From a candidate division FCPU426 bacterium (GTDB lineage Bacteria > Oederibacteriota > Muellerivitia > Muellerivitales > Muellerivitaceae), in assembly GCA_963719085.1 (NCBI GenBank), contig CAVRAL010000004.1, positions 864,001 to 928,000 of the forward strand: a DNA stretch of 64,000 nucleotides, in the 5' to 3' direction. The translations under genes were made by a program, and so were the position numbers. Shown here one piece after another: positions 1-64,000 of the stretch (position 1 is the stretch's first letter; each line of letters begins with the position of its first letter). Below the pieces are notes generated by a model, which saw nothing but the letters and a program-made list of their open reading frames with translations, did no database searches and had not been told where the DNA came from.

Positions 1-2
1 CC

Positions 3-449
3 ACGCCCAACGGTAACCCCGAAGGCCAGCTCAACCCCATGGCGTTGGCCTTGGCGGCGGGCTGCGGTTTCGTGGCGCGCGGTTTTTCCGGCGACATCAA
101 CCACTTGAAGAGCCTCTACACCCAAGCCATCCAGTACCCGGGTTTCGCCTTGATCGACGTGTTCTCGCCTTGCGTGACGTTCAACAAGCAGAACACCTTC
201 GGCTGGTTCAAGGAACGAGTTTATAAGCTCGAGGAAAAGGGCCATGACGTGACCAATTGGGCCGCGGCCATGGACCGGGCGAAAGAATGGGGAACGCAGA
301 TTCCGATCGGCGTGCTCTACAAGAACCCGAACCCGAAGCCTTCCATCGACGCGGCGGATCCGGCCCTGCAAGGGACGGCCTTGGCCCGTCAGACCAAGCT
401 GGGTCTGACCAAGGAACAACGCGCGAAGCTGATCGAAGAGTACGTTTAA
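3..449 (+). CDS. 2-oxoacid:ferredoxin oxidoreductase beta subunit, 5'-truncated by the window edge
   Basis: Frame open from the window start (TPNGNPEGQLNPMALALAAG...FVARG...IDVFSPCVTFN...IPIGVLY), the typical KorB/PorB C-terminal half. Confidence 0.9.
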   Translation, partial: TPNGNPEGQLNPMALALAAGCGFVARGFSGDINHLKSLYTQAIQYPGFALIDVFSPCVTFNKQNTFGWFKERVYKLEEKGHDVTNWAAAMDRAKEWGTQIPIGVLYKNPNPKPSIDAADPALQGTALARQTKLGLTKEQRAKLIEEYV

Positions 450-516
450 TCACTTTCGGCTTCAAATTTGTCGGCTGAAACAGTTTCGTCGGTAAATTAG
501 TTTCAACACGAATTAT

Positions 517-552
517 GGCCCTTCTCGGAACGAGAAGGGCCTTTTCTTTTTT
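517..552 (+). terminator. Rho-independent terminator
   Basis: GGCCCTTCTCG-GAA-CGAGAAGGGCC hairpin followed by a T-rich tract. Confidence 0.85.
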
Positions 553-664
553 GGGCACTTTTGATTAAATAACGCCTCGCTAAAACGATTTCCGTCCTGA
601 CGGCGTTAGGCTTCGCCCCCGTCCCCAACGAGCGTTTTTCCGAAACCATCCCAGGAGGCTTTTC

Positions 665-1651
665 ATGGAAGAGATCGTTGATATCAACATCGTCGGCGGC
701 GGCCCGTCCGGAATGTTCGCGGCTTTTTACGCCGGTATCCGTGGAATGAATTTTAAGATCATCGATTCTTTGGAAGCCCTCGGCGGCCAAGTGTCGGCCA
801 TGTACCCTGAGAAAGACATCTTCGACGTGGCCGGTTTCCCGCGCGTGGCGGGCAAGGACTTGGTCAAGCAATTGGAAGCCCAGTTGATGCGCTTTAAGCC
901 GCCCCTCGCGCTCGGTGAAAAAGTATTGTCCCTCACCAAGCGCCCGGACAATGTGTTTGAGCTTACGACCCAAAACGGCAAAAAACATTTATCCAAGACC
1001 GTGCTCCTCACTTTAGGCATGGGATCCTTCACCCCGAAAAAGCATCCGAACCCGGAGCTGGTTCCTTTCGAGGGAAAGGGCGTCAATTACGGCGTCTTGT
1101 CCCTGGAGCCCTTTAAGGGCAAGGATATCGTGGTGGTGGGCGGCGGCGACTCGGCCATCGACTGGGCCTTGATGCTGGAACCCATCGCGCATTCGGTCAC
1201 CTTGATCCACCGCCGGGACGAGTTCCGCGCGCATGAATCCTCCGTTCAAAAATTGAAGGCCTCCACCTGCAAAGTGAAACTTTGGTACGAGCTTCGCACG
1301 GTCAAGGGCAAGGACCATGTGGAAGAAGCGGTCATTTATGAGAACCATACCAATCAAGACGAGACGCTCAAAGCCGATTTCGTGGTTTTGAACTTCGGCT
1401 TCCAAGCCACGCTGGGTTTCTTGAAGGAATGGGGTTTGACGCTGGAAAAAAACAAGATTCCCGTCACGCCGAAGATGGAAACCAATATCCCGGGCATTTA
1501 CGCCGCCGGCGATATCGTCACCCACCCTGGCAAATTGGACCTGATCGCCACCGGCTTCGCCGAGGGCGCCACGGCCGTCAATTTCGCCAAGACCTACATC
1601 AACCCGCATGAAAAAGCCGAACCGGGACACAGCTCAAACCTGAAGTGGTAA
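665..1651 (+). CDS. Ferredoxin-NADP+ reductase, TrxR-like (YumC type)
   Basis: GGGPSG FAD motif, YPEKDIFDVAG, GGGDSA NADPH motif, IHRR, C-terminal PGHSS; no CxxC; RBS AGGAGG. Confidence 0.88.
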   Translation: MEEIVDINIVGGGPSGMFAAFYAGIRGMNFKIIDSLEALGGQVSAMYPEKDIFDVAGFPRVAGKDLVKQLEAQLMRFKPPLALGEKVLSLTKRPDNVFELTTQNGKKHLSKTVLLTLGMGSFTPKKHPNPELVPFEGKGVNYGVLSLEPFKGKDIVVVGGGDSAIDWALMLEPIAHSVTLIHRRDEFRAHESSVQKLKASTCKVKLWYELRTVKGKDHVEEAVIYENHTNQDETLKADFVVLNFGFQATLGFLKEWGLTLEKNKIPVTPKMETNIPGIYAAGDIVTHPGKLDLIATGFAEGATAVNFAKTYINPHEKAEPGHSSNLKW

Positions 1652-1664
1652 ACCTAAGGCTTTA

Positions 1665-1741
1665 GAGCAATGATGGACGCAGATAAACGCAGGTAGAAAA
1701 AAATATTTTTAATCGGCGTTCATCAGTCTTTATCAATGCTC
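1665..1741. repeat. Intergenic inverted-repeat element, family C (CAATGATGGACGCAGAT)
   Basis: Imperfect inverted repeat built from ~9-bp subrepeats; related copies at 16607, 18916, 52049, 53671, 63387. Confidence 0.7.
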
Positions 1742-1769
1742 CTGACTTTTGATTTTTGAGGGAGGCGCC

Positions 1770-2606
1770 ATGGCCATCGACGTGAAGACGCACCGCGGGT
1801 TGTTTTTTACCCTCCGCAAAGACGCTTGGTGGATTGAGCCCCTCTTTTATATCTCGCTTTTTGGCGGCTTCACGGTTTACGCCACCTGGGCGGCCTTGAA
1901 TCCCTTTGGACAAGATGGCCGGCCCCTTTATGAATGGGGCCCCTACCTTTCCCCGATGTTTTCCCCCTTTTTTAACCCCGCTTGGCTTCATCATTTGCCG
2001 GCCTGGCTCTCTTGGATCGGCACGCCCGCCTTGCTGGTGCTTTGGGCGCCGGGCGGCTTTCGCGGAACCTGCTATTACTACCGTAAGGCCTATTACCGCT
2101 CCATCTTCCTGAATCCCCCGGGATGCGCCGTGGGCGAAGGCTGCGTGAAGTATGAGGGCGAGACCAAGTTTTTCATCTTCCAGAACCTGCACCGCTACTT
2201 CATGTATGTCGCCTTGGTTTTCATCCTGATCTTGTCTTGGGACGCGGTTTTGGCCATGATCTGGGCCGTGGATGCCACCCCGGCCGCGGGGCTGGGCGTC
2301 GCCCCCCTGGTGGTCAAATATAAGTTCGGCATGGGCGTGGGTACCCTCGTCATGATTTTGAACGCCATTCTTTTGGGCGGTTATACCCTGGGCTGCCACG
2401 CTTTCCGCCATCTGGTCGGCGGGGGCCTGGATTTTTTACGGGTGAAAAAAAATAACCCGGTCCGGTTTTTTCTCTGGGGCGTGGTCACGCATCTCAATGA
2501 AAAGCACATGCAATGGGCGCTGGTGTCCATGATCTGGGTGGGCCTGACCGATTTGTATATCCGGCTTTGCGCCATGGGCGTGATTCACGATTACAGGATT
2601 TTTTAA
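1770..2606 (+). CDS. Succinate dehydrogenase membrane anchor, Rv0249c/Sdh1 type
   Basis: Multi-TM; motifs FRGTCYYYRKAYYR, QNLHRYF, GCHAFRH; directly upstream of sdhA; RBS GGAGG before ATG 1770. Confidence 0.85.
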   Translation: MAIDVKTHRGLFFTLRKDAWWIEPLFYISLFGGFTVYATWAALNPFGQDGRPLYEWGPYLSPMFSPFFNPAWLHHLPAWLSWIGTPALLVLWAPGGFRGTCYYYRKAYYRSIFLNPPGCAVGEGCVKYEGETKFFIFQNLHRYFMYVALVFILILSWDAVLAMIWAVDATPAAGLGVAPLVVKYKFGMGVGTLVMILNAILLGGYTLGCHAFRHLVGGGLDFLRVKKNNPVRFFLWGVVTHLNEKHMQWALVSMIWVGLTDLYIRLCAMGVIHDYRIF

Positions 2607-2608
2607 AT

Positions 2609-2751
2609 TAGAACCAACACAAAAAGCTCACGCAAAGACGCAAAGGAAAGCGAAATCCTGGGTTTTAAAACGAAAGATAATCTTACTTTGTCCTTCTTGG
2701 CGTCTTAGCGTCTTTGCGTGAGCAGGTTGTTTTGGTTAAGTTCTTAAATTT
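2609..2751. repeat. Intergenic inverted-repeat element, family A copy 1
   Basis: GCTCACGCAAAGACGC...GCGTCTTTGCGTGAGC arms; outer flanks nearly identical to 4651-4811. Confidence 0.9.
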
Positions 2752-2772
2752 AGTTTCAGAGGTTTTTGACTC

Positions 2773-4653
2773 ATGAGCGATAACTACCAATCTTACGAGT
2801 ATGACGTATTAGTGATAGGCGCCGGCGGCGCGGGGCTTCGGGCCGCCATTGAGGCGTCCAAGGCGGGCTGCAAGACCGGGCTGGTTTGTAAATCGCTCCT
2901 GGGCAAGGCCCACACGGTGATGGCGGAGGGCGGCATCGCGGCGGCTTTGGCCACGGTGGACTCGCGCGATTCGTGGAAACAGCATTTTTCCGACACGCTC
3001 ATCGGCGGCAATTTCGGCAATCACTGGAAGATGGCGGAAATCCACGCCAAGCAAGCGCCCGACCGGGTGCGGGAACTGGAAACTTGGGGCGCGGTGTTTG
3101 ACCGTACCACCGACGGCAAGGGCAATATCAACGTGCGCCATTTCGGCGGACACACCTACAAGCGCCTGGCCCACGTGGGCGACCGCACCGGGCTGGAACT
3201 GATCCGCACCCTGCAGGACAAGGGCATCCACAGCGGCATCGATGTCCACATGGAATGCACCATCTACTCGCTCCTCAAAGACGGCGAGAAAATCGCCGGG
3301 GCCTACGGTTATTTCCGCGAGACCGGCCGGCCGGTTCTTTTCAAAGCCAAGTCGATCATCGTGTCCACCGGCGGCATCGGCAAACTTTATTCGGTCAATT
3401 CTAACTCCTGGGAATGCACGGGCGACGGCTTCGCGCTGGCTTATCTGGCGGGCGCGGAATTGGCGGACATGGAATATGTCCAGTTTCACCCCACGGGCAT
3501 GGTGTGGCCCGCTTCCGTGAAGGGGCTTCTCATCACCGAGGGCGTGCGCGGCGAAGGCGGCGTTCTCAAGAACAACAAGGGCGAGCGGTTTATGTTCAAG
3601 TACATCCCGCCCAAGTACCAGGGTAAGTACGCCGAGACCGAGGAAGAAGCCAACGCTTGGTTCCAAAAGGTCGTGGTCGAGGGCCAAAAGGAAGAGACGG
3701 TCAAGGAACGCAAACCCCCCGAACTGATGAGCCGGGACGTGGTGGCCCGCGCGCTTTGGAACGAGATCAAAGAAGGCCGGGGCGGCGAGCACGGCGGCGT
3801 GTATCTGGATATCGCCTCGCGCCGTTCCGCCGAGGACATCAAGAAAAAATTGCCGTCCATGTACCACCAGTTCAAGCAATTGGCGGACGTGGATATCACC
3901 AAGGTGCCGATGGAAATCGCGCCCACCTGCCATTACATGATGGGCGGCGTGAAGGTCGATCCGGAAACCCAGGCTTCCAACGTGCCGGGGCTTTTCGCGG
4001 CGGGCGAATGCTCGGCCGGGATGCACGGCTCGAACCGTTTGGGCGGGAATTCCCTTTCCGATCTGGTCGTCTTCGGCAAATTGGCCGGGGAACACGCGGC
4101 GGCTTACGCGAAAAAAGCCCCGGCTCCCAAGATCGACGAGTCGCTTTTGGAAGGCTTGAACAAGGAAATGAACGCCCCCTTCGACCATCAAGGCGGGGAA
4201 GTGTCTTACGCGCTTTTGGCCGATCTTCAAAAGGCCATGGAAAAGGGCGCCGGCATGTACCGGGAAGAAGGCTTGCTGGACGGCTGCCTGAAAGATTTGG
4301 AAGCCTTAAAGGCGCGCTTGCCGAAAGTTTCGGCCGAGGGCAACCGGCTCTTCAATCCCGGCTGGCATGTGGCGCTGGACCTTCGCAATATGCTGATCGT
4401 GGGCGAGGCGTTGGCCCGGGCGGCCAAGGAACGCAAAGAATCCCGCGGCGGCCATACCCGCACCGATTACACAACCTACTCCAAGGACTTCGCCAAGAAG
4501 CGCGTGGTAATCCGCCAGAAAAACGGCAAGATGGAAGTCGTGCAGGAAGACTTGCCGCAGGTTCCGGCCGAGCTGGAAGCGGAGTTGGTGAAGGAAGGTT
4601 TCCTAAAGCCGGAAATCTTGAAGCAGCTACGGGGAGAGGCCCCGGCGCACTAG
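2773..4653 (+). CDS. sdhA: Succinate dehydrogenase/fumarate reductase flavoprotein subunit
   Basis: GAGGAG, AHTVMAEGG (covalent FAD His), QFHPT, EGVRGEGG, HYMMGG, HGSNRLGGNSL, ESRGGH. Confidence 0.96.
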   Translation: MSDNYQSYEYDVLVIGAGGAGLRAAIEASKAGCKTGLVCKSLLGKAHTVMAEGGIAAALATVDSRDSWKQHFSDTLIGGNFGNHWKMAEIHAKQAPDRVRELETWGAVFDRTTDGKGNINVRHFGGHTYKRLAHVGDRTGLELIRTLQDKGIHSGIDVHMECTIYSLLKDGEKIAGAYGYFRETGRPVLFKAKSIIVSTGGIGKLYSVNSNSWECTGDGFALAYLAGAELADMEYVQFHPTGMVWPASVKGLLITEGVRGEGGVLKNNKGERFMFKYIPPKYQGKYAETEEEANAWFQKVVVEGQKEETVKERKPPELMSRDVVARALWNEIKEGRGGEHGGVYLDIASRRSAEDIKKKLPSMYHQFKQLADVDITKVPMEIAPTCHYMMGGVKVDPETQASNVPGLFAAGECSAGMHGSNRLGGNSLSDLVVFGKLAGEHAAAYAKKAPAPKIDESLLEGLNKEMNAPFDHQGGEVSYALLADLQKAMEKGAGMYREEGLLDGCLKDLEALKARLPKVSAEGNRLFNPGWHVALDLRNMLIVGEALARAAKERKESRGGHTRTDYTTYSKDFAKKRVVIRQKNGKMEVVQEDLPQVPAELEAELVKEGFLKPEILKQLRGEAPAH

Positions 4654-4811
4654 AACCAACACAAAAAGCTCACGCAAAGACGCTAAGACGCCAAGTAAGG
4701 CCAAGGCGGGACTGGGTTTAAAGATTTAAGATGCCTAACAATTGAACAAGAGATCATGATTTCCTTTGCGTCTTTGCGTGAGCAGTTGGTTTTGGTTAAG
4801 TTCTTAAATTT
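4651..4811. repeat. Intergenic inverted-repeat element, family A copy 2
   Basis: Same 33-bp left end TAGAACCAACACAAAAAGCTCACGCAAAGACGC and same right end GTTTTGGTTAAGTTCTTAAATTT as copy 1. Confidence 0.9.
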
Positions 4812-4905
4812 TGTTTTTGTGGTTTTGCTGGATGGGGGACATCCAGTGGTTGCGTCGGGGCTTCAAGCGGGGGGATGTTGAGACGCGGAAATTAAGGAGC
4901 AGGCC

Positions 4906-5637
4906 ATGTCAAAAGTCCATTTAAGGGTCTATCGGGGCAATTCCGAGGGCGGCCAATTAAAGGATTACGATGTCGAGGTGGACGAGGGCATGGTGGTGCT
5001 GGACGCCATCCATCGCCTGCAAGCGACCCAAGCCTCCGATTTGGCCTGCCGCTGGAACTGCAAGGCGGGCAAATGCGGATCCTGCTCGGCGGAGATCAAC
5101 GGCAAACCCAGGCTCATGTGCATGTCCCGTTTGAACGAGTACAAAGACGGTGAAACCATCACGGTCACGCCGATGAAAACCTTCCCGATCATGAAAGACC
5201 TGGCCACCGACGTTTCTTGGAACTATGAGGTGAACAAGCGCATCCCGCCCTTCACGCCGAAGGAAGGCGCCGATTGGCATTGGGAACAGCAGGATGTGGA
5301 CCGGGTCCAGGAATTCCGCAAATGCATCGAGTGTTTTTTGTGCCAGGACACCTGCCACGTGTTGCGCGACCACGATAAAAAGACGTCTTTCGCCGGTCCG
5401 CGCTTTTTTGCCCGCATCGCCTCGCTGGAGATGCATCCCATCGACGGCTTGGACCGAACGGGCCTGCTCAAGGACCAGCATGGGTTGGGCCTTTGCAACA
5501 TCACCAAGTGCTGTACCGAAGTCTGCCCCGAATCGATCCACATCACGGACAACGCCATCATTCCTTTGAAGGAACGCGTGGTGGACAAGTATTACGACCC
5601 GATCAAAATGCTCTGGCACAAGGTGACGGGGAAATAA
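4906..5637 (+). CDS. sdhB: Succinate dehydrogenase/fumarate reductase iron-sulfur subunit
   Basis: CKAGKCGSC, CIECFLC, CNITKCCTEVCP cysteine clusters. Confidence 0.96.
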   Translation: MSKVHLRVYRGNSEGGQLKDYDVEVDEGMVVLDAIHRLQATQASDLACRWNCKAGKCGSCSAEINGKPRLMCMSRLNEYKDGETITVTPMKTFPIMKDLATDVSWNYEVNKRIPPFTPKEGADWHWEQQDVDRVQEFRKCIECFLCQDTCHVLRDHDKKTSFAGPRFFARIASLEMHPIDGLDRTGLLKDQHGLGLCNITKCCTEVCPESIHITDNAIIPLKERVVDKYYDPIKMLWHKVTGK

Positions 5638-5689
5638 GCGGGTTTTTATTCGAAACCGTATCGTCTAAATCCATATAAAAAGAGTAGTT

Positions 5690-6337
5690 ATGAAAAAACA
5701 ATTAATGGTTTTGGCCGTCATTTTGGGCTTGGTAAGTTCCGCCAGCGCGCAACCGGTTGGTTTTGGAATTAAAGCCGGCGCTGATTTGGCGACAGAAGCC
5801 GCCGATACCCTTGGCCCCAACTATAGCGAGAGCTTTCGCCTCGGGTTTAATGGGGGTATTTTCACCGTATTTTCTTTGGCGGATTTTATTGAATTCCAGC
5901 CCGAACTCCAATTCATCCAAAAAGGGTTCCAATCGCACGCCAGTCATGTTCTTGTCAGCGGTGGTGGTGGCAGTGTTTATACAAGCGTCAACGATTCAAT
6001 TACAGCTAATTACCTGGAAATTCCATTGGCCTTTAACTTTGGCACGCCCCTGGGTTCTGGCTGGGAAGGAAACTTGCAAGTGGGTCCGACCATGGCCTTT
6101 CTTTTGAGTGGGAACGAATACACGGATGCCGGTTCCTATGGATCGAGCAACCACGATATCACCGATGAATTCACTTCCTTTGAGGCGGGATTTTTATTGG
6201 GCGCGGGCCTTCGTACGGGGAACTGGCTTTTAGACGCGCGCTACGAACGGGGTCTAACCTCAGTTAATAGTTATTCCGGGGGCGACGCTGTAGTCAACAG
6301 CTTGTTCACACTTCAGCTAGGCTACCGGCTTTTTTAA
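5690..6337 (+). CDS. Outer-membrane beta-barrel protein (PorT/OmpA-like)
   Basis: Signal peptide, FGIKAG, amphipathic strands, YLEIPL, C-terminal LGYRLF. Confidence 0.8.
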   Translation: MKKQLMVLAVILGLVSSASAQPVGFGIKAGADLATEAADTLGPNYSESFRLGFNGGIFTVFSLADFIEFQPELQFIQKGFQSHASHVLVSGGGGSVYTSVNDSITANYLEIPLAFNFGTPLGSGWEGNLQVGPTMAFLLSGNEYTDAGSYGSSNHDITDEFTSFEAGFLLGAGLRTGNWLLDARYERGLTSVNSYSGGDAVVNSLFTLQLGYRLF

Positions 6338-6348
6338 GGCGGGGCTTC

Positions 6349-6756
6349 ATGGCGGGTTACTCAAAAACTCCCCTTATTCAAAAGCTCGGCATCAAGCCGG
6401 GGTTCAAGGTTTGTTTTCTGAACGAGCCCTTCGATTATGTGAAAAACCTTCATTTGCCTGTGGATGTTGAGGTGCTGACCCGTCCGAAACTTCCCATGGA
6501 TTTCATCCAAGGTTTTTTCAAAGACAAAAAAACTTACGAAAAAAGCCTGCCCGGACTTAAAAAAACACTCGCGCCCAGCGGCATGATTTGGGCTTGCTGG
6601 CCCAAGGCCGCTTCCAAAGTCCCTACGGATTTGACCGAATCCGGCGTCCGTAATTTCGGTTTGAAATCCGGTTTGGTCGATATCAAGGTCTGCGCGGTGG
6701 ATGAGGTTTGGTCAGGCTTGAAATTCGTCATACCTGCCGCGGAAAGGATCGGATGA
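6349..6756 (+). CDS. DUF3052-like protein
   Basis: MAGYSKTPLIQKLGIK, WACWPK, GLVDIKVCAVDEVWSGLKF. Confidence 0.8.
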   Translation: MAGYSKTPLIQKLGIKPGFKVCFLNEPFDYVKNLHLPVDVEVLTRPKLPMDFIQGFFKDKKTYEKSLPGLKKTLAPSGMIWACWPKAASKVPTDLTESGVRNFGLKSGLVDIKVCAVDEVWSGLKFVIPAAERIG

Positions 6757-6757
6757 A

Positions 6758-7717
6758 TCAGCCGTCTTCCTTGCGGTTTTGGAAATAGCGCAAGGCCCAC
6801 CGTCGCAGGTCATCCCGGTTTGGCCCGAAATTCCAAAGCCCGGCCTCGGATAAGCGAAGGTCCTTTTCCGGGTCGAAGCCCAGGGCGTTCAAATCCGAGG
6901 CCCGGCTGAGATATTGGCGGTCTTGGATTTCACCGTGCCACAGGTGCAGGGCCTTTCCTTTCACGAACCCGACACTGGATCCAACCGCCGAATGGATTTT
7001 TTCGCACCAGGGAACTACATGGGATTCCTGGGCGGCGTTCCCTCCCGTGGATTTTTTCAGGCAAGGCGACTTCCAATCCCCGCAAAAGGCGTGCGCCATC
7101 ACCTCGTCCGCGCCCCCGCCGATAAAGCGGTCGTAAAATCCGTGATTGTCGAAAATATCCCGCCTCGCGGCCCAGGCGAATCCCGTGTGCCCATGGACGT
7201 CGAAATTCCCCGACAGGAGGGCGTCTGGGTTTTTGGCATAAACGGCGCCGAAGCCCTCGTAAAGCTTATCGCCTTCCCCCGGGGTCGCGCGCCCCGCGGA
7301 AAGCATGGTGATTTCCTCAAAGAGTTGGACGACCGCGAAACGGTCCAAAAGGCGGGAGGCCTGGACGGCCCATTGGGGGTTCTCAAACAACACGTCGTTG
7401 TCGATCCAGGCGATTTTGGTGAAACGGACGGGAATATGACGCAAGGCCAAGTTCAAAAGCCTTTCCTTTTGCCAAAGAACGTCCTGTCCCCTCACCCGCA
7501 AAAGATGGCCGGATTCGGGCAGTTGAAAAGGCTCATCCTTAAAGGCGCATTCCACCATCTTCCAACCTATCCCGGATCGGTCCAGTTGTTCGCTGAACAC
7601 GCGGGCGTTGTCCCGTCGGCTGTTGAAATGGCGCGGATTGTAGTAGGTGGAAAGGACGAAAAGGTCATCCACGGGCTCGTAGGGTCCGATAGTGGAAAGA
7701 CCGGCCTGGTTTTTCAT
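6758..7717 (-). CDS. Putative glycosyltransferase (GT-A fold-like)
   Basis: WQKERLLNLAL, IAWIDND (DxD), GGADE, HLWHG. Confidence 0.6.
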   Translation of the reverse strand: MKNQAGLSTIGPYEPVDDLFVLSTYYNPRHFNSRRDNARVFSEQLDRSGIGWKMVECAFKDEPFQLPESGHLLRVRGQDVLWQKERLLNLALRHIPVRFTKIAWIDNDVLFENPQWAVQASRLLDRFAVVQLFEEITMLSAGRATPGEGDKLYEGFGAVYAKNPDALLSGNFDVHGHTGFAWAARRDIFDNHGFYDRFIGGGADEVMAHAFCGDWKSPCLKKSTGGNAAQESHVVPWCEKIHSAVGSSVGFVKGKALHLWHGEIQDRQYLSRASDLNALGFDPEKDLRLSEAGLWNFGPNRDDLRRWALRYFQNRKEDG

Positions 7718-7899
7718 GGGATAGCCTCAAGTCGAACGCTGCCCGGGGATAGCCCATCTTAGAGGATTTTCGGGTCCATTTGTAAGGGGATAACAATTAA
7801 CACCCTTTGGCCCGGTCTGTAACCCGCGCGAAATCCCCAACGCTTAAAACCCTCCGGCTGGCTAGGTCATTCGCCCATTCCCGTCACCGGAGGCTTTCC

Positions 7900-9393
7900 G
7901 TGGAACTTTTTGGACAAACCCTGTCGCTGGGGCATGTGCTCTTTTTACTCTTGGCGCTGGGGCTGGCGCTTTCGTTTGAGTTCGTGAACGGCTTTCACGA
8001 CACGGCCAACGCGGTGGCCACCGTTATTTACACCCAAACCTTGAGGCCCTGGGTCGCGGTGGTTTGGTCCGGTCTTTGCAACTTGACCGGGGTTTTGACT
8101 TCTTCCGGCCTGGTGGCTTTCGGGGTGATTTCGCTTCTGCCGGTGGAACTGGTGATCCATGTGGGCTCCGCGCCCGGCTTCGCCATGGTTTTTTCCCTGC
8201 TTATTTCCGCCATCCTTTGGAACGTGGGGACTTGGTATTTCGGCCTGCCGGCTTCCAGCTCGCACACCTTGTTTGGTTCCATTATGGGCGTGGGGCTGGC
8301 CAACGCCTTAATGTCCCCGGGCCACTCTTTCGGCCAAGGCGTGAATTGGGGCAAGGCGCAGGATATCGGAATGGCGCTCTTGGTCTCTCCCTTGATCGGG
8401 TTTAGCTGTTCGGCCTTACTTTTGCTTCTCTCCAAGGCGCTGATTAAAAACAAGACGCTTTATGAGGCGCCCAAAGGAAATAAGCCCCCGCCCTTCCTCA
8501 TCCGCTGCCTGTTGTTTTTAACCTGCACGGGCGTCAGTTTCGCGCATGGTTCCAATGACGGCCAAAAGGGGATGGGACTGATCATGCTGATCTTGATCGG
8601 CATTGTTCCCGCGACCTTCGCCGTGGACCTTTCCACCGGCCCGCAGGCCCTTCAGGATCTTTCGGCCACCACCCAGTCCATCTCCTTTCAAATGGACAAG
8701 CATTCCCCGGGCGCGGCCATGGGTGGCGGCGGGATCGCCGAGCAGAACATCTCGGATTATTTGAAGCCCTCGGGCAAGATCTCGCCCGACACCTTCGCGG
8801 CCATCGGCACCAAGTGCCGGGAAATTTCAACCGAACTCACGGGCCATCAATCGCTCAATGAGCTCAGCGGCGACGACCGGCGGGCCTTGCGCAACAACTT
8901 ATATTTGGTGTCGGAAGCCCTGGGCAAAGCTTCCAAGCAGAACCTCTTGACCGATCCGGCGGAAAAAAAGAACGTGGGGGATTTGAAAAAGCACATGGAT
9001 AAACTCACCAAATTTATCCCCATTTGGGTGAAGGTGGCCGTGGCCTTCGCGCTGGGGCTTGGCACCATGATCGGCTGGAAACGCATTGTGGTGACCGTGG
9101 GCGAGAAGATCGGTAAGGCCCACCTGACCTACGCGCAGGGCGCCAGCGCCGAGTTGGTGACCTTCGCCACCATTGAGGCGGCGGATATTTTCGGCCTGCC
9201 CGTCAGCACCACCCACGTCCTATCCTCCGGCATCGCGGGCACCATGGTGGCCAACGGATCCGGGGTCCAGGGCAAAACCCTGCGCAACATTGTCTTGGCC
9301 TGGGTGCTTACGCTTCCGGTTTGCATGCTGCTCGGAGGCTGTATCTTCGCCTTCACCTTGAACGTGGTGTTTAATCTACTTGGTATCAAATAG
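7900..9393 (+). CDS. pit: Inorganic phosphate transporter, PiT family
   Basis: NGFHDTANA, GLPASSSH, AHGSNDGQK, PVSTTH; GTG start after GGAGG. Confidence 0.92.
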   Translation: MELFGQTLSLGHVLFLLLALGLALSFEFVNGFHDTANAVATVIYTQTLRPWVAVVWSGLCNLTGVLTSSGLVAFGVISLLPVELVIHVGSAPGFAMVFSLLISAILWNVGTWYFGLPASSSHTLFGSIMGVGLANALMSPGHSFGQGVNWGKAQDIGMALLVSPLIGFSCSALLLLLSKALIKNKTLYEAPKGNKPPPFLIRCLLFLTCTGVSFAHGSNDGQKGMGLIMLILIGIVPATFAVDLSTGPQALQDLSATTQSISFQMDKHSPGAAMGGGGIAEQNISDYLKPSGKISPDTFAAIGTKCREISTELTGHQSLNELSGDDRRALRNNLYLVSEALGKASKQNLLTDPAEKKNVGDLKKHMDKLTKFIPIWVKVAVAFALGLGTMIGWKRIVVTVGEKIGKAHLTYAQGASAELVTFATIEAADIFGLPVSTTHVLSSGIAGTMVANGSGVQGKTLRNIVLAWVLTLPVCMLLGGCIFAFTLNVVFNLLGIK

Positions 9394-9745
9394 AAGGAAA
9401 CCTGCGGGGCCGAAAGCCAAACCAGGGACTGTCCCGCCGGGTTTCTTTAAAAAACTGTTCGACTTCGCCGCCTTGGTCGAGCATCTGCCTTATGGCGCCA
9501 GCCACATGACCGAAAAAAAAGCCGCGCGCGGCGTCATGGGCGCGGGGATTTTCGTCATGGTGGTGGGCGCCGCTTTTTTCACCGTCGCCTGGCGGGCCAG
9601 GATCACCTGGCTGGGGGAGACCGCCTTCGCCGTCACCCTGATCGGCTGGATGATGGTGATCCTGGGATTCGCTTTCGGCGTGATCGGCTGGGCCGCGGGC
9701 GTTTTTCCCCATTCCCGAAGTCTCCCTCGAAAGCCCAAAGATTGA
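9380..9745 (+). CDS. Hypothetical 2-TM membrane protein (start uncertain)
   Basis: Two hydrophobic helices; fills the gap after pit. Confidence 0.45.
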   Translation: MVSNRRKPAGPKAKPGTVPPGFFKKLFDFAALVEHLPYGASHMTEKKAARGVMGAGIFVMVVGAAFFTVAWRARITWLGETAFAVTLIGWMMVILGFAFGVIGWAAGVFPHSRSLPRKPKD

Positions 9746-9861
9746 ATGGTTTAAGTCCTTCTCCCTGAAGCTCTCCCGCCTCCATTGAATTGCCTTGTTC
9801 TTCCTGAGATTAGGGCTAAAATTTGTCCTAATGATTATGTTCAACGGTTAAAGGCGGCGCC

Positions 9862-12171
9862 GTGGCCCTTGATTCCCTCACTGATAAACTTCTTTTTTCA
9901 CAGATCCAAAACCTGATCAAAACCCTCGTCAGCGGTAAATCCCTTTCGCCCGAAGTGGCGGTGCTGAAATCCATCCTGGAAGAAACCCATGAGGGCATCC
10001 TCATCGCCGGGGAAGAAGGCCGGATGCTTTTCATGAACCAAGCGGCGCGTAAAATTTACGGGGAGCACGACCTGACCCAGGTAAACCCGCGGAAGTGGGC
10101 CGAAACCTTCGGACTTTACAAAACCGACGGCTCCTCACTCATCAGCCCCGAGGATTTGCCCATGGCCCGCGTGCTGCGGGGCGAGGAAGTGGAAAACGCC
10201 GGGATCTTCGTCCGTAACGAGCGGGTGCCCGAGGGCGCGGTCCTCAATGTCCGGGGCCGTCCTTTAAAGGATGAAAAGGGAGCGATTAAAGGGGGGCTGC
10301 TTTTTTTAACCGACGTCACCCTGGTGAAGCGCGAACAGGTCCGGGCCCAGCGCATGGCCGACCTGGTGGATTTTTCGCCCATCGCCATCATCGAAACCAC
10401 CCCCGAGGGCCGCATCGTTTCCTGGAACGCGGGGGCCGAAAAGGTTTACGGCTATCAGGCCCATGAAATCGTGGGTAAGCCCTACAGCCAGTTGGTTCCC
10501 CTGGACAAATTAGGCGAGGTCCAAAACCAAATGGCCCAGCTTTTGCGGGGCGAGATCATTACGGAGCACGAGACGGTCCGCCAGCGCAAAAACGGGGAGA
10601 TCGCCGTCACTTGGTGCTCCGCCTCGCCGCTGTACGACGATCAACACCGGGTGCGGGGCTTCGCCCTGGTCACCCGGGACATGACCCGCCGGAAATTGAC
10701 GCCGTTGGTGGAACTGGTGCCCGAGGCGATCCTGGTCACCCTGCCGGATGGAACCATCACGGGATGGAACATGGGCGCCGCCAAAATTTTCGGCTACTCA
10801 AAAGAATTCATGCTGGGTAAAAATGTCATGGCCCTTTTCCCCCCGGAAAAACAAATGACGGCCCGGCAGTTGGTGGAGCGGGCGCGTTTCGGCGAGGCGC
10901 TTTTTGATTACGACACCTGGGGACGGCACAGCTCCGGGGAAACGGTCAGGCTGTCCTTAAGCCTGCTTCCCTCGCGGGACGGGGCGGGCCATATCGCCAA
11001 CCTCACGCTGGTGGCGCGCGACATCACCGAGCTGAAATTGGCCGAGGAGCGTATTTCCCAGTTGACCGCCCTGGTGGACTCCTCCCAAGAGGGCGTGGCC
11101 CGGGATGACTTGGAAGGCCGCATCCTTTACTGGAACAAGTCCGCCGAGCGGATTTACGGCTATAGCGCCGAGGAAGTTTTGGGAAAGCCGTTTTCCATGC
11201 TCATTCCCGAAGGCATGGCGGACGATTTTCCCAAGGTGGTGGGTTACATCCGGGAAGGACGGGCCCTCCAATACGAGGGGGTGCGCCGCCGCAAGGACGG
11301 GCGGTTGATCCACATTTCGGCGACCCTGGTCCCTTTGCGCGACCCCTCGGGCGAGATTTGCGGGGCTTCGATCTTCATTTCCGACATCAGCGAGCAGGTG
11401 CGCCTGCGGCAAGCCCTCAAGAGCCACGAGGAAAAACTGCAGCGCTCGCAAAAGATGGAAGCCGTCGGACGGCTCGCCAGCGGCATCGCCCATGATTTCA
11501 ACAATTGGCTGATGGTGCTTAAGGGAAACCTGTACACGCTGGAAAAAGAAACCTTAAGCGATGACGGCCGGGAGGCCGCGCGCCACATGGAAGACGTGGT
11601 CAAGATGGCCGCCGGCCTGACCCGGCAATTGCTTCTTTTCAGCCGGGGTCAGGCCAGCAAGGCCCGGCCCTCGGACTTGAACGCGGTCTTGAGCGAATGT
11701 CAGCCGCTTTTAAGGCCCCTGTTGAATCCCAATCTCCGCCTGACCCTGAAGCTTGCCGAATCACTTCCCCCCATCCTGGCCGACCCCACGGAATTGCACC
11801 AAGTGGTGATGAACCTGGTGGTCAACGCCAAGGACGCCATGTCCAAGGGCGGGGAAATCCAAATTCAATCCGGGGTGGCCGACGAGGACTTGGCCCGGCA
11901 GGCGGGAGCCACCCTGGCCCCGATGGCGGAAAACACCTGGGTCTATTTCTCAGTGAGGGATGAAGGCGAAGGCATGGACGAGGAAACCCTCCGGCACATC
12001 TTCGAGCCCTTTTTCACCACCAAGGCCGAGGGAAAGGGAACCGGATTGGGGTTGGCTTTGGTTTACGGCATCGTGGGTAAGCACGGGGGTCAGATTTTCA
12101 CCCGCAGTGAAAAGGGCAAGGGCAGTACTTTTTATTTGGCTTTCCCCGCCTGCGCTTCCGCCGGAAAATAA
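9862..12171 (+). CDS. Multi-PAS sensor histidine kinase
   Basis: Four PAS repeats (three with WNxxAxxxxGY), H-box GIAHDFNN, N-box, DEGEGM, FEPFFTTK, GTGLGL; no receiver domain. Confidence 0.93.
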   Translation: MALDSLTDKLLFSQIQNLIKTLVSGKSLSPEVAVLKSILEETHEGILIAGEEGRMLFMNQAARKIYGEHDLTQVNPRKWAETFGLYKTDGSSLISPEDLPMARVLRGEEVENAGIFVRNERVPEGAVLNVRGRPLKDEKGAIKGGLLFLTDVTLVKREQVRAQRMADLVDFSPIAIIETTPEGRIVSWNAGAEKVYGYQAHEIVGKPYSQLVPLDKLGEVQNQMAQLLRGEIITEHETVRQRKNGEIAVTWCSASPLYDDQHRVRGFALVTRDMTRRKLTPLVELVPEAILVTLPDGTITGWNMGAAKIFGYSKEFMLGKNVMALFPPEKQMTARQLVERARFGEALFDYDTWGRHSSGETVRLSLSLLPSRDGAGHIANLTLVARDITELKLAEERISQLTALVDSSQEGVARDDLEGRILYWNKSAERIYGYSAEEVLGKPFSMLIPEGMADDFPKVVGYIREGRALQYEGVRRRKDGRLIHISATLVPLRDPSGEICGASIFISDISEQVRLRQALKSHEEKLQRSQKMEAVGRLASGIAHDFNNWLMVLKGNLYTLEKETLSDDGREAARHMEDVVKMAAGLTRQLLLFSRGQASKARPSDLNAVLSECQPLLRPLLNPNLRLTLKLAESLPPILADPTELHQVVMNLVVNAKDAMSKGGEIQIQSGVADEDLARQAGATLAPMAENTWVYFSVRDEGEGMDEETLRHIFEPFFTTKAEGKGTGLGLALVYGIVGKHGGQIFTRSEKGKGSTFYLAFPACASAGK

Positions 12172-13446
12172 TCAGATCCTCGAGAGGTTCAAATCCGCGC
12201 AGAGGATATAGGTTTCCCCGGTCGCGGCTTCGCTCACGGTTTGGGCCACGGTCACGCAGAAATTTCCCGAGTTCATCGACACCATAGGCTCGCTGACGTG
12301 GCGGTTTTCGCCCCCCGCCAGGGTATAAAAATATTCCCGGAATGAATGGTCCGCGCCCTTGGGCGAGGGCTGGAACAGCACCTTCTTGCGCTCGGGAATA
12401 TGGGTCTCACTGCAGACGGCCGGCGTGATCTGGGTGCCTTCGGAATCCAAAAGATAAAGGCATTCCAGCGCGGGATAATTCTTGAATTGCAGCCCAAATG
12501 TTTTCTCCATTTGCGGGACCGAAAGGTTCTCGAAGCGCTGGAAGATGGAATTGCCGATCCAGCCGCAGCGGCTTTTAAGCTGCAGGTCCCGCTTGGCTCG
12601 CGTGGCCGCGCGGCGGCGGTACCGGGAGGCTAAAAACTGCATCCGGGCCTTGCGGCCCAGCGTGAAGACCGTGGGCGCCTTGTAGTTTCTTGAGAAATAG
12701 CCGCCCTGCAAAAGATCCACGCCCATTTCCAGCGCCACCAGCGCGTCCTCCTCGCTTTCCACGCCGTTGACCATCACCAAGACCCCCAGCGAATGGGCCA
12801 GTTTCAAGACCGACCGGTAGGCGTCCTGCTTTTCCGGGCGGGCGGAAAGCCCCCGGGTCATCGATTCCTCAAAACGCACCATATCGGGGTTGCATTTGAG
12901 CACCATATCCAAATGATCGGGCCGGTTTTTGACGTCGGTCAGCGCGATCAAAAAATGGTGGCTGCGCTGCAGATGGATGAATTTTTTCACGTAGGCCGGA
13001 TCCATGTCGGCGGCCAGGGAAATTTGAATGACCACCTGCTGGGGATCAAGGGAAAGTTCCTTGACCTGGCGCAAGAGATGGCCGGACCCCACGATGGCCC
13101 CCTCCAAAATCGAGGGCTCGATCCCTAAAAATAAAAGCAGGTTGGGCATTTGGGTTTGGAAAGGGGAAAAATCCTCCAGCCCTTTTTTGCGGAAAAGCCG
13201 GTCCAGCGCCAGTTTCAATCCGGGTTCCTCATCGCCCATGCCCCTAAAAAGATCCTGGGGCTCGATGAGGGATTGGTTCTCCGGATTCACGGCCCGGCTC
13301 AAGGTCTCCAAGCCGATCACGCCCATCTTTTGAACCGACAGCACGGGCTCAAAAAAAGACGCCACGCTGTTTTGTTCCAAAATGTAAAAGGGATGAACGG
13401 GATAAGACGCCAACGATCCGTCCACAGTGTTGGGTTCCGGTTGCAT
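12172..13446 (-). CDS. EAL-domain protein with C-terminal YkuI_C/Cache-like domain; degenerate EAL
   Basis: FFEPV..GLETLSR, NGVESEED, LLQGGYF; C-terminal YLLDSEGTQIT...GADHSFREYF. Confidence 0.8.
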   Translation of the reverse strand: MQPEPNTVDGSLASYPVHPFYILEQNSVASFFEPVLSVQKMGVIGLETLSRAVNPENQSLIEPQDLFRGMGDEEPGLKLALDRLFRKKGLEDFSPFQTQMPNLLLFLGIEPSILEGAIVGSGHLLRQVKELSLDPQQVVIQISLAADMDPAYVKKFIHLQRSHHFLIALTDVKNRPDHLDMVLKCNPDMVRFEESMTRGLSARPEKQDAYRSVLKLAHSLGVLVMVNGVESEEDALVALEMGVDLLQGGYFSRNYKAPTVFTLGRKARMQFLASRYRRRAATRAKRDLQLKSRCGWIGNSIFQRFENLSVPQMEKTFGLQFKNYPALECLYLLDSEGTQITPAVCSETHIPERKKVLFQPSPKGADHSFREYFYTLAGGENRHVSEPMVSMNSGNFCVTVAQTVSEAATGETYILCADLNLSRI

Positions 13447-13484
13447 CGTGTAGGCCCTCCTGGTAAAGCGTTGCCTTTGTTAAA

Positions 13485-13501
13485 AGCATTTGCCGTGCCA
13501 A
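13485..13501 (-). promoter_or_regulatory. Putative sigma-54 (-24/-12) promoter of the EAL gene
   Basis: Minus strand TTGGCACG-GCAA-ATGCT about 40 nt upstream of the ATG; RBS GGAGG at 13456-13460. Confidence 0.65.
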
Positions 13502-13801
13502 AGAAAACCAGGGAATTTAGGGGCCTCTTTACAATTCTGTAGAGGCTAAGGATTTTGCCAAGAGGGGCGGAGGGCTATAAAAACGTTTGAGGAAAAACGC
13601 GCGGGGACAAGCGATGCCCCGAAAATGGGCATGATAACGTTATCGGCGAAAATCCTGACAAACCTGAAAATCGATTTTTTAACGAAAAGTGTAGGAGGGT
13701 ACAAAATTGGGAGCTGTTGTCGTCCCCATTCGGGAGACTTTGCCTCCCGGTCAGGAGACTTTGCCTATTTATTGACTTGGCAAAAGCGAAGCGAAGGACG
13801 G

Positions 13802-14272
13802 CTAGAATTTTAAGAACTCAATCGTGTCGCGCCGGTGCTCAAAAACCCGGCGGATATCGGACTTCACCAAATGTTCCACGAAGGGATGACGGATGATGGG
13901 GGGAAGCTCGAAAGTGATCCGGTCCGTCATACGGGTCTTCGATTTGCCCGCGGCTCCCAGGAAAATATGCTCATGTTTGAAAAAAGAGTAGGGCCCCTTG
14001 AGTTGAATATAAGAAAAACGCCGATGGGGTTCCCAGTCCACGATCCGCGATTGCCAATGCATGGGCACGCCGCGGAAAAACATGAGGTAGTCCAGCCGGG
14101 TTCCGGCGCGAAGACGGGGGGTGGATTTTTTCAAAACTTTAAAGCCCAGCCAGGGAGGCGTCAGCCGTTGGATGGTTTTCTCATCGGCGAAATAAGTGAA
14201 GGCCTTCGCCGGGGGAATCGGCAGGGTTTGGGCGATGGAGTAACGGTGATAGGAAGCGGGCCGGGGGGTCAT
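13802..14272 (-). CDS. SRPBCC family protein
   Basis: LTPPWL, W.SRI, QLKGPY..F.HEH, T.MTDRI. Confidence 0.85.
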   Translation of the reverse strand: MTPRPASYHRYSIAQTLPIPPAKAFTYFADEKTIQRLTPPWLGFKVLKKSTPRLRAGTRLDYLMFFRGVPMHWQSRIVDWEPHRRFSYIQLKGPYSFFKHEHIFLGAAGKSKTRMTDRITFELPPIIRHPFVEHLVKSDIRRVFEHRRDTIEFLKF

Positions 14273-14433
14273 TGGCCGATTGTAAAACAGCTTTTAAATA
14301 AAAAGAAAGGGAGATTGAGTTTGTTGAGAGCTTTACTTTGAGCGGTTTTTTTGAGGGTGCTTCGGGGGCGAGGTTTCAGCGGAAAAGAAACGGGCCGGAT
14401 TTAGTTAAGAAAAACCCAGCCCGGAATGTCAGC

Positions 14434-14481
14434 TTACTTTTTCTTTTTCTTCGCGGCCTTCTTTTTTTTCTTCGTTGCCAT
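14434..14481 (-). CDS. 15-aa Lys-rich microprotein MATKKKKKAAKKKKK
   Basis: ATG..TAA with GGGGGGA RBS, upstream extended -10 promoter and downstream terminator; below the ORF-track cutoff. Confidence 0.65.
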   Translation of the reverse strand: MATKKKKKAAKKKKK

Positions 14482-14603
14482 TAAAAATCCCCCCCTTTTT
14501 TGGCTTCGTAACTAGACTTTATTTTAGCACTTTCTCCCTGATTTGACAGCTTTACTTTGCGCCCGGACCCTTTCCGGGCGGCGGGGATTTTTTTAAAAAT
14601 ATT

Positions 14604-15590
14604 TTAAGACGGGACCGATGGGGAATTTTCAGGCGGCGGCTCCGCGGGTTTCTCCGCCGCCGCGGTTTCTTGAATCAGAAACAAAGTTCCCCAAGGTTTG
14701 CCCGAGGGGCTGACGCCCAGCGAGCTGTCAAAACGAAAACGCTTGGGAACCTTTTTCCATTCCAAGTCCACGTAATGGCGCTTGAGATCCTGGCGCTGCT
14801 CGATGGATTGACGCATCACCTCGCTGAGGGGGCCCAGGGGGTTGTCCTTGGCCCGGAGATCGGTGTTGCGCAGGGCCCGGGGGTTTAAATCCAACAGTTT
14901 GCTCACCTTGGCATTGGCGAAAATGACGTAACCATCGGTGGAAACGGCCAGGGCGCCCAGAGGCAGGCCGTCCAGCACGCTTTTCAAAAGCCCCGCGTAT
15001 TCCAAGGTGGCCTGGTCGCCTTTGGCCACCTTTTCGGTCAAAAGATCAATGCGCTGGGCCAAAAGCACCATGTCCTTTTCTTCCTGTACGGTCCGGTAGG
15101 CCAGGTACCCGGAGTGGATGGCCACCACAAAGATCAGGGCGCAGGCCAAAAGGAAAAAAGGATCCATATAGTTAAAGTCGGGATTCTTGTTGTAAAGCAG
15201 GTCCACATAGACCGAGGTGACCATGACCGCCACCACCAGGCTTCGGCCCATGGATTGGCTTAAGGCCGAGATGAAAAAGGTCAGGAACATCACGATCAAA
15301 AGCTGGGTGTCAAAGCCGTCAAAAAGGTAAAGCGCGCCCAAAAGAAAAATCAGGTCCATGGCGAAGACCAGGTATTGGAGCCTCACGCTTTTAAAACGGT
15401 CCTCGTCCCAGAAATAAAAGGGGATGAAGGAAGCCGCCAAAAGGGCGGCGTAAACCAAAACGGTTATTTTTTGAGCCGGATTATTTTGGAGGTAAAAAAA
15501 AGCCAGGCAGCCCAGGATCAGGCTGAGGACCAAGCGGATGAGAAAAACATTTTTTTTAACGTGAGGCGTAGCCTGCTGGAAGGTTTCCAT
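14604..15590 (-). CDS. Membrane protein with C-terminal PAS-like domain
   Basis: About 6 TM helices, coiled coil, then VLDGLPLGALAVSTDGYVIFAN; no output domain. Confidence 0.65.
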   Translation of the reverse strand: METFQQATPHVKKNVFLIRLVLSLILGCLAFFYLQNNPAQKITVLVYAALLAASFIPFYFWDEDRFKSVRLQYLVFAMDLIFLLGALYLFDGFDTQLLIVMFLTFFISALSQSMGRSLVVAVMVTSVYVDLLYNKNPDFNYMDPFFLLACALIFVVAIHSGYLAYRTVQEEKDMVLLAQRIDLLTEKVAKGDQATLEYAGLLKSVLDGLPLGALAVSTDGYVIFANAKVSKLLDLNPRALRNTDLRAKDNPLGPLSEVMRQSIEQRQDLKRHYVDLEWKKVPKRFRFDSSLGVSPSGKPWGTLFLIQETAAAEKPAEPPPENSPSVPS

Positions 15591-15652
15591 GTTAGCCTCG
15601 GGTTCATTTCTTTTCGCCGTCTCCTTGATTATAACAGGGCAAGGTTCTTTAA

Positions 15653-16591
15653 GTGAAAACCCAAAAGCAATCCTATCCCTTCAGCGTTTGGCTGGCGCTG
15701 GCCTCGGTTTACCTGATCTGGGGATCGACTTATTTGGCCATCCGCTTCGCGGTGGACAGCATCCCCCCTTATTTCATGGCGGGGACCCGCTTTCTTATTT
15801 CGGGCGCCGTTCTTTACGCCTGCGTCCGGTTCTTCGGCGCCGCCCGTCCCACGATGGTCCATTGGCGCTCCACGGCGGTTATTGGCTTCCTGCTCATCAC
15901 GCTGGCCAATGGCGCGGTTTCTTGGGCCGAGCAAAAAGTTCCCTCGGGCATCGCCTGCCTTTTGGTGGCCACGGTTCCTTTGTGGATGGTCTTGCTCAAT
16001 TGGCTGTGGAAAAAAAACGAGCGGCCGGGGATTTTGCTCAGCGCGGGATTGGCGATGGGGTTTTTAGGGACGGCCTGGCTGGCGTTTTTTTGCGGCGGGG
16101 TTTCACAAACCTTCGCCGCCGCCGGCGTGGACGCCGCGCGGCCTTGGCGGGTTATGGCCTTGGTGGGCTCCTCGGTCATTTGGGCGGCCGGCTCTTTAAC
16201 CGCCAGGTCGCTGACCTTGCCGAAGTCCGGCCTGCTTTCGGCGGCCATGGAAATGATTTGGGGCGGGTTGTTTCAATTGGCGCTCTCAGGCCTTTTGGGG
16301 GAATGGAGCCAAGTTGATTTCCACCGCTTCACGCCTTCTTCCGAATGGTCCTGGCTTTACCTGACCTTGATTGGGTCTTTGGTCGGGTTTACCTCTTATA
16401 TTTGGGTCCTGCAAAAGTCCACCCCCGCGCTGGCCTCGACCTACGCTTTCGTGAATCCGGTGATCGCGGTGCTGTTGGGATGGCTTTTGGCCGGCGAGGC
16501 CGTGACCCTGCCGGTCTTCGCCGCCGCGGGGCTCATTGTGGCGGGCGTGGTGTTGATTACGCTGGCACCGCGAGGTAAGAAAAAGACTTAA
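15653..16591 (+). CDS. EamA/DMT transporter (YedA-like)
   Basis: VYLIWGSTYLAIR, YAFVNPVIAVLLG. Confidence 0.9.
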   Translation: MKTQKQSYPFSVWLALASVYLIWGSTYLAIRFAVDSIPPYFMAGTRFLISGAVLYACVRFFGAARPTMVHWRSTAVIGFLLITLANGAVSWAEQKVPSGIACLLVATVPLWMVLLNWLWKKNERPGILLSAGLAMGFLGTAWLAFFCGGVSQTFAAAGVDAARPWRVMALVGSSVIWAAGSLTARSLTLPKSGLLSAAMEMIWGGLFQLALSGLLGEWSQVDFHRFTPSSEWSWLYLTLIGSLVGFTSYIWVLQKSTPALASTYAFVNPVIAVLLGWLLAGEAVTLPVFAAAGLIVAGVVLITLAPRGKKKT

Positions 16592-16606
16592 AAGCAGACC
16601 TCATTT

Positions 16607-16680
16607 ACAATGATGGACGCAGATTCAATAAAGTCTGAATTTACGATTTTACATCGGCGTGTATCTGCGCGCGTCATTGT
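16607..16680. repeat. Family C inverted-repeat element
   Basis: ACAATGATGGACGCAGAT...ATCTGCGCGCGTCATTGT. Confidence 0.75.
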
Positions 16681-16709
16681 TCCAATGATTTTTGTTAAAG
16701 GAGTTGACC

Positions 16710-17168
16710 ATGCTCGATTATTTCAAACGCCTCTTTCAATACAATGCCTGGGCGCAGGAGCGGATTTTGGCGGCGCTGGAAAAGATTGATCCCGCGTCCC
16801 TGGACGAAAAAGCCGTTAAGATCGCGGGCCATATCCTTTTGGCCAGCCGCATGTGGCTGAACCGGCTCTTAGGGAAACCCAATATCGACATGTCCCAGGT
16901 TTTAACCCTGGCCCAATGCCGCGCGCTTTTTGAGGAACTCAAGCCCGAATGGAAAGCCTATTTGGAGGGTCTCCGCGAAAACAGCTTAAGTGGAAAAACC
17001 GCTTACCAAACCACCCAAGGCAAGAGCTATGAGAATGTCCTGTCCGATGTGCTGGCCCATTTGGTGAACCATTCCACCTATCACCGGGGCCAGGTCGCCA
17101 CATTGATCAAAAAGTCGGGCGGAGAAGTGCCTTTCACCGATTTCATCGCTTTTGTGAGGCAGCCATAG
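16710..17168 (+). CDS. DinB family protein
   Basis: YNAWA, GHI, HLVNHSTYHRGQ, TDFI. Confidence 0.9.
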   Translation: MLDYFKRLFQYNAWAQERILAALEKIDPASLDEKAVKIAGHILLASRMWLNRLLGKPNIDMSQVLTLAQCRALFEELKPEWKAYLEGLRENSLSGKTAYQTTQGKSYENVLSDVLAHLVNHSTYHRGQVATLIKKSGGEVPFTDFIAFVRQP

Positions 17169-17209
17169 GTTGTCGAAAGGACAATCCTATATAAAGAATA
17201 TATTTAACT

Positions 17210-17246
17210 CCCTCTCCCTTGAGGGGAGAGGGTTGGGGCGAGGGTG
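17210..17246. repeat. REP-like palindrome, family D
   Basis: CCCTCTCCCTTGAGGGGAGAGGGTTGGGGCGAGGGTG; copies at 20561 and 21637. Confidence 0.8.
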
Positions 17247-17344
17247 AATCCGGCTAAGAGGGAGCGGGTCTTTGTTTTATGCCTGTTTTGCCAAGGTTTA
17301 GCGTTCGGATTTTTGTATCGGTTGCCTGGGGCCTGCGTTAAAAT

Positions 17345-17817
17345 AGGGCTACCGGATGAATTGCCCCTGTTTTAGGGGCCCGGGGCTCGTCAAGGGGCGA
17401 ATAGGCCGGTTTAGTCAGCCTTTAAAGGGGATGACTTAAGGCCGGTGGATTCCTAACTTGATAGGCAGAGATGGTTCTTTTAAAAGATGTCGCCACGAGG
17501 CCCATGCCGCTGATCTGACAATCACCGGGTCTTAAGGGAAGGCGATGACCAACCGTTGACCCTCTTTTGAGAAAAAACAACCTCAAGGGAAGCTAAGAAA
17601 CATCCAGAGCCGCTTTTCTGGACGGTTTCGAAGCTTGTGCCTGGAGCAGGCTCAAAAGACCCCAGTCAACGTTGTGATAGACTTTTAAAAGGGAAGGATT
17701 CCAAAAGGCCTAGGATCTTCGTGAGGTTTCACGGGACCCTGGGGATATTACTTACCCCTATTGGGAGGACGGTTCCACCCGCGCGCATCATCAACCCTTT
17801 GCCGCCGGTGTCGCTCT
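17345..17817 (+). ncRNA. Large structured ncRNA, OLE RNA-like, apparently lacking the 3' domain
   Basis: Nested long-range stems visible in the sequence (see findings). Segments CUGUUUU, UUAGUCAGCCUUUAAAGGGGAUGACUUAAGG and CCAUGCCGCUGAUCUGACAAUCACCGGGUCUUAAGGGAA match my recollection of the OLE 5' half in the same order; not checked with a covariance model. Confidence 0.65.
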
Positions 17818-17860
17818 TCGACCCGATTACAAAAAATTAACCCAATGAGGTGTAGTCGTT

Positions 17861-18817
17861 ATGTTACAAGTTGAAAACAAAGTCACCCCCCTGGTGGTTC
17901 CGTCGGCGACGACAAAGACCGCCAAAGCCATGTGGCGCAAGTTCACCCACGACGAGCAGATCGACTGGGGCGGCAGCATCGCGTTTTTCGGCGTGCACGT
18001 GATCGGGATCTGCGCGATTTTCACCGGCATCAGCTGGGCCGCCGTCGCCATGTGTTTCTTCATGTATTACATCCGCATGTTCGCCATCACGGGTGTTTAC
18101 CACCGTTACTTCTCCCACCGCACCTACAAGACCAGCCGGGTATTCCAGTTTATGCTGGCCTTCCTGGGCTGTTCCTGCGGCCAACAGGGCCCGCTTTGGT
18201 GGGCCGCCCATCACCGCCATCACCATAAGTACTCGGACACGGAAGAGGATGTGCACTCCCCCGGCCTTCGCGGCCTTTGGTGGGCCCACCTGGGTTGGAT
18301 CCTTTGCAAAAAGTACGCCCCGACCAAGGAAGAAAACGTGAAGGACTTGACCAAGTATCCGGAACTGATGTGGATCAACAAGTACCACGGGATCGCGCCT
18401 TTTCTTTTGGCCGTCGGCATCTTTTTCTTCGGCGCGTTTTTGCAAAAGGTCGCTCCCGGTCTTCACACCAACGGCCTCCAGATGATCGCTTGGGGGTTTT
18501 TCCTCAGCACCACCCTTCTTTATCACGGCACCTTCTGCATCAATTCGCTGGCCCACATTTTGGGCAAGAAGCGCTTTGAGACGGGGGATATGAGCAAAAA
18601 CAGCTTCATCCTTTCCATGATCACCATGGGAGAAGGCTGGCACAACAACCACCACCGCTATCCCTACTCGGAACGCCAAGGCATCTATTGGTGGGAGATC
18701 GACATGTCCCACTATGTGCTGACGGTTTTGTCCTGGTTCGGGCTGGTGTGGGACATCAAACTGCATCCTGAGGAAATTTACCAGGAAGCCAAAGGCCGCA
18801 AGGAAGTCGCGGCTTAA
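17861..18817 (+). CDS. Delta-9 type acyl-CoA/acyl-lipid fatty acid desaturase
   Basis: His boxes YHRYFSH, HRHHH, GEGWHNNHH; WWEID; RBS GAGGTG. Confidence 0.93.
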   Translation: MLQVENKVTPLVVPSATTKTAKAMWRKFTHDEQIDWGGSIAFFGVHVIGICAIFTGISWAAVAMCFFMYYIRMFAITGVYHRYFSHRTYKTSRVFQFMLAFLGCSCGQQGPLWWAAHHRHHHKYSDTEEDVHSPGLRGLWWAHLGWILCKKYAPTKEENVKDLTKYPELMWINKYHGIAPFLLAVGIFFFGAFLQKVAPGLHTNGLQMIAWGFFLSTTLLYHGTFCINSLAHILGKKRFETGDMSKNSFILSMITMGEGWHNNHHRYPYSERQGIYWWEIDMSHYVLTVLSWFGLVWDIKLHPEEIYQEAKGRKEVAA

Positions 18818-18840
18818 GTTTCTAAAAGGTTTCTGATTAA

Positions 18841-18877
18841 AAAAATAGAGGGGATCTATGATCCCCTCTATTTTTTT
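18841..18877. terminator. Bidirectional intrinsic terminator
   Basis: AAAAATAGAGGGGATC-TAT-GATCCCCTCTATTTTTTT. Confidence 0.85.
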
Positions 18878-18915
18878 GTCCCGGGCCCGTTCGAGAAGCA
18901 AAAAAACGGCTTTGG

Positions 18916-19044
18916 AACCACGGATGAACACGGATGCACACAGATAAAGCTTAAACAAATCCAAAGGGTTCAAAGTTTTTAATATCCCCCACGGATTTGA
19001 GATTATCCCTATCCATCTGTGTGTATCTGTGTCCATCTGTGGTT
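18916..19044. repeat. Inverted-repeat element of tandem CACGGAT/CACAGAT units (family C related)
   Basis: AACCACGGATGAACACGGATGCACACAGAT...ATCTGTGTGTATCTGTGTCCATCTGTGGTT. Confidence 0.85.
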
Positions 19045-19129
19045 AATTAGGTTTTGTCTTGCTTGACAGCCGCTCCGCCCTCTTTTAACTTGAGACCCGT
19101 TTCAAACCCATTCCCCATCAGGAGGCCGC

Positions 19130-19669
19130 ATGCCCGAGGAAATTGAAGTCCCCACTGAGCATTTGCATGAAGCGATGGAAGAAGGCGCGGAAGAATCGAA
19201 AGAAAAATGGATCTTGGGCGTGGCCTTAAGCTCCGCCCTTTTAGCCGGCTTCGCGGCCATAGCGGCCCTGTCCGCCGGGCATAACGCCAACGAGGCCATG
19301 CTGGACCAGATCAAGGCCTCCGATCAATGGAACTATTACCAGGCCAAGGGCATCAAATCCATGGTTCTGGAATCCAAACTGGAGCTCTTGAAAGCCCAGC
19401 ACCACGCGGTTTCCAAGGATGACACGGACAAGGTGGCCCAGTACAAGGACGACCAGGAAAAAATCAGCGACGAAGCTAAGGAAGACGAGGAATCCTCCGA
19501 GTCGCACCTGAAGCACCACGAGAACCTGGCCTTCAGCGTGACCTTTTTCCAAGTGGCCATCGCGGTAGGCGCCATTTCCGCCCTGGCCCGCCGGCGCGCC
19601 TTTTGGTTTGTCAGCTTAGGCTTCGGAGTGGTGGGAATTATATTTCTCTCGATGGGATTCTGGGGTTAA
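19130..19669 (+). CDS. DUF4337-like membrane protein
   Basis: ASDQWNYYQAKGIK, FQVAIAVGAISAL. Confidence 0.8.
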   Translation: MPEEIEVPTEHLHEAMEEGAEESKEKWILGVALSSALLAGFAAIAALSAGHNANEAMLDQIKASDQWNYYQAKGIKSMVLESKLELLKAQHHAVSKDDTDKVAQYKDDQEKISDEAKEDEESSESHLKHHENLAFSVTFFQVAIAVGAISALARRRAFWFVSLGFGVVGIIFLSMGFWG

Positions 19670-19732
19670 GGGTTCTGGTCTGAATTAAGCGCAGGAACCA
19701 AAGTTTCTTTAGTCTTAAAATGGATGGGTTCA

Positions 19733-19764
19733 AAAAAAGGGCCGCCTGATAGGCGGCCCTTTTT
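19733..19764. terminator. Bidirectional intrinsic terminator
   Basis: AAAAAAGGGCCGCCT-GAT-AGGCGGCCCTTTTT. Confidence 0.85.
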
Positions 19765-19775
19765 CGTTTAGAACT

Positions 19776-19918
19776 TTAGGGATGGTGAACTACTCGGCCA
19801 TGGGCGACCTTGTGAATCACGCTGGCGATGAAGGTTTGATAAGACAAGCCCGCTTCCATTCACTCTTTTGAAAGGCGCGTAAAACTTCCCGCTCTTCACG
19901 GGTTAATTTATCTTTCAT
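19776..19918 (-). pseudogene. Internally deleted CopG/RHH-type antitoxin gene
   Basis: MKDKLTREEREVLRAFQKSEWK in one frame joined out of frame to MEAGLSYQTFIASVIHKVAHG. Confidence 0.7.
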
Positions 19919-20100
19919 GTTGGTCCCCCTTCATAAATTTATGCCAATGTGTTCCTTTTGGTAACAATCACGAATTAAAGGAAAAGGTTTATCCTTTAAA
20001 ACTATCATTTTGAGAAATCAAACGGCTTACCGGGCGTTTTATTAAAGAATGATCTCTCGCCGGGGTAAAATACCTCCAGTTCAATTTCAGGAGGTACAGG

Positions 20101-20505
20101 ATGAGCCAGTTTTCAAAGTATTCGGACGAAGCCTACGGCGCGCTGCGCATTGTGGCGGGGTTGCTGTTTAGCTTTCACGGGGCCCAGAAGATTCTGGGGT
20201 TATTGTCGGACCCGGCCATGATGCCGCCGGTGGGATCTCAAATGTGGATCGGCGGGATTATTGAGCTCGTCGGCGGGCTCTTGATCATGCTGGGCCTTTT
20301 CACCTGCTACGCGGGCCTATTAGCCAGCGGCGAGATGGCGGTCGCTTATTTCCAATTCCATTGGAAATTCGCCTTCAATGATAATTTTTTCCCGATCGTG
20401 AATCATGGCGAGATGGCCGTGATTTATTGCTTCTTGTTCCTGTACATCGCCGTTCATGGCGGGGGCAAGTGGTCGGTCGATAGCGCGATGAAGAATAAAA
20501 AATAA
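20101..20505 (+). CDS. DoxX family membrane protein
   Basis: LRIVAGLLF.FHGAQK, IELVGG, SGEMAVAYF, NHGE, GGGKWSVD. Confidence 0.92.
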   Translation: MSQFSKYSDEAYGALRIVAGLLFSFHGAQKILGLLSDPAMMPPVGSQMWIGGIIELVGGLLIMLGLFTCYAGLLASGEMAVAYFQFHWKFAFNDNFFPIVNHGEMAVIYCFLFLYIAVHGGGKWSVDSAMKNKK

Positions 20506-20520
20506 GTAACGAATTTTTCT

Positions 20521-20550
20521 AAGGCCTAGCCATTCGGCTAGGCCTTTTTT
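20521..20550 (+). terminator. Intrinsic terminator
   Basis: AGGCCTAGCC-ATTC-GGCTAGGCCT followed by T tract. Confidence 0.85.
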
Positions 20551-20560
20551 ATTTAAGGAA

Positions 20561-20598
20561 CCCTCGCCCCTTGCGGGAGAGGGCTGGGGTGAGGGGTG
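20561..20598. repeat. REP-like palindrome, family D
   Basis: CCCTCGCCCCTTGCGGGAGAGGGCTGGGGTGAGGGGTG. Confidence 0.8.
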
Positions 20599-20616
20599 CC
20601 AGCAGTTAAAGACGGA

Positions 20617-21609
20617 TCATTTCAGTATTTTCCACTCATAAATCCGATAGCCATCATCCTTCGCCACGCCTTCATAGATATTGCCTTTGGAATCCACAAA
20701 GACCGTATGGTCTTGGATTGTGGTCAGGTCCTCGTCCGCGGTGATGAGTTCCACCAAGCCATAAGCCTTCCTCGCCGGGTCTTCCACGAAAACCCAATTG
20801 GTGAAATTGCCCTTGGGGTAGCAGACCACCTCGTTGTAGATTTTGCCGTCCCGCTCGGCCAGGGGCGCCGTGCCGTCCACGAAGGGTTTTCCCAGCAGGA
20901 AAAACTTTGAGTTCTTGTCCACCTGCAGGCGGTCGGCCTGGTCATGGTAATAGCGGCTGGTGGCGTGAAAAACCGGGAGTGTTTTCACGTGGTCGTTCCA
21001 CCGCGCCTCGTCGTCAATGGCCGCGAATTTCGCGAAGCCCCCGTCCCTCACCGGCGCGCTTAAGGAGTCCAGGGCCGTGAAGCTTCCGTCGTCATGGATG
21101 CTGTAGATCCCGCCGTTTTGAAGGGCGTACCTGGAATGGGGCTGGTCCGGGTCCAGTTCCGTCTTTTTACCCGTGACCAATCCCTTAGCATCCAGCAGGA
21201 TCAGCTGGGCGCCGGGTTTGGACATGACCTCAAAGTTTATTTTTTCATGCCGCTCCCGCGACGTTTCCAGTTGCTCCAAAAGGGCCACGCCCCCGTTGGG
21301 AAGCGCCTCCACCGAGGTAAAGCCGAAGAAGCTTTTGCCCTCGTCCAGCGGGGAAATGGTTTGAAGGAAACGCCCGTTAGGTTGATAAAGGAAAAAGTCG
21401 CGGCCTTCTTCCACCCAGAAACGCCCATGGCTGTCGACCACAAGGTCATCGGCCCCCTGGGTGGAAACGCCGGGGGTCGGGGTCTCGGCCCAGCGAAGGG
21501 TGGCAAGGTGCTGGGGAGCGGAAAAGGCGATCGTGCCGGCTTGCGTGGCCGAAGGGCCAAAGGTCAAAAGCCCGAGGATTAAAAAGGTTTTGAGCGGTTT
21601 ATTTTGCAT
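20617..21609 (-). CDS. Exported hypothetical protein, possible beta-propeller
   Basis: Signal peptide; NHL-like VVDSHGRFWV and FVDSKGNIY. Confidence 0.65.
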   Translation of the reverse strand: MQNKPLKTFLILGLLTFGPSATQAGTIAFSAPQHLATLRWAETPTPGVSTQGADDLVVDSHGRFWVEEGRDFFLYQPNGRFLQTISPLDEGKSFFGFTSVEALPNGGVALLEQLETSRERHEKINFEVMSKPGAQLILLDAKGLVTGKKTELDPDQPHSRYALQNGGIYSIHDDGSFTALDSLSAPVRDGGFAKFAAIDDEARWNDHVKTLPVFHATSRYYHDQADRLQVDKNSKFFLLGKPFVDGTAPLAERDGKIYNEVVCYPKGNFTNWVFVEDPARKAYGLVELITADEDLTTIQDHTVFVDSKGNIYEGVAKDDGYRIYEWKILK

Positions 21610-21636
21610 TTTCTTTTTTCCGGCGGATTTAAATTC

Positions 21637-21674
21637 CCCTCGCCCCTTGAGGGAGAGGGTCAGGGCGAGGGGTG
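21637..21674. repeat. REP-like palindrome, family D
   Basis: CCCTCGCCCCTTGAGGGAGAGGGTCAGGGCGAGGGGTG. Confidence 0.8.
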
Positions 21675-21776
21675 CTAAAACTGTACTTCCAATCCTATCC
21701 TGTTTAGACGCCCGGGAAAAAATTAAAGTGTTGAGTCCTCTTCCTAAGATGTTCTGTAACTATTGGGGGATTGGAA

Positions 21777-22613
21777 TTAAGGGCTGGAAGTCACCGGGCT
21801 TTGGCCGGAAGCCAAATCTACCCTTACGCCCACACTGAGCAGGTCTGAATTGTCAGCTGATTCATCATTCCCGCCGCCTGCATTGGGACTGACGCTGGCA
21901 GGATTGGCGCCGTTGACACCGCTGCCGTTGAAACCCGAAGGGATGGGAGTGGGGACCGGGGTGGCGTTATTGGTTTGGGCAGTTTCGCCGTGGCGGCCGC
22001 CATGGTGTTTGGCGCCCGAGCGGGCATCGGTTTCCACGCCCTCAAAATTAACGCCGATGGCCTTGCTGGCGGCGAAGGCCGCGGGGAAGAAATTTTGGTT
22101 CTTATCCTTGAGCGGTATTTTGATCACGCAACTGTAATGATTCTCCGAATAGGAAGCGGCCGCGTTAAAGCCATAGCCCCCCAGAACCTCGGCGCTGGTA
22201 AAAAATTCCTGTCCCTTGGGTTCAATGAATTGCAGGTCGTCGGACCCGCGCGCGTTGGAAGCTAAAAAGCGGATGCCAAAGAACTTTTCGTCGCCCCCAT
22301 TCGGATCCAGCCAAATGGTCAGACCGTTGGTTTCCAGGACCTGGGCATATTGGGTGTAAACGTCGCCTTCCAGGTCGTTGACGGCCAGAGCGAGGTAAAG
22401 GAATTCGCCGTTATTGGAAACCCCCAGCGAAACCTTGCCGTCCTCAAACTGGGACATGGGCCCGGCCCAATCGGAGATGCCGGGTTGGATGCTGGGTCGA
22501 ATGGCCATATCCTGGGCCTGCCAGGCACTTTTGAGGTCGGCGGTCTCGCAACCGGTTAATTGGCAGACGGCAATGGCAGATAGAAGCCAAAAGCCACAGG
22601 GTCTTTTTCCCAT
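21777..22613 (-). CDS. Putative lipoprotein
   Basis: Lipobox LTGC after ATG 22613; NGLTIWLDP..KFFGIRF; low-complexity C-terminus. Confidence 0.65.
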   Translation of the reverse strand: MGKRPCGFWLLSAIAVCQLTGCETADLKSAWQAQDMAIRPSIQPGISDWAGPMSQFEDGKVSLGVSNNGEFLYLALAVNDLEGDVYTQYAQVLETNGLTIWLDPNGGDEKFFGIRFLASNARGSDDLQFIEPKGQEFFTSAEVLGGYGFNAAASYSENHYSCVIKIPLKDKNQNFFPAAFAASKAIGVNFEGVETDARSGAKHHGGRHGETAQTNNATPVPTPIPSGFNGSGVNGANPASVSPNAGGGNDESADNSDLLSVGVRVDLASGQSPVTSSP

Positions 22614-22771
22614 GGAAATCCCTTCGTGGTGCAAAACAACGTGGTTCCTTTTAGACGGTGTGAAAGGGTTAAAGTATCGCGTCAGGTTTAAGAGTTTCTC
22701 CTTAACCGTCTTCAATTCGCAAGTTATTATGTCTTTTAAAATGTTTCAACCTTAAGGTGGAACAACGTTAT

Positions 22772-23137
22772 ATGAGTGATCAAAAAGCAACAATTTCCGA
22801 ACTTAAAATTATTGTCAAAAATTTTTGTGAAGAGCGTGATTGGGATCAATTTCATGGACCTAAAGATTTAGCTATTGGAATTGTTACTGAAGCTTCGGAA
22901 TTATTAGGCCACTTTCGGTTCAAATCAGAATCAGAAACTAGAAAGTATTTAAAAAATTCTAAGAAGCGATTAGAAATTGAAGATGAAGTTGCTGATACAC
23001 TCTTTATGATTTTGCGGTTAGCTCAGAAATATGACATTGATCTAAGTGGAGCATTAAAACGAAAAATGGTCCAAAATCATAAGAAATATCCCATAAAAAA
23101 AGCCAAAGGCAGCAATAAGAAGTACAACGAATTATGA
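22772..23137 (+). CDS. MazG-like nucleotide pyrophosphohydrolase (DCTPP1/RS21-C6-like)
   Basis: ERDWDQFHGPKDLAI..EASEL, EDEVAD, KM..N.KKYP. Confidence 0.88.
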   Translation: MSDQKATISELKIIVKNFCEERDWDQFHGPKDLAIGIVTEASELLGHFRFKSESETRKYLKNSKKRLEIEDEVADTLFMILRLAQKYDIDLSGALKRKMVQNHKKYPIKKAKGSNKKYNEL

Positions 23138-25068
23138 GACTTTATTCCGGAAGTTCTACCCAGTTCATTCAAGACTCAACTCGAAATCAAATCGCGGATA
23201 AGCTCAAACAGTCATTCTTTGAATATTTTCGTTATAACCCCTCTGTGAACGAGGTTAACTCCTGGCGCCACTCACTTTTGGCAGTTTCCTCGGTTTTTAA
23301 TGAAGCTAAGCTTTTAGATCATGGTGTTCTTTTGGAATATCAACTTCCGTTAAGTTCTAAGCGATTAGATTGCATGATTACCGGTAAAGACAAAAGTGGT
23401 TTAGACAATGCGGTCATTATTGAGTTGAAACAGTGGGAAAAATGCAAAGATTCTGATTGCGAAAACGAAGTTATGACTTGGGTTGGTGGTGCCGAAAGAG
23501 AAGTCCTGCATCCTTCCGCTCAAGTTGGACAATACAAAACATATTTACAAGACTCGCACACAGCCTTTTATGAAGGCAATGCTCCGATTGATTTAAATGC
23601 ATGCTCATATTTACATAACTATCCAAAAGAAAAAAACGATGTCATTTTTCTTGAGAAATTTGAAAATATTATAAAAGCCAATCCGCTTTTTACCAAAGAC
23701 GATGTTCCTGCATTGGAAGAATATCTTTTGACAAAGCTTGAAAAAGGCCACGGCATAGATGTATTGGAGAAAGTAGAGAAGAGTAAATATCGGCCGAGTA
23801 AAAAGCTTATGAATCATGTTGCGAATGTTATTAAAGGGAAATCCGAATACATTTTATTGGATGAACAATTAGTCGTTTTTGACAGAGTTTTGAGCACCGC
23901 AAAGCAGAGTTTGACTGATAAGAAAAAGTCTATCGTAATTATTAAAGGTGGGCCGGGAACCGGGAAATCGGTCATCGCGATCAATTTAATGGCTGAACTA
24001 TTAGCAAAAGAATTCAATGCGCACTATGTAACTGGTTCTAGGGCCTTTACGGAAACGCTTCGAAAAATTATTGGTGCTCGAGGTTCTTCTGAATTTAAAT
24101 ATTTTAATAGCTATGCCAAAGCCGAACGTCATGAAATAGATGTTTTAGTATGTGACGAAGCCCATCGCATAAGAGAAACAAGTAATAGCCGGTTTACAAA
24201 AAAGGAAAACAGATCAAATCTTCCGCAAATTGAAGAATTGTTGAAAGCCGGAAAAACTTGTGTATTTTTTCTTGATGACGACCAGGTTGTTCGACCCGGG
24301 GAAATAGGCTCGACGAAGTATTTGAAAGAAACCGCGCTTAAACAGGGATGTCAAATACATGAGTACGAATTGGAAGCACAATTTCGATGCAGCGGCTCGG
24401 ATGGATTTGTAAATTGGATTAATAACACTTTGGCGATTAAAAGAACCGCGAACGTAATTTGGAATTCTGGCAAAGAAGACTTTGAGTTTAAAGTTTTTGA
24501 AAGCCCCGAATCTTTAGAGACGGCTATTAGAAAAAAAGTTGAGGAAGGACAGACAGGACGAGTAACGGCAGGTTTTTGCTGGAAATGGTCTAACGCCAAT
24601 CCCGATGGGACATTACCGAGCGACGTCATTATTGGCGATTATAAACGACCCTGGGACGCTAGGCCCGAGGCAAAAAAGTTAGCTCCGGGAATACCCAAAG
24701 CCTCTCTTTGGGCTTACGACCCAAATGGAATTAATCAAATTGGTTGTGTTTATACCGCTCAGGGATTTGAATTTGATTATGTGGGAGTCATTTTTGGCAA
24801 AGATTTGACTTACAATTTTGATCAACAGGCTTGGGAAGGTCATAAAGAGAATAATGCGGATACTGTTGTGAAGCGATCGAAAGAAAAATTTTCGGATTTA
24901 GTCAAAAACACATATAGGGTTCTTTTGTCCCGCGGCCTAAAAGGTTGTTACGTTTATTTTATGGATAAAGATACTGAGAGATTTTTCAAGAGCCGAATGG
25001 AATTTGAATATTTTGTTGATAATGATGAAATCTCGAAGGCTGCTGAAGCTCACGAAAATAAGTTCTAA
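23134..25068 (+). CDS. DUF2075 / Schlafen group 3-like nuclease-helicase
   Basis: N-terminal LEY..RLD..IIELKQW, Walker A GGPGTGKS, Walker B DEAHR, QFRC, GCVYTAQGFEFDYVG, NTYRVLLSRG; ATGA overlap with the MazG-like gene. Confidence 0.9.
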   Translation: MRLYSGSSTQFIQDSTRNQIADKLKQSFFEYFRYNPSVNEVNSWRHSLLAVSSVFNEAKLLDHGVLLEYQLPLSSKRLDCMITGKDKSGLDNAVIIELKQWEKCKDSDCENEVMTWVGGAEREVLHPSAQVGQYKTYLQDSHTAFYEGNAPIDLNACSYLHNYPKEKNDVIFLEKFENIIKANPLFTKDDVPALEEYLLTKLEKGHGIDVLEKVEKSKYRPSKKLMNHVANVIKGKSEYILLDEQLVVFDRVLSTAKQSLTDKKKSIVIIKGGPGTGKSVIAINLMAELLAKEFNAHYVTGSRAFTETLRKIIGARGSSEFKYFNSYAKAERHEIDVLVCDEAHRIRETSNSRFTKKENRSNLPQIEELLKAGKTCVFFLDDDQVVRPGEIGSTKYLKETALKQGCQIHEYELEAQFRCSGSDGFVNWINNTLAIKRTANVIWNSGKEDFEFKVFESPESLETAIRKKVEEGQTGRVTAGFCWKWSNANPDGTLPSDVIIGDYKRPWDARPEAKKLAPGIPKASLWAYDPNGINQIGCVYTAQGFEFDYVGVIFGKDLTYNFDQQAWEGHKENNADTVVKRSKEKFSDLVKNTYRVLLSRGLKGCYVYFMDKDTERFFKSRMEFEYFVDNDEISKAAEAHENKF

Positions 25069-25108
25069 ATGGTATTAAAAAAACTGGTGATTCTATAATG
25101 TTCATATC

Positions 25109-26020
25109 GTGAAAAATACAGACAATCAAATAAGGTTAAAAGCATTCAATTTTCTCGAACATCTACAAACTCTTTATAGAGATAATATTCCGCGCGCTCT
25201 TTTGGAGCGGGGATTTTTATATGAAAATCGAAAAGTTCCGTTGATTGGCCCCCAAGGAATATTTAAGCCGGCTGTTTTATCCGAGATTCCCATTAGTATA
25301 ACGACCGCTCCCATTGTCGATGGACGCCCTCGACCATACGATGATTCTTCAGCCGATGGGTTTATCAATTATAAATATCGAGGAACTGATCCCAATCATC
25401 ACGAAAATGTTGGTCTTCGAAAAGCGATTGAATCACGAACGCCACTTATTCATTTTCATGGAGTGGTTCCTGGTGTTTATTCAGCCGTTTGGCCCGTTTA
25501 TATTGTGGGAGATAATCCTCAAAAACTAACTTTTACAGTCGCCGTAGACGAGAAAGAGCAATTGTATATACCGGATCAAAGAGAAGCCGTTATTGTGATG
25601 GAGGCGCGGAGACGTTATCAAACTGTTGAAACTCAAATGCGACTTCACCAAGCGGGATTTCGGTATAAAGTATTAAAGGCTTATCAAGAGAGATGCGCCA
25701 TCTGTCATCTTCAACAGCCAAAATTGTTGGAAGCAGCGCATATTCTGCCAGACAAGCATCCGCAAGGCTTACCGGTAGTTCAAAATGGTATTTCACTTTG
25801 CATGATCCATCATGGTGCCTATGACAATAATATTGTCGGTATAAGTCCTGACTATTCTGTTGAACTAAATCATGAGGTTTTAAAACAGAAGGATGGTCCA
25901 ATGCTTTTACACGGGCTCCAAGAATTCCATGAAAAAAAATTAATTCTTCCGAGAAGTCGATCAGAATGGCCGAAACCCGAATTTTTAGAAGAACGCTATC
26001 GTGAATTTAAGGCGAGCTGA
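25109..26020 (+). CDS. HNH endonuclease, putative restriction enzyme
   Basis: RLHQAGFR..VL.AY..RCAIC, LEAAHI, NGISLC..HH.AYD. Confidence 0.88.
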   Translation: MKNTDNQIRLKAFNFLEHLQTLYRDNIPRALLERGFLYENRKVPLIGPQGIFKPAVLSEIPISITTAPIVDGRPRPYDDSSADGFINYKYRGTDPNHHENVGLRKAIESRTPLIHFHGVVPGVYSAVWPVYIVGDNPQKLTFTVAVDEKEQLYIPDQREAVIVMEARRRYQTVETQMRLHQAGFRYKVLKAYQERCAICHLQQPKLLEAAHILPDKHPQGLPVVQNGISLCMIHHGAYDNNIVGISPDYSVELNHEVLKQKDGPMLLHGLQEFHEKKLILPRSRSEWPKPEFLEERYREFKAS

Positions 26021-26084
26021 AGAATTTAAAGAGCATTGTATTTGGTTTGAGAGTTTAAACGAAAAATTCTGCAAGGAGTAAATT

Positions 26085-26660
26085 ATGATCTTCTTCATCT
26101 GGTTCCTCAATCTCGGCATCAGCATCTGGAACTCCTACTCGGTGGGCAAAGTCTGGGTTGAGGCCAAGCACGCTGGCGGCGGGTACCAATTCATGGCCTG
26201 GATGGGATATCTCATGGCCTCCATCGGCTTTAGCTACGACATCCTCATTGTGGTGGGGCTTTACCTGCAAGGGGTGGGCAAGATCACCCCGGATCAGCTC
26301 CAACTATTCTTTAACATGGGCGAGGTGCTCCTCATTCCCGCGATCCTCTTTTCGGGCTATGCCATCATGTTCCAAAGCTGGGCTAACGCTTATCGCAACC
26401 ACTCGATTCCCAACATGGGCATCGCCGCTTACAACACCTACGCGAATATCCACAATACCTTCAACGCGGTCAGTACTTTTCCGCACGCTTTTGGCAGTGT
26501 GTTCAAGGCTTTGACTGGCGGAGACAGCAAGAACAAGGGAAGCGGCCTTATTATTTTTGTGGCGATCTGCTGCGTCTTCTCCGGCTTCATCGTGGCGGGG
26601 CTCATCGTCCATTATGTCGCGGGGCGGAACACCGAAGTCCCCGACCGGGTTGTTTCTTAA
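26085..26660 (+). CDS. Hypothetical 4-TM membrane protein
   Basis: RBS AAGGAG; four hydrophobic segments. Confidence 0.7.
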   Translation: MIFFIWFLNLGISIWNSYSVGKVWVEAKHAGGGYQFMAWMGYLMASIGFSYDILIVVGLYLQGVGKITPDQLQLFFNMGEVLLIPAILFSGYAIMFQSWANAYRNHSIPNMGIAAYNTYANIHNTFNAVSTFPHAFGSVFKALTGGDSKNKGSGLIIFVAICCVFSGFIVAGLIVHYVAGRNTEVPDRVVS

Positions 26661-26794
26661 TAATTCAAAGATGTGAGAAGTGCCATTTCACCATTCGTTT
26701 GACTTAATAATGACTATGCCAAATATTGTTTGATTTGGAGCGGATTCACGGGTAGTATACGGGTGTATTCCAATAAAACATCCAGTGTGAACCC

Positions 26795-27652
26795 GTGCCA
26801 GACGAATCTTTCGAACTTCCTCAATTAGTCGATGATGGTTTATTCACGCCCGAAATTAAACCCCACTCCTTGGAAAAATATCGCGCGCTTAGTTATATCC
26901 TCAAGATTTTCACTACGAGCATGAAGAGCAAATGGAAAAATCGAGTTTATATCGATTTGTTTTCAGGGGCCGGTCGTTCAAGGTTGGAAGATAAAGAAAT
27001 AATTGTTCCAGGCTCCCCTTTGCTCGCTTTGGGAGTACAGGACCCCTTTGATAAGTATATTTTTTGTGAAAAAGAAACGGAATTGTGCTCCGTTTTGAAT
27101 CAACGGGTCTTGGCCAAATATGAGTCTGCGAAATTCACGATTATTTCGGGTGACGTTAACCAAAACGTCGGATCAATCTTGACCGAGATCCCGAAATTCG
27201 GGAAAGGAAGTTCTTGCCTTTCCTTTTGTCTTGTTGACCCCTATAAAATCGGACAGTTGAGTTTTTCGACGATAAGTGAACTAAGTGCCGTATTCATGGA
27301 TTTTTTGGTTTTGATCCCATCATTTATGGACGTGAGACGGAATCAAGCCATCTATTTGCAAGAGGATGACTCTTCGATAGCGACGTTCGTCGGCGATCTG
27401 ACTTGGCGGGCCAAGTGGGCGGAAAGCGAGCGTAAGGGGATAAAAATCGGTCTTTTTATTCTCGACCATTTTGGTCAGAAAATGAAAGAGCTGGGTTACT
27501 TATACCCCGGTCCAGAGGATGCGGTTACTATATGCGTAGATGGAATGAGCGTTCCGCTATATCACCTCTACCTGTTCAGCAAGAATCCAAGAGGGGTGGA
27601 TTTCTGGCGTAAAACAACCAGTCGTTTTACTGATCAACCAAGACTTCTATAG
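26795..27652 (+). CDS. tcmP: Three-Cys-motif partner protein (SAM-MTase-like fold)
   Basis: HSLEK, YIDLFSGAG, GSPL, LVDPY, LYHLYLFSKN; adjacent to DUF5131. Confidence 0.85.
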   Translation: MPDESFELPQLVDDGLFTPEIKPHSLEKYRALSYILKIFTTSMKSKWKNRVYIDLFSGAGRSRLEDKEIIVPGSPLLALGVQDPFDKYIFCEKETELCSVLNQRVLAKYESAKFTIISGDVNQNVGSILTEIPKFGKGSSCLSFCLVDPYKIGQLSFSTISELSAVFMDFLVLIPSFMDVRRNQAIYLQEDDSSIATFVGDLTWRAKWAESERKGIKIGLFILDHFGQKMKELGYLYPGPEDAVTICVDGMSVPLYHLYLFSKNPRGVDFWRKTTSRFTDQPRLL

Positions 27653-27660
27653 GAGCATTC

Positions 27661-28401
27661 ATGGCTGAAACTTCCACGATTGAATGGACCAACGCTACTT
27701 GGAATCCCGTGACCGGATGCCATAAAGTCAGCGCGGGATGCGCCAACTGTTACGCGGAACGTTTTGCCGAAAGATGGCGGGGAATTCCCGGGCATCCGTA
27801 CGAGCAAGGGTTTGATTTAAAAACTTGGCCTGAAAGGCTGAATCTTCCCTTGGGCTGGAAAGATTCCAGGACGATCTTTGTTAACTCCATGTCCGACCTG
27901 TTCCACCAGGACATTCCCTTAAAGTTCGTGAAACAGGTTTTTGAAGTCATGAACAAGGCCCATTGGCATCAATTTCAGGTGTTGACCAAAAGAGCCGACC
28001 GCCTTGAAAAATTAGGCGCCCATTTGAAGTGGACCCCGAATATTTGGATGGGGGTAAGCGTTGAATCCGAAAAATTTGCTTATAGGATCGATTCGCTTCG
28101 AAAGACAAAGGCCAAGGTGAAGTTTCTTTCTTTAGAACCCCTGCTGGGGCCCCTACCGCGTTTAAAGCTGAGGGGCATCCATTGGGCCATCGTGGGGGGC
28201 GAATCCGGTCCTGGCGCCAGGCCGATGGAAAAAGAATGGGTGATTGATATCCGTAAACAATGTGTGAAGGCAAAAGTTCCTTTCTTTTTCAAACAATGGG
28301 GTGGCGTCTGGAAGAAAAAGAACGGGCGGGTACTGGACGGGCGAACCTGGAATCAAATGCCGAAATCCAACCGAAAAATGGAATTGATTTCCGCTAAATA
28401 G
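27661..28401 (+). CDS. DUF5131 / phage Gp37-Gp68 family protein
   Basis: IEWT..TWNP.TGC.KVS.GC.NCYA, FVNSMSDLFH, FLSLEPLL, GGESG, FFFKQWGG. Confidence 0.93.
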   Translation: MAETSTIEWTNATWNPVTGCHKVSAGCANCYAERFAERWRGIPGHPYEQGFDLKTWPERLNLPLGWKDSRTIFVNSMSDLFHQDIPLKFVKQVFEVMNKAHWHQFQVLTKRADRLEKLGAHLKWTPNIWMGVSVESEKFAYRIDSLRKTKAKVKFLSLEPLLGPLPRLKLRGIHWAIVGGESGPGARPMEKEWVIDIRKQCVKAKVPFFFKQWGGVWKKKNGRVLDGRTWNQMPKSNRKMELISAK

Positions 28402-28424
28402 CGAGCCGATGAGAAATTCTAAAT

Positions 28425-28766
28425 ATGAAAAATAAGAAAGTTTCGAAATATTATTCAAGAGACCGGGTTGTCGAAAAAATTTCGGCGAAGAAAAACCCTA
28501 GGTCATCGCGTCCTCGGCTTCAAGCGACCATCACAAAGGCCTGGTTCGGGAAAAAATCGGACCGGGCGGATTTAGACTATTGGTTAAGCAGGCCTCCCTC
28601 GGAGCGTATTGAGGCCGTGGAATTCCTGCGAAAGAAGCATTATGGAAGCTCAACCCGACTTCAAAGAACTGTCCAGGTTATTAAATCGGCGCAACATGCG
28701 ACGGAAAAACGGGCTGCGGGGCGGAAAAAAGATTTGGCGGATTTAGAAGCGATGGGTGAAGAATGA
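28425..28766 (+). pseudogene. Collapsed two-gene module: small partner gene fused to the remnant of a nucleotidyltransferase gene
   Basis: DLDYWLSRPPSERIEAVEFLR..RLQR; overlapping ATG 28642 gives MEAQPDFKELSRLLN; tail KRAAGRKKDLADLE follows immediately in another frame. Confidence 0.65.
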
Positions 28767-28853
28767 CCTCTCAATGGGGCAGGTTGTCTAATTAAGCCAA
28801 TGAAAAAAAGGTCGAAGACGCTGAGGCGGTTCCAGTCTCAACCGAAATAACCA

Positions 28854-29447
28854 TTAATTTTTAAGGTTTTTCGGCACGGCCAGCAGGGTGAAGTCATTCA
28901 CCTTATCCCAAACTTTTTTGAAGTTGATCAAGGGCATGGCCAGCTCGCCCCGGACCGGGTCCAGCAGGACAATCGTATTGGTGCCTTCGTCATAACCCAC
29001 CGCTAAAACATAGTGGTTTTTGTCAGGTCCGTTTCCCTCAACCATCACAATCAAGGGCCTTTTGAGGTCCAAATGGCGGTAAAGCCCCGAGAACTTGCGG
29101 TCTAAGGTGCCTGAAAAGACCGCCACGAAATAGCCCTGTTCCTCTAAAACCCGCTTTAAGGTCGATCCGGTTATGCCTTTTTCCTGATTGGCTTCCTTCT
29201 TGAGCCGCGCTTCCTGATCCGGCGTTAACAGCGCGTTGTAATAGCGCGTCAGCATTTCCAAAGCCACTTCGCCGCAAAGGTTGGGGGAGGTTTGGCGCAC
29301 CACGGGAAGATCCAAAAGAACGGCTTGGTCGGAAAGCGTCTTCATTCCTGAAGTCGTGGCGCAGCTGATTGAAAGAAGTGAAAGACCTAAGAGAAGAGCG
29401 GGCGAATAAAAGTTTTTAAGGTTCAAAGTTTGGCTTTCGTGAGGCAA
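28854..29447 (-). CDS. C39-like cysteine peptidase, lipoprotein
   Basis: Lipobox SISC; LPVVRQ..NLCG (Cys), NHYVLAVGYD (His), LLDP (Asp). Confidence 0.8.
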   Translation of the reverse strand: MPHESQTLNLKNFYSPALLLGLSLLSISCATTSGMKTLSDQAVLLDLPVVRQTSPNLCGEVALEMLTRYYNALLTPDQEARLKKEANQEKGITGSTLKRVLEEQGYFVAVFSGTLDRKFSGLYRHLDLKRPLIVMVEGNGPDKNHYVLAVGYDEGTNTIVLLDPVRGELAMPLINFKKVWDKVNDFTLLAVPKNLKN

Positions 29448-29637
29448 TCAATTTGAGAAGCCCAGTGTAGTGGGCGCGGGAGCGAATAAATAGAAGCGGG
29501 AAAACTTTTAGGCGAAAAAAAGAAACTATCAGAATGATAGCGGTGAAATAAAAAGGGATTGTCTATTCGTATTTCACGAAAAGGTTTCTAGAGTGTGGTT
29601 GAAGTCAATTGAGGATTTTTTTGAAAAGGCGGACGTG

Positions 29638-29976
29638 ATGAAAAAGATTATAGCTTTGGCAGCGGTGATTTGTTTGGTGTTAATGGGAGTGACCCAAAAA
29701 GCGGCGGCGGGCCCGGTGCCGCTTTCGGCGCAAGAAAGTTCCCAGTTGAACGAGCTTTCGGGCAACAGCCATCTTCTTAATTTAAAAGCCGGCGGTTCTT
29801 TTCCGGATATGCCGAGGGCGATGGAAGCGCGGGAAGAATCATCCTTGAAAGAGCTGGAAGCCGGAACGCCGAACTTGTCCCATTTGAAAGCCGGAGACGG
29901 CCCGGGAACCGTGCTGGTGTGGGTGATCGTCATTTGCGTCTGCGTGGTGCTTTTGCGAATCGTTGGAGTTTTTTAA
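29638..29976 (+). CDS. Small exported protein with two leader-like repeats and a C-terminal TM (PA2779-like)
   Basis: Signal peptide; two repeats ending LKAG; hydrophobic C-terminus. Confidence 0.65.
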   Translation: MKKIIALAAVICLVLMGVTQKAAAGPVPLSAQESSQLNELSGNSHLLNLKAGGSFPDMPRAMEAREESSLKELEAGTPNLSHLKAGDGPGTVLVWVIVICVCVVLLRIVGVF

Positions 29977-30101
29977 GAGGCTGTTGATCCCTTTAACGCC
30001 CGCCCAATGAAAAAAGGCCCCCGTTTGCCTAGGCAACCGGGAGCCTCCTTCGTTTCGACCCTTCCGAACCGTAACCCTTAGACAAAGCACAGGGGTAAAT
30101 C

Positions 30102-30896
30102 TTATTTTCCCAGTAGTTCTTTTCCACGAAGAATGCGGATCGGGTTTGCTTTGATCAGATCCCGCTTTTGGACCGCGGTAAGCAATTTCGTTTCTTTGTG
30201 ATTTTGCTGCTCCGCCCACCGAGCGTAAGCCACCATTTTAGGAAACAGGTTATCGGAGGAGTCGTCGGGCGCCAAATCCGTTCCTGTGATGACCAAGAGG
30301 CGATAGAGCCAGAAATATAATTGTTCTCCCGGCCTTACCTCCACGGATTCGGGCGCGTTGAGGAGTGTGGTTTGGATGAGGCGAAGCGACCCGTCTTTTC
30401 CGGCATCAATCACGTCATTAACGCCGATGGAGTCCGTATTCACCATCACGGCCTTAAAGGAATCGGGTCCCGGAGCGGACAGGAAAAAGATCCATTGGCC
30501 CATTTCGGCGTCCAGGCCATTGCCTCCATTACAGAACATGACAGCAAAATCAGGCTTTCCGTCGCGATTAAAATCACCTTCTAAGACACAGGATCCCCAA
30601 TTGGGATCATCGAAATCGCCAACTCTTGCCAAGACCTGTCCTTGAGACCCGAGGAAGCTGATTTTCCCGCTCTCGGGCTCATAGTGAATCGTGGAGCCTG
30701 TGTCCAATTTAAAGTCTAAGCTAGTGTGGTCCTTATTCCATCCTGGATCGAGGATTACTTTATAAGGAAAGGCTTTCGGTTCTTCGCCGGCATGATAGGG
30801 GCCGAAGCCATCGGGATAAGCTCGCGCGGCGGGGGGGATGGTTAGGCCCCAAGTCAAAATCATAAGGCTGATCAAAATTCGAGGGTTAATGGGCAT
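30102..30896 (-). CDS. Exported hypothetical protein with FG-GAP/VCBS-like motif
   Basis: Signal peptide; GDFNRDGKPDF. Confidence 0.65.
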   Translation of the reverse strand: MPINPRILISLMILTWGLTIPPAARAYPDGFGPYHAGEEPKAFPYKVILDPGWNKDHTSLDFKLDTGSTIHYEPESGKISFLGSQGQVLARVGDFDDPNWGSCVLEGDFNRDGKPDFAVMFCNGGNGLDAEMGQWIFFLSAPGPDSFKAVMVNTDSIGVNDVIDAGKDGSLRLIQTTLLNAPESVEVRPGEQLYFWLYRLLVITGTDLAPDDSSDNLFPKMVAYARWAEQQNHKETKLLTAVQKRDLIKANPIRILRGKELLGK

Positions 30897-31659
30897 TGGT
30901 TTTAAATATCCCCTCATATTCTTTTTGACTGATTTGTTTGAAAGTATCGTCGGAGTTCGCGAAAGTCACTGGACTTGAATTATTCGTGCCCACTAAAAAA
31001 TATCGCCGTTGGTAAGCCAGCTCATCAACATTCTCAAGGAACATTTCGCGCCTCAAATAGTAGGTTCCGTTGGTTAAACGGACCTTGCAGGATTCGGATA
31101 TTTTATCCAGAGGTTCGATTTCGTCCGGTCCCTCGTCCCAAAGGCTGAATATGCCCCACCCTTGTTCCAGGAGAGGCTGATTGATGATATCGGACCAAAG
31201 GCTGGAACCATCAGCTTTTTTCCCTGGGGTTTTTTCGAAAGAACCGTCCACGAGCTTCTCCATTGTATTGTCACTGGTTATGCAATAAACGGTTCCATCA
31301 AAAGGATAAACCGTATCGTCACCGACTTGAAGAACGGGAAGCTCATATTGCCCCACCTTTCCGGCCTTCATCACCAGGATATGGACTACGCGTTTTTGTT
31401 TTTCGGATTCGTTGAGGCCGCTCCCTGGGGCGATGGAATCATCCGCGATTTCAATTCTTCCATAAAAGTCAATGTTGATGCCGACGATCAGCTCATCCCC
31501 CTTCCAATAGGCTTGTAAGTTTTCGGCTGAGGAACGAATGATGTACCGGGCAGGCGGCTGGGCGGTGGAATTAGTTTGCCCGGCGAAAAAGAAAATAACG
31601 GCCATCAAGTTTGGGATGAGAAAGGCAAGGATTCGGCGGGGAGATAATCGAAGGGTCAT
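30886..31659 (-). CDS. Exported hypothetical protein
   Basis: 257-aa ORF with signal-like N-terminus, overlapping the next gene. Confidence 0.6.
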   Translation of the reverse strand: MTLRLSPRRILAFLIPNLMAVIFFFAGQTNSTAQPPARYIIRSSAENLQAYWKGDELIVGINIDFYGRIEIADDSIAPGSGLNESEKQKRVVHILVMKAGKVGQYELPVLQVGDDTVYPFDGTVYCITSDNTMEKLVDGSFEKTPGKKADGSSLWSDIINQPLLEQGWGIFSLWDEGPDEIEPLDKISESCKVRLTNGTYYLRREMFLENVDELAYQRRYFLVGTNNSSPVTFANSDDTFKQISQKEYEGIFKTNAH

Positions 31660-31803
31660 AAGTTCCTGCTTTAAAGTTTAAATATGAATTCAGTATAGAC
31701 TAGGCTTTGGATATTTCCGACGGGTTTTATCGGGGCTTTAAAAGGGGTGGAAATAAAAAAGGCCAAGGGCTTTTGCCCCTGGCCTCGGATTAAAACTTTC
31801 GGA

Positions 31804-32082
31804 TTATTTTCCGAGAACTTCGTCCTTCAAAGCTTTCACCACGCGGAACTTCACGACGCGCTTGGCGGCGATCTTGATGGTCTCGCCGGTGGCCGGGTTG
31901 CGGCCCATGCGGGCTTTGCGGTCCTTCAATTGGAACACGCCGAGGCCGTCGAGCTTGATGACCTTTTCTTTCTTCAAGGTTTTGTAGATCAGGCTGTTCA
32001 GGGCTTGCATCATACTTTCGACTTCCTTCTTCTTAAAACCCGTGTCCGTGGCCAACGTCGTCAACATCTCACTTTTAGTCAC
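31804..32082 (-). CDS. hup: HU family DNA-binding protein
   Basis: MTKSE, GLGVF..RKARMGRNPATGETIKIAAK..VKF; RBS AGGAGG; terminator at about 31755-31785. Confidence 0.95.
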   Translation of the reverse strand: MTKSEMLTTLATDTGFKKKEVESMMQALNSLIYKTLKKEKVIKLDGLGVFQLKDRKARMGRNPATGETIKIAAKRVVKFRVVKALKDEVLGK

Positions 32083-32254
32083 TTGAGCCTCCTGGGGAAT
32101 GAAAACTAAACCGAAAGCATTAATCCAAAATATCCGTTCGTTTACAAGAAGTTTCTTTATCCGGAAGCGTTTTACTCATAAGGCTTTATCGCTTTGATAA
32201 GCCGGTGGTTATCCGGATGAAACAAATCAAACAAATAGCGGAAGGTAGGCGACA

Positions 32255-32917
32255 ATGGGCTCCATGCTCGCTTGGCTGCAGACCCTACTGACCCATGACG
32301 GCTACTGGATTATTTTCCTTGGTTTATTCCTGAACAACCTGGGCGTGCCGGGGCCGGGCAACACCCTTTTATTGGGCGCCGGCTTAATGGTGGCCAAGGG
32401 CGCGCTTTCGCTTCCCTGGACCCTGACTTGGGCCACCTGGGGCGTCTTTATGGGCACCAACTGCGGTTACTGGCTGGGGCAGCGCTATGGCCGCCGCCTG
32501 CTTGAAAAATTCAGCTGGCTTCAGTTGACCCACCAACGGATCCGGCATCTGGAGCATTTTTTTAAACGCTACGGGGCCAAGGGCGTTTTTTTCGCGCGCT
32601 TCGTGACGCTGTTCCATCCCGTAATCGGCTTGCTGGCGGGGATCGGAAAAACCCCCCAGGGATCTTTTTTAGCCTACAACCTGGCGGGCTCGGCCGTTTA
32701 CGCCCTGCTTTACACGATGGCGGGGGATTATTTCGGGAAAAAATTCGGCCTGCACGCGCTTTGGAAGATCCACACGATCCTTTACCTGCTTGTCCTCGGG
32801 ATCGTGGCCGCCTTACTGGTCCATTTTTGGCGGCATCGGATTTTCACTATTTTTGGGTTCACCTTTTATAAAGTAAAAGCGAAAGGATTTTGGGATCGAA
32901 GAAAGCGTCCCCGTTAG
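32255..32917 (+). CDS. DedA family membrane protein
   Basis: GVPGPGNTLL, GYWLG..YG, F.RYG..VFFARF, F..YN. Confidence 0.88.
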   Translation: MGSMLAWLQTLLTHDGYWIIFLGLFLNNLGVPGPGNTLLLGAGLMVAKGALSLPWTLTWATWGVFMGTNCGYWLGQRYGRRLLEKFSWLQLTHQRIRHLEHFFKRYGAKGVFFARFVTLFHPVIGLLAGIGKTPQGSFLAYNLAGSAVYALLYTMAGDYFGKKFGLHALWKIHTILYLLVLGIVAALLVHFWRHRIFTIFGFTFYKVKAKGFWDRRKRPR

Positions 32918-34758
32918 CAGCAGCCGTAATCCGGAATATCCGGCAGGGGATGAACGGGTTTTTTCAAAGCCTTCGGGTGTTTCTTTAGAACCAAAATTAA
33001 ATACCAGCGGTTCAGCGACTCGACCAAAATCACCAGCGCGCATCCCATAATGATGAGCGTCATGGCCATGTTGGCGTAGGCCGTCACGGCCTTGCCCGGC
33101 ACCTGGGCCAGGTTGTAATTGTTCACCACAATCAAGGCGCAGGCCGATAGCGTGGTCACCGCCACAAACAACATGGGGATAAACGTCACCCAGGCGTATT
33201 TGGCCTTGCCCGCGTTAATGAGCGCGCTGGTGGCCACCGCCAGGGCCACGCTGGCCAAAAGCTGGTTGGCCGCGCCGAACATGGGCCAGATGGTGCTGAC
33301 GGTGCCGGTGGAGAGCAAATAAATCCACCCGCCCACCACGAGGGCTGTGGAAAGAAGGGTTCCCGGAATCCACCGGGTATCGCCGAAAGACGGCCAAACC
33401 CGGCCGCCGAATTCCTGGACCAAAAAGCGCGCGATGCGGGTGCCCGCGTCAATCGTGGTCAAAATGAACAAAGCCTCAAACATGATCATGAAATGATAAA
33501 AGTAAGCCATCAGGGTGCTTAAGCCGGGAATGCCCGAAAAGATCTGGGCGAAGCCGACCGCCAGCGACACCGCGCCGCCGGGCCGTCCCGCCACATTTTC
33601 CCCCACGGCTTGGCTCAAGGCGGCGAGGTTGACCGGCGTCATGCCTAAGGCCGCGAATTTATCGGCGGGGACATTGATGGCGAAATAATCCGCCGGGAAA
33701 AGCGAGCAAGAGGCCAGCAGGGCCACGATGCCGACCAGGCCTTCCATCAGCATGGCGCCATAGCCGATCACGCGGGCGTCGGATTCCCTATCCAGCAACT
33801 TGGGCGTGGTGCCGGAAGCCACCAGCGAATGAAAGCCCGAAATGGCGCCGCAGGCGATGGTGATGAACATAAAAGGGAAAAGCTTGCCCGGAATGATGGG
33901 CCCGCCGCCGTGGATGTAGGAAGTGAAGGCCGGCATTTGTAAATTGGGATGCACCCAGATGATGCCGACGACCAAAGCCGCGATGGTGCCGATCTTCATA
34001 TAAGAGCTCAAGTAATCCCTTGGGGTGAGCAACACCCAGATGGGCAGGATCGAGGCCGCGCAGGCATAGAGGCCTAAGGCGATAATGACACCCTCGCGGG
34101 ACAGGCGCAGGTAAGGGTCCAAGGGTGAGCCGGGAATGAGATTGCCGAAGATGACGGCGAGAAAGACCAAGCTCACGCCGATGGCGCTGGCCTCGGCGAT
34201 TTTGCCGGACCTCAATTTGGACATCCAAAATCCCACCAACAACGCGATGGGGATCGTCATGCCGATGGAAAAAATTCCCCAGGGGCTGTCCTTCAAAGCG
34301 TTTACCACCGTGATGCCAAGCCCGGCCAAGGCCACCACCACAATAATGAGAATCGCGATCGAGCCGACCACGCCGGCCAGGGGGCTGATCTCATGCCGGG
34401 CGATTTCCGCCAGCGATTTTCCTTCGCGGCGCACGGAGGCCATCAAGATCATAAAATCCTGCACCGCGCCGGCCAGGCACACGCCAATGAGCAGCCACAA
34501 AAAGCCCGGGCAAAAGCCGAACTGGGCGGCCAGCACGGGGCCGATGAGGGGGCCCGAGCCCGCGATGGCGGCGAAGTGATGGCCGAAGACCACCCACTTG
34601 TTGGTGGGCTGGTAATTGTGGCCGTCGGCCAGGGCATGGGCGGGGGTCACGCGGTTGTCGTCGAGCACGACGACCTTATCGGCTAAAAACGCGCCGTAAT
34701 AGCGGTAGGCGATCACCATGATGAGCAAAGCGCCGAGGATTAAGGGGAGTACGTTCAC
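32914..34758 (-). CDS. cstA: Carbon starvation protein A transporter
   Basis: GHHFAAIAGSGPLIGP, PRDYLS, ITIACGAISGFHSL.SGTT, GYGAMLME, WPMFGAANQ. Confidence 0.95.
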   Translation of the reverse strand: MNVLPLILGALLIMVIAYRYYGAFLADKVVVLDDNRVTPAHALADGHNYQPTNKWVVFGHHFAAIAGSGPLIGPVLAAQFGFCPGFLWLLIGVCLAGAVQDFMILMASVRREGKSLAEIARHEISPLAGVVGSIAILIIVVVALAGLGITVVNALKDSPWGIFSIGMTIPIALLVGFWMSKLRSGKIAEASAIGVSLVFLAVIFGNLIPGSPLDPYLRLSREGVIIALGLYACAASILPIWVLLTPRDYLSSYMKIGTIAALVVGIIWVHPNLQMPAFTSYIHGGGPIIPGKLFPFMFITIACGAISGFHSLVASGTTPKLLDRESDARVIGYGAMLMEGLVGIVALLASCSLFPADYFAINVPADKFAALGMTPVNLAALSQAVGENVAGRPGGAVSLAVGFAQIFSGIPGLSTLMAYFYHFMIMFEALFILTTIDAGTRIARFLVQEFGGRVWPSFGDTRWIPGTLLSTALVVGGWIYLLSTGTVSTIWPMFGAANQLLASVALAVATSALINAGKAKYAWVTFIPMLFVAVTTLSACALIVVNNYNLAQVPGKAVTAYANMAMTLIIMGCALVILVESLNRWYLILVLKKHPKALKKPVHPLPDIPDYGCC

Positions 34759-34894
34759 GCGAAGTCTCCAAGGGATTTTTTTAAGACAGGCTTAACTTAT
34801 CGGGTTTGTCAAAAGCCGTCAACCCAAGCCCTTCCGGGGGCCCGTTATTTTCCCGCAAAATTTGGCCCCCGGCGGGTCATAATAGAAGTTCGTT

Positions 34895-36913
34895 TTGCCC
34901 AAGAAAGGAATTTTCGTGGCCGCCAAATCCCCACCCGCGTTTTTATTAGGCTTGGTCTTCGCGGTCTTCCTGATTTCCAACGCGGTCCTGGCCTATTCCC
35001 CGCTTCCCGCGCCGGTCAAAATAGGCTGGGGATTATTGGGGATTTTAGCCCCCGGCTTGGCGCTTTTTTTACGGCCTCAGTGGTTCGGCCTTGGCCGGGA
35101 AAAGGCGGGAGACCGGATCCTACCCGCGCTTTCCCCGATGGTCCTGGCGCTGATGGCCGCGCTGGCGCTTTTCCTGCGTTTTTACCGGTTGGCGGATTTT
35201 TCCACTTGGCCCTCCACCGACGAGGGTTGGATCAACGCTTACGCGCTGGACCTTTCCCAAAAGTGGGATTGGAAATTGTTGTACGGTTTTGAAAAGGCGA
35301 CCCCCTTTTATATTTGGGTCCAGGCGGGGGTTTTTAAAATCCTAAAACCTTCGCTGTTCAGCCTCTGGTTGACGCCGGCGGTTTTTTCCCTGGCGGCCCT
35401 GGGCATGAGCTTCGCCGCCGCCAAACAATTTTTTCCCCCGCGATTTTCCCTGCTTTGCGCTTTGTTGATGGCCTTCGGCTTTTGGCCTTTACTGACCGGA
35501 CGCATCGGGCTGGGCGGAACAGCGTTTTGTTTTTTGGAATTGGCGGTTTTGGCCCTTTTCGGGAAGCTTTTAAAAGAGAAACGGCCGGCTTGGCGCCGGA
35601 TCCTGGCGGGCTTATGGGGCCTGGTCCTGGTTTGCGGGTTTTACACGGGCTATCTTTATTGGGCCGGTTTTTGTTTTTTGTTCCTGGTCTTCCTGCTGGC
35701 CACGCCGCTCCACAAAAAAATAACCGGGGAAGAATGGGGGATCCTGGCGTTGGTCCAACTGATCCTGCTGGCGCCCTTGGCTTGGGCTTTTTTGGCCCAG
35801 GGCTTGGGCCATTATGTGAACAGTCTTTGGGCTTTTAACCCTCAAAGCCAATGGGCGCCCGGAACTTATACGCCCCTTTCTTATATAACGTCACTTTTAT
35901 GGTGGGCCGACCCATCGGGATTCATCTATCGGCCCCAATGGGGAGGTTTCTTAAATCCGGTCGCGGGGTCCTTTTTTCTTTTGGGATTAGGGGCCGCCTT
36001 TTACCGCCGCCAAGCCTATTGGAGGTGGATTTTTGGGGCCCTTCTTTTTTTACTGATGCCGGGTCTCTTGTCGAAGACCTATGAGATGTTCCGGATCATT
36101 TCTTTGCTGCCCCTGCTGGTGTTGGTGACGGCCTTAGGGATCCAGTTTTTCATCGCCCGGCTTTCCCCGAAAGTTTGGGTATTGGCCGGGTTGTTCTGCC
36201 TTTCCCTGGGGCTGGACAGCTACCACTTGTTCGGCGCCTACCGCCAGGCCTGGGCGAATCCCGGGCCGTCCTGGCAGCATTTCAAATCCTTGGAGCGGTG
36301 GCGGGCTTTTGAGGCGCTGCGGGCCCAAAGCCGCGAGGACGGGCCGGGATTTATTTTGGCTGATTTCATCGACCGTAATTTCGACCCCAGCCTGGACTTG
36401 GCGACCTTTAGCTTCAACGCCGCCGAAAATCCGGCGCTTTCCGGAACCCACCCCCAATGGGTGGCTATTTTATTTCCGGACCACCTGCGGCCTTTTCTTC
36501 AAAAGCGCTTTCCCCAGGGGCGGTGGATGGAGCTTGCCCAGGGCCTGCCGCCCTCATTTGAAAATAAATGCTTAGGCATATTGCCGAACCGGCCCCAGGA
36601 CCAGGCGGTTTTTTCGGCCTGGATCCGGGCGGACCTGGCCTTTTCCCAGGTGGCCCGGCGGATGCGCTATTCCCCGAATCAAATGACCTACCAACAATTA
36701 CGGGAGGCCCTGGCGGCCCTTCAGCCCGCGGCCGGGTCCGATCCCTTGCTGGAATCCTGTTTTGACCAAAAAATGGTGAACACCTTTGACGCGCAAACCG
36801 AGGCGGCGCAGGCGCTCTTTTTCGTCCGCCGGGCCATCCAATGGGGTTATCCCAGCGCTTATTTTATCGAACAGCGCCAAAAACTTCTCCAAACCCTCCG
36901 GGGGCCGGTATGA
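34895..36913 (+). CDS. Polytopic GT-C glycosyltransferase (ArnT/PMT-like)
   Basis: LFLRFYRL..TDEG first-loop motif; many TM helices. Confidence 0.7.
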   Translation: MPKKGIFVAAKSPPAFLLGLVFAVFLISNAVLAYSPLPAPVKIGWGLLGILAPGLALFLRPQWFGLGREKAGDRILPALSPMVLALMAALALFLRFYRLADFSTWPSTDEGWINAYALDLSQKWDWKLLYGFEKATPFYIWVQAGVFKILKPSLFSLWLTPAVFSLAALGMSFAAAKQFFPPRFSLLCALLMAFGFWPLLTGRIGLGGTAFCFLELAVLALFGKLLKEKRPAWRRILAGLWGLVLVCGFYTGYLYWAGFCFLFLVFLLATPLHKKITGEEWGILALVQLILLAPLAWAFLAQGLGHYVNSLWAFNPQSQWAPGTYTPLSYITSLLWWADPSGFIYRPQWGGFLNPVAGSFFLLGLGAAFYRRQAYWRWIFGALLFLLMPGLLSKTYEMFRIISLLPLLVLVTALGIQFFIARLSPKVWVLAGLFCLSLGLDSYHLFGAYRQAWANPGPSWQHFKSLERWRAFEALRAQSREDGPGFILADFIDRNFDPSLDLATFSFNAAENPALSGTHPQWVAILFPDHLRPFLQKRFPQGRWMELAQGLPPSFENKCLGILPNRPQDQAVFSAWIRADLAFSQVARRMRYSPNQMTYQQLREALAALQPAAGSDPLLESCFDQKMVNTFDAQTEAAQALFFVRRAIQWGYPSAYFIEQRQKLLQTLRGPV

Positions 36914-38832
36914 GGCGGATTTGGACCTTTTGGTTTTGGTCGGCGGCCCTCTTCGCGGCGGGCACCGGCTTGGGCGGCTGGCTTTGGAGCCGGATCCAAT
37001 TCCCATTTTCGAATCCAGAGCAGGTGGTCGGGCCCTCGGCGCTGAATCCTTTCAACGACCTGGCGGGGTTCGCGCTGTTCGTGGGACTGCCCTCCCTGTT
37101 TTGGATTTTGTTTCATTTTTGGACGCGCGGTCATTTTTCACCGCCGCCGGGCCGCGCGCGACCGCTTCCACCCAAGGACGCGGACCGCGCCGGTCGATTC
37201 CGGCTCCTCCTTTGGGCGGGGCTGGCCCTTTTGGCCTTGGTCATCGCGCTGAACGTTCCCACCTACCATGCCTCCGGCCCTTTCGACGCGTTCCATGAGG
37301 GGGAATCCTTGGGCGCGGCGCAGTCCCTGGCGGCCCATCAGGCGCCTTACGGTGATTTTTTCTTTTTCCACGGTTGGTTCCAGGATCCGGGCCGGTCCTG
37401 GGCCGCCTTCCAGTTATTCGGGACTTCCATCGGGGCCCAACGGACCCTGGAATCCATCCTGAAGGTCCTGCTTTGGCTTTTGTTGGCGGTCTTTTTGGCC
37501 CGGACCTTCCGCCAAAACCCGGTTTGGGCCTTCGCGGCGCTTTTATCCGTGGCTTTTTTTTATGTGCCTTTTATTTTCGACGGGCTCGTGGAGCCCTTTT
37601 TGCGGTCCACGGATCCGGCCGCGGTTTTGGACGCCTTCCAAAAATGGCGGCCCTGGCTGGAACCTTTCCATTGGATCATCCTGTCGGGGCGCGACCTTTT
37701 GGTGTTGGCCTTCCTGGCGGTGGTGGGGCGCATGGGGGAATTTATTTCCCGGGGACCGCTGAAAAAAGAAAAGGCCCGGTTTTTTTTCGCGGCGGCCGGG
37801 TTGAGCCTGATCCCGCTTTTGGCCATGGCCTATTCGGTGGACCGGGGAATTTATCTTTTGGGGACCGGGGCCTTTTTTTCAGTTTTATTTTATTTTTTGT
37901 TTTCCCGAAAGGACGCGCGGGCCCTCTACGTGTGGGCGCTGGCCGCCGGGCTCCTGGCGGGCCTGTTGGCCTTGGGAGCGGCGATTCAATGGAATGGGGG
38001 CGGATTCGCGCGTTATGTTTTCCTGGACTTACCGCGCTATAAAATGTTGACGGATAAACTGGCCTATCCCCTGGGCCTGGGGGGCGGGAAGTTTTTCCTG
38101 GCCGCGGGGCTGGCGGCGCTGGCGCTTTTTCGCTGGACGCAGGCCTGGCTGTCCTTTCCCGGCCCGGCCCGGGACTTTTTCGCCCGTTATGCCGTGGAAA
38201 CGGCCCTGTTGTTTCTGGGGCTCTTTTGCTTCCGAAATATCCTGGAGCGCCCGGACTTGGACCATTTGGCCTGCGACTCCCTGTGGCTTTTTTTGTTTTT
38301 CCTGTTCGGCCTCTTTCGAAGGGGACAAAGCCTGAAACCTGGAATTTTTTCCCGGGTTTTCCCCCGGGTGATTTTGGCGCTGGCCCTGTTGACGGGCGGG
38401 CTGGGCTTGGTTCGCCTGGAACGCCAGGACCTGCTGGAAAAGAATTTTCCTTCGTGCCGGACGGACCGGGATTTTCTCGACCCCCAGCGCCTGGCGGCGG
38501 TGGATCGGCTTAACGCGGAGCTGAAGCCCGGGGAGCCCTTTTTTACTTGGGGAGTGGACGCGTCCTGGTATTACCTGCTCCACCGCGCCTGTCCCACGCC
38601 CTATCCCTGTTTGTGGGTGGCCGCCCCCGCGGATTTCCAGCGTCAGGTGGTCCAATGCCTGGAGGTGGGGAAGGTCCGGTTGGTGTTGAAGCCCGGGGGG
38701 GATTGGGTTTCCAATATCGACGGCATTTCCGATGAGGCCCGGTTCCCGATTGTGTCCGCTTATATCCGGGCCAACTACGTTTTTTGGCAAAAGGCGGGAA
38801 CGCAGGAAATTTGGATCCGCAAAGGAAGCTGA
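36910..38832 (+). CDS. Polytopic membrane protein, probable GT-C glycosyltransferase
   Basis: DAFHEGE..APYGDFFFFHG motif; ATGA overlap with the upstream gene. Confidence 0.65.
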   Translation: MRRIWTFWFWSAALFAAGTGLGGWLWSRIQFPFSNPEQVVGPSALNPFNDLAGFALFVGLPSLFWILFHFWTRGHFSPPPGRARPLPPKDADRAGRFRLLLWAGLALLALVIALNVPTYHASGPFDAFHEGESLGAAQSLAAHQAPYGDFFFFHGWFQDPGRSWAAFQLFGTSIGAQRTLESILKVLLWLLLAVFLARTFRQNPVWAFAALLSVAFFYVPFIFDGLVEPFLRSTDPAAVLDAFQKWRPWLEPFHWIILSGRDLLVLAFLAVVGRMGEFISRGPLKKEKARFFFAAAGLSLIPLLAMAYSVDRGIYLLGTGAFFSVLFYFLFSRKDARALYVWALAAGLLAGLLALGAAIQWNGGGFARYVFLDLPRYKMLTDKLAYPLGLGGGKFFLAAGLAALALFRWTQAWLSFPGPARDFFARYAVETALLFLGLFCFRNILERPDLDHLACDSLWLFLFFLFGLFRRGQSLKPGIFSRVFPRVILALALLTGGLGLVRLERQDLLEKNFPSCRTDRDFLDPQRLAAVDRLNAELKPGEPFFTWGVDASWYYLLHRACPTPYPCLWVAAPADFQRQVVQCLEVGKVRLVLKPGGDWVSNIDGISDEARFPIVSAYIRANYVFWQKAGTQEIWIRKGS

Positions 38833-38839
38833 CCTCCCG

Positions 38840-38965
38840 CCGGGCCGACCGTGGCGGGATACGGTTCGCCTTTTTTAACTACTAGAAGGAGGTCTCCTAT
38901 CCCGCCGACCCTCCGGGCCAATCGTAGCGGGATACGTATCACCCTTTTTAACTACTAGAAGGAGG
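38840..38965. repeat. Two ~53-bp direct repeats, each overlapping a TCCCGC...GCGGGA hairpin
   Basis: Both copies end TTTTTAACTACTAGAAGGAGG (38840-38892, 38913-38965). Confidence 0.85.
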
Positions 38966-39030
38966 GCGATACTAATAAAAAAGGCCCCGACGGCATAGTG
39001 CCGCGGGGCCTTGGGGCTTCTTAAAGTTTT

Positions 39031-39672
39031 TTACGGCTTGTTCGGCTGGGGCGTCAAGCGCAGGTAAGGCTTCACGGCCTTATAACCCTTCGGGAAACGC
39101 TCCTTGATTTCTTTCTCGTCCTGCAAGGCCGGCACGATCACTACATCGTCCCCGTCCTTCCAATTCACCGGCGTGGCCACCTTGTAGTTGTCGGTCAATT
39201 GCAGGGAGTCAATCACCCGCAAAATCTCGTTGAAATTGCGGCCCGTGCTGGCCGGGTAGGTGATGGTGGCGCGGATCTTCTTATGGTTGTCGATGATGAA
39301 CACCGACCGCACGGTCACATTGGCCGTGGAGGCCGGGTGCAGCATGTCATAGAGGGTGGCCACCTTTTTGTCCGCGTCGGCAAGAATCGGGAAGTTCACC
39401 GTGGTGCCTTGGGTCTCGTTGATGTCCGGGATCCATTTTTTGTGCGACTCCGCCGTGTCCACCGACAGCGCCAAAACCTTCACGCCGCGCTTGGCGAACT
39501 CATCCTTGAGTTTCGCGGTCGCGCCCAGCTCCGTCGTGCAGACCGGGGTAAAGTCGGCCGGGTGGGAAAACAACACGCCCCAGGAATTGCCCAGCCACTC
39601 GTGAAAGTGGATCGGCCCCTCGCTGGATTCCTGCGTAAAATCGGGAGCCACATCGCCTAATCGTAATGACAT
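39031..39672 (-). CDS. 1-Cys peroxiredoxin (Prx6/LsfA type)
   Basis: FSHPADFTPVCTTELG, TGRNFNEILR.IDSLQL, KPYLR. Confidence 0.95.
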   Translation of the reverse strand: MSLRLGDVAPDFTQESSEGPIHFHEWLGNSWGVLFSHPADFTPVCTTELGATAKLKDEFAKRGVKVLALSVDTAESHKKWIPDINETQGTTVNFPILADADKKVATLYDMLHPASTANVTVRSVFIIDNHKKIRATITYPASTGRNFNEILRVIDSLQLTDNYKVATPVNWKDGDDVVIVPALQDEKEIKERFPKGYKAVKPYLRLTPQPNKP

Positions 39673-39710
39673 AACATCCTCCTGAACTTAAGTTGGTTGA
39701 AAAAATCCCC

Positions 39711-39754
39711 GGTAAAAAGAAAAACCCGCGGGGCTTTTTCAAGCGGCGCGGGTT
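39711..39754 (-). terminator. Terminator-like hairpin in the peroxiredoxin leader
   Basis: Minus strand AACCCGCG...CGCGGGTT then TTTCTTTTT, about 40 nt before the ATG. Confidence 0.55.
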
Positions 39755-39960
39755 CGAAAAGTACAGTTCGGACTCAACCACCGCTTTAGCGCCCTGTTCT
39801 CCCGCCTTAAAAACCAAGGAAGGACGGCCGGGGCAAGTTGGTCGCTTTTCAGTGTCGAAAGCGAGAGGTCCTCTCGAACCCCAAGTTAAAGCCTCGCCGT
39901 GAGAATATTATTAGTACTGTTAGGGTCTTGAAGTCAAGCCCGGCAAAAACCTTCAAACCT

Positions 39961-40077
39961 TTTCACCGCCAAGTTCGCCAAGTTAAACAAAACCCTTTTT
40001 GGGGGTTTAAATCATCCACCCGGGTAGTTTTGAATTCTAAATGCCTCCCTTGGCGAACTTGGCGTCTTGGCGGTAAA
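39961..40077. repeat. Inverted-repeat element, family B
   Basis: TTTCACCGCCAAGTTCGCCAAG...CTTGGCGAACTTGGCGTCTTGGCGGTAAA. Confidence 0.85.
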
Positions 40078-40088
40078 GAGGGTTTGCT

Positions 40089-41834
40089 TCAGATTTGGAT
40101 TATTTTATTCTTGTGGTCCAGATAATCCTTCAGCACGTACTGGGTCAGTTTGTCGGGGGCGGGATAGATGAGCCGGCCCTTGTTGATCCGGTGCATGGCC
40201 TCCAAAAACTCGCCTTCACCGAAATAGCCGCTGTCGTCCTCGTTGCCCATCATGAAGGTATTGATGGTGATGTTCTCATCCGTCACGGCCCTGATTTCTT
40301 TCATCGTGCGCTGGTAGGTGCGCTCATTGGGCGGATAGGTGAGGTACAGATGGGAGCCCTCGTAAAAGGCCGTGGGGGCGCCGTCGGTGATGAGCAGGAT
40401 GCTTTTATTTTTGGTGTCCGAGTTGGCCAGGAGCACCCGGGCCAGCTCCAGCCCTTTTTGTAAATTGGTGAAATGCTCGGGGATCAAATCCCGGCTGCGT
40501 TGGTCCACTTCTTTCGAAAAATCCACCCGCATATTCACCGCGCCGCCCATGAGCGTCACCGGCTTGGGGGCCAGCTCGGGAATCGCGCCGACCTGGATTT
40601 GCTTGGCGAAGGTGGCGAAGGTGACGAAATAAAGTTTGTCCTCGGGGTATTCGTTCCGGATGAGCGCGTCGAGGGCCAGGGCCAACTTTTTGGTGTTATA
40701 AAAACGGCCATAGCGGGCCATGGAGCCGCTTTGGTCGATCAGCATCACGATGGCGGAGGAGGCCGCGCCTTTGGTTTGGTGGACCATAAAATCCCGGCTG
40801 TCCACGCGGATACGGCCCTTGGGCGAGCGGGGATCGCCCAACTGCCGGATCGCGGAGTTTAAAAGGCTGGCCGGAAGGTCGAGCGAGGTCAGCGAGTCCC
40901 CGAACTCATAGGGCTGGGTGGTGGTCATTTCCACATTGCCGTCGCCCTGGTAGGTGGCGTGGTGGCGGCCCACGCCGTCGGTGAAGAGCCGGGAGAAAAT
41001 TTCCTTCAAGGCCTTCTCGCCGATCTTGCGCGCGGCGCCCGGGGTGATCTTATAAATGTCCGTTTCCTCATCGTGGTCCACGTCGCCGGTGGCCTTGAGG
41101 GCCTCGTTGAACTGTTCCCGTAATTCTTCCCGCTTGGCCTCAAAGGCCTGGGCGGCTTCGTCCCCCAGCATTTCCTTGAGCTGTTCCACGTCCATGTTAA
41201 AGAGGTCGCCGTATTCCAGCGCGTCCATCAGCCGGTCTTCCAATTCGTCCAGGGTCTTGAGCTTTTCCTGGAGCTTGCGGGCCTCCGCCGGGGTGACGCT
41301 TTTGTCGCCGGTAAACTCATAATCCTCATACAGGTCCTGGAGGGTCTTGAGCTGCTGCATGAGCTGGGTCAGGGTCTGCAGTTGGCGGCGGATTTCATCC
41401 GCGCCTTTTTGGCCGGAGCGCGAAAGCTGGGAGTCCAGATTGTACAGCGAGGAAGGGTCCCGGCTTTGGAGGCTGTCTTCCAAGCGCTTGGTGAGTTTGG
41501 CGTCCTTGAGTTTTTCCATGAGGCTTTGAAGCTCGGCGGATTTGCGGCGCACATCCTCTTCCAATTTAGAAAGTAAATCGTCCAAGCGGTGGTTTTCCAA
41601 AATCTTTTGGCGGTCGTCGTTGATCTTGTCGAGGAAACCCTGGATCAGCTCATCCAATCCGCCGATCTTGAGGAACTCGTTATAGGGGATGCCTTTTTCC
41701 TGCAGGTGCTTGAGGGCCTCGTCAAAGGACACATGGTATTGCATCATCAGTTCCTTCACGGCGCTGATGAGGTCCTCCACGGTAAAGGGGGGCTTTTCCG
41801 GCTCGTGCCATTCGGAATAATCGTGGGTGATCAT
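40089..41834 (-). CDS. VWA-domain protein (Rv0959-like partner of an AAA ATPase)
   Basis: PYEFGD, MIDAS DQSGS, TNLQKGL, ITDGAPT. Confidence 0.85.
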   Translation of the reverse strand: MITHDYSEWHEPEKPPFTVEDLISAVKELMMQYHVSFDEALKHLQEKGIPYNEFLKIGGLDELIQGFLDKINDDRQKILENHRLDDLLSKLEEDVRRKSAELQSLMEKLKDAKLTKRLEDSLQSRDPSSLYNLDSQLSRSGQKGADEIRRQLQTLTQLMQQLKTLQDLYEDYEFTGDKSVTPAEARKLQEKLKTLDELEDRLMDALEYGDLFNMDVEQLKEMLGDEAAQAFEAKREELREQFNEALKATGDVDHDEETDIYKITPGAARKIGEKALKEIFSRLFTDGVGRHHATYQGDGNVEMTTTQPYEFGDSLTSLDLPASLLNSAIRQLGDPRSPKGRIRVDSRDFMVHQTKGAASSAIVMLIDQSGSMARYGRFYNTKKLALALDALIRNEYPEDKLYFVTFATFAKQIQVGAIPELAPKPVTLMGGAVNMRVDFSKEVDQRSRDLIPEHFTNLQKGLELARVLLANSDTKNKSILLITDGAPTAFYEGSHLYLTYPPNERTYQRTMKEIRAVTDENITINTFMMGNEDDSGYFGEGEFLEAMHRINKGRLIYPAPDKLTQYVLKDYLDHKNKIIQI

Positions 41835-41866
41835 AAAAACCTCTCTTTAAAAACCTAAAAAAACCA

Positions 41867-41985
41867 AACCAAAACCAACCGCTCACGCAAAGACGCTAAG
41901 ACGCCAAGGAAGGCAAAACAAAGTCTGATTTTCTTGTTTCTAAAATCCTTCCTTTGCGTCTTGGCGTGTGCCTTTTTTATTGGTT
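41867..41985. repeat. Family A inverted-repeat element, copy 3 (reverse orientation)
   Basis: AACCAAAACCAACCGCTCACGCAAAGACGCTAAGACGCCAAG...CTTTGCGTCTTGGCGTG. Confidence 0.85.
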
Positions 41986-41990
41986 AATGT

Positions 41991-43418
41991 TTAGTCTTTT
42001 TTTCGTTTGGGCGCGCCGGCGAGCTGGTAATCGAAAATCTCGCCCACCTTGCTTCGGGATAGCTTGCCGGACAGGTGCAGGCCTTCCAATACGAATTCCA
42101 CGCAGGAAGCCTGGTACACTTCCGAGTTTTTGCCGGTCAGGTGATGCACAGGCTCCCAAATTTGGGGAAGCTGGGAAATGACATCCTTGTATTGGCCCGC
42201 GGGAGTTAGCTCCGAAACCCGGATATGTTTTTCGGCGGTGATCTCGGGGGCCGGGATTTCCAGGTGTTCTTTTTCCATTTGTTCCTTAAAGACCTGGGCG
42301 ATGGCCTTGTCCATGATCTTGCCGAAGACCTGGAACTCGGTGACGGTTTCCTCACGGAAAGGATCGAGGTCAATCTTGCCCGAGGACGAGGTGTAAAGGT
42401 AATTGAGGTCCGACATGCGGGGCACGGCTTCCGGCTCGCCCAGCAAATAGGCCCGGCGCCTGGCGTTGGCGATCATGGTCTCGTAGTTGGCGATCGAAAG
42501 CCGGGCCGACACGCCCGATTTTTGGTTCACGTAGGGGCTCTTGCGGGCCTCGATGGTGATCTGCTCGATGATCTCGGTCATGAAGTCGGGGATCGTGAGC
42601 TTCACGTCGTCCTTCAAGGGAACGGTGGCTTCCTGCAAAATGATCTGGATGCCCAATTCCCGGGTTAAGGGATAATGGGTCCTAATCTCGGCGCCGATGC
42701 GGTCCTTGAGCTGGGTGATGATCTTGCCCGCGCGGGTGTATTCCTCGGGGTTGGCCGTGAACAAAAGCAGGATGTCCAGGTTGAAACGGATGGGAAAGCC
42801 CCGCACCTGGATGTCGCGCTCTTCCAAAATATTAAACAAGGCCACCTGCACCAAATATTCCAGGTCGGGCAATTCGTTGACGGCGAAGATGCCGCGGTTC
42901 ATGCGGGGGATGAGGCCGAAGTGGATGGCTTCCTCGCTGGCCAGCGGGTTTCCGGCGGCCACCTTGGCCGGGTCCAGGTCGCCGATGATGTCGGCGATCT
43001 TGGTGCCGGGCGAAAGACGCTCGCCATAGCGCGCGTCGCGGCCGATCCATTCCAGGGGAAGCGCGTCGCCTTCTTGGGCCAGTTTTTTCAGGCAGGCGCC
43101 GCAGATGGGGTGATAGGGATGGTCATGGATCTCACAACCCTTCACCACGGGAATTTCCTCATCCAAAAACTGCACGATCGAGCGCATGAGCCGGCTCTTG
43201 GCCTGGCCCTTCTCCCCCAAGAGTACGATGTCATGGTGGGACAAAAGCGCGTTGGTGAGCTGGGGGATGACTGTTTCCTCAAAGCCGTGGACTTTTGAGA
43301 AAAGCGGCTCCCCGGTCTTCAGCTTTTTCAGCAGGTTCTTTTCCAGCTCCTGTTTGACCGTCAGGTCGGCGTAGCCGGAGGCTTTGAGTTCACCGAGGGT
43401 CATGGGTTTGGCGGACAT
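41991..43418 (-). CDS. Mg-chelatase-like AAA+ ATPase (Rv0958-like)
   Basis: TLGELKASGY, GEKGQAKS, FAVNELPDL, ANPEEYT..GKIITQLKDR, SGVSARL. Confidence 0.88.
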   Translation of the reverse strand: MSAKPMTLGELKASGYADLTVKQELEKNLLKKLKTGEPLFSKVHGFEETVIPQLTNALLSHHDIVLLGEKGQAKSRLMRSIVQFLDEEIPVVKGCEIHDHPYHPICGACLKKLAQEGDALPLEWIGRDARYGERLSPGTKIADIIGDLDPAKVAAGNPLASEEAIHFGLIPRMNRGIFAVNELPDLEYLVQVALFNILEERDIQVRGFPIRFNLDILLLFTANPEEYTRAGKIITQLKDRIGAEIRTHYPLTRELGIQIILQEATVPLKDDVKLTIPDFMTEIIEQITIEARKSPYVNQKSGVSARLSIANYETMIANARRRAYLLGEPEAVPRMSDLNYLYTSSSGKIDLDPFREETVTEFQVFGKIMDKAIAQVFKEQMEKEHLEIPAPEITAEKHIRVSELTPAGQYKDVISQLPQIWEPVHHLTGKNSEVYQASCVEFVLEGLHLSGKLSRSKVGEIFDYQLAGAPKRKKD

Positions 43419-43531
43419 GGGAAATCCTTCTTAAGGAATGAAGTGTAAGGTTTCAATCTTACGGCTGAGGCACAGGCGGATGCAAGGGGAGGGGGTTTTA
43501 GAACGCATTTCAAAAGCCTAAAAACAAGATA

Positions 43532-43630
43532 ATTTTCACCACCAAGGCGCCAAGACACCAAGAAAGAATTTTTCGGTTAAACAAAAGGTTCTTGATGCTT
43601 TGCCTTCCTTGGCGTCTTGGTGATGAAATT
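43532..43630. repeat. Family B inverted-repeat element
   Basis: TTTCACCACCAAGGCGCCAAGACACCAAG...CTTGGCGTCTTGGTGATGAAA. Confidence 0.85.
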
Positions 43631-43654
43631 GGGTTTGCTGATTCAGGGTTCTTT

Positions 43655-45559
43655 TCAACGGGACTCCTGCCCCAAATTCCAATAAACCCAGCCGATCCGC
43701 TCCAGGGAAGGATGGGCGTTGGAAGGGCAATCGTCCCAATGGCGGGCTCGAAGCAGGGCGAAGGGAAGGCGTCTGGGTTTCTCCGCCAAGGGCTCGCCCA
43801 ACCACAAGGCGGCGCCCGAGGGCTTGGCTAAAAGGGCCGGATGCGCTTGCCAGTAATAACGGTGAAAGGCCCCGGGCAGGTAAGAAAAGACCAGCACATT
43901 TTTATCCCGGTTTTTCACCACGATTTCCGAGAGCGAATAAATGATCCGGGCGAAGTGGTCGGGAAAATCAACCGAAGAGGCGGTGAGGCCAAGCTCGGGG
44001 TGGGAGTCCTCCAGCTCCGTGACGCCCCAGGTCTCAAAAAGGGTGAAGGGTGGAATCACCCGCACATCGGGCCTTTGGCCCTCAACGACCTGGAAATAAT
44101 CCAGCGGGAAATAATCCTCGTCGCCTTCAGCGAAAAAGACGGCGTTTCGGGGAGCGGATTTTAAAAGGTTCTCGCCGTAATCATAGCGGAGCATTTGGTT
44201 TTTCTCGTCGCTCATGGAGAAGTTGGAAACCACTTGGCTCATGGGCAAGGCCGCCACCAGCAGGGCCCAAAGGATTTTAGGCAGCGGGCTCGCGGCGCGC
44301 CTCGAGCCGTAATCAGCCAGCTTCCAAAGGCCGACTCCCGCCAAAAGGGCCAACATCCAGTTGGTGGGCAAAAGAAAATTGTCCATAAACCATCGGCTGT
44401 TGAGATAGGGGGGAATTAACAACGAGGTATAAAAAGGAAAAAGCAGGGTGGCGCAGGAGACCAAAATAAATAAAAGCGAACGGCGGGCCACGCCCGTCTG
44501 GAGCCAAAACCAAAGGCCGCCCAGGGCGAAACTCAGGCCGCCGATCTTCAGATCCACCCAAAGATGGACCGGGATCTGGGCGTTTTGGATTTGGGTCATC
44601 TGCTCCCAGGTATGGCTGACCCTGGCCCAAGGGAAGTGGCCGGCGACGGCCGCGAGGATTTGTTTGGTCAAATCGGGCGCCTGGCCCGCCACATAAGCGC
44701 GGCGGACCGCCAGCTTAAAATAATCCCAGTTTTCCGGGTCCCCCAAATTCAATACCGGATGGAAATGGGCCCGCAAGGGAAGATAAAGGCCGATCACCGA
44801 GAGGCCGAGCAAGGTAAAGCTGGAAAATTGAAAAGTTTTTTTAAGCCAAAGCCCGGGCGCGGGCCGAGGAGCCTTGCCCGGCCGCAGGATAAGAAAAAGA
44901 ATCAGCGCCGGGATAAAAAGAATTTGGATTTCCCAATAATGGGACAATCCGATCCCCGTCAGGAAAAAGGCCAGGGCCGCCCAGCGCTTTGCGCTTGGCT
45001 TGCCGGCGTCCCGCGGATCCAGCCGAAGCAGGCAATAGAGGATGCCCAAGAGCAAAACCATCTCGAAAAGGTAAAGGCCGCCTTTGGCGCTGAGCGCTTT
45101 TTCCCAATAAGTTTTAGAAAAGGCCAGGAGCAGGGAAGCGCTGAGGACGCAAATCCAGCCGGTCTTTGAAAAGGGCGGGGCCTTGGGGCGTCCGGGCTGT
45201 CTCCCGGGGCGCTGGGCCAATGCCGATAAAACCAAACGCGAACTCAACGCGAATAAAACCACGCCCAAAGCCGCCAGCGCGGCCGACCCCGCGTTGACCC
45301 GGAAACAAGGGCCGCCGAGCGCGAGAAAACCGGCTAAATGATTCAAAAGGGCGGCCAGCGGGTAGCAGGGTGGATGGGCGAGGCCTAAGCTAAAACCGGC
45401 CAGGATGCTTTCGGGCGAATCGTCGTCCATAAAGGAAGGGCAGAGGGTGAAAAGGTAAACGCCGAAAACCAAAAGAAACAGGCCGGCGAAAATCAGCCTG
45501 TCGGTGGAACCCGAAAGGGGCTTGGCGTCAGCCGGAGATAACCGGGTTTTCGAAGGCAA
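43655..45559 (-). CDS. DUF2723 / TMEM260-like putative protein O-glycosyltransferase
   Basis: YLFTLCPS..DDSPE..LGLAHPPCYPL, YLPLRA..LNLGDP, GDEDYFPL.Y.Q.VEGQRPDV. Confidence 0.8.
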   Translation of the reverse strand: MPSKTRLSPADAKPLSGSTDRLIFAGLFLLVFGVYLFTLCPSFMDDDSPESILAGFSLGLAHPPCYPLAALLNHLAGFLALGGPCFRVNAGSAALAALGVVLFALSSRLVLSALAQRPGRQPGRPKAPPFSKTGWICVLSASLLLAFSKTYWEKALSAKGGLYLFEMVLLLGILYCLLRLDPRDAGKPSAKRWAALAFFLTGIGLSHYWEIQILFIPALILFLILRPGKAPRPAPGLWLKKTFQFSSFTLLGLSVIGLYLPLRAHFHPVLNLGDPENWDYFKLAVRRAYVAGQAPDLTKQILAAVAGHFPWARVSHTWEQMTQIQNAQIPVHLWVDLKIGGLSFALGGLWFWLQTGVARRSLLFILVSCATLLFPFYTSLLIPPYLNSRWFMDNFLLPTNWMLALLAGVGLWKLADYGSRRAASPLPKILWALLVAALPMSQVVSNFSMSDEKNQMLRYDYGENLLKSAPRNAVFFAEGDEDYFPLDYFQVVEGQRPDVRVIPPFTLFETWGVTELEDSHPELGLTASSVDFPDHFARIIYSLSEIVVKNRDKNVLVFSYLPGAFHRYYWQAHPALLAKPSGAALWLGEPLAEKPRRLPFALLRARHWDDCPSNAHPSLERIGWVYWNLGQESR

Positions 45560-45735
45560 TGGGCGCTCCCCTGGAAGTTCCTAACGGGAAAGCCTTATTA
45601 TCCTCGGGAGGGCGCTGAAGGGCCAAGGTTAATTTAACCCGCCTCAAATTTTGAATAAAAATTTATTTTTCGGCTAGAATGAAACCTCAACATTCCCTTT
45701 CACCGAATCCCTGAACCTAAAATAAGGAAGTCCGC

Positions 45736-47343
45736 ATGTCAGCCATCCTGGGTAACTCACTGCCGCGCTTTTTGTCCGTCGAGCCCAAGGTGACCCTGGT
45801 CAATACCTTCACCAAGCCTTTCGACAACGCGGTGGCCACGGCCCGCACCTGTTATTCCAGCAAGGGCATCGTGACCAGCGAGCAGGTTTACGGCGAGGGG
45901 TTGGATGAGGGGAAGCAGGCCGAGCGCCGCCAAAGGCGCGATGACCTGGCCCGGTCCATCTACAAGGCGGGGCACCACACCACGCTCCAGCACGCGCATT
46001 TCCAATTCGCGCTGGAAAATGTTTCCCGCCAGTTCATCTGGAGCTTTTTACACAGCCATCCCTTTTATAACTCCGAGCAGGTGTCCCAACGCTATGTCAC
46101 CGTGGCGCCCGACCAAGTGGCCCGGCCGCCCTTGACGGGAGAGGCTTCGGCGATTTACGACGAGGCGGTGGCTTTCCAGACCGCGTCCTACCAGGGTTTC
46201 TCGGAAAAACTGAAGGGCTTGGTGGGAAGCGAATATTCCAAGCGCTTTAAGAACATCGACCTGAAAGATAAAAAAGGCGCCACCGCGGTCCAAAAAAAAT
46301 CCCAGGAAGTGGCCCGCTATATCCTGCCGGTGGCCACCTTCGCTTATCTATACCACACCATCTCGGGGCTGACGCTGCTTCGCTACTGGCGCCTTTGCCA
46401 AACCTTTGACGCGCCTTTGGAACAGAGGATCGTGGTGGAAAAAATGGTGCGGGCGGTTTTGGAACAGTCGCCCGAGTACGAGGCGATCCTGGAACAGCCG
46501 ATGGATTTCGAGTCCACCCCGGAGTCCCAAATGTATGAAAGTTTCCACGCGACCCACGCCACCCATAAGGCCTTCCGGGACGAGTTTGACGCCTCGCTGG
46601 AAGGGCGCGTGTCCAAGCTCGTGGATTATTCCAAGAACGGCGAGCGGATGCTGGCCCACGCGGTGCGGGAAGTATTCGGCCTGCCGACTTCCGCCTTGTC
46701 CGATGACGAGGCCATTGAGCTGGCCTTGAACCCGGGCAAAAACAAATATCTGGGGGAGACTTTAAACGTCTCCACGCACAGCAAATTATCCCGGGCGCTG
46801 TTTCATCCCCATTACACCTTCCGCAAAAAAATCTCCCACGCGGGCGATTCCCAGGACCAGCGGCACCGCATGACGCCGGCGTCCCGGCCGATTTTGCACG
46901 CGCTGACCCTGGATGAGCCCGATTACGTGGTGCCCGTTTTGATCCAGCAGGACCCGGCTTTGGAGAAGGAATTCGCCTCGATGATGGAACGCACTTGGGA
47001 CTCGATCGCCAAACTTAGGAAATTGGGAGTCAGCGGGGAGTCGGCGGCTTATCTTTTGCCCAACGCGGTGGCGGTGCGCTTTACCGAGTCGGCGGACCTT
47101 TTAAACCTGCACCACAAGCACGCCATGCGGCTTTGCTATAACGCCCAGGAAGAAATCTGGAAGGCCTCGGTGGATGAGGCCCAGCAGGTGCGCGAAGCCC
47201 AGCCCCGCATCGGTAAATGGCTGCTGCCCCCTTGCGGTCTCCGGAGCCACGCCGGGACGCTGCCGAAGTGCCCGGAGGGCGAGCGCTTTTGCGGCGTGGT
47301 GGTGTGGAAAAAGGATTTGAACGACTACACGCGGGTCATCTAA
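45736..47343 (+). CDS. FAD-dependent thymidylate synthase-like protein with two ThyX-like domains
   Basis: GHHTTLQHAHF..VSR..SQRY, ARYILP, QDQRHR, AYLLPNA, RLCYNAQEEI. Confidence 0.8.
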   Translation: MSAILGNSLPRFLSVEPKVTLVNTFTKPFDNAVATARTCYSSKGIVTSEQVYGEGLDEGKQAERRQRRDDLARSIYKAGHHTTLQHAHFQFALENVSRQFIWSFLHSHPFYNSEQVSQRYVTVAPDQVARPPLTGEASAIYDEAVAFQTASYQGFSEKLKGLVGSEYSKRFKNIDLKDKKGATAVQKKSQEVARYILPVATFAYLYHTISGLTLLRYWRLCQTFDAPLEQRIVVEKMVRAVLEQSPEYEAILEQPMDFESTPESQMYESFHATHATHKAFRDEFDASLEGRVSKLVDYSKNGERMLAHAVREVFGLPTSALSDDEAIELALNPGKNKYLGETLNVSTHSKLSRALFHPHYTFRKKISHAGDSQDQRHRMTPASRPILHALTLDEPDYVVPVLIQQDPALEKEFASMMERTWDSIAKLRKLGVSGESAAYLLPNAVAVRFTESADLLNLHHKHAMRLCYNAQEEIWKASVDEAQQVREAQPRIGKWLLPPCGLRSHAGTLPKCPEGERFCGVVVWKKDLNDYTRVI

Positions 47344-47355
47344 GACAAGCACATT

Positions 47356-47486
47356 TTTACCGCCAAGACGCCAAGTGAGGCAAACCGAAAGAATTAATTT
47401 CTGGGAGATTTTTCTCGGGTTTATTGAAAGATTGATCAAAGAGTTTATGAGATTTACTTGGCGAACTTGGCGTCTTGGCGGTGAAA
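47356..47486. repeat. Family B inverted-repeat element
   Basis: TTTACCGCCAAGACGCCAAG...CTTGGCGAACTTGGCGTCTTGGCGGTGAAA. Confidence 0.85.
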
Positions 47487-47489
47487 GGG

Positions 47490-48668
47490 TTAGGCCTTTA
47501 TCTTTCGCGAGTCCCACAACCCCAACAAGACCCCGCCGACCAGGGCTCCCGCGCTGAGGCCGAACAATAAGTGGTAAGAACCCACGCGGTCAAAAAGGTA
47601 GGAATAGCCATAGGCCACCAAGGCCTGGGTGAGCGAGAATGCCGCCGTCATCCAGCCCCAAACTTCACGTTGTCCGGTAAGCCCCGCCAATTGTCCGGCC
47701 CGTCCCAATACTAACGACACGATGCTCATGGCCAATATCCCGACGGTGATGACCGAAGCCGCCAGCGCCAGCGGGTTTTGTAAAAAGATCGCCAACAGGT
47801 TCGCCGCCGCCATGCCGGCGAGGCTGATGAGAATCCCGTTTTGAAAACCAAACTTAGGCCCCAGCCAAGACCCCACAAAAGGCCCGACCAAAGATCCGAA
47901 TCCGAACAACAGCCAATTGAACGAAGCGGCGCCCATGGAAAGCCCCAAGCCCCGGACCAGGTAATCGACCCAAAAAACCGTACAAGGCACCAAGCCGGTC
48001 GCGCTGGCGCAATAAAGGAAAAGCAACACCCAAAGGGGACGGCTCATGCGGGCCGCCGCCTCGCCGGACTCCGTCAAGGTCAATAAGGAAACCGGAGGCG
48101 GCCACACGCGCCAAAAGGCGAAGGTCAAGACGAGCGACAAGCCGCCCAATCCCAGCCAGGCTCCGGTCAACCCTTTATGAAGTAAAAAGGGAAGGGCGGT
48201 GGCGGAAAAAATAATCCCCAATCCCAGCCCCGTGAAGATGAGGCCCCGAAGGCGGTGCCGAAAAGATTCGGGCGACTGGGCTAGAAGTGTGGGCGCGGCC
48301 AGGATCATCAGAAACGCGCCGACCACGCCGACAATGAAGCGCCAAAAAGCGAACCATAGAAAGGGCCCGGGCCGGGCGCAAAGTAAAAATCCGGCGGAAG
48401 CCGTCAGCATGGAAAGGCGGATGAGCCAGGGCACGGAAAAGCGCCGGGCCAAGGGGCCGGCGGCCAGCGACCCGACCAAGTAACCCACTAAATTCGAGGC
48501 GCCTAAATAATCAGCCTGGGCCACAGGGAACCAATGTGCCTGAACCAAGGCGGGAATGAACTGGGCGAAAGAAAAACGGCCGAAGCCCACCCCCACCCAA
48601 ATGGCGGAAAGCCCGGCGAGACCAAAAAGCCAGGGGAAGCTGTTTTTTTCAGGGGCGGTGGGGGACAT
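47490..48668 (-). CDS. MFS transporter, YbfB/YjiJ family
   Basis: GVGFGRFSF..IP, LGASNLVGYLVG, FTGLGLGI; about 12 TM. Confidence 0.85.
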   Translation of the reverse strand: MSPTAPEKNSFPWLFGLAGLSAIWVGVGFGRFSFAQFIPALVQAHWFPVAQADYLGASNLVGYLVGSLAAGPLARRFSVPWLIRLSMLTASAGFLLCARPGPFLWFAFWRFIVGVVGAFLMILAAPTLLAQSPESFRHRLRGLIFTGLGLGIIFSATALPFLLHKGLTGAWLGLGGLSLVLTFAFWRVWPPPVSLLTLTESGEAAARMSRPLWVLLFLYCASATGLVPCTVFWVDYLVRGLGLSMGAASFNWLLFGFGSLVGPFVGSWLGPKFGFQNGILISLAGMAAANLLAIFLQNPLALAASVITVGILAMSIVSLVLGRAGQLAGLTGQREVWGWMTAAFSLTQALVAYGYSYLFDRVGSYHLLFGLSAGALVGGVLLGLWDSRKIKA

Positions 48669-48785
48669 CGTTTGTCTCCTGGCGTAAGGTGTCCCTACCT
48701 TAAGAAAAACAGGGGATGAAAGAAAGACCCTCTGGGATTTGAATCCGCTTGCGCCCAAACGGCTTTTCATTAAACTAGGCGGCCT

Positions 48786-49508
48786 ATGGGCCAACCAAGA
48801 CTCATTCTTTTTGATATCGACGGCACCCTGCTTTCCACCGACCGCAAGGCCTGGGAAAACCCTTTCAAGGACGCCATGGAAGCGGCCCTGAAAGAAATCG
48901 GCGAGCCCCAATCGATCGACACCTCCAGCTACAAGCCCGGGGGCAAGACCGACACCCAGATCATTTATGAAATTTTAGACGCGAACGGGTTTCCCGAGGA
49001 AACCATCGCGCGGATCTTTCCCGCCATCCGGAAAAAATACCTTCAGCTTTTGCGCGAGACCGTGGAAAAAAATCCCGAGTATGTGATGTTAAAGCCCGGC
49101 GTGAAGGCGCTTTTGGACGAGATGAAAAAAAAGCCCGAGCTTCTTTTGGCGCTTTTGACCGGCAACTTTGAGGAAGGGGCCCGTATCAAATTGGGAGCCC
49201 ATGGGCTCAACGGCTATTTCGCTTTCGGCGCTTTCGGCGAGGGAGCCCGGGTGCGTTCCGACCTTCCGCCCCGGGCGGTGGCCTTGGCCCAAAAGCACAA
49301 TCCCCACCCCTTCGCCAAAAAAGAAATCGTTATCATCGGGGATACCCCCAACGACATCCATTGCGGGCGTCATTTGAGCGTCCGGGTAATCGCAGTGGCC
49401 ACCGGGCCCTATTCGCGGGAAGTGCTCAAGGCCGAGGGCGCGGATTTTGTCCTGGCCGATTTGTCGGATAAAGCCAAAGTATTTGAAGCCATCGCCGCCG
49501 AGCTTTAA
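48786..49508 (+). CDS. HAD-family hydrolase
   Basis: FDIDGTL, GKTD, LLTGN, IGDTPND, VATG. Confidence 0.9.
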   Translation: MGQPRLILFDIDGTLLSTDRKAWENPFKDAMEAALKEIGEPQSIDTSSYKPGGKTDTQIIYEILDANGFPEETIARIFPAIRKKYLQLLRETVEKNPEYVMLKPGVKALLDEMKKKPELLLALLTGNFEEGARIKLGAHGLNGYFAFGAFGEGARVRSDLPPRAVALAQKHNPHPFAKKEIVIIGDTPNDIHCGRHLSVRVIAVATGPYSREVLKAEGADFVLADLSDKAKVFEAIAAEL

Positions 49509-49594
49509 CCTTCCTTTTTTGTAACCTCTTTCCAGGTTTCCTTTTATACAGGCACGAAGACTATTATGTGCTTATGCACCCTTGGAGGGGTTTT

Positions 49595-50191
49595 ATGAAA
49601 AAGGTCATTGTCGGATTCTTTTTAATCCTGGGGGCCGTCCTTCCCTGGGCTTGCAGCTCCTCCACCTACACTCCCACCAGCCCCGCGGGGCCGACGCCCA
49701 CGATTACGAATACCAAAACCGTGACCTCCACACCGACCATTACCAGTACGCCGACGGAAACGTCCACCCGCACGGTCACCCACACGCCGACCACCACCCG
49801 GACTCCGACTCCAACCGCGACGGTCACCTCCACACCGGCGATTTTTGTGTCGACGGAATCGAACTCAAGTTCGGCGACGGGTTTTTCTTATACCGCCTCC
49901 GGCGCCACGGTGAACGCCGATCAATCCATCGCCCTCATCGCCAACGTGGGGGACGTCATTCAAATTGAGGCCAACGGCACGCACCCCCTTTATTTTTACA
50001 AAGGCGGCGCGGGCAGCTGCGTGGTGTCGGGATCGACCGTAAACCTCACCTATACCTTCCCCGCTTCGGGGACCTATTATTTCCATTGCGGAAACCATGG
50101 GAATAATTGCGGGGGAACCGGGTTCAACGGCAATACCACCTGTTCTTCCACCAGTTGCACGGCCATGGCGGGAAGCATTACGGTGCCTTAG
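49595..50191 (+). CDS. Lipoprotein with Thr/Pro-rich stalk and cupredoxin-like C-terminal domain
   Basis: PWAC lipobox-like, TPT repeats, THPLY, GTYYFHCGNH...AMAGSITV. Confidence 0.75.
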   Translation: MKKVIVGFFLILGAVLPWACSSSTYTPTSPAGPTPTITNTKTVTSTPTITSTPTETSTRTVTHTPTTTRTPTPTATVTSTPAIFVSTESNSSSATGFSYTASGATVNADQSIALIANVGDVIQIEANGTHPLYFYKGGAGSCVVSGSTVNLTYTFPASGTYYFHCGNHGNNCGGTGFNGNTTCSSTSCTAMAGSITVP

Positions 50192-50390
50192 GGATTTTTA
50201 AAGGTGGAAGGCCTCCGGAATTTGTTTGCCGGTCCAGGTCCCGGTATTTCGCCGGGGCCTTTTTTTGTTTCGCCCTTTTTTAACCACTCGAAGGAGGGCG
50301 AACCTATAAAATCTCAGTTGCAAAAAGCTCCTTAAGCCGGGAAGATACAAAACCGATAGCCGTCGGTACTCTTCTCCCAAAGGAATTTTA

Positions 50391-51224
50391 ATGACCACCC
50401 ACCTACGCTTGGCCCATAGCCCGGATGCCGATGACGCTTTTATGTTTTACGGCTTGGCTAAAAATAAGATCGATACCGAAGGCCTGACCTATGAGCACAT
50501 CCTCAAGGACATCCAAACCCTTAATGAGTGGGCCAAGGAAGGCCGCATGGAAGTTACCGCCATCTCGGCCCACGCCTACGCCCATGTGAAAGACAAATAC
50601 GCGGTCCTGACCCACGGCGGAAGCATCGGAAAAAATTACGGCCCCCAGATCGTGGCCAAATCGAAAATCACGATGGAAAGCCTGAAGGGCAAAAAAATCG
50701 CGATCCCGGGCAAACTCACCAGCGCCTACCTGGCGCTCAAGATCCGCTTCCCCGACTTTGTGGAAGTGGTCGTGCCTTTTGACGAGATCATGGACGAGGT
50801 GGTGAAGGGAACGGTCGACGCGGGACTGCTCATCCACGAAGGCCAGCTCACCCACGCGGAAAAAGGATTGGTTAAAATTTTAGACCTGGGCGAATGGTGG
50901 TATCAGGAAACCAAACTGCCCTTGCCCATGGGCCTCAACGCCATCCGCCGCGATCTGCCCGAGGACGTGAAGGCCAAAGCCTCCAAACATTTGAAACAGT
51001 CCATTCAATATTCCCTGGATCATCGTCCCGAAGCCCTGGATTACGCCTTAGGGTTTGGCCGCGGCCTTTCCCGGGATGTGGCGGATAAGTTCGTGGGCAT
51101 GTGGGTCAATGAGCGTACGGTGGACATGGGCGAAGAAGGCAAAAAGGCCATTCGGGAATTTTTGGAACGGGGGGAAGCGCTCAAGCTGATCCCGCCGGTG
51201 GGCGAGATCGAGTTCGTGAACTAG
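50391..51224 (+). CDS. mqnD: 1,4-dihydroxy-6-naphthoate synthase (futalosine pathway)
   Basis: AHSPDADDAFMF, DIQTLN, IAIPG.LTSA, LLIHEGQLT, LPLPMG, MWVNE. Confidence 0.88.
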   Translation: MTTHLRLAHSPDADDAFMFYGLAKNKIDTEGLTYEHILKDIQTLNEWAKEGRMEVTAISAHAYAHVKDKYAVLTHGGSIGKNYGPQIVAKSKITMESLKGKKIAIPGKLTSAYLALKIRFPDFVEVVVPFDEIMDEVVKGTVDAGLLIHEGQLTHAEKGLVKILDLGEWWYQETKLPLPMGLNAIRRDLPEDVKAKASKHLKQSIQYSLDHRPEALDYALGFGRGLSRDVADKFVGMWVNERTVDMGEEGKKAIREFLERGEALKLIPPVGEIEFVN

Positions 51225-51245
51225 AAGGATCGGGGAGATTTCGCC

Positions 51246-52031
51246 ATGCATCCTTTAGAAGTGGGCGCCGCCCTGATTTATCGGGACGGCCAATACCTGA
51301 TTACCCAGCGCAAGCCCGAGGATTCTTTCGGCGGCTTTTGGGAATTGCCCGGGGGCAAACGGGAGCCCGGCGAGGACATGGAAGATTGTGTCCGGCGCGA
51401 GTTGAAGGAAGAGCTGGACCTGGAGGTCACGATCCTGGGTTTTTTTCGAATCGTGGTTTATCCCTATCCCCATCGGCTGGTGAAGCTCAATATCTACTGG
51501 TGTTCCATCGCGGCCGATGCCGTGCCCAAGGCCATCGAGTGCCAGGCCTATAGCTGGGTGAACCCCCAGGAGCTGACGAATTACACCTTCCCCGAAGCGG
51601 ATCAAGAACTCATTCACGAGCTCTCGAAAAAGCCCGCGGGCAAAGAGTCCTTTCCCCGGTCGCGCGATTATCCGGACGAATATTTGGAATTTATCCGGCT
51701 TTTCAACCGGGGATTTTATTTTGAGAGCCATGAGTTATTGGAAGAGCTTTGGCATCCTTCCCAGGGGAAGGACCGGCTTCATTATCAAGCCCTAATCCAA
51801 ATGGCGGTGGCCTTGCGGCATGTCCAACACCAAAATTGGCCGGGGGCCCTGGGGCTTTACGCTAAGGCCAAGGCCAAATGGGCCGAGCTTCCGGAAAGCT
51901 ACAAGGGGATTCATTTAAAAAGTTTGAAGCAATCGCTGGATCCGCTGTTTGACCAAATTCAAAAAACCGTCGACGCGGGCCAAACTCCCGCCGATCTTCC
52001 CGCCATCCCCAAGATCCCGCTGCCGAATTAA
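51246..52031 (+). CDS. MutT-like NUDIX hydrolase fused to DUF309
   Basis: Nudix box WELPGGKREPGE..C.RRELKEE; then FNRGFYFESHELLEELW..YQALIQMAV. Confidence 0.85.
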   Translation: MHPLEVGAALIYRDGQYLITQRKPEDSFGGFWELPGGKREPGEDMEDCVRRELKEELDLEVTILGFFRIVVYPYPHRLVKLNIYWCSIAADAVPKAIECQAYSWVNPQELTNYTFPEADQELIHELSKKPAGKESFPRSRDYPDEYLEFIRLFNRGFYFESHELLEELWHPSQGKDRLHYQALIQMAVALRHVQHQNWPGALGLYAKAKAKWAELPESYKGIHLKSLKQSLDPLFDQIQKTVDAGQTPADLPAIPKIPLPN

Positions 52032-52048
52032 AAGAAAAAAGCTGTGGG

Positions 52049-52138
52049 AACAATGATGAACGCAGATACACGCAGATGATAAAAGGATAATTCTAATTGG
52101 GTTGTTTTTATCGGCGTCCATCGGCGTCCATCATTGTT
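52049..52138. repeat. Family C inverted-repeat element
   Basis: AACAATGATGAACGCAGATACACGCAGAT...ATCGGCGTCCATCGGCGTCCATCATTGTT. Confidence 0.85.
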
Positions 52139-52153
52139 AATTGAAGTTAATTT

Positions 52154-53068
52154 TTAAACAGCTGCGTTCCGTTTCCACATGGGATATTTCACCCGCTCCA
52201 GGGCGCTGTGGCGGGTGAAGTCTTTAAACTCCGCTTCTGAAAAGGCTTCCGCTTGTTCCCGAGTTAAACTCAAAATCTCAGGCCGGGGCTGGAAGGCTTG
52301 TTCTTTTCCCGCGGGAGCCTGCTGGTTGTAGGGGCAGGCGGTTTGGCAAAGGTCGCATCCGGCCAGATAGCCCTTCAACTCCGGCGCGCCCACCGGGAAG
52401 GGCGAGCGGTGCTCCAGGGTCAGGTAGCTGATGCATTTGTTGGCGTTCAACACCCCGGCTTCTTCCAGCGCGCCCGTGGGACAGGCGTCCAGGCAGGCGG
52501 TGCAGGTTCGGCAAAAATTATCCGAAGGTGCGTCGGGGACAAGCTCGGCGTCGGTGAATAGCTCGCCTAAAAAAAGAAAAGAGCCGTGCTTTTTATTGAG
52601 CAGTAAGGTGTTTTTGCCGATCCAGCCCAACCCGGCCGCGGCGGCGTAGCTTTTTTCCAAAACCGGCCCCGTGTCCACGTAGGACTTCACCTTCGCGCCC
52701 GGAACCAATTCCCCCAGATAAGCCGAGAGTTTTTCCAGTTTTTCGCCCAAGACCTCATGGTAATCCCGGCCCCAGGCGTAACAAGAAACCGGGTTTTTCT
52801 CCAGCAGGGGATAATGAACCGCCTCGGGGTTGTAACTCAAGGCCACGCAAAAGATAAACCGCGCGCCCGGCAAAACCTGATCGGGCCGGCCCCGCTCTTG
52901 CTTGCGCCGTTCCAAGTAACCCATTTCCCCCGCGTAACCCTTTTCAAGCCATTCCAAAAAATAAGGATAGTCTTTCGAGGGGACGGCCTCCGTGGCGCCG
53001 CACAGCTCGAACCCCAGTTCCAAAGCCTTGGCCTTTAGTTTCGAGGTCCGTTCAAAAGCGGGAGTCAT
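52154..53068 (-). CDS. queG: Epoxyqueuosine reductase
   Basis: YAWGRDYH, VDTGPVLEK, GLGWIGKN, C.TCTACLDACPT, CISYLT, GCDLCQ.ACP. Confidence 0.93.
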   Translation of the reverse strand: MTPAFERTSKLKAKALELGFELCGATEAVPSKDYPYFLEWLEKGYAGEMGYLERRKQERGRPDQVLPGARFIFCVALSYNPEAVHYPLLEKNPVSCYAWGRDYHEVLGEKLEKLSAYLGELVPGAKVKSYVDTGPVLEKSYAAAAGLGWIGKNTLLLNKKHGSFLFLGELFTDAELVPDAPSDNFCRTCTACLDACPTGALEEAGVLNANKCISYLTLEHRSPFPVGAPELKGYLAGCDLCQTACPYNQQAPAGKEQAFQPRPEILSLTREQAEAFSEAEFKDFTRHSALERVKYPMWKRNAAV

Positions 53069-53613
53069 TCGGAAGAGCTGAGGGTGAGCCCCAGGGCGCT
53101 CACGAAGGTCAGGGCCATCACGGACAGGGTCAAGACATGGAGGTTGGCGGGCAGGTTGAAATAAGCCGCCAGGGACGCCGCCGCCAGGCCCCAGGCGAAG
53201 AGCGGCCAGCCCCAGGAAGTTTTAGGACCGGCCCCGTTCCGGGGGTTTAACGGGGGATGGGCTTTTTTAAATTCAGAGGCAGTCCAAGTTTTTTGAGTCT
53301 CAGCGTCCTCGGCCTCGCCTTGGGTTTCTTTCAGCAATAGTTCGGTTAGGTGAAGTAAAAGCTCCCGCGAACGCGCGGGAGCGCCTTCGGGAATGGAAAC
53401 GCTGAGCCGGCCTGTGTCCTCGTCGCGGATCAAGTAACATTCCACCTCCGCGGGTCCCTCCTGATAAAAACGCAGGGTGCTCCAAAGGCCGGCGCCCCCG
53501 TTGGGGCCGCTTAAGGCGATTTCCACCGTGAAGCCCCGCTCATGCAGGCCCCTTAAAAGAGCCTCGGGGGTGGGAAGTTCTTTTTCATGGGGGATGATTT
53601 TGAATTCGGACAT
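53065..53613 (-). CDS. Hypothetical protein with two C-terminal TM helices
   Basis: ATGA overlap with queG; GGAG RBS. Confidence 0.65.
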   Translation of the reverse strand: MSEFKIIPHEKELPTPEALLRGLHERGFTVEIALSGPNGGAGLWSTLRFYQEGPAEVECYLIRDEDTGRLSVSIPEGAPARSRELLLHLTELLLKETQGEAEDAETQKTWTASEFKKAHPPLNPRNGAGPKTSWGWPLFAWGLAAASLAAYFNLPANLHVLTLSVMALTFVSALGLTLSSSE

Positions 53614-53670
53614 GGGAACTCCCGGGGATTAAAAAGAAACAGAAACATTCACTTCGTAAAGCAAGACCTG

Positions 53671-53751
53671 TTGAAACATTGATAGAGGCTGATAAGGCCA
53701 GATTTTTGTGTTTCAAACATCAGTCTTCATCGGCCTTTATCATTGTTTCAA
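53671..53751. repeat. Family C-like inverted-repeat element
   Basis: TTGAAACATTGATAGAGGCTGAT...ATCGGCCTTTATCATTGTTTCAA. Confidence 0.65.
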
Positions 53752-53845
53752 AAGACGGGCCTTGTCTGCTTTGTCAAAGGCATAGTTCCGAAAAGAAAAA
53801 GGGCGGGCCGCACGGCCCGCCCTTTCAAATATGAAAGATAAAAAA

Positions 53846-54310
53846 TTAATTCTTTCCGGCGGTTTCCAAATCCTTGCGGTACAAGGGGGTCCAACCGGAC
53901 TGGTCTTTGAAGAGGCGCACGCAGTGGATGTTTTTTTCCTCAGTCAGATAAAAGCGGTGGAAGCGGTTGGCGGGAACCAAAATGAAATCGCTGGGCTCCA
54001 CCGTCACCTTCATCCAACGGTCCTTGTCGCCGCGGATCTCAAACACGCCCGAGCCGGCCAAGACGAAACGCACCTCATCGTCGGTGTGCAGGTGCTCTCC
54101 CACGAATTTTTGGCACAAGGCGTCGAAGTTGGGCATGTCGGGCCACATCTTCACCTGGTCCATGGTGACATAGCCGCGTTCTTTCATCAGTTTTTCCAGC
54201 GGGCCTTTGTAGGCGGTCTCGTTGGTCTCAAATTGCTCGTAGGTCACGCCCTGGGCGTTGAGCTCGGCGGGGGTAATGGATTGGTTGGTGTCTAACCAGA
54301 TGGCTTTCAT
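53846..54310 (-). CDS. mtnD: Acireductone dioxygenase
   Basis: EHLHTDDEVRF..GSG.F, FHRF, VRLF..GWTP; terminator at about 53796-53825. Confidence 0.92.
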   Translation of the reverse strand: MKAIWLDTNQSITPAELNAQGVTYEQFETNETAYKGPLEKLMKERGYVTMDQVKMWPDMPNFDALCQKFVGEHLHTDDEVRFVLAGSGVFEIRGDKDRWMKVTVEPSDFILVPANRFHRFYLTEEKNIHCVRLFKDQSGWTPLYRKDLETAGKN

Positions 54311-54389
54311 CGGCTGCTCCTTAAAAGTTCGTTTGTGCTTTAAGCCGGGGTCCTTCAGGGAAGGGCTCAAAGCGGGTGTGACTACTTTT

Positions 54390-55061
54390 TCACCGGCTGG
54401 GATCGATTCCCAGCTGTTTCATGCGGCAAGCCGCCTCAAACAGATAGTCGTAGGATTCGGCGTGGGTCTTGGCTTGTTTCCAATCCTTGCCCCAGACATA
54501 CACCCCATGGCGGCGCACCAACACCGCGAAAGATTTGGGGTTGTCGCGGATGGCGTCGCCCAAGGAATCGGCCAGATCGCATTCATAGGCCGTGTTCTCG
54601 ATGATGGGCACTTCCAGCGTGTCAAAAGCGCCGAAACCTTCCACGCCCTTTTCCATTTCCATGTTTTTGATGGAGAACTTTTTATCGAACAACAGGGTGG
54701 CGGCCATGGCGTTCAAGGAATGGCTGTGAAGCACGGCCCCGGCGTTCCTGATCTTATAAGCGTGCATAAAAAGCGGGGAACATTGGGAAAGTTTTAAGCC
54801 CCGTCCCGGTTCTTTGGCGATCTCGCCGTCCGCGTTAAGAATGAAGATATCCTCGGGTTTGAGGCGCTCTTTTTGGACGCCGCTGGGCGCCATGTAAATG
54901 TGGTTGTCTTCTTTAATGGAGATGCCGCCGCCGGTGCCCGAGGCCCAGCCTAATTGGTAAAAATTGCGGCAAAGTTCGCAAACCAGCTCGCGCGTGGCTT
55001 GAGAATCAGGGACGGTGGAAGGGCTCTTTTTTTGTTCCGCTTCAGAAAGAATGGATTTCAT
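54390..55061 (-). CDS. mtnB: Methylthioribulose-1-phosphate dehydratase
   Basis: GWASGTGGGIS, APSGVQKE, SQCSPLF, VLHSHS, VPIIENT, VRRHGVYVWG. Confidence 0.92.
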   Translation of the reverse strand: MKSILSEAEQKKSPSTVPDSQATRELVCELCRNFYQLGWASGTGGGISIKEDNHIYMAPSGVQKERLKPEDIFILNADGEIAKEPGRGLKLSQCSPLFMHAYKIRNAGAVLHSHSLNAMAATLLFDKKFSIKNMEMEKGVEGFGAFDTLEVPIIENTAYECDLADSLGDAIRDNPKSFAVLVRRHGVYVWGKDWKQAKTHAESYDYLFEAACRMKQLGIDPSR

Positions 55062-55145
55062 TTCGAAATAAAGTAGCAGTATTCTGTCCCCCTCGTCAAG
55101 GCCGGGCCAATGGCCCAAAAGCGCCGGTTGAAAGGAAGAAACCGC

Positions 55146-56330
55146 ATGTCGAAAGACCCCATCTCCAAGAAAGCCCAAAGCTTTTCCGAATCCGTTATCC
55201 GGGGGATGTCCCGCGTGGCCGCCGCCCACCAGGCCGTCAATTTGGCCCAGGGTTTTCCCGATTTCGCCGCCGACCCCCGCATCAAACAGGCCGCCCAGGA
55301 CGCCATCCAAAAAGATATCAACCAATACGCCATCACCTGGGGGGCTAAACACCTTCGGGACGCCATCGTGGCCAAGGAAAAACGCTTCCGGGGCCGAACC
55401 CTAAACCCGGAGACCCATCTCACCGTTTGCTGCGGCGCCACCGAGGGCATGATGGCGGCCTTAATGGCGGTCATCGATCCGGGCGATGAGGCGATTATCT
55501 TCCAGCCTTTTTACGAGAATTACGGGCCGGACACGGTTTTGTCCGGCGCCACGCCGCGCTATGTGACGCTTTACCCGCCGAACTCGGATCAGGAAGACTG
55601 GGCCTTTCAAGAAGAGGAACTGGCCGCGGCTTTTAACCACAAGACGAAGGTCATCATCATCAACACGCCGCATAACCCCACCGGTAAAATTTTCCGCAAG
55701 AAAGAGTTGGAGTTCATCGCGGCGCTTTGCCAAAAGTGGGATGTATTGGCCGTGACCGACGAGATTTACGAGCACATCCTTTATGACGGCGAGAAGCACG
55801 TCACCTTGGCCAATCTGCCCGGCATGGAAGAGCGCACCATCACCATCAACGGCGCGTCGAAAACTTTTTCCGTGACCGGTTGGCGGGTGGGCTACATCAT
55901 CGCCCCCGAAAAGCTCACCCAAGCGATCCGCAAGGTGCATGACTTCCTCACGGTCGGTGCCGCCGCGCCTTTGCAAGAAGCCATCGCCGTCGCCATGGCC
56001 CTGCCGGATGATTTTTATCATCACCTGGCCGAGGGCTACCAAGCCAAACGGGATTTTCTTTTGAAGGGCCTTCGGGAATCGGGTTTTGAGGCCTTCAAAA
56101 CCTGGGGTGCCTATTATTTGATCGCCAAGATCCCCGAAAAGGGTTTCGCCACGGACTACGATTATTCGGTGCACCTGGTCAAGGAAGCCGGCGTGGCCAC
56201 CGTTCCCATCTCCTCCTTTTATCTCAATAACCCTTCCACGGGCATGATCCGGTTTTGTTACGCCAAAAAAGAGGAAACCCTGGTCAAGGCCATTGAGAAA
56301 CTGAAGGCCTACCGGGGAGTGAAAGTCTAA
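55146..56330 (+). CDS. Class I/II PLP aminotransferase (MtnE/YbdL-like)
   Basis: NLAQGFPD, NTPHNPTG, DEIY, SKTFSVTGWRVG; divergent from mtnB. Confidence 0.9.
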   Translation: MSKDPISKKAQSFSESVIRGMSRVAAAHQAVNLAQGFPDFAADPRIKQAAQDAIQKDINQYAITWGAKHLRDAIVAKEKRFRGRTLNPETHLTVCCGATEGMMAALMAVIDPGDEAIIFQPFYENYGPDTVLSGATPRYVTLYPPNSDQEDWAFQEEELAAAFNHKTKVIIINTPHNPTGKIFRKKELEFIAALCQKWDVLAVTDEIYEHILYDGEKHVTLANLPGMEERTITINGASKTFSVTGWRVGYIIAPEKLTQAIRKVHDFLTVGAAAPLQEAIAVAMALPDDFYHHLAEGYQAKRDFLLKGLRESGFEAFKTWGAYYLIAKIPEKGFATDYDYSVHLVKEAGVATVPISSFYLNNPSTGMIRFCYAKKEETLVKAIEKLKAYRGVKV

Positions 56331-56336
56331 AACCAG

Positions 56337-56441
56337 TTCACCACCAAGGCGCCAGGACACCAAGCTAAGCCAAGGGCGGCCATAAGATTGATCAGGATTT
56401 CGTCTTCGCTTTTCTTGGCGCCTTGGCGTCTTGGTGGTAAA
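56337..56441. repeat. Family B inverted-repeat element
   Basis: TTCACCACCAAGGCGCCAGGACACCAAG...CTTGGCGCCTTGGCGTCTTGGTGGTAAA. Confidence 0.85.
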
Positions 56442-56469
56442 TTCGGCCTTACTGGGGAAACTTAAATCG

Positions 56470-56928
56470 ATGACCTTTTACCAATCCGAAGAATCCATCG
56501 TCATCCAGTCCACCCCTGAAAAAATCTATCAAGCCCTCACCGATTGGACTTTAAGGCGTCAATGGCGTCCCGGCCTTTCGTTGTCCTGGGACGGCCCCGG
56601 GCGGGCCCAAGTGGGGCAAATCGTGTGTTTTCAAGTGGCGGGATTTCCTCCGACTCGTTTTGAATATCGAATCAGCGGCTTGGAGCCTTTTCACCGTATC
56701 TATATGGAATACACGGGCAAGCCTTTAAAGGGCCGCGCGGCGATTGAAATCGCGTCGGCCGGCGCAGGACAAAACGGATGCCGGGTCAGCTTTTATTGGA
56801 TGAAGGTGGAAGCTTCCAGCTTGGCGGCAAAACTTTATTTTGCCTTGGGATTCGGCTTAAGAACCCATCAGGCCAGGACCCGGGAAACCCTGCGGCTATT
56901 GAAGGAATATCTGGAAAAAGCCGCCTGA
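56470..56928 (+). CDS. SRPBCC-like protein
   Basis: SIVIQSTPEKIYQALTD..W.P start and C-terminal helix LKEYLE. Confidence 0.65.
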   Translation: MTFYQSEESIVIQSTPEKIYQALTDWTLRRQWRPGLSLSWDGPGRAQVGQIVCFQVAGFPPTRFEYRISGLEPFHRIYMEYTGKPLKGRAAIEIASAGAGQNGCRVSFYWMKVEASSLAAKLYFALGFGLRTHQARTRETLRLLKEYLEKAA

Positions 56929-57016
56929 AAGTCTTGAGTTAGCCCTTCTTGCCCCTTTATCATGCCCTTCCTATTGTAAGTACTCAAACGCCGGTTATTT
57001 CGCGGGGAGAGACGCC

Positions 57017-58174
57017 ATGAATTTGAACCACGACCAGATCAAACGCTACAGCCGCCACATCCTTTTGCCCGAAGTGGGCGTGGAAGGCCAAAAGAAACTG
57101 CTGGCCGCCAAGGTCTTGGTGGTCGGGGCGGGCGGCCTGGGCTGCCCCATCTCCCTTTATTTGGCCGCGGCGGGCGTGGGAACCATCGGCTTGGTTGATT
57201 TTGACACGGTGGACGCCAGTAATTTGCAGCGCCAAATCCTTTTCACCACCGAGGACGTGGGTAAGCCCAAAGTGGAAGTGGCGGCGAAACGTTTAAAAGC
57301 CCTCAACCCCGACGTGACGGTCAACACCTACGCGGTGGCCCTGAAGAGCGACAACATCATGGACATCTTGAAAGATTACGACATGATCATCGACGGGACG
57401 GATAATTTCCCGACCCGCTACCTGACCAACGACGCCGCGGTCCTTTCAGGCAAGCCCAATGTGTACGGTTCCATCTTTCGGTTCGAGGGACAGGTCACGG
57501 TGTTTAAAACCCCCGAGGGTCCCTGCTACCGCTGCTTGTACCCGGAGCCGCCGCCCCCGGGCGAGGTTCCTTCCTGCGCGGAGGGCGGCGTGATGGGCGC
57601 CATGGTGGGGACGATCGGCGCCATCCAAGCCACCGAAGCCATTAAGCTCATCACGGGCGCGGGCAAACCCGCCATCGGAAAATTCGTGATCTACAACTCG
57701 CTGGACGTGAACTTCCGGGTCCTGAAACTGCACAAAGACCCCGAATGCCCGGTCTGCGGCAAAAACCCCACGGTGAAGGCCTTGATCGACTACGAGCAAT
57801 TCTGCGGCATGAAGGTGGAGGATTTCCAAACCAAGGAAGTCGCGGTGAAAAAGGACGAGATCACGCCGCTGGAACTGAAGGTCATGCTGGACGAGAAGCA
57901 GGACTTTTTGCTTCTGGACGTGCGCGAGCCCAACGAGTGGGACATCGCCAACATCAAGGGCTCCCTGCTTTTGCCCCTGTCCCAATTGCCCCAGCGCTTC
58001 CATGAACTGGACAAGTTCAAGGGCAAGACCATCGCGGTGCATTGCAAGAGCGGCGTGCGGAGCGCCAAGGCCATCGCCTTTTTAAAACAACAGGGCTTTG
58101 ACCATCTCACCAACGTGGCCGGCGGCATCCTGGGTTGGAGCGACCAGGTGGATTCCGCGGTCGCCAAGTACTGA
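57017..58174 (+). CDS. moeB: MoeB/ThiF adenylyltransferase with rhodanese domain (MoeZ type)
   Basis: RYSRH, GAGGLG, SNLQRQ, DGTDN, CYRC/CPVC, rhodanese HCKSGVRS. Confidence 0.93.
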   Translation: MNLNHDQIKRYSRHILLPEVGVEGQKKLLAAKVLVVGAGGLGCPISLYLAAAGVGTIGLVDFDTVDASNLQRQILFTTEDVGKPKVEVAAKRLKALNPDVTVNTYAVALKSDNIMDILKDYDMIIDGTDNFPTRYLTNDAAVLSGKPNVYGSIFRFEGQVTVFKTPEGPCYRCLYPEPPPPGEVPSCAEGGVMGAMVGTIGAIQATEAIKLITGAGKPAIGKFVIYNSLDVNFRVLKLHKDPECPVCGKNPTVKALIDYEQFCGMKVEDFQTKEVAVKKDEITPLELKVMLDEKQDFLLLDVREPNEWDIANIKGSLLLPLSQLPQRFHELDKFKGKTIAVHCKSGVRSAKAIAFLKQQGFDHLTNVAGGILGWSDQVDSAVAKY

Positions 58175-58187
58175 GTTTTTAAAACGC

Positions 58188-58826
58188 TTGGATCCCCAAC
58201 CTGAAACGGACGCCGGCCGGGTTGTCGGGGCGGCCCAGGTCGTTTTCGCCGAGCGGTTCTCCGCTTATGTGGATTACCGCTCCGAAGAGCCCGACGCCTT
58301 GTCGCGGGAAAGGGACGCCATCCAGCTTTTTTCGCTGAGCCTGGTGAAGATCCTTCTGCTTCTGGGTGAGAACAAGCAGGCCCCCCTCTTAATCGACTAT
58401 CTGCAAAAAGTCATGGGCGACACGGTGACTCCAAAGGGCCTTCAGCGTCCGGCCATCCTGGGCCCGGGCAAAGAAATGCTGGCGGAAATCCCGGATCCTC
58501 CTAAGAAGACCATGCGGCTGGTTCTGCGCCAGGAAGAAGAGTCCCGGCTGGCGGTCTTGGACCTTTCAATCGGCGAGGAAGGGCTTTATTACCCCGTGAC
58601 GGTGGTTTTTTATCTCCAGTACCTGCTCAAAACCCTATCTGACCCCTCGCTTTTTTTCCTCATGTTGGTCTTGGGGGGCCTCATGGAATATTACGAGAAG
58701 ATCGGCAAGACCACGGACCTGCAGGCCCTCACCGCGGGTCCGGCCTACGCCTTTTCCACGGCCATGCGCTATATCGAACAAGAACGGCAAAGGCACCAAG
58801 CGATGAATCCCGGGGAAGCTTCCTGA
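58188..58826 (+). CDS. Hypothetical protein (start uncertain)
   Basis: Open frame filling the operon gap between moeB and the nucleotidyltransferase. Confidence 0.55.
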   Translation: MDPQPETDAGRVVGAAQVVFAERFSAYVDYRSEEPDALSRERDAIQLFSLSLVKILLLLGENKQAPLLIDYLQKVMGDTVTPKGLQRPAILGPGKEMLAEIPDPPKKTMRLVLRQEEESRLAVLDLSIGEEGLYYPVTVVFYLQYLLKTLSDPSLFFLMLVLGGLMEYYEKIGKTTDLQALTAGPAYAFSTAMRYIEQERQRHQAMNPGEAS

Positions 58827-59731
58827 CGCCCGCGTTGGTGGTCATGGCCGCCGGCATGGGGAGCCGTTTTGGGGGTTTGAAACAAATGGAACCCATGGGC
58901 CCCCAGGGCGCCACTTTGCTCGACTATTCCCTCTATGACGCCTTGAAGGCCGGTTTCGGCTCGGTTATTTTTATCATCCGCCGGGAGATCGAGGCGGACT
59001 TCAAAAAAATCATCGGCCGCAAATGGGAAACTAAAATCCCGGTGCGCTATGTGTACCAGGAACTTTCCATGGTGCCGGTAGGCGCCAAGGTGCCCGAGGG
59101 CCGGGTGAAACCCTGGGGAACCGGCCACGCGCTTTGGGTGGCCCAAGCCGCCGTCAAGGCGCCTTTCGCGGTGATCAACGCGGATGATTATTACGGTCCT
59201 TCCGGTTTTAAGGCCCTGGCGAAGTTCCTTTCCGAAATGAAAGACCTCAACGAGCCCCGCTACGCCATGGTGGGGTTCACGCTAAAAAAAACCCTTTCGG
59301 ACTTCGGCAAGGTTTCGCGCGGCGTCTGCCGGGTTTCCAAGTCCGGAACCCTGGTCTCCGTGACGGAGCATTCCCACATCGAAAAAGCCGGTTCGAGGAT
59401 TTTTTCCCAAGACCCCAAGGGCAAAAGGCGCGCGATGACCGGAAAAGAAACCGTGTCCCTCAACCAATGGGGCTTTACGCCGGGCTTCTTTAACGCTTTA
59501 GAAAAAGATTGGGCGGCCTTCTTTAAAAAAAGCGGAAAAGAACTCAAGTCCGAATTCCAACTTCCGGGTGTGGTGGACCGGCTGATCAACAAGAAAAAAG
59601 CCACCGTGAAGGTTTTGCCGTCGAAAGACGCCTGGTTTGGGGTGACCTATTTAGAGGACAAGGAATCGGTGAAAGAAAAAATAGCGAAACTGATCAATCG
59701 GGGTGTTTATTCAGACAATCTTTGGGGATGA
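58823..59731 (+). CDS. Sugar-phosphate nucleotidyltransferase family protein
   Basis: LVVMAAGMGSRFGGLKQ, KPWGTGHA, INADD, V.RGVC, WFGVTY.ED; start is CTG 58823 or TTG 58835. Confidence 0.88.
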   Translation: MTPALVVMAAGMGSRFGGLKQMEPMGPQGATLLDYSLYDALKAGFGSVIFIIRREIEADFKKIIGRKWETKIPVRYVYQELSMVPVGAKVPEGRVKPWGTGHALWVAQAAVKAPFAVINADDYYGPSGFKALAKFLSEMKDLNEPRYAMVGFTLKKTLSDFGKVSRGVCRVSKSGTLVSVTEHSHIEKAGSRIFSQDPKGKRRAMTGKETVSLNQWGFTPGFFNALEKDWAAFFKKSGKELKSEFQLPGVVDRLINKKKATVKVLPSKDAWFGVTYLEDKESVKEKIAKLINRGVYSDNLWG

Positions 59732-60880
59732 GTGTTTAACCCCAAATCGCCGGCGGATCCACTGGTTGATGGGGAACTCGAAAAACCGATAGGAAAGCCG
59801 CGCCACCCCGAAGGTCACCGCTCCGAAAAACGCGAAGGCCGTGAAATCATTCAATCCTTTCAACCAAGGCCAAAGGAAGAACAACACCAGCGGATGGAGT
59901 AAATACATCCCGTAACTCATCCGGCCCGGTCCGCCCAACAGCCGCCAGGGTTTGGACTCGAAAAAGCCAAGGTTCAGCCCGCCCAGCAGGAATAAAAAAG
60001 TCCCCAAGCCGATGAAATAGTCCGCCCAAACATTGCCGAAAAAATCGGCCCGGAGCACGACATGGAGATAAGTATTGAGCGTCAATAAGAAGCCGGCCAG
60101 GCAAAGGGGGACACTCACTTGGGGGCCGCGCAAAATGGCCCGGTAAGTTTCCGAGATCCAGTAGAGCAATCCGCCCAGGGCGATCAGGCCGAAATAGCAA
60201 AAAGAATTCAGCGAAAACCAGCCATCCCGGAAAAACCAAGTCCAACCCACCCATTTCAAAACCGGTCCCAGCGCGATGAAAAAACCGAAACACGCCAGCA
60301 AGAACGCGGGACGCCCAGCGCGGGACAACAACAGGGGATAAAATAAATAAAACTGTTCCTCGATGGAAAGCGACCAAAGGATGGTCCAAGCCGCCATCAA
60401 GCTTTTAGCGTGACCCGCCAGCGGGCTCATCAGATACCAGTTCATCGAAAAGAAAGCGATCGAGGCCCATAAAACCGGGTTCAAGGAAGTGTGAGGATCG
60501 CTAAAGCAGAAAATATATTGGGGCGATAAGGGGGAGCAAACCGTGACCAAAAGCAGGGCCAGCAAAACCGTCAGCATCAGCAAGGGCAGGATGCGTCCCA
60601 CCCGGCGGGAGTAAAAGTCCCGGAAATCGGGATGAAAAAGCCCCTTCGGCTGCCCGGCCAAAACGCGGGTGATCAGATAGCCGGAGATCACGAAAAAAAT
60701 CGGCACCCCGTAATGGCCGTTGGCCCAGAGCTTGAACCAAGCTTGCGCCCAAAAAGGCGAGGCCGAGGGCCGGGTGAGGTAATTGGGCCCCAAGTGGTTG
60801 GCCAAAACGGCCAGGATCGAAAAAGAACGGGCCAAGTCAATGACATTGAGGGTGTGCGGGCGCGAAGGGGATCCGTTCAT
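59711..60880 (-). CDS. Acyltransferase-3 (OafA/YrhL-like)
   Basis: DLAR, GVPIFFVISGYLIT, FYSRRVGRILP, WSLSIEEQFY, GRMSYGMYLLH, SYRFFE.P. Confidence 0.9.
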   Translation of the reverse strand: MNGSPSRPHTLNVIDLARSFSILAVLANHLGPNYLTRPSASPFWAQAWFKLWANGHYGVPIFFVISGYLITRVLAGQPKGLFHPDFRDFYSRRVGRILPLLMLTVLLALLLVTVCSPLSPQYIFCFSDPHTSLNPVLWASIAFFSMNWYLMSPLAGHAKSLMAAWTILWSLSIEEQFYLFYPLLLSRAGRPAFLLACFGFFIALGPVLKWVGWTWFFRDGWFSLNSFCYFGLIALGGLLYWISETYRAILRGPQVSVPLCLAGFLLTLNTYLHVVLRADFFGNVWADYFIGLGTFLFLLGGLNLGFFESKPWRLLGGPGRMSYGMYLLHPLVLFFLWPWLKGLNDFTAFAFFGAVTFGVARLSYRFFEFPINQWIRRRFGVKHSSPKIV

Positions 60881-60921
60881 GGAGGCTAGTTTACCCAAAA
60901 ACTTAGCCGCGAGCGCTTGGT

Positions 60922-62046
60922 TTAAAGCTTGGTCTTCGCCCCCAACAGGCCTCGAATCCATTGGTTGGCGGGCTTCTCATAAAGGTAAAAAGAAAGGGCC
61001 GAGACCAGCCAAACCGCCGACGCGGCGGTCAAAAAGCAGATAAAAGAATTAAGCCTGGTTAAAAAGGGGAACAAGACGCAAAAGACCGCCATTTGATAAA
61101 GGTATATCCCGTAGCTCATCCGTCCGAACCAAATGACCGGCAACCAAGCCTTGGAATTGAAAGCCTCCAGGTGCAAGGCGCCCAATAGGAAAATAAAAAG
61201 GCCCAAGCCGATGAATAAATCATCGAAGCGGTTGCCCCAATAATCGGCGAAATAAGGCTGGTGAAAGTAGATCTTAAAAACCAAAGCCGCCCCCAGAACC
61301 GCTAAAACCCAACTGACGCCGGGACGCCGCCGCAGGGCGGTTTGCCATCTTTCACAAACCAGGTGAAGCAGGGCGCCGAGGGCGATCAGGTCAAAGCCGT
61401 TGAAGGAATTGTAATGGATCAACAGATGATTCCAGTTCAGGGCGTAACCGACGCATTGACTCGCCGGACCCAACGCCACAAAAACCAATAAGAGGATGAT
61501 GAGGTTCCGTTTGGAACCCAAGAGGCGAAGGGCCAAGGGATAAAAAAAATAAAACTGCTCCTCGACGGACAAGGACCAAAGGATGGCCCAATAACAGGCG
61601 ATGGGCTCGCGGGGAAAAATCCGGAACCAATTAAACCAAAAGGTCCCCAGGGAAGCCCAAAAGAGGGGGTCCGCGATGTTTTTTCGGTCGTAAAAGAACC
61701 CCCGGATGGAATCGGCGGGAAGGGGGGCCAGCGTGGCCAGCCCCAAACCCAGGACGCAAAAAAGAAACAGGAGCGGCAGGATCCGTCCGGCCCGGCGCGC
61801 GTAAAAATCCCGGAAGTCGGGTTTCAAAAGGCCGCCGGGATTTTCGGCGATCAGACGGGTAATGAGAAATCCCGAAATCACGAAAAAAAGCGGAACCCCA
61901 TAAGCCCCATTGACCCAGGCCCGGTACCAGATCCACCGCCAAAAATCGGACAGGCCATTGGCGGGAAACAAGATGCCCAAGTGCCCGGTCAGGACCATGA
62001 GAACCGCCACGGCGCGGGCCAGATCCAAAACAAATATTTTTTTCAT
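60922..62046 (-). CDS. Acyltransferase-3 (OafA/YrhL-like), tandem paralog
   Basis: DLAR, GVPLFFVISGFLIT, WSLSVEEQFY, GRMSYGIY, EKP. Confidence 0.9.
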   Translation of the reverse strand: MKKIFVLDLARAVAVLMVLTGHLGILFPANGLSDFWRWIWYRAWVNGAYGVPLFFVISGFLITRLIAENPGGLLKPDFRDFYARRAGRILPLLFLFCVLGLGLATLAPLPADSIRGFFYDRKNIADPLFWASLGTFWFNWFRIFPREPIACYWAILWSLSVEEQFYFFYPLALRLLGSKRNLIILLLVFVALGPASQCVGYALNWNHLLIHYNSFNGFDLIALGALLHLVCERWQTALRRRPGVSWVLAVLGAALVFKIYFHQPYFADYWGNRFDDLFIGLGLFIFLLGALHLEAFNSKAWLPVIWFGRMSYGIYLYQMAVFCVLFPFLTRLNSFICFLTAASAVWLVSALSFYLYEKPANQWIRGLLGAKTKL

Positions 62047-62121
62047 GGGGACAGTATAAGCCAATCGCGGGGATGGGTTAAAAGGTGATAGGGGCCTCCC
62101 CGGACAAACCAGGAGGGCGGA

Positions 62122-62604
62122 TTAGATGTTCCATTCCTTGAATAAATAAACCAAATAAACCGTTCCGGCGATGACCACCACTAAGTTAAAAAGGCTGGAG
62201 ATAATATGGGCTTTGCCGAATTGCCGGGTGAGCGCGTCCACTTGGACCGGATCCTTGGCCTGTTCGGCGGCTTCCCGTTGGACGCGGAGCTCGCCGACCT
62301 TGGGGCCGATCCAAAGGCCTTGGCCCAGTGAAAAAAGAAGCATCAAACAAAGGGCGGTGATTTTGACGCAATCCTGGGGAACATAATTTTTCAGAGGATG
62401 CAGCAGGTGGTAGCTCACCACTAAAAGGGTTCCACAGACATAGCTGATGAGGTAATAAGCCGGGAATAGCTTGCTTTGGACCAGGCCGAAAAGTTCCCGG
62501 GGCAGGGTTTTAAAAAGCAGCGGCGCCTGGATGAAGGTGAAATAAAGCAAAGCGCCGTACCAAAAAACAAAAGCGAAAAAATGGATAAATCGAAGCGCCG
62601 GCAT
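62122..62604 (-). CDS. DUF4149 / TMEM205-like membrane protein
   Basis: AP.LFKTLPR..FG.VQSKLFP.Y, F.KAH..SS..N. Confidence 0.82.
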   Translation of the reverse strand: MPALRFIHFFAFVFWYGALLYFTFIQAPLLFKTLPRELFGLVQSKLFPAYYLISYVCGTLLVVSYHLLHPLKNYVPQDCVKITALCLMLLFSLGQGLWIGPKVGELRVQREAAEQAKDPVQVDALTRQFGKAHIISSLFNLVVVIAGTVYLVYLFKEWNI

Positions 62605-62668
62605 GGGAATCCTTTCAAACTCGGGATGGGGCCATTCTAGGCAAGGGCGAAGAAAATTATCAACGGCA

Positions 62669-62985
62669 GGCTTAGCCGGGGATGGGGGCCTGGAGAACGG
62701 GCGACCGGCTCATCCGGCTTCCGGCGATTCTTCCCGTAAGAAGCCGGGAAGCATCACCGGAAAGGCATGCCGGATTTCGCTAGGGGCGAATGGCACTGGG
62801 TCTTGTTGCGGTGCATTTAGTCTGGGATTGAGGTTGGGAGAAGATGCGACCGGCTCTCCGGCTTCCGGCGATTCTTACCGTAAGAAGCCGGGAAGCATCA
62901 CCGGAAAAGCATGCCGGATTTCGCTAGGGGCAAATGGCGCTGGGCTTAGCCGGGGATGGGGGCCTGGAGAACGGGCGACCGGCTC
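62669..62985. repeat. Tandem repeat of about 130-145 bp, 2.3 units, with palindromic core
   Basis: 62701-62800 nearly identical to 62846-62944; 62669-62711 identical to 62943-62985. Confidence 0.92.
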
Positions 62986-63004
62986 CCTATAATGCCCCTA
63001 GCCC

Positions 63005-63361
63005 ATGACCCCAGCTCCTTTCAAAGTCCAAATTCGTTTCCCCAAGACCGGACAGGCCTGCGAGGTCGACCGGGATGACACCTTGGTTGACGCCACCTTC
63101 CGTTATGATTTGCCGATCCGCTATCGCTGTGAAAGGGCGGTTTGCACGACTTGTCTGGTGGAGGTGCTGAAGGGCGCCGGACATCTTTCGCCCCCGGGTA
63201 ACCGTGAAAAACAAACCTTGGATTCCGCCGGACTCTCGGGCGCCTATCGCCTGGCCTGCCAGGTTTCGGTTTTAGGCGATGTGGACTTGGATTATGTGCC
63301 GATCATTGATCCGCGCCGAAAACCAAAACAAGCGGAAACCCAAGACGATCTTTTGATTTAA
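63005..63361 (+). CDS. 2Fe-2S ferredoxin
   Basis: CERAVCTTC...RLACQ. Confidence 0.88.
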   Translation: MTPAPFKVQIRFPKTGQACEVDRDDTLVDATFRYDLPIRYRCERAVCTTCLVEVLKGAGHLSPPGNREKQTLDSAGLSGAYRLACQVSVLGDVDLDYVPIIDPRRKPKQAETQDDLLI

Positions 63362-63386
63362 AAATAACATCGAAGCTTAGGCAATT

Positions 63387-63471
63387 AACAATGATGGACG
63401 CAGATGCACGCAGATTTTAATGCAGAAAAGATAAAAGGTTTCATCGGTGCTTATCCGCGTTCGCATCGCTT
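63387..63471. repeat. Family C inverted-repeat element, degenerate right arm
   Basis: AACAATGATGGACGCAGATGCACGCAGAT...ATCGGTGCTTATCCGCGTTC. Confidence 0.75.
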
Positions 63472-63544
63472 CTCCATATAGTAGTTAGGGGAGAGCGACA
63501 TTATCCCGGGGCATCAAAATGAAATTAGATGCGAAGGAATTCTC

Positions 63545-64000
63545 ATGGCGCCGTTGGTGGAAATTCAAAATTTATCCAAAAGCTACGGCGCTGAAACCGG
63601 GGCCGTGAGGGTCCTTCAAAAGGTGGCCTTTAAGATCCAGCCCGGCGAATTTGTGGCGCTGATAGGTCCCTCGGGATGCGGCAAAAGCACCCTGCTCAAT
63701 TTGGTGGGCGGCTTGGAAGCGCCCAGCGAGGGGCAAATCCTTTTCGAGGGCCGGCCTTTGGCGGGGCTTTCGGACCTTGAGTTAAGCCTGCTTCGCCGCG
63801 CGTCTCTGGGATTTATTTTTCAGTTCTTCAATTTGCTCCCTACTTTTAACGCCCTTGAAAATATCGAATTGCCGCTTCTTTTAGCGGGAGAGCCCCGGAA
63901 AAAAACCAGGATTCGCGCTGAGGAACTATTGGAAAAGGTGGGGCTGGCCGCGCGGGCCAAACACCGTCCCGCCCAACTATCCGGCGGGGAACAGCAACGG
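63545..64000 (+). CDS. ABC transporter ATP-binding protein (LolD/FtsE-like), 3'-truncated
   Basis: Translated by hand: GPSGCGKSTLL, GFIFQFFNLLPT, QLSGGEQQR; absent from the ORF track because it has no stop in the window. Confidence 0.92.
   Translation, partial: MAPLVEIQNLSKSYGAETGAVRVLQKVAFKIQPGEFVALIGPSGCGKSTLLNLVGGLEAPSEGQILFEGRPLAGLSDLELSLLRRASLGFIFQFFNLLPTFNALENIELPLLLAGEPRKKTRIRAEELLEKVGLAARAKHRPAQLSGGEQQR

Follow-up and report, generated by a model that had tools for sequence, protein, structure and literature searches.

A putative structured RNA leader conserved upstream of a fatty-acid desaturase gene in a diderm candidate phylum

What occupies the long non-coding gap in front of a fatty-acid desaturase gene of an FCPU426 bacterium? 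Within the window, by which we mean the whole 64,000-nt stretch of DNA analysed here, 692 nt separate a DinB-family ORF (16692-17168) from the desaturase ORF (17861-18817, + strand). An earlier note had described this interval as a gap of ~690 nt lacking a credible ORF, had placed a large structured non-coding element in it at 17345-17817, and had interpreted that element as a minimal variant of OLE RNA or a new class related to it. The gap indeed holds only short ORFs, none of them conserved on either strand, and because their frames, starts and stops vary among the homologues, a leader peptide or small conserved ORF was rejected. The protein encoded downstream (318 aa) matches PF00487 at 1.6e-19 and an NCBIfam DesA-family model at a score under its cut-off; its histidine boxes, HRYFSHR and HHRHHH, presumably assign it to the Delta9 type. 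The gene on the other side is DinB (PF05163), with EamA, EAL and DUF4337 genes farther out, and the neighbour of the element is, as had been claimed, a desaturase and not oapA. The host, suspected to be a diderm, is one: its genome encodes Omp85/BamA (2.9e-50) and LpxC (6.5e-92). Its phylum, a small candidate one, is represented in the collection by 99 species genomes.

Comparison of the window with four homologous loci (L002, L024, L025 and L026) delimits a conserved block of ~490 nt at 17268-17759 on the + strand, as aligned in alignment A2, which we call the type A leader. Five distinct sequences align throughout the block, at 71-89% identity to the window, and both flanks are unalignable; even between the window and L025, alignment fails both for the DinB-side spacer and for the linker leading to the Shine-Dalgarno (SD) sequence. 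The boundaries 17345-17817 proposed in the earlier note are not conserved. Whole-leader identity lies only slightly above that of four-fold degenerate sites in the neighbouring coding sequence, which are 63-78% identical to the window (leader against four-fold sites: 0.71 and 0.70 in L026, 0.725 and 0.69 in L024). Conservation is densest in a 47-column run (A2 318-364; window 17556-17601) that is the same in all five sequences except for one A/U change at 17572. An nhmmer profile of the block matched these loci alone (E<=1e-143), all remaining hits having E>=1.2.

The type A leader is narrowly distributed, with five distinct sequences and a presence in two of the 99 phylum genomes. Besides the window there are four distinct versions, one from a genome of another genus and three from metagenome contigs, plus one duplicate, and the five distinct sequences fall into three close groups. 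Among the 99 species genomes blastn detected the block in two (G000 and G004), and a covariance model of its central domain (R1) scored 138-139 bits (E ~1e-38) in the same two only, the next best hit having an E-value of 0.0095. In other genomes R1 gave ten weak hits, at chance level (per-genome E 0.0095-0.87), and the one that was examined, in G044, lies on a different contig from the desaturase of that genome. A pattern scan of metagenomes returned four contigs, representing three new versions and one identical to G004, and an exact 20-mer scan of 185,579 species genomes matched only the G004 contig, a result valid for that word alone since it misses L026-like versions, which carry one mismatch. 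Diverged type A copies were found neither by nhmmer in 58 loci nor by the covariance model in the 99 genomes before other desaturase orthologues. According to R1 the block is single-copy in its genome. Only the stretch at 17200-17250, outside the block, is repeated; a mobile repeat was rejected as an identity for the block, which is single-copy and does not include this stretch.

Linkage to the desaturase gene is constant. In all five distinct versions the same desaturase ORF lies directly downstream on the same strand, encoding orthologues with 88-97% protein identity, despite a change of upstream neighbour from a co-directional DinB gene (window, L025, L026) to a divergent membrane-protein gene (L002, L024). 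An SD sequence, GAGGUGU (17847-17853, +), stands 7 nt before the ATG at 17861 and is conserved in all five, with a AACGAGGUGU-like context throughout that reads AAYGAGGUGU in four. Between block and SD lies a variable linker (17760-17846, +), for which L002 and L024 have no counterpart and L025 and L026 only a shorter one that cannot be aligned; the distance from block to SD ranges from ~35 to ~100 nt across versions and is ~35 nt in L002 and L024.

Does the block encode a folded RNA? Folding energy alone gives little information, since over 17330-17830 the two strands are equal (z = -2.44 against shuffles on the + strand, a modest value, and z = -2.43 on the - strand). RNAalifold applied to the five-sequence alignment predicted a structure of 138 pairs, with 91.0% of cells paired. 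Compensatory change on both sides occurs in 21 of the 138 pairs, compared with 11.4+-2.3 in shuffles (0 of 500 reach 21) and 2-10 in slid controls; because these five sequences also served to derive the structure, the comparison is biased in its favour and is a weak test of covariation. The predicted fold shows several hairpins maintained by compensatory changes, and its long-range helices are made of invariant strands. A large structured non-coding element before the desaturase gene, as the earlier note had claimed, is thus borne out by conservation and by the 138-pair structure in five homologues. The asymmetry of G-U pairing points to the + strand as the RNA polarity: of 680 cells, 619 are paired on the + strand and 513 on its mirror, and 121 G-U cells pair on the + strand only, against 15 cells [513-(619-121)] that pair on the mirror only and are A-C on the + strand.

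The individual stems of the earlier note fared unevenly. The motifs that it listed are all present where it had placed them, and its stems inside the block, comprising 57 pairs, were retained among the homologues with 89.0% of cells paired; however, only 4 of their pairs changed on both sides, versus 2.0+-1.0 in shuffles (31 of 500 reach 4), and they are kept mostly because both strands never vary. The weakest, 17361-68 with 17393-400, is 76.9% paired, and a nearer partner at 17374-79 does better (86.2%, 2 compensatory pairs). The inner AAGCT/GAAAC/TCCAGA hairpin held up well, with 3 pairs changed on both sides. The proposed closing stems did not, as their 3′ strands, CCGGT 17805-09 (with GCTCT), TCATC 17788-92 and TCCACC 17774-79, fall in the variable linker.

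The predicted leader can be followed from its 5′ end. The conserved first part (17271-17337, +), invariant in all five sequences, comprises a T-rich run, invariant AAGGTTTAGCGTT (17293-17305), GGATTTTT and TTG, and it may form the beginning of the RNA or, alternatively, act as promoter/operator DNA; helix 2 of the RNAalifold structure joins 17293-17303 to ~17675-17685 by 10 pairs, with 100% of cells paired and one-sided changes only. It is followed by TTAAAATA (17338-17345, +), likewise invariant in all five, within which TAAAAT at 17339-44 is a candidate -10 box, by analogy with the conserved GGTATAAT box heading the type B leaders described below, and would put the start of transcription near 17351; sequence inspection and a promoter scan found no -35 box at proper spacing from it. 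A hairpin at 17352-17384 (+) consists of an outer CCGGA/CCGG and an inner GCCCCU/AGGGGC stem (helix 5, 88% paired with 1 doubly changed pair, and helix 6, 86% paired with 2). The next domain (17391-17460, +; helices 7-10) contains an AGUCA/UGACU hairpin (17409-17/17432-40), two compensatory pairs in helix 9 and the invariant runs GGGGAUGAC (17427-35) and UUGAU (17457-61); the intervening stretch, 17446-56, reads UGGAUUCCUAA in the window and departs from the majority by 1-4 bases in four of the five sequences.

The remainder of the block is organized around a long-range helix, in which 17475-17486 (+) pairs with 17682-17693 (+) and each strand bears one copy of a 10-nt palindrome, CUUUUAAAAG. 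This helix of 12 pairs (93.3% paired) shows no two-sided change and also appears in the ribosum RNAalifold run. A long hairpin, GUCGCC.../...GGCGAU (17489-17546, +; helices 11 and 12), has 3 pairs changed on both sides. The central and most conserved domain (17547-17672, +), from which model R1 was built, is closed by UUGAC/GUCAA and includes the 47-column near-identical run. Three of its segments, a (UCUUUUGAG, 17563-71), b (CUCAAGGGA, 17582-90) and c (CUCAAAAGA, 17651-59), are all invariant, and a can pair with either b or c. Within the domain sits the covarying hairpin AAGCU/GAAAC/UCCAGA...UCUGGA/GUUUC/AGCUU (17590-17636, +; helices 16 and 17), the three doubly changed pairs of which were mentioned above; here GAAAC:GUUUC becomes GCG:CGC in L002 (less cleanly in L024) and GAAG:CUUC in L026. 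A 3′ hairpin, CCUAGGAUCUU.../...GGGACCCUGGG (17709-17743, +; helix 20), has 13 pairs, 4 of them changed on both sides, and is 89% paired. The block ends with a conserved tail of invariant columns, AUAUUAC-YW-ACCC (17744-17758, +), and the alignment breaks down right after it.

Our preferred reading is that 17268-17759 (+) is probably a new structured RNA leader that is transcribed with the Delta9-type desaturase gene and acts in cis on its mRNA. A scan of the region for sigma-70 consensus promoters returned 0 sites, which counts against this reading and leaves co-transcription with the desaturase as an inference. No terminator-like site was found on the + strand in 17100-17950, and an intrinsic terminator or attenuator was rejected. 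Sequences related to the leader are represented in RNA libraries by a metatranscriptome contig of 255 nt, a relative of 17445-17688 (run X15), one of 337 nt that includes 17557-17696 (X17 and X18, which are probably duplicate records of a single data set), and one of 428 nt (X16) that spans 17829-18200, from the linker into the coding sequence, and whose 36 further upstream letters match the L025 linker. These contigs come from relatives, carry no end or strand information and may contain DNA; none bridges leader and coding sequence, and they leave 17275-17414 uncovered, which is uninformative either way.

How might such a leader work? Its transcription would begin near 17351, downstream of the invariant TAAAAT, or else before 17293, and its multi-domain fold may set the translation or stability of the desaturase mRNA upon a physical or chemical cue. 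Our guess for the cue would be temperature or membrane-lipid state, given that responses to cold and to altered fluidity classically involve desaturase genes. As a device we would favour a switch in the central domain, UCUUUUGAG pairing with CUCAAGGGA or with CUCAAAAGA, in which the UCUUUUGAG:CUCAAAAGA pairing would release an ACCUC stretch complementary to the SD. This stretch lies in the invariant block, is complementary to GAGGU of the SD, and is predicted to be in use in L026 only. In the nearest-neighbour model a:b lies no more than 2.5 kcal/mol above the minimum free energy in all five leaders and a:c is 1.8-8.0 kcal/mol worse (37°C); a low-temperature switch to a:c was rejected, with no reversal predicted at 25 or 10°C. 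When the five full leaders were folded at 37, 20 and 5°C, the SD had differing partners and no consistent one, its unpaired probability showed no common trend, and an RNA thermometer with a temperature-labile helix over the SD/AUG was rejected. A CsrA target or sponge was also rejected: PF02599 was not found in G000 (99% complete), and was matched in all three controls (E. coli, B. subtilis and T. maritima).

Known regulatory leaders offer partial parallels. The cspA 5′ UTR of E. coli is a long cold-sensing mRNA leader, and type A would share with it a long 5′ leader, a cold-response gene and alternative folds, for which a:b and a:c would fit; however, type A is three times longer, has no sequence relation to it and is predicted to undergo no temperature reversal (37, 25 and 10°C). 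Like riboswitches and other cis-acting leaders, it lies on the same strand immediately upstream of one gene family and alternates covarying stems with invariant nucleotides, but it is much larger than the usual aptamers, and no Rfam match, terminator or SD-sequestering helix was found for it. At gathering score the 64-kb window is without any Rfam family match, and candidates of other families in the gap were rejected as chance-level (E 1.8-6.6, to eukaryotic miRNA, snoRNA and lncRNA models). ROSE and fourU thermometers reside in the 5′ UTR and govern how a gene relevant to temperature is translated, as type A would; they are short hairpins covering the SD that open as temperature rises, whereas the type A SD is not consistently masked and a desaturase would need the opposite, cold-on logic. 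The known regulators of membrane unsaturation in bacteria are two-component systems and repressors, namely proteins acting on desaturase transcription such as DesK/DesR in Bacillus subtilis and DesT in Pseudomonas. The regulated function would be the same, but type A is a conserved RNA fold in a leader, and no two-component pair lies beside the desaturase, its neighbours being EamA, DinB and DUF4337. An RNA-based sensor for a bacterial desaturase is not described among the literature matches listed.

The same block could instead specify an independent, trans-acting large ncRNA with its own promoter, stable or processed out and analogous to OLE in function though unrelated to it, which we consider possible but rather unlikely. 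At ~490 nt, with several domains and long invariant single-stranded runs, type A resembles ornate large RNAs more than typical leaders, neither a terminator platform nor an SD-sequestering platform was found, and its linker to the SD, varying from ~35 to ~100 nt, implies no rigid coupling between fold and ribosome-binding site; self-association might also be mediated by the palindrome CUUUUAAAAG, present twice. A separate transcript is opposed by the lack of a terminator-like site after the block, by the ~35 nt between block and SD in L002 and L024, too short for a separate promoter plus leader, and by the association with one gene in one orientation in all five versions despite changed upstream neighbours. 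The occurrence of an unrelated type B leader at the same place in orthologues fits gene-specific control in cis.

Distinctly improbable is the view that control acts mainly at the DNA level, the block being a long promoter/operator with protein-binding palindromes and the RNA helices by-products of inverted repeats. The longest helices do consist of invariant strands without two-sided change (helices 3 and 5 of the earlier note's stems), a 10-bp palindrome, CTTTTAAAAG, occurs in two copies and would be a protein-binding site, as would the 17293-17337 block, the fold z-scores are equal on both strands, and the invariant TTAAAATA, preceded by 70 conserved nt, resembles a promoter with upstream sites. 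Operator DNA, however, does not change both sides of 21 pairs and keep them paired, nor would it account for the 121 G-U cells that pair on the + strand only; moreover, the 490 nt of conservation lie mostly downstream of any plausible start, and relatives of 17445-17696 are present in RNA libraries. For the first 70 nt alone, DNA-level control is a serious contender, if not quite the leading one.

That the block is functionless, as a decayed mobile element, a pseudogene or chance conservation between close relatives, is very unlikely: its presence in 2 of 99 phylum genomes and an overall identity near that of four-fold sites are what such an origin would leave, but it is single-copy, contains no conserved ORF or frame, has sharp borders and a 47-column run that is the same in five sequences but for one change, shows compensatory changes and keeps a constant position before one gene.

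The type A leader is not an OLE RNA. The earlier note had expected a partial 5′ match to the Rfam OLE model (RF01071) and had named the lack of a significant score as refuting the assignment; with permissive filters the model had no hit on 17100-17900 at E<=10, it had none across the genome at E<=1, where 14 control genomes were likewise silent, and none at E<=0.5 in the homologous loci L025, L026 and L002. The idea that a 3′ domain is missing is not supported, as it relied on closing stems that vary between homologues. OLE is a free-standing RNA in a membrane-localised RNP with OapA, OapB and OapC. Both RNAs are hundreds of nucleotides long (~600 nt for OLE, ~490 nt for type A) and multi-domain, with invariant runs between covarying stems and a membrane-related gene adjoining, but type A is a leader directly before its gene with no terminator between. 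Published OLE variants were found by Infernal from the OLE model and retain many highly conserved OLE nucleotides (PMC11332333), so that a genuine minimal variant ought to score. The same source gives 2,822 of 2,846 OLE hits in Bacillota and 24 elsewhere (PMC11332333); OLE, with its oapA neighbour, is mostly a Bacillota RNA, in contrast to type A, which lies between DinB and a desaturase gene in a BamA/LpxC diderm of a small candidate phylum. OLE is tied to cold, alcohol and Mg2+ stress in two reports (PMC10898510, PMC12054373). With motif resemblances named in the earlier note, large size and a membrane-related neighbour gene in its favour, and no tool result, membership of type A in the OLE class, even as a minimal variant, deserves scarcely any weight.

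A bolder proposal, which we regard as quite unlikely, is that type A represents a new large ornate RNA class sensing temperature or membrane lipid, either as a switch in the desaturase mRNA or as a released, possibly self-associating membrane RNA. If true, type A would play, in a diderm candidate phylum, a role comparable to that of OLE, and type B would be a second, independent solution. Because bacteria have few known large structured RNAs of unknown function, every addition is useful for structural and mechanistic work; the significance of type A is limited by its narrow distribution.

A different conserved leader, type B, precedes the orthologous desaturase genes of at least five further genera in this family. 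It stands before the same gene at the same position and is also long (~330-350 nt), but has no detectable sequence similarity to type A (nhmmer E>=1.2; no blastn hit joins the groups). A 5′ hairpin seemingly common to both types (GGATG...GCCCCT...TTTA) occurs in only two type B loci, L031 and L032, and was dismissed as chance. With type B present in other genera, long structured leaders seem typical of the desaturase gene in this family, and the two unrelated types together suggest that this small, uncultured phylum regulates membrane fluidity via mRNA leaders. In the predicted type B structure 21 of 91 pairs changed on both sides, as a raw count with no control. Type B starts at a clear GGTATAAT box, which lies 327-351 nt before the ATG in six loci and 216 nt before it in one.

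The block at 17268-17759 is a real, conserved and structured element of the + strand and is linked to a Delta9-type desaturase. It lies within the 692 nt between an ORF of the DinB family (16692-17168; PF05163, 1.4e-19) and that of the fatty-acid desaturase (17861-18817; PF00487, 1.6e-19), where inspection of the sequence recovered in place every motif listed by the earlier note. When the gap was compared by blastn with 41 relatives, one true match was obtained, to a genome of the same family and another genus (G004; 75% identity over 428 nt), together with many matches to a 40-nt repeat at 17200-17250. Wider blastn searches returned the same two genomes throughout (2/31 in the family, 2/32 in the order and 2/99 in the phylum), and an exact 20-mer of the most conserved block occurred among 185,579 species genomes only in the G004 contig. 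A two-word pattern scan of metagenomes yielded four contigs, one equal to G004 within the element (L023) and three new (L024, L025, L026), so that five distinct versions are known. The block is single-copy in the genome. This probable leader, termed type A, is narrowly distributed and the evidence for it is five sequences. The sole other genome of the window's genus (G001, 82% complete) yielded no desaturase (E<=1e-20) and no leader, which could reflect loss or an assembly gap.

The 17200-17250 repeat, just past the DinB stop, is outside the leader. It comprises a hairpin-forming unit of ~40 nt (CTCCCTCTCCC...GGGAGAGGG, then a G-rich tail), found in 24 of the 41 related genomes, with as many as 17 copies in one genome, and spread over several families of the phylum. 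It is present at depth in metatranscriptome contigs, and gave weak sub-threshold matches to Rfam whalefall-1 (12 bits) and mir-3059; a REP-like element or a terminator is its probable nature.

The earlier note had proposed a compact OLE-like RNA in a probable diderm. The host is diderm, since its genome encodes Omp85/BamA and LpxC, and kinship with OLE was rejected: the OLE model RF01071 had no match in the gap, in the 3.04-Mb, 99%-complete genome at E<=1 (control genomes were likewise without a match) or in three homologous loci at E<=0.5. Rfam 15 gave no family at gathering score across the whole 64-kb window, and permissive filters at E<=10 gave, over 17100-17900, five chance-level matches, all of them to eukaryotic models; OLE was not among them. 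PMC11332333 places 2,822 of 2,846 OLE matches in Bacillota; the two shortened OLE variants in that paper came from Infernal searches with the OLE model and retain many conserved OLE nucleotides. The element is neither OLE nor a member of any Rfam family.

The alignment of the five versions spans 17268-17759 and breaks down on both sides, the adjoining spacers being unalignable. The linker that follows (17760-17846) is missing from the G004 locus (L002) and from L024; L025 and L026 have a shorter one that cannot be aligned. Because this linker holds the 3′ strands of the three closing stems drawn previously, those stems fall outside the conserved object. The same desaturase ORF follows the block in all five versions (protein identity 88-97%), preceded by a conserved SD, GAGGUGU. 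In the window, L025 and L026 a co-directional DinB gene lies upstream, whereas in L002 and L024 that place is taken by a divergently oriented gene for a membrane protein; as this neighbour differs while the desaturase is constant, the unit travelling together is block plus desaturase. Upstream of the window's EamA-DinB-leader-desaturase row lies an EAL-domain protein (12172-13446, - strand). An ORF of 328 aa (14604-15590, - strand) has no Pfam family and one weak histidine-kinase-like NCBIfam match (PnpS, 5e-05, far under cut-off).

Leader identity to the window was 0.73 (L002), 0.725 (L024), 0.89 (L025) and 0.71 (L026), against 0.63, 0.69, 0.78 and 0.70, respectively, at four-fold sites of the adjacent CDS. 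This margin is small overall, but conservation varies strongly along the block: 47 columns in a row (17556-17601) are identical in the five versions save one change, and the block contains several invariant runs of 8-26 nt each. No conserved ORF was found in it on either strand of the five versions.

Folding energy does not discriminate the strands (17330-17830; z = -2.44 on + versus -2.43 on -). RNAalifold on the five sequences predicted 138 pairs, with 91.0% of cells paired versus 87.3±0.6 in shuffles; both-sided change affected 21 pairs, versus 11.4±2.3 in shuffles (0/500 reached 21) and 2-10 with partners slid. The best-supported local elements by predicted pairs and covariation, all on the + strand, are 17352-84, 17409-40, 17489-17546, 17590-17636 and 17709-43. 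For the same pair list, 619/680 cells pair on + versus 513/680 on the mirror, with 121 G-U cells versus 15 pairing on the mirror strand only; this pattern points to a + strand RNA, in a comparison biased by derivation of the structure on that strand. Those stems of the earlier note that fall within the block persist in the homologues (89.0% paired), yet are nearly invariant and with little covariation (both-sided change in 4 pairs versus 2.0±1.0; 31/500 shuffles reached 4). Two RNAalifold runs gave differing closures and the predicted long-range arrangement remains ambiguous; 17293-17303 may pair with ~17675-85, and 17475-86 with 17682-93.

A self-complementary 10-mer, CTTTTAAAAG, has two copies 205 nt apart (17477-17486 and 17682-17691). 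The second does not vary among the five sequences; the first has its exact form in the window and L025 alone, reads CTTTTAAAGG in L002 and L024, and is displaced in L026. In RNA they can pair with each other or could promote self-association; in DNA they could be bound by protein.

Between 17100 and 17950 we found neither a sigma-70 consensus promoter nor a + strand terminator-like site. Because there is no terminator, and L002 and L024 leave only ~35 nt before the SD, transcription is most simply expected to run on into the desaturase, which makes the block a 5′ leader: most likely a new cis-acting mRNA leader of the desaturase. Among the top-ranked literature matches no published account of such a leader was found. 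Four metatranscriptome runs were compared, two of which (X17 and X18) are apparently a single data set under two entries. One RNA-library contig (255 nt) spans 17445-17688, differing at 8 letters and having 11 gap letters, another (337 nt) includes 17557-17696 and reaches 196 nt further 5′, and a third (428 nt) covers 17829-18200, its 36 extra upstream letters matching L025's linker. These contigs, which come from relatives, lack ends and strand, may contain DNA and in no case span block and CDS, give no more than a hint of transcription of the element.

In a search for an expression platform, partition functions were computed for all five full-length leaders at 37, 20 and 5 °C and revealed no common partner for the SD. 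The central invariant domain contains UCUUUUGAG, which has two possible partners: nearby CUCAAGGGA (9 pairs, two G-U) and distant CUCAAAAGA (9 Watson-Crick pairs, lengthened by UUGAC/GUCAA). Pairing of UCUUUUGAG with CUCAAAAGA would release ACCUC, a stretch able to pair with the SD. Because the energy model favours CUCAAGGGA by 1.8-8.0 kcal/mol in 5/5 versions and keeps this preference at 25 and 10 °C, we offer a partner switch as a hypothesis and not a finding. The genome encodes no CsrA.

Desaturase orthologues (67-80% identity) occur in 26/31 family genomes, and no type A block was found before any of these. Seven orthologue loci from five other genera (L031, L032, L035, L036, L037, L045, L044) share a different conserved block, type B, which bears no similarity to type A and matches no Rfam family. 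A conserved GGTATAAT box marks its start, 327-351 nt ahead of the ATG (216 nt in L044), and it contains a conserved three-way junction motif, CCCGGACC...ACGGGYCC; both-sided change was seen in 21/91 predicted pairs, a raw count without control. That type B precedes orthologues in five genera suggests that long structured leaders are a general trait of the desaturase gene in this family. By analogy with the GGTATAAT box, type A may have as its -10 box the invariant TAAAAT (17339-44); transcription would then start near 17351, and 17271-17337 would be a DNA-level control sequence. Downstream of one type B desaturase, that of G005 (L032, 2586-2677), a long hairpin gave matches on both strands to several eukaryotic miRNA-precursor models, all far under cut-offs, and is probably another palindromic repeat.

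Follow-up and report, generated by a model that had tools for sequence, protein, structure and literature searches.

A conserved structured RNA between the promoter and the start codon of an SCD-like desaturase gene, probably its mRNA leader, in an uncultured candidate phylum

The region 17352-17860 of the 64,000-nucleotide stretch of DNA analysed here (the window) is probably the 5' untranslated leader of a fatty-acid desaturase mRNA, transcribed from a promoter at 17293-17344 and read through to a terminator at 18839-18877, and the conserved fold of this leader would act in cis. At the level of sequence, comparison of five copies shows the position, orientation and gene linkage of the RNA, the conservation of blocks and of base pairs, and the lack of a terminator and of a conserved open reading frame (ORF). 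What the alignment appears to hold is an element placed as a cis-acting structured 5' leader should be, between a promoter and a Shine-Dalgarno (SD) sequence, with neither a terminator nor an ORF to itself, and with base pairs that seem to be kept by compensatory change. An earlier note on this DNA had described a structured RNA that appeared to be co-transcribed with a delta-9 desaturase; the observation is confirmed as real and more than chance. Of the roles that the note had offered, that of a cis-regulatory leader co-transcribed with the desaturase is favoured by the comparison (invariant -10 box, shared promoter layout, no terminator, linkage in 5/5 copies).

A non-coding interval of 692 bases runs from the stop codon of a DinB-family gene (16692-17168) to the desaturase ATG at 17861; the neighbour genes in the window are DinB, EamA, DUF4337 and DoxX. 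Outside the leader itself, the locus has the following features.

17200-17251, + strand: dispersed hairpin repeat just after the DinB gene, outside the conserved unit
17293-17344, + strand: conserved promoter-like block, with AAGGTTTAGCGTTYGGATTTTT, a -35-like GTATCG (17315-17320), an 18-nt spacer and a -10-like TAAAAT (17339-17344)
17847-17852, + strand: SD sequence GAGGTG, 8 nt ahead of the ATG at 17861; GAGGTGT is invariant in 5/5 copies
17861-18817, + strand: SCD-like (delta-9 type) membrane fatty-acid desaturase of 318 aa, as judged by ORF, Pfam and structure match
18839-18877, no strand: bidirectional intrinsic terminator, a perfect hairpin of 18-19 bp flanked by an A-run and a T-run, after the desaturase stop

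The product of 17861-18817 matches the Pfam family FA_desaturase (PF00487, E 1.6e-19), the mouse SCD1 structure (PDB 4ymk, E 2e-30) and the structure of human stearoyl-CoA desaturase (1e-29), and its three histidine boxes, HRxxSH, HRxHHK and HNxHH, align with 4ymk. Its match to the NCBIfam DesA family falls under the cut-off (89 vs. 400 bits). These similarities indicate an SCD-like (delta-9 type) membrane desaturase, whose regiospecificity is not readable from sequence.

The -10-like TAAAAT that the earlier note had placed at 17339-17344 can be read directly at that position, and it is invariant in 5/5 copies. In the five-copy alignment, conservation sets in abruptly at 17293, the sequence upstream being unalignable, and the promoter-like block then consists of the almost invariant AAGGTTTAGCGTTYGGATTTTT, 17 variable bases and the invariant TTAAAATA. 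A consensus sigma-70 scan did not call this block; we infer a promoter at 17293-17344 from conservation and orthology, and transcription would start near 17351. Readings of the block as a sigma-54 or an extended -10 promoter were rejected, as the spacing, judged by eye, does not fit. Many orthologous desaturase genes have one promoter layout in common (a T-run, then a GTTATC-like hexamer and, after an 18-nt spacer, TATAAT), and the window's succession of GGATTTTT, GTATCG, 18 nt and TAAAAT fits it. The distance from the -10 box to the ATG is 39-387 nt in sister-genus orthologs, 452 nt in the second genome that carries the RNA (G004) and 522 nt in the window. Since the promoter is orthologous and shared, the long RNA sits between promoter and SD, as a leader does. 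In the five copies, the interval from the RNA to the SD contains no conserved promoter-like box, and there is little room for a second promoter, because only 33-34 nt separate the ATATTAC loop from the SD in L058 and L055. The layout recurs upstream of the desaturase in L023-L050, where the T-run and the GTTATC-like hexamer are followed, after the 18-nt spacer, by GGGTATAAT.

The earlier note had seen no terminator between the RNA and the desaturase ribosome-binding site and a strong one only after the desaturase. This agrees with the absence of any + strand terminator-like site in 17345-17860 and with the perfect hairpin at 18839-18877, the region around which (18815-18900) folds at -36.9 kcal/mol (z -6.7). 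A scan of our own for a hairpin plus U-run, which recovered the control terminator, found none in the leaders of the window and L055; it returned weak, irregular candidates far upstream, at leader position ~66 in each of L056, L057 and L058 and, in L057, at 238 as well, and no terminator close to the SD in any of the 5 leaders. No ORF of at least 10 codons is common to the five copies in start, frame and stop, and a leader peptide was rejected for want of such a conserved upstream ORF.

The five distinct copies are those of the window, of G004 (L058) and of three metagenome contigs (L055, L056 and L057); L054, which had the same score as L058, is not counted separately. With R1, a covariance model built on the core (window 17440-17710), the copies reach 148-315 bits, with 233 bits for both L055 and L056 and 148 bits for L057. 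In 5/5 copies an orthologous desaturase (88-97% amino acid identity) adjoins the RNA directly downstream, on the same strand and in the same orientation, which bears out the synteny between RNA homologs and desaturases that the earlier note had proposed as a check. Homologous RNAs with unrelated neighbours, which it had named as the refuting case, do not occur among the five, and 0/5 copies were found apart from a desaturase; the synteny test is a weak one, because the five copies are close kin. The gene upstream is DinB in the window, L056 and L057, and a divergent gene for a 326-aa membrane protein in L058 and L055, the window ortholog of which (75% identity) lies ~1.7 kb further up, at 14604-15590. 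The RNA stays with the desaturase while the upstream neighbourhood changes.

The distribution of the RNA is narrow. In a BLAST search with the leader, all matches outside G000 and G004 fell at query positions 21-111, which correspond to window 17190-17280 and to the dispersed repeat; with this repeat set aside, the RNA is present in 2/41 relatives and in 2/31 genomes of the family. A search with R1 found it in 2/99 genomes of the phylum, once per genome, these counts including the window's own genome. The sole other genome is G004, which belongs to a different genus of the same family. Another genome of the window's genus (82% complete) lacks both the RNA and a desaturase match, and it is uninformative on the RNA because the desaturase match is also absent. 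Searches with blastn and nhmmer against the upstream regions of other desaturase orthologs found the G004 copy alone. A pattern scan for the invariant hairpin picked out four metagenome contigs and two genome contigs, which R1 resolved into three new copies, two records of the G004 sequence and one match on a Latescibacterota contig, which was dismissed as chance at 7.7 bits.

Downstream of the start site proposed above, the leader can be divided into five parts.

17352-17384, + strand: 5'-terminal hairpin (H1 and H2), beginning at the putative transcription start, with 1 compensatory pair in H1 and 2 in H2
17385-17471, + strand: domain 2, an irregular long hairpin (H3-H7) that holds the invariant GGGGATGAC (17427-17435) and CTTGAT
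17472-17701, + strand: domain 3, the multi-branch core, with H8 and H9 (17472-17486 with 17682-17701) as its long-range closing helices
17709-17758, + strand: two 3' hairpins, H19 and after it one of GGGG...CCCC whose loop motif ATATTAC (17745-17751) is invariant; the conserved fold ends here
17759-17846, + strand: C-rich, G-poor, non-conserved linker, of which ~17766-17838 is mostly gaps in the relatives

The conserved fold comes to ~410 nt. Two invariant blocks fall within domain 3, one at 17558-17594 that corresponds to hairpin H15 and its A-rich loop, the other at 17634-17658 (hairpin H18), and H19 has 4 pairs with compensatory change. Against window 17766-17838, two of the four relatives show full gaps and the other two partial gaps, the window carrying an extra ~70 nt that they lack. 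From ATATTAC (17745) to just before the SD, 5/5 copies have 33-102 nt with a C fraction of 0.30-0.39 and a G fraction of 0-0.18. The earlier note had put the ribosome-binding site GAGGTG ~30 nt past a closing stem; GAGGTG does stand at 17847-17852, and the closing stem, near 17817, proves specific to the window and is not part of the conserved RNA, because 17766-17838 is mostly without counterpart in the relatives and the conserved fold ends at ~17758.

Several measures point to a conserved RNA structure. The window leader folds better than its shuffles on the + strand (z -2.82, with 0/100 shuffles as good) and has z -2.12 on the - strand. For the five copies, RNAalifold predicts 125 pairs in 19 helices, 22 of the pairs with compensatory change; the pairs are counted on the alignment that gave the fold, and five sequences, all close kin, limit the power. 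By an independent count 90.8% of the cells in this fold are paired, a share that falls to 36-59% once the partners are displaced by 1-3 columns, and on none of five measures is the observed value attained by a column shuffle (0/500). Two of the measures are robust to relatedness, namely the pairs in which both sides have changed (22 vs. 12.1 +/- 2.4 in shuffles) and the further pair types (67 vs. 57 +/- 3.2). G-U cells outnumber A-C cells 91 to 19, which argues for an RNA on the + strand, an argument that is partly circular as the fold was predicted on that strand. The longest runs invariant in the five copies are 17558-17594 (36/37; 14 + 22 nt) and 17634-17658 (24/25; 9 + 15 nt), followed by 17427-17435, 17682-17691 and 17745-17751, and indels are confined to loops and the linker.

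These data bear on whether the leader could be a spacer with little or no function, left by an old insertion or expansion that moved promoter and SD apart, which folds as any RNA of 500 nt would and whose conservation comes from a short divergence time. Some of the comparison fits such a spacer: leader identity to G004 is 0.72 vs. 0.63 at four-fold sites of the adjacent gene, and 214/446 leader columns are invariant vs. 30/66 four-fold sites, such that average conservation is barely above that of silent sites and much of the leader may drift nearly freely. The extra ~70 nt of the window, the restriction to 2/99 genomes and the orthologs that make do with a short leader lean the same way. On the other hand, invariant runs of 36/37 and 24/25 bases are unexpected where fewer than half of the silent sites are invariant, both robust pair measures exceed their shuffled values, and the indels keep to loops and linker. 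We therefore consider a functionless spacer quite unlikely. A control region at the DNA level, in which the invariant blocks serve as transcription factor sites or roadblocks and not as RNA elements, is highly improbable. The fully or almost invariant block 17293-17314, upstream of the -35-like hexamer, could well be bound by a protein in this way, but the other blocks stand as much as 300 nt downstream of the one promoter that can be recognised, and the compensatory changes, together with the bias of G-U over A-C, are signatures of a + strand RNA.

The RNA does not correspond to a described family. Searched against Rfam 15 (4227 covariance models), the 64-kb window gave no match at gathering score to any family, and with the limit relaxed to E 10 the region 17100-17950 gave five chance-level matches, none of them relevant and none of them OLE; the four other RNA copies likewise gave nothing relevant, and OLE was not among their matches. 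By these searches, the RNA belongs to no catalogued family and appears to represent a new, narrowly distributed leader family. OLE RNA forms a particle with OapA, OapB and OapC. It is large and ornate, with multiple domains and long invariant blocks, and in this the window RNA is alike. Cold, short-chain alcohols and Mg2+ are among the conditions tied to OLE phenotypes (PMC10898510), and these overlap with the stresses that a desaturase helps against; the overlap that the earlier note had drawn is real as far as the phenotypes go and for the window RNA stands as an analogy. In contrast to OLE, which is ~600 nt long and is found in Bacillota, the window RNA is ~410 nt long, belongs to an uncultured candidate phylum, and is a leader directly before the SD of a gene. 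Identity with OLE (RF01071) was rejected on the mismatch with the model and on the differing size, host and placement.

The second role offered by the earlier note, that of an OLE-like partner RNA in a membrane-stress unit, is unsupported, as no Rfam family matches and no copy stands away from a desaturase. In its general form, it would make the RNA a stable stand-alone non-coding RNA, made from the same promoter, released by processing or factor-dependent termination, and with a trans-acting role or a place in a ribonucleoprotein that might reside at the membrane. A size of ~410 nt, a multi-domain fold and long invariant single-stranded or loop blocks do resemble large ornate RNAs more than typical leaders, and the C-rich, G-poor linker could be a Rho entry site at which the RNA ends before the gene. 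We nevertheless regard a stand-alone RNA as unlikely: no intrinsic terminator lies ahead of the desaturase, OLE and every other Rfam family fail to match, and 0/5 copies occur by themselves. Moreover, the desaturase would then demand a promoter of its own, while the linker contains no conserved promoter-like box and is reduced to 33-34 nt in two copies, and in the sister genera this slot is filled by another RNA or left nearly empty.

In the proposed sequence of events for the cis-acting leader, transcription would begin from 17293-17344 at about 17351 and run through leader and desaturase to 18839-18877. The first ~410 nt would fold into the 5'-terminal hairpin, the long irregular hairpin, the multi-branch core with its long-range helix and the two 3' hairpins, to be followed by an unstructured C-rich linker and then by a strong SD. 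The fold would act in cis and set the desaturase output after transcription has started. Among possible mechanisms, we rank first a stabilisation or conditional decay of the mRNA through the 5' hairpin and fold, second a Rho-dependent premature termination, itself conditional, on the linker with its many Cs and few Gs, and third a control of ribosome access, for which a cspA-like refolding sensor is possible. The input would be a signal tied to the state of the membrane, low temperature being our guess as the most natural candidate; a small-molecule or protein ligand is the alternative.

Predictions for the SD region give no support to a classic melting thermometer. The unpaired probability of the SD, a purely thermodynamic prediction, ranges from 0.19 to 0.57 across the five copies, the predicted pairing partners differ, and predicted accessibility between 5 and 45 C follows no consistent trend across the copies. 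A conserved helix that hides the SD was not found in the five copies. Pairing of the SD with ACCUC of the invariant H15 was dropped, as chance alone would yield a match of 5-6 bp within 450 nt, and covariation is absent at the one position that varies (U or C before GAGG).

Long structured leaders with regulatory roles are known from Escherichia coli. The cspA leader is thermosensing, and the rpoS leader, of more than 500 nt, has an inhibitory fold and is subject to activation by sRNAs and to Rho attenuation. The window leader resembles both in that a long structured leader lies between a promoter and a strong SD, before a gene that is expected to matter in the cold, and in having a 5'-terminal hairpin and a possibly Rho-sensitive untranslated stretch. 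The conserved fold in the window (~410 nt) is far larger than the cspA leader; it shows no relation to either by sequence or Rfam, and neither an SD-occluding helix nor a temperature trend could be predicted for it. Position, orientation, linkage to a single gene, conserved junction and loop nucleotides and covarying stems are all riboswitch-like. However, the leader falls in no known riboswitch class, is larger than nearly all aptamers, and has no recognised expression platform, whether terminator or SD-sequestering helix. We know of no riboswitch tied to desaturases, and a full-text literature search, at the level of titles and listings, found no described RNA element before bacterial desaturase genes.

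Desaturation in bacteria is controlled by proteins such as DesK/DesR of Bacillus subtilis, DesT of Pseudomonas aeruginosa, and FabR. Los and Murata reportedly described, in 1994, a cold-dependent stabilisation of cyanobacterial desaturase mRNA. In the DesK/DesR, DesT and cyanobacterial cases the regulated function is the same as at the window locus, and the cyanobacterial one indicates that mRNA stability can carry a cold signal. DesK/DesR and DesT are membrane sensor kinases or acyl-CoA-binding repressors, whereas the conspicuous conserved element in the window is an RNA.

Orthologous desaturase genes show what else can occupy this slot. In a first sample, 20/24 other genomes of the family had a close desaturase ortholog, and none of these orthologs carries a leader of similar sequence. 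In some orthologs the leader, judged by where the shared -10 box stands, is short (-10 box 39-72 nt before the ATG), which shows a long leader to be dispensable for the gene. Five orthologs, the first to be aligned, have a second structured leader (type B), which measures ~335 nt from its TATAAT -10 box to the ATG and whose predicted fold has 68 pairs, 16 of them compensatory. With model R2, type B is found in 7/99 genomes of the phylum, as one copy each, all within this family and 7/7 directly upstream of the desaturase; the loci, none of which matches Rfam, are as follows.

L023:1106-1440, type B leader
L034:1093-1431, type B leader
L028:1070-1404, type B leader
L027:2464-2804, - strand, type B leader
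L026:1127-1470, type B leader
L033 and L065, further type B loci

Type B is like the window leader (type A) in occupying the same slot, with a promoter of the same kind and a matching SD context, and in being structured and single-copy, and it differs in its ~335 nt from -10 box to ATG and in its unrelated sequence. R2 scores at most 2.3 bits on the window leader, and R1 finds nothing in the type B genomes; a relation between the two types, rejected on this basis, is not detectable by sequence or model score. The C-rich linker of type A is not common to type B.

That a large conserved RNA separates a delta-9-type desaturase from its promoter suggests that membrane fluidity is controlled post-transcriptionally, and so does the type B fold that sister genera carry in the same slot; the lineage is a poorly known and uncultured one from soil or peat. 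A bolder reading, which we hold to be possible but rather doubtful, is that the leader is a sensor RNA that reads membrane-lipid status directly, by refolding with temperature or by binding a lipid-derived ligand (acyl-CoA or acyl carrier species). If this were true, it would be the first RNA-based switch of fatty-acid desaturation, and two unrelated large leaders in the same slot within one family would make the desaturase a recurrent target of RNA sensors. Sensing of temperature or of a lipid ligand would also add a new input class to RNA regulation and provide a compact cold- or lipid-responsive expression element. If the leader does nothing but stabilise its mRNA, it would be an ordinary lineage-specific leader. 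The link to OLE should be dropped either way.

Several observations were made on the surroundings of the desaturase. The protein of 326-328 aa encoded at window 14604-15590 (- strand), L058:687-1667 (- strand) and L055:3488-4468 (+ strand) has a membrane N-terminal half, and its sole Pfam matches are weak and below threshold (DUF4118, DUF2142). Its gene is divergent from the RNA-desaturase unit in G004 and L055, and in the window EamA and DinB intervene; the protein might be a membrane sensor linked to the desaturase. The dispersed hairpin repeat at 17200-17251, of the form CTCCCTCTCCC...GGGAGAGGGTTGGGG..., has many copies per genome in 24/41 relatives, other families of the phylum included. 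On the 3' side, a DUF4337 gene (window 19130-19669) follows the desaturase in 16/30 fetched desaturase loci (L022-L048), its copies outside the window's locus being 64-81% identical to that of the window, and desaturase and DUF4337 form a conserved gene pair. Between the desaturase terminator and the DUF4337 gene lies an inverted repeat (18896-19064), which has arms of 50 nt that are 74% complementary, an inner 18-nt pair that is 89% complementary, and ACGGATG/ACAGAT-like units.
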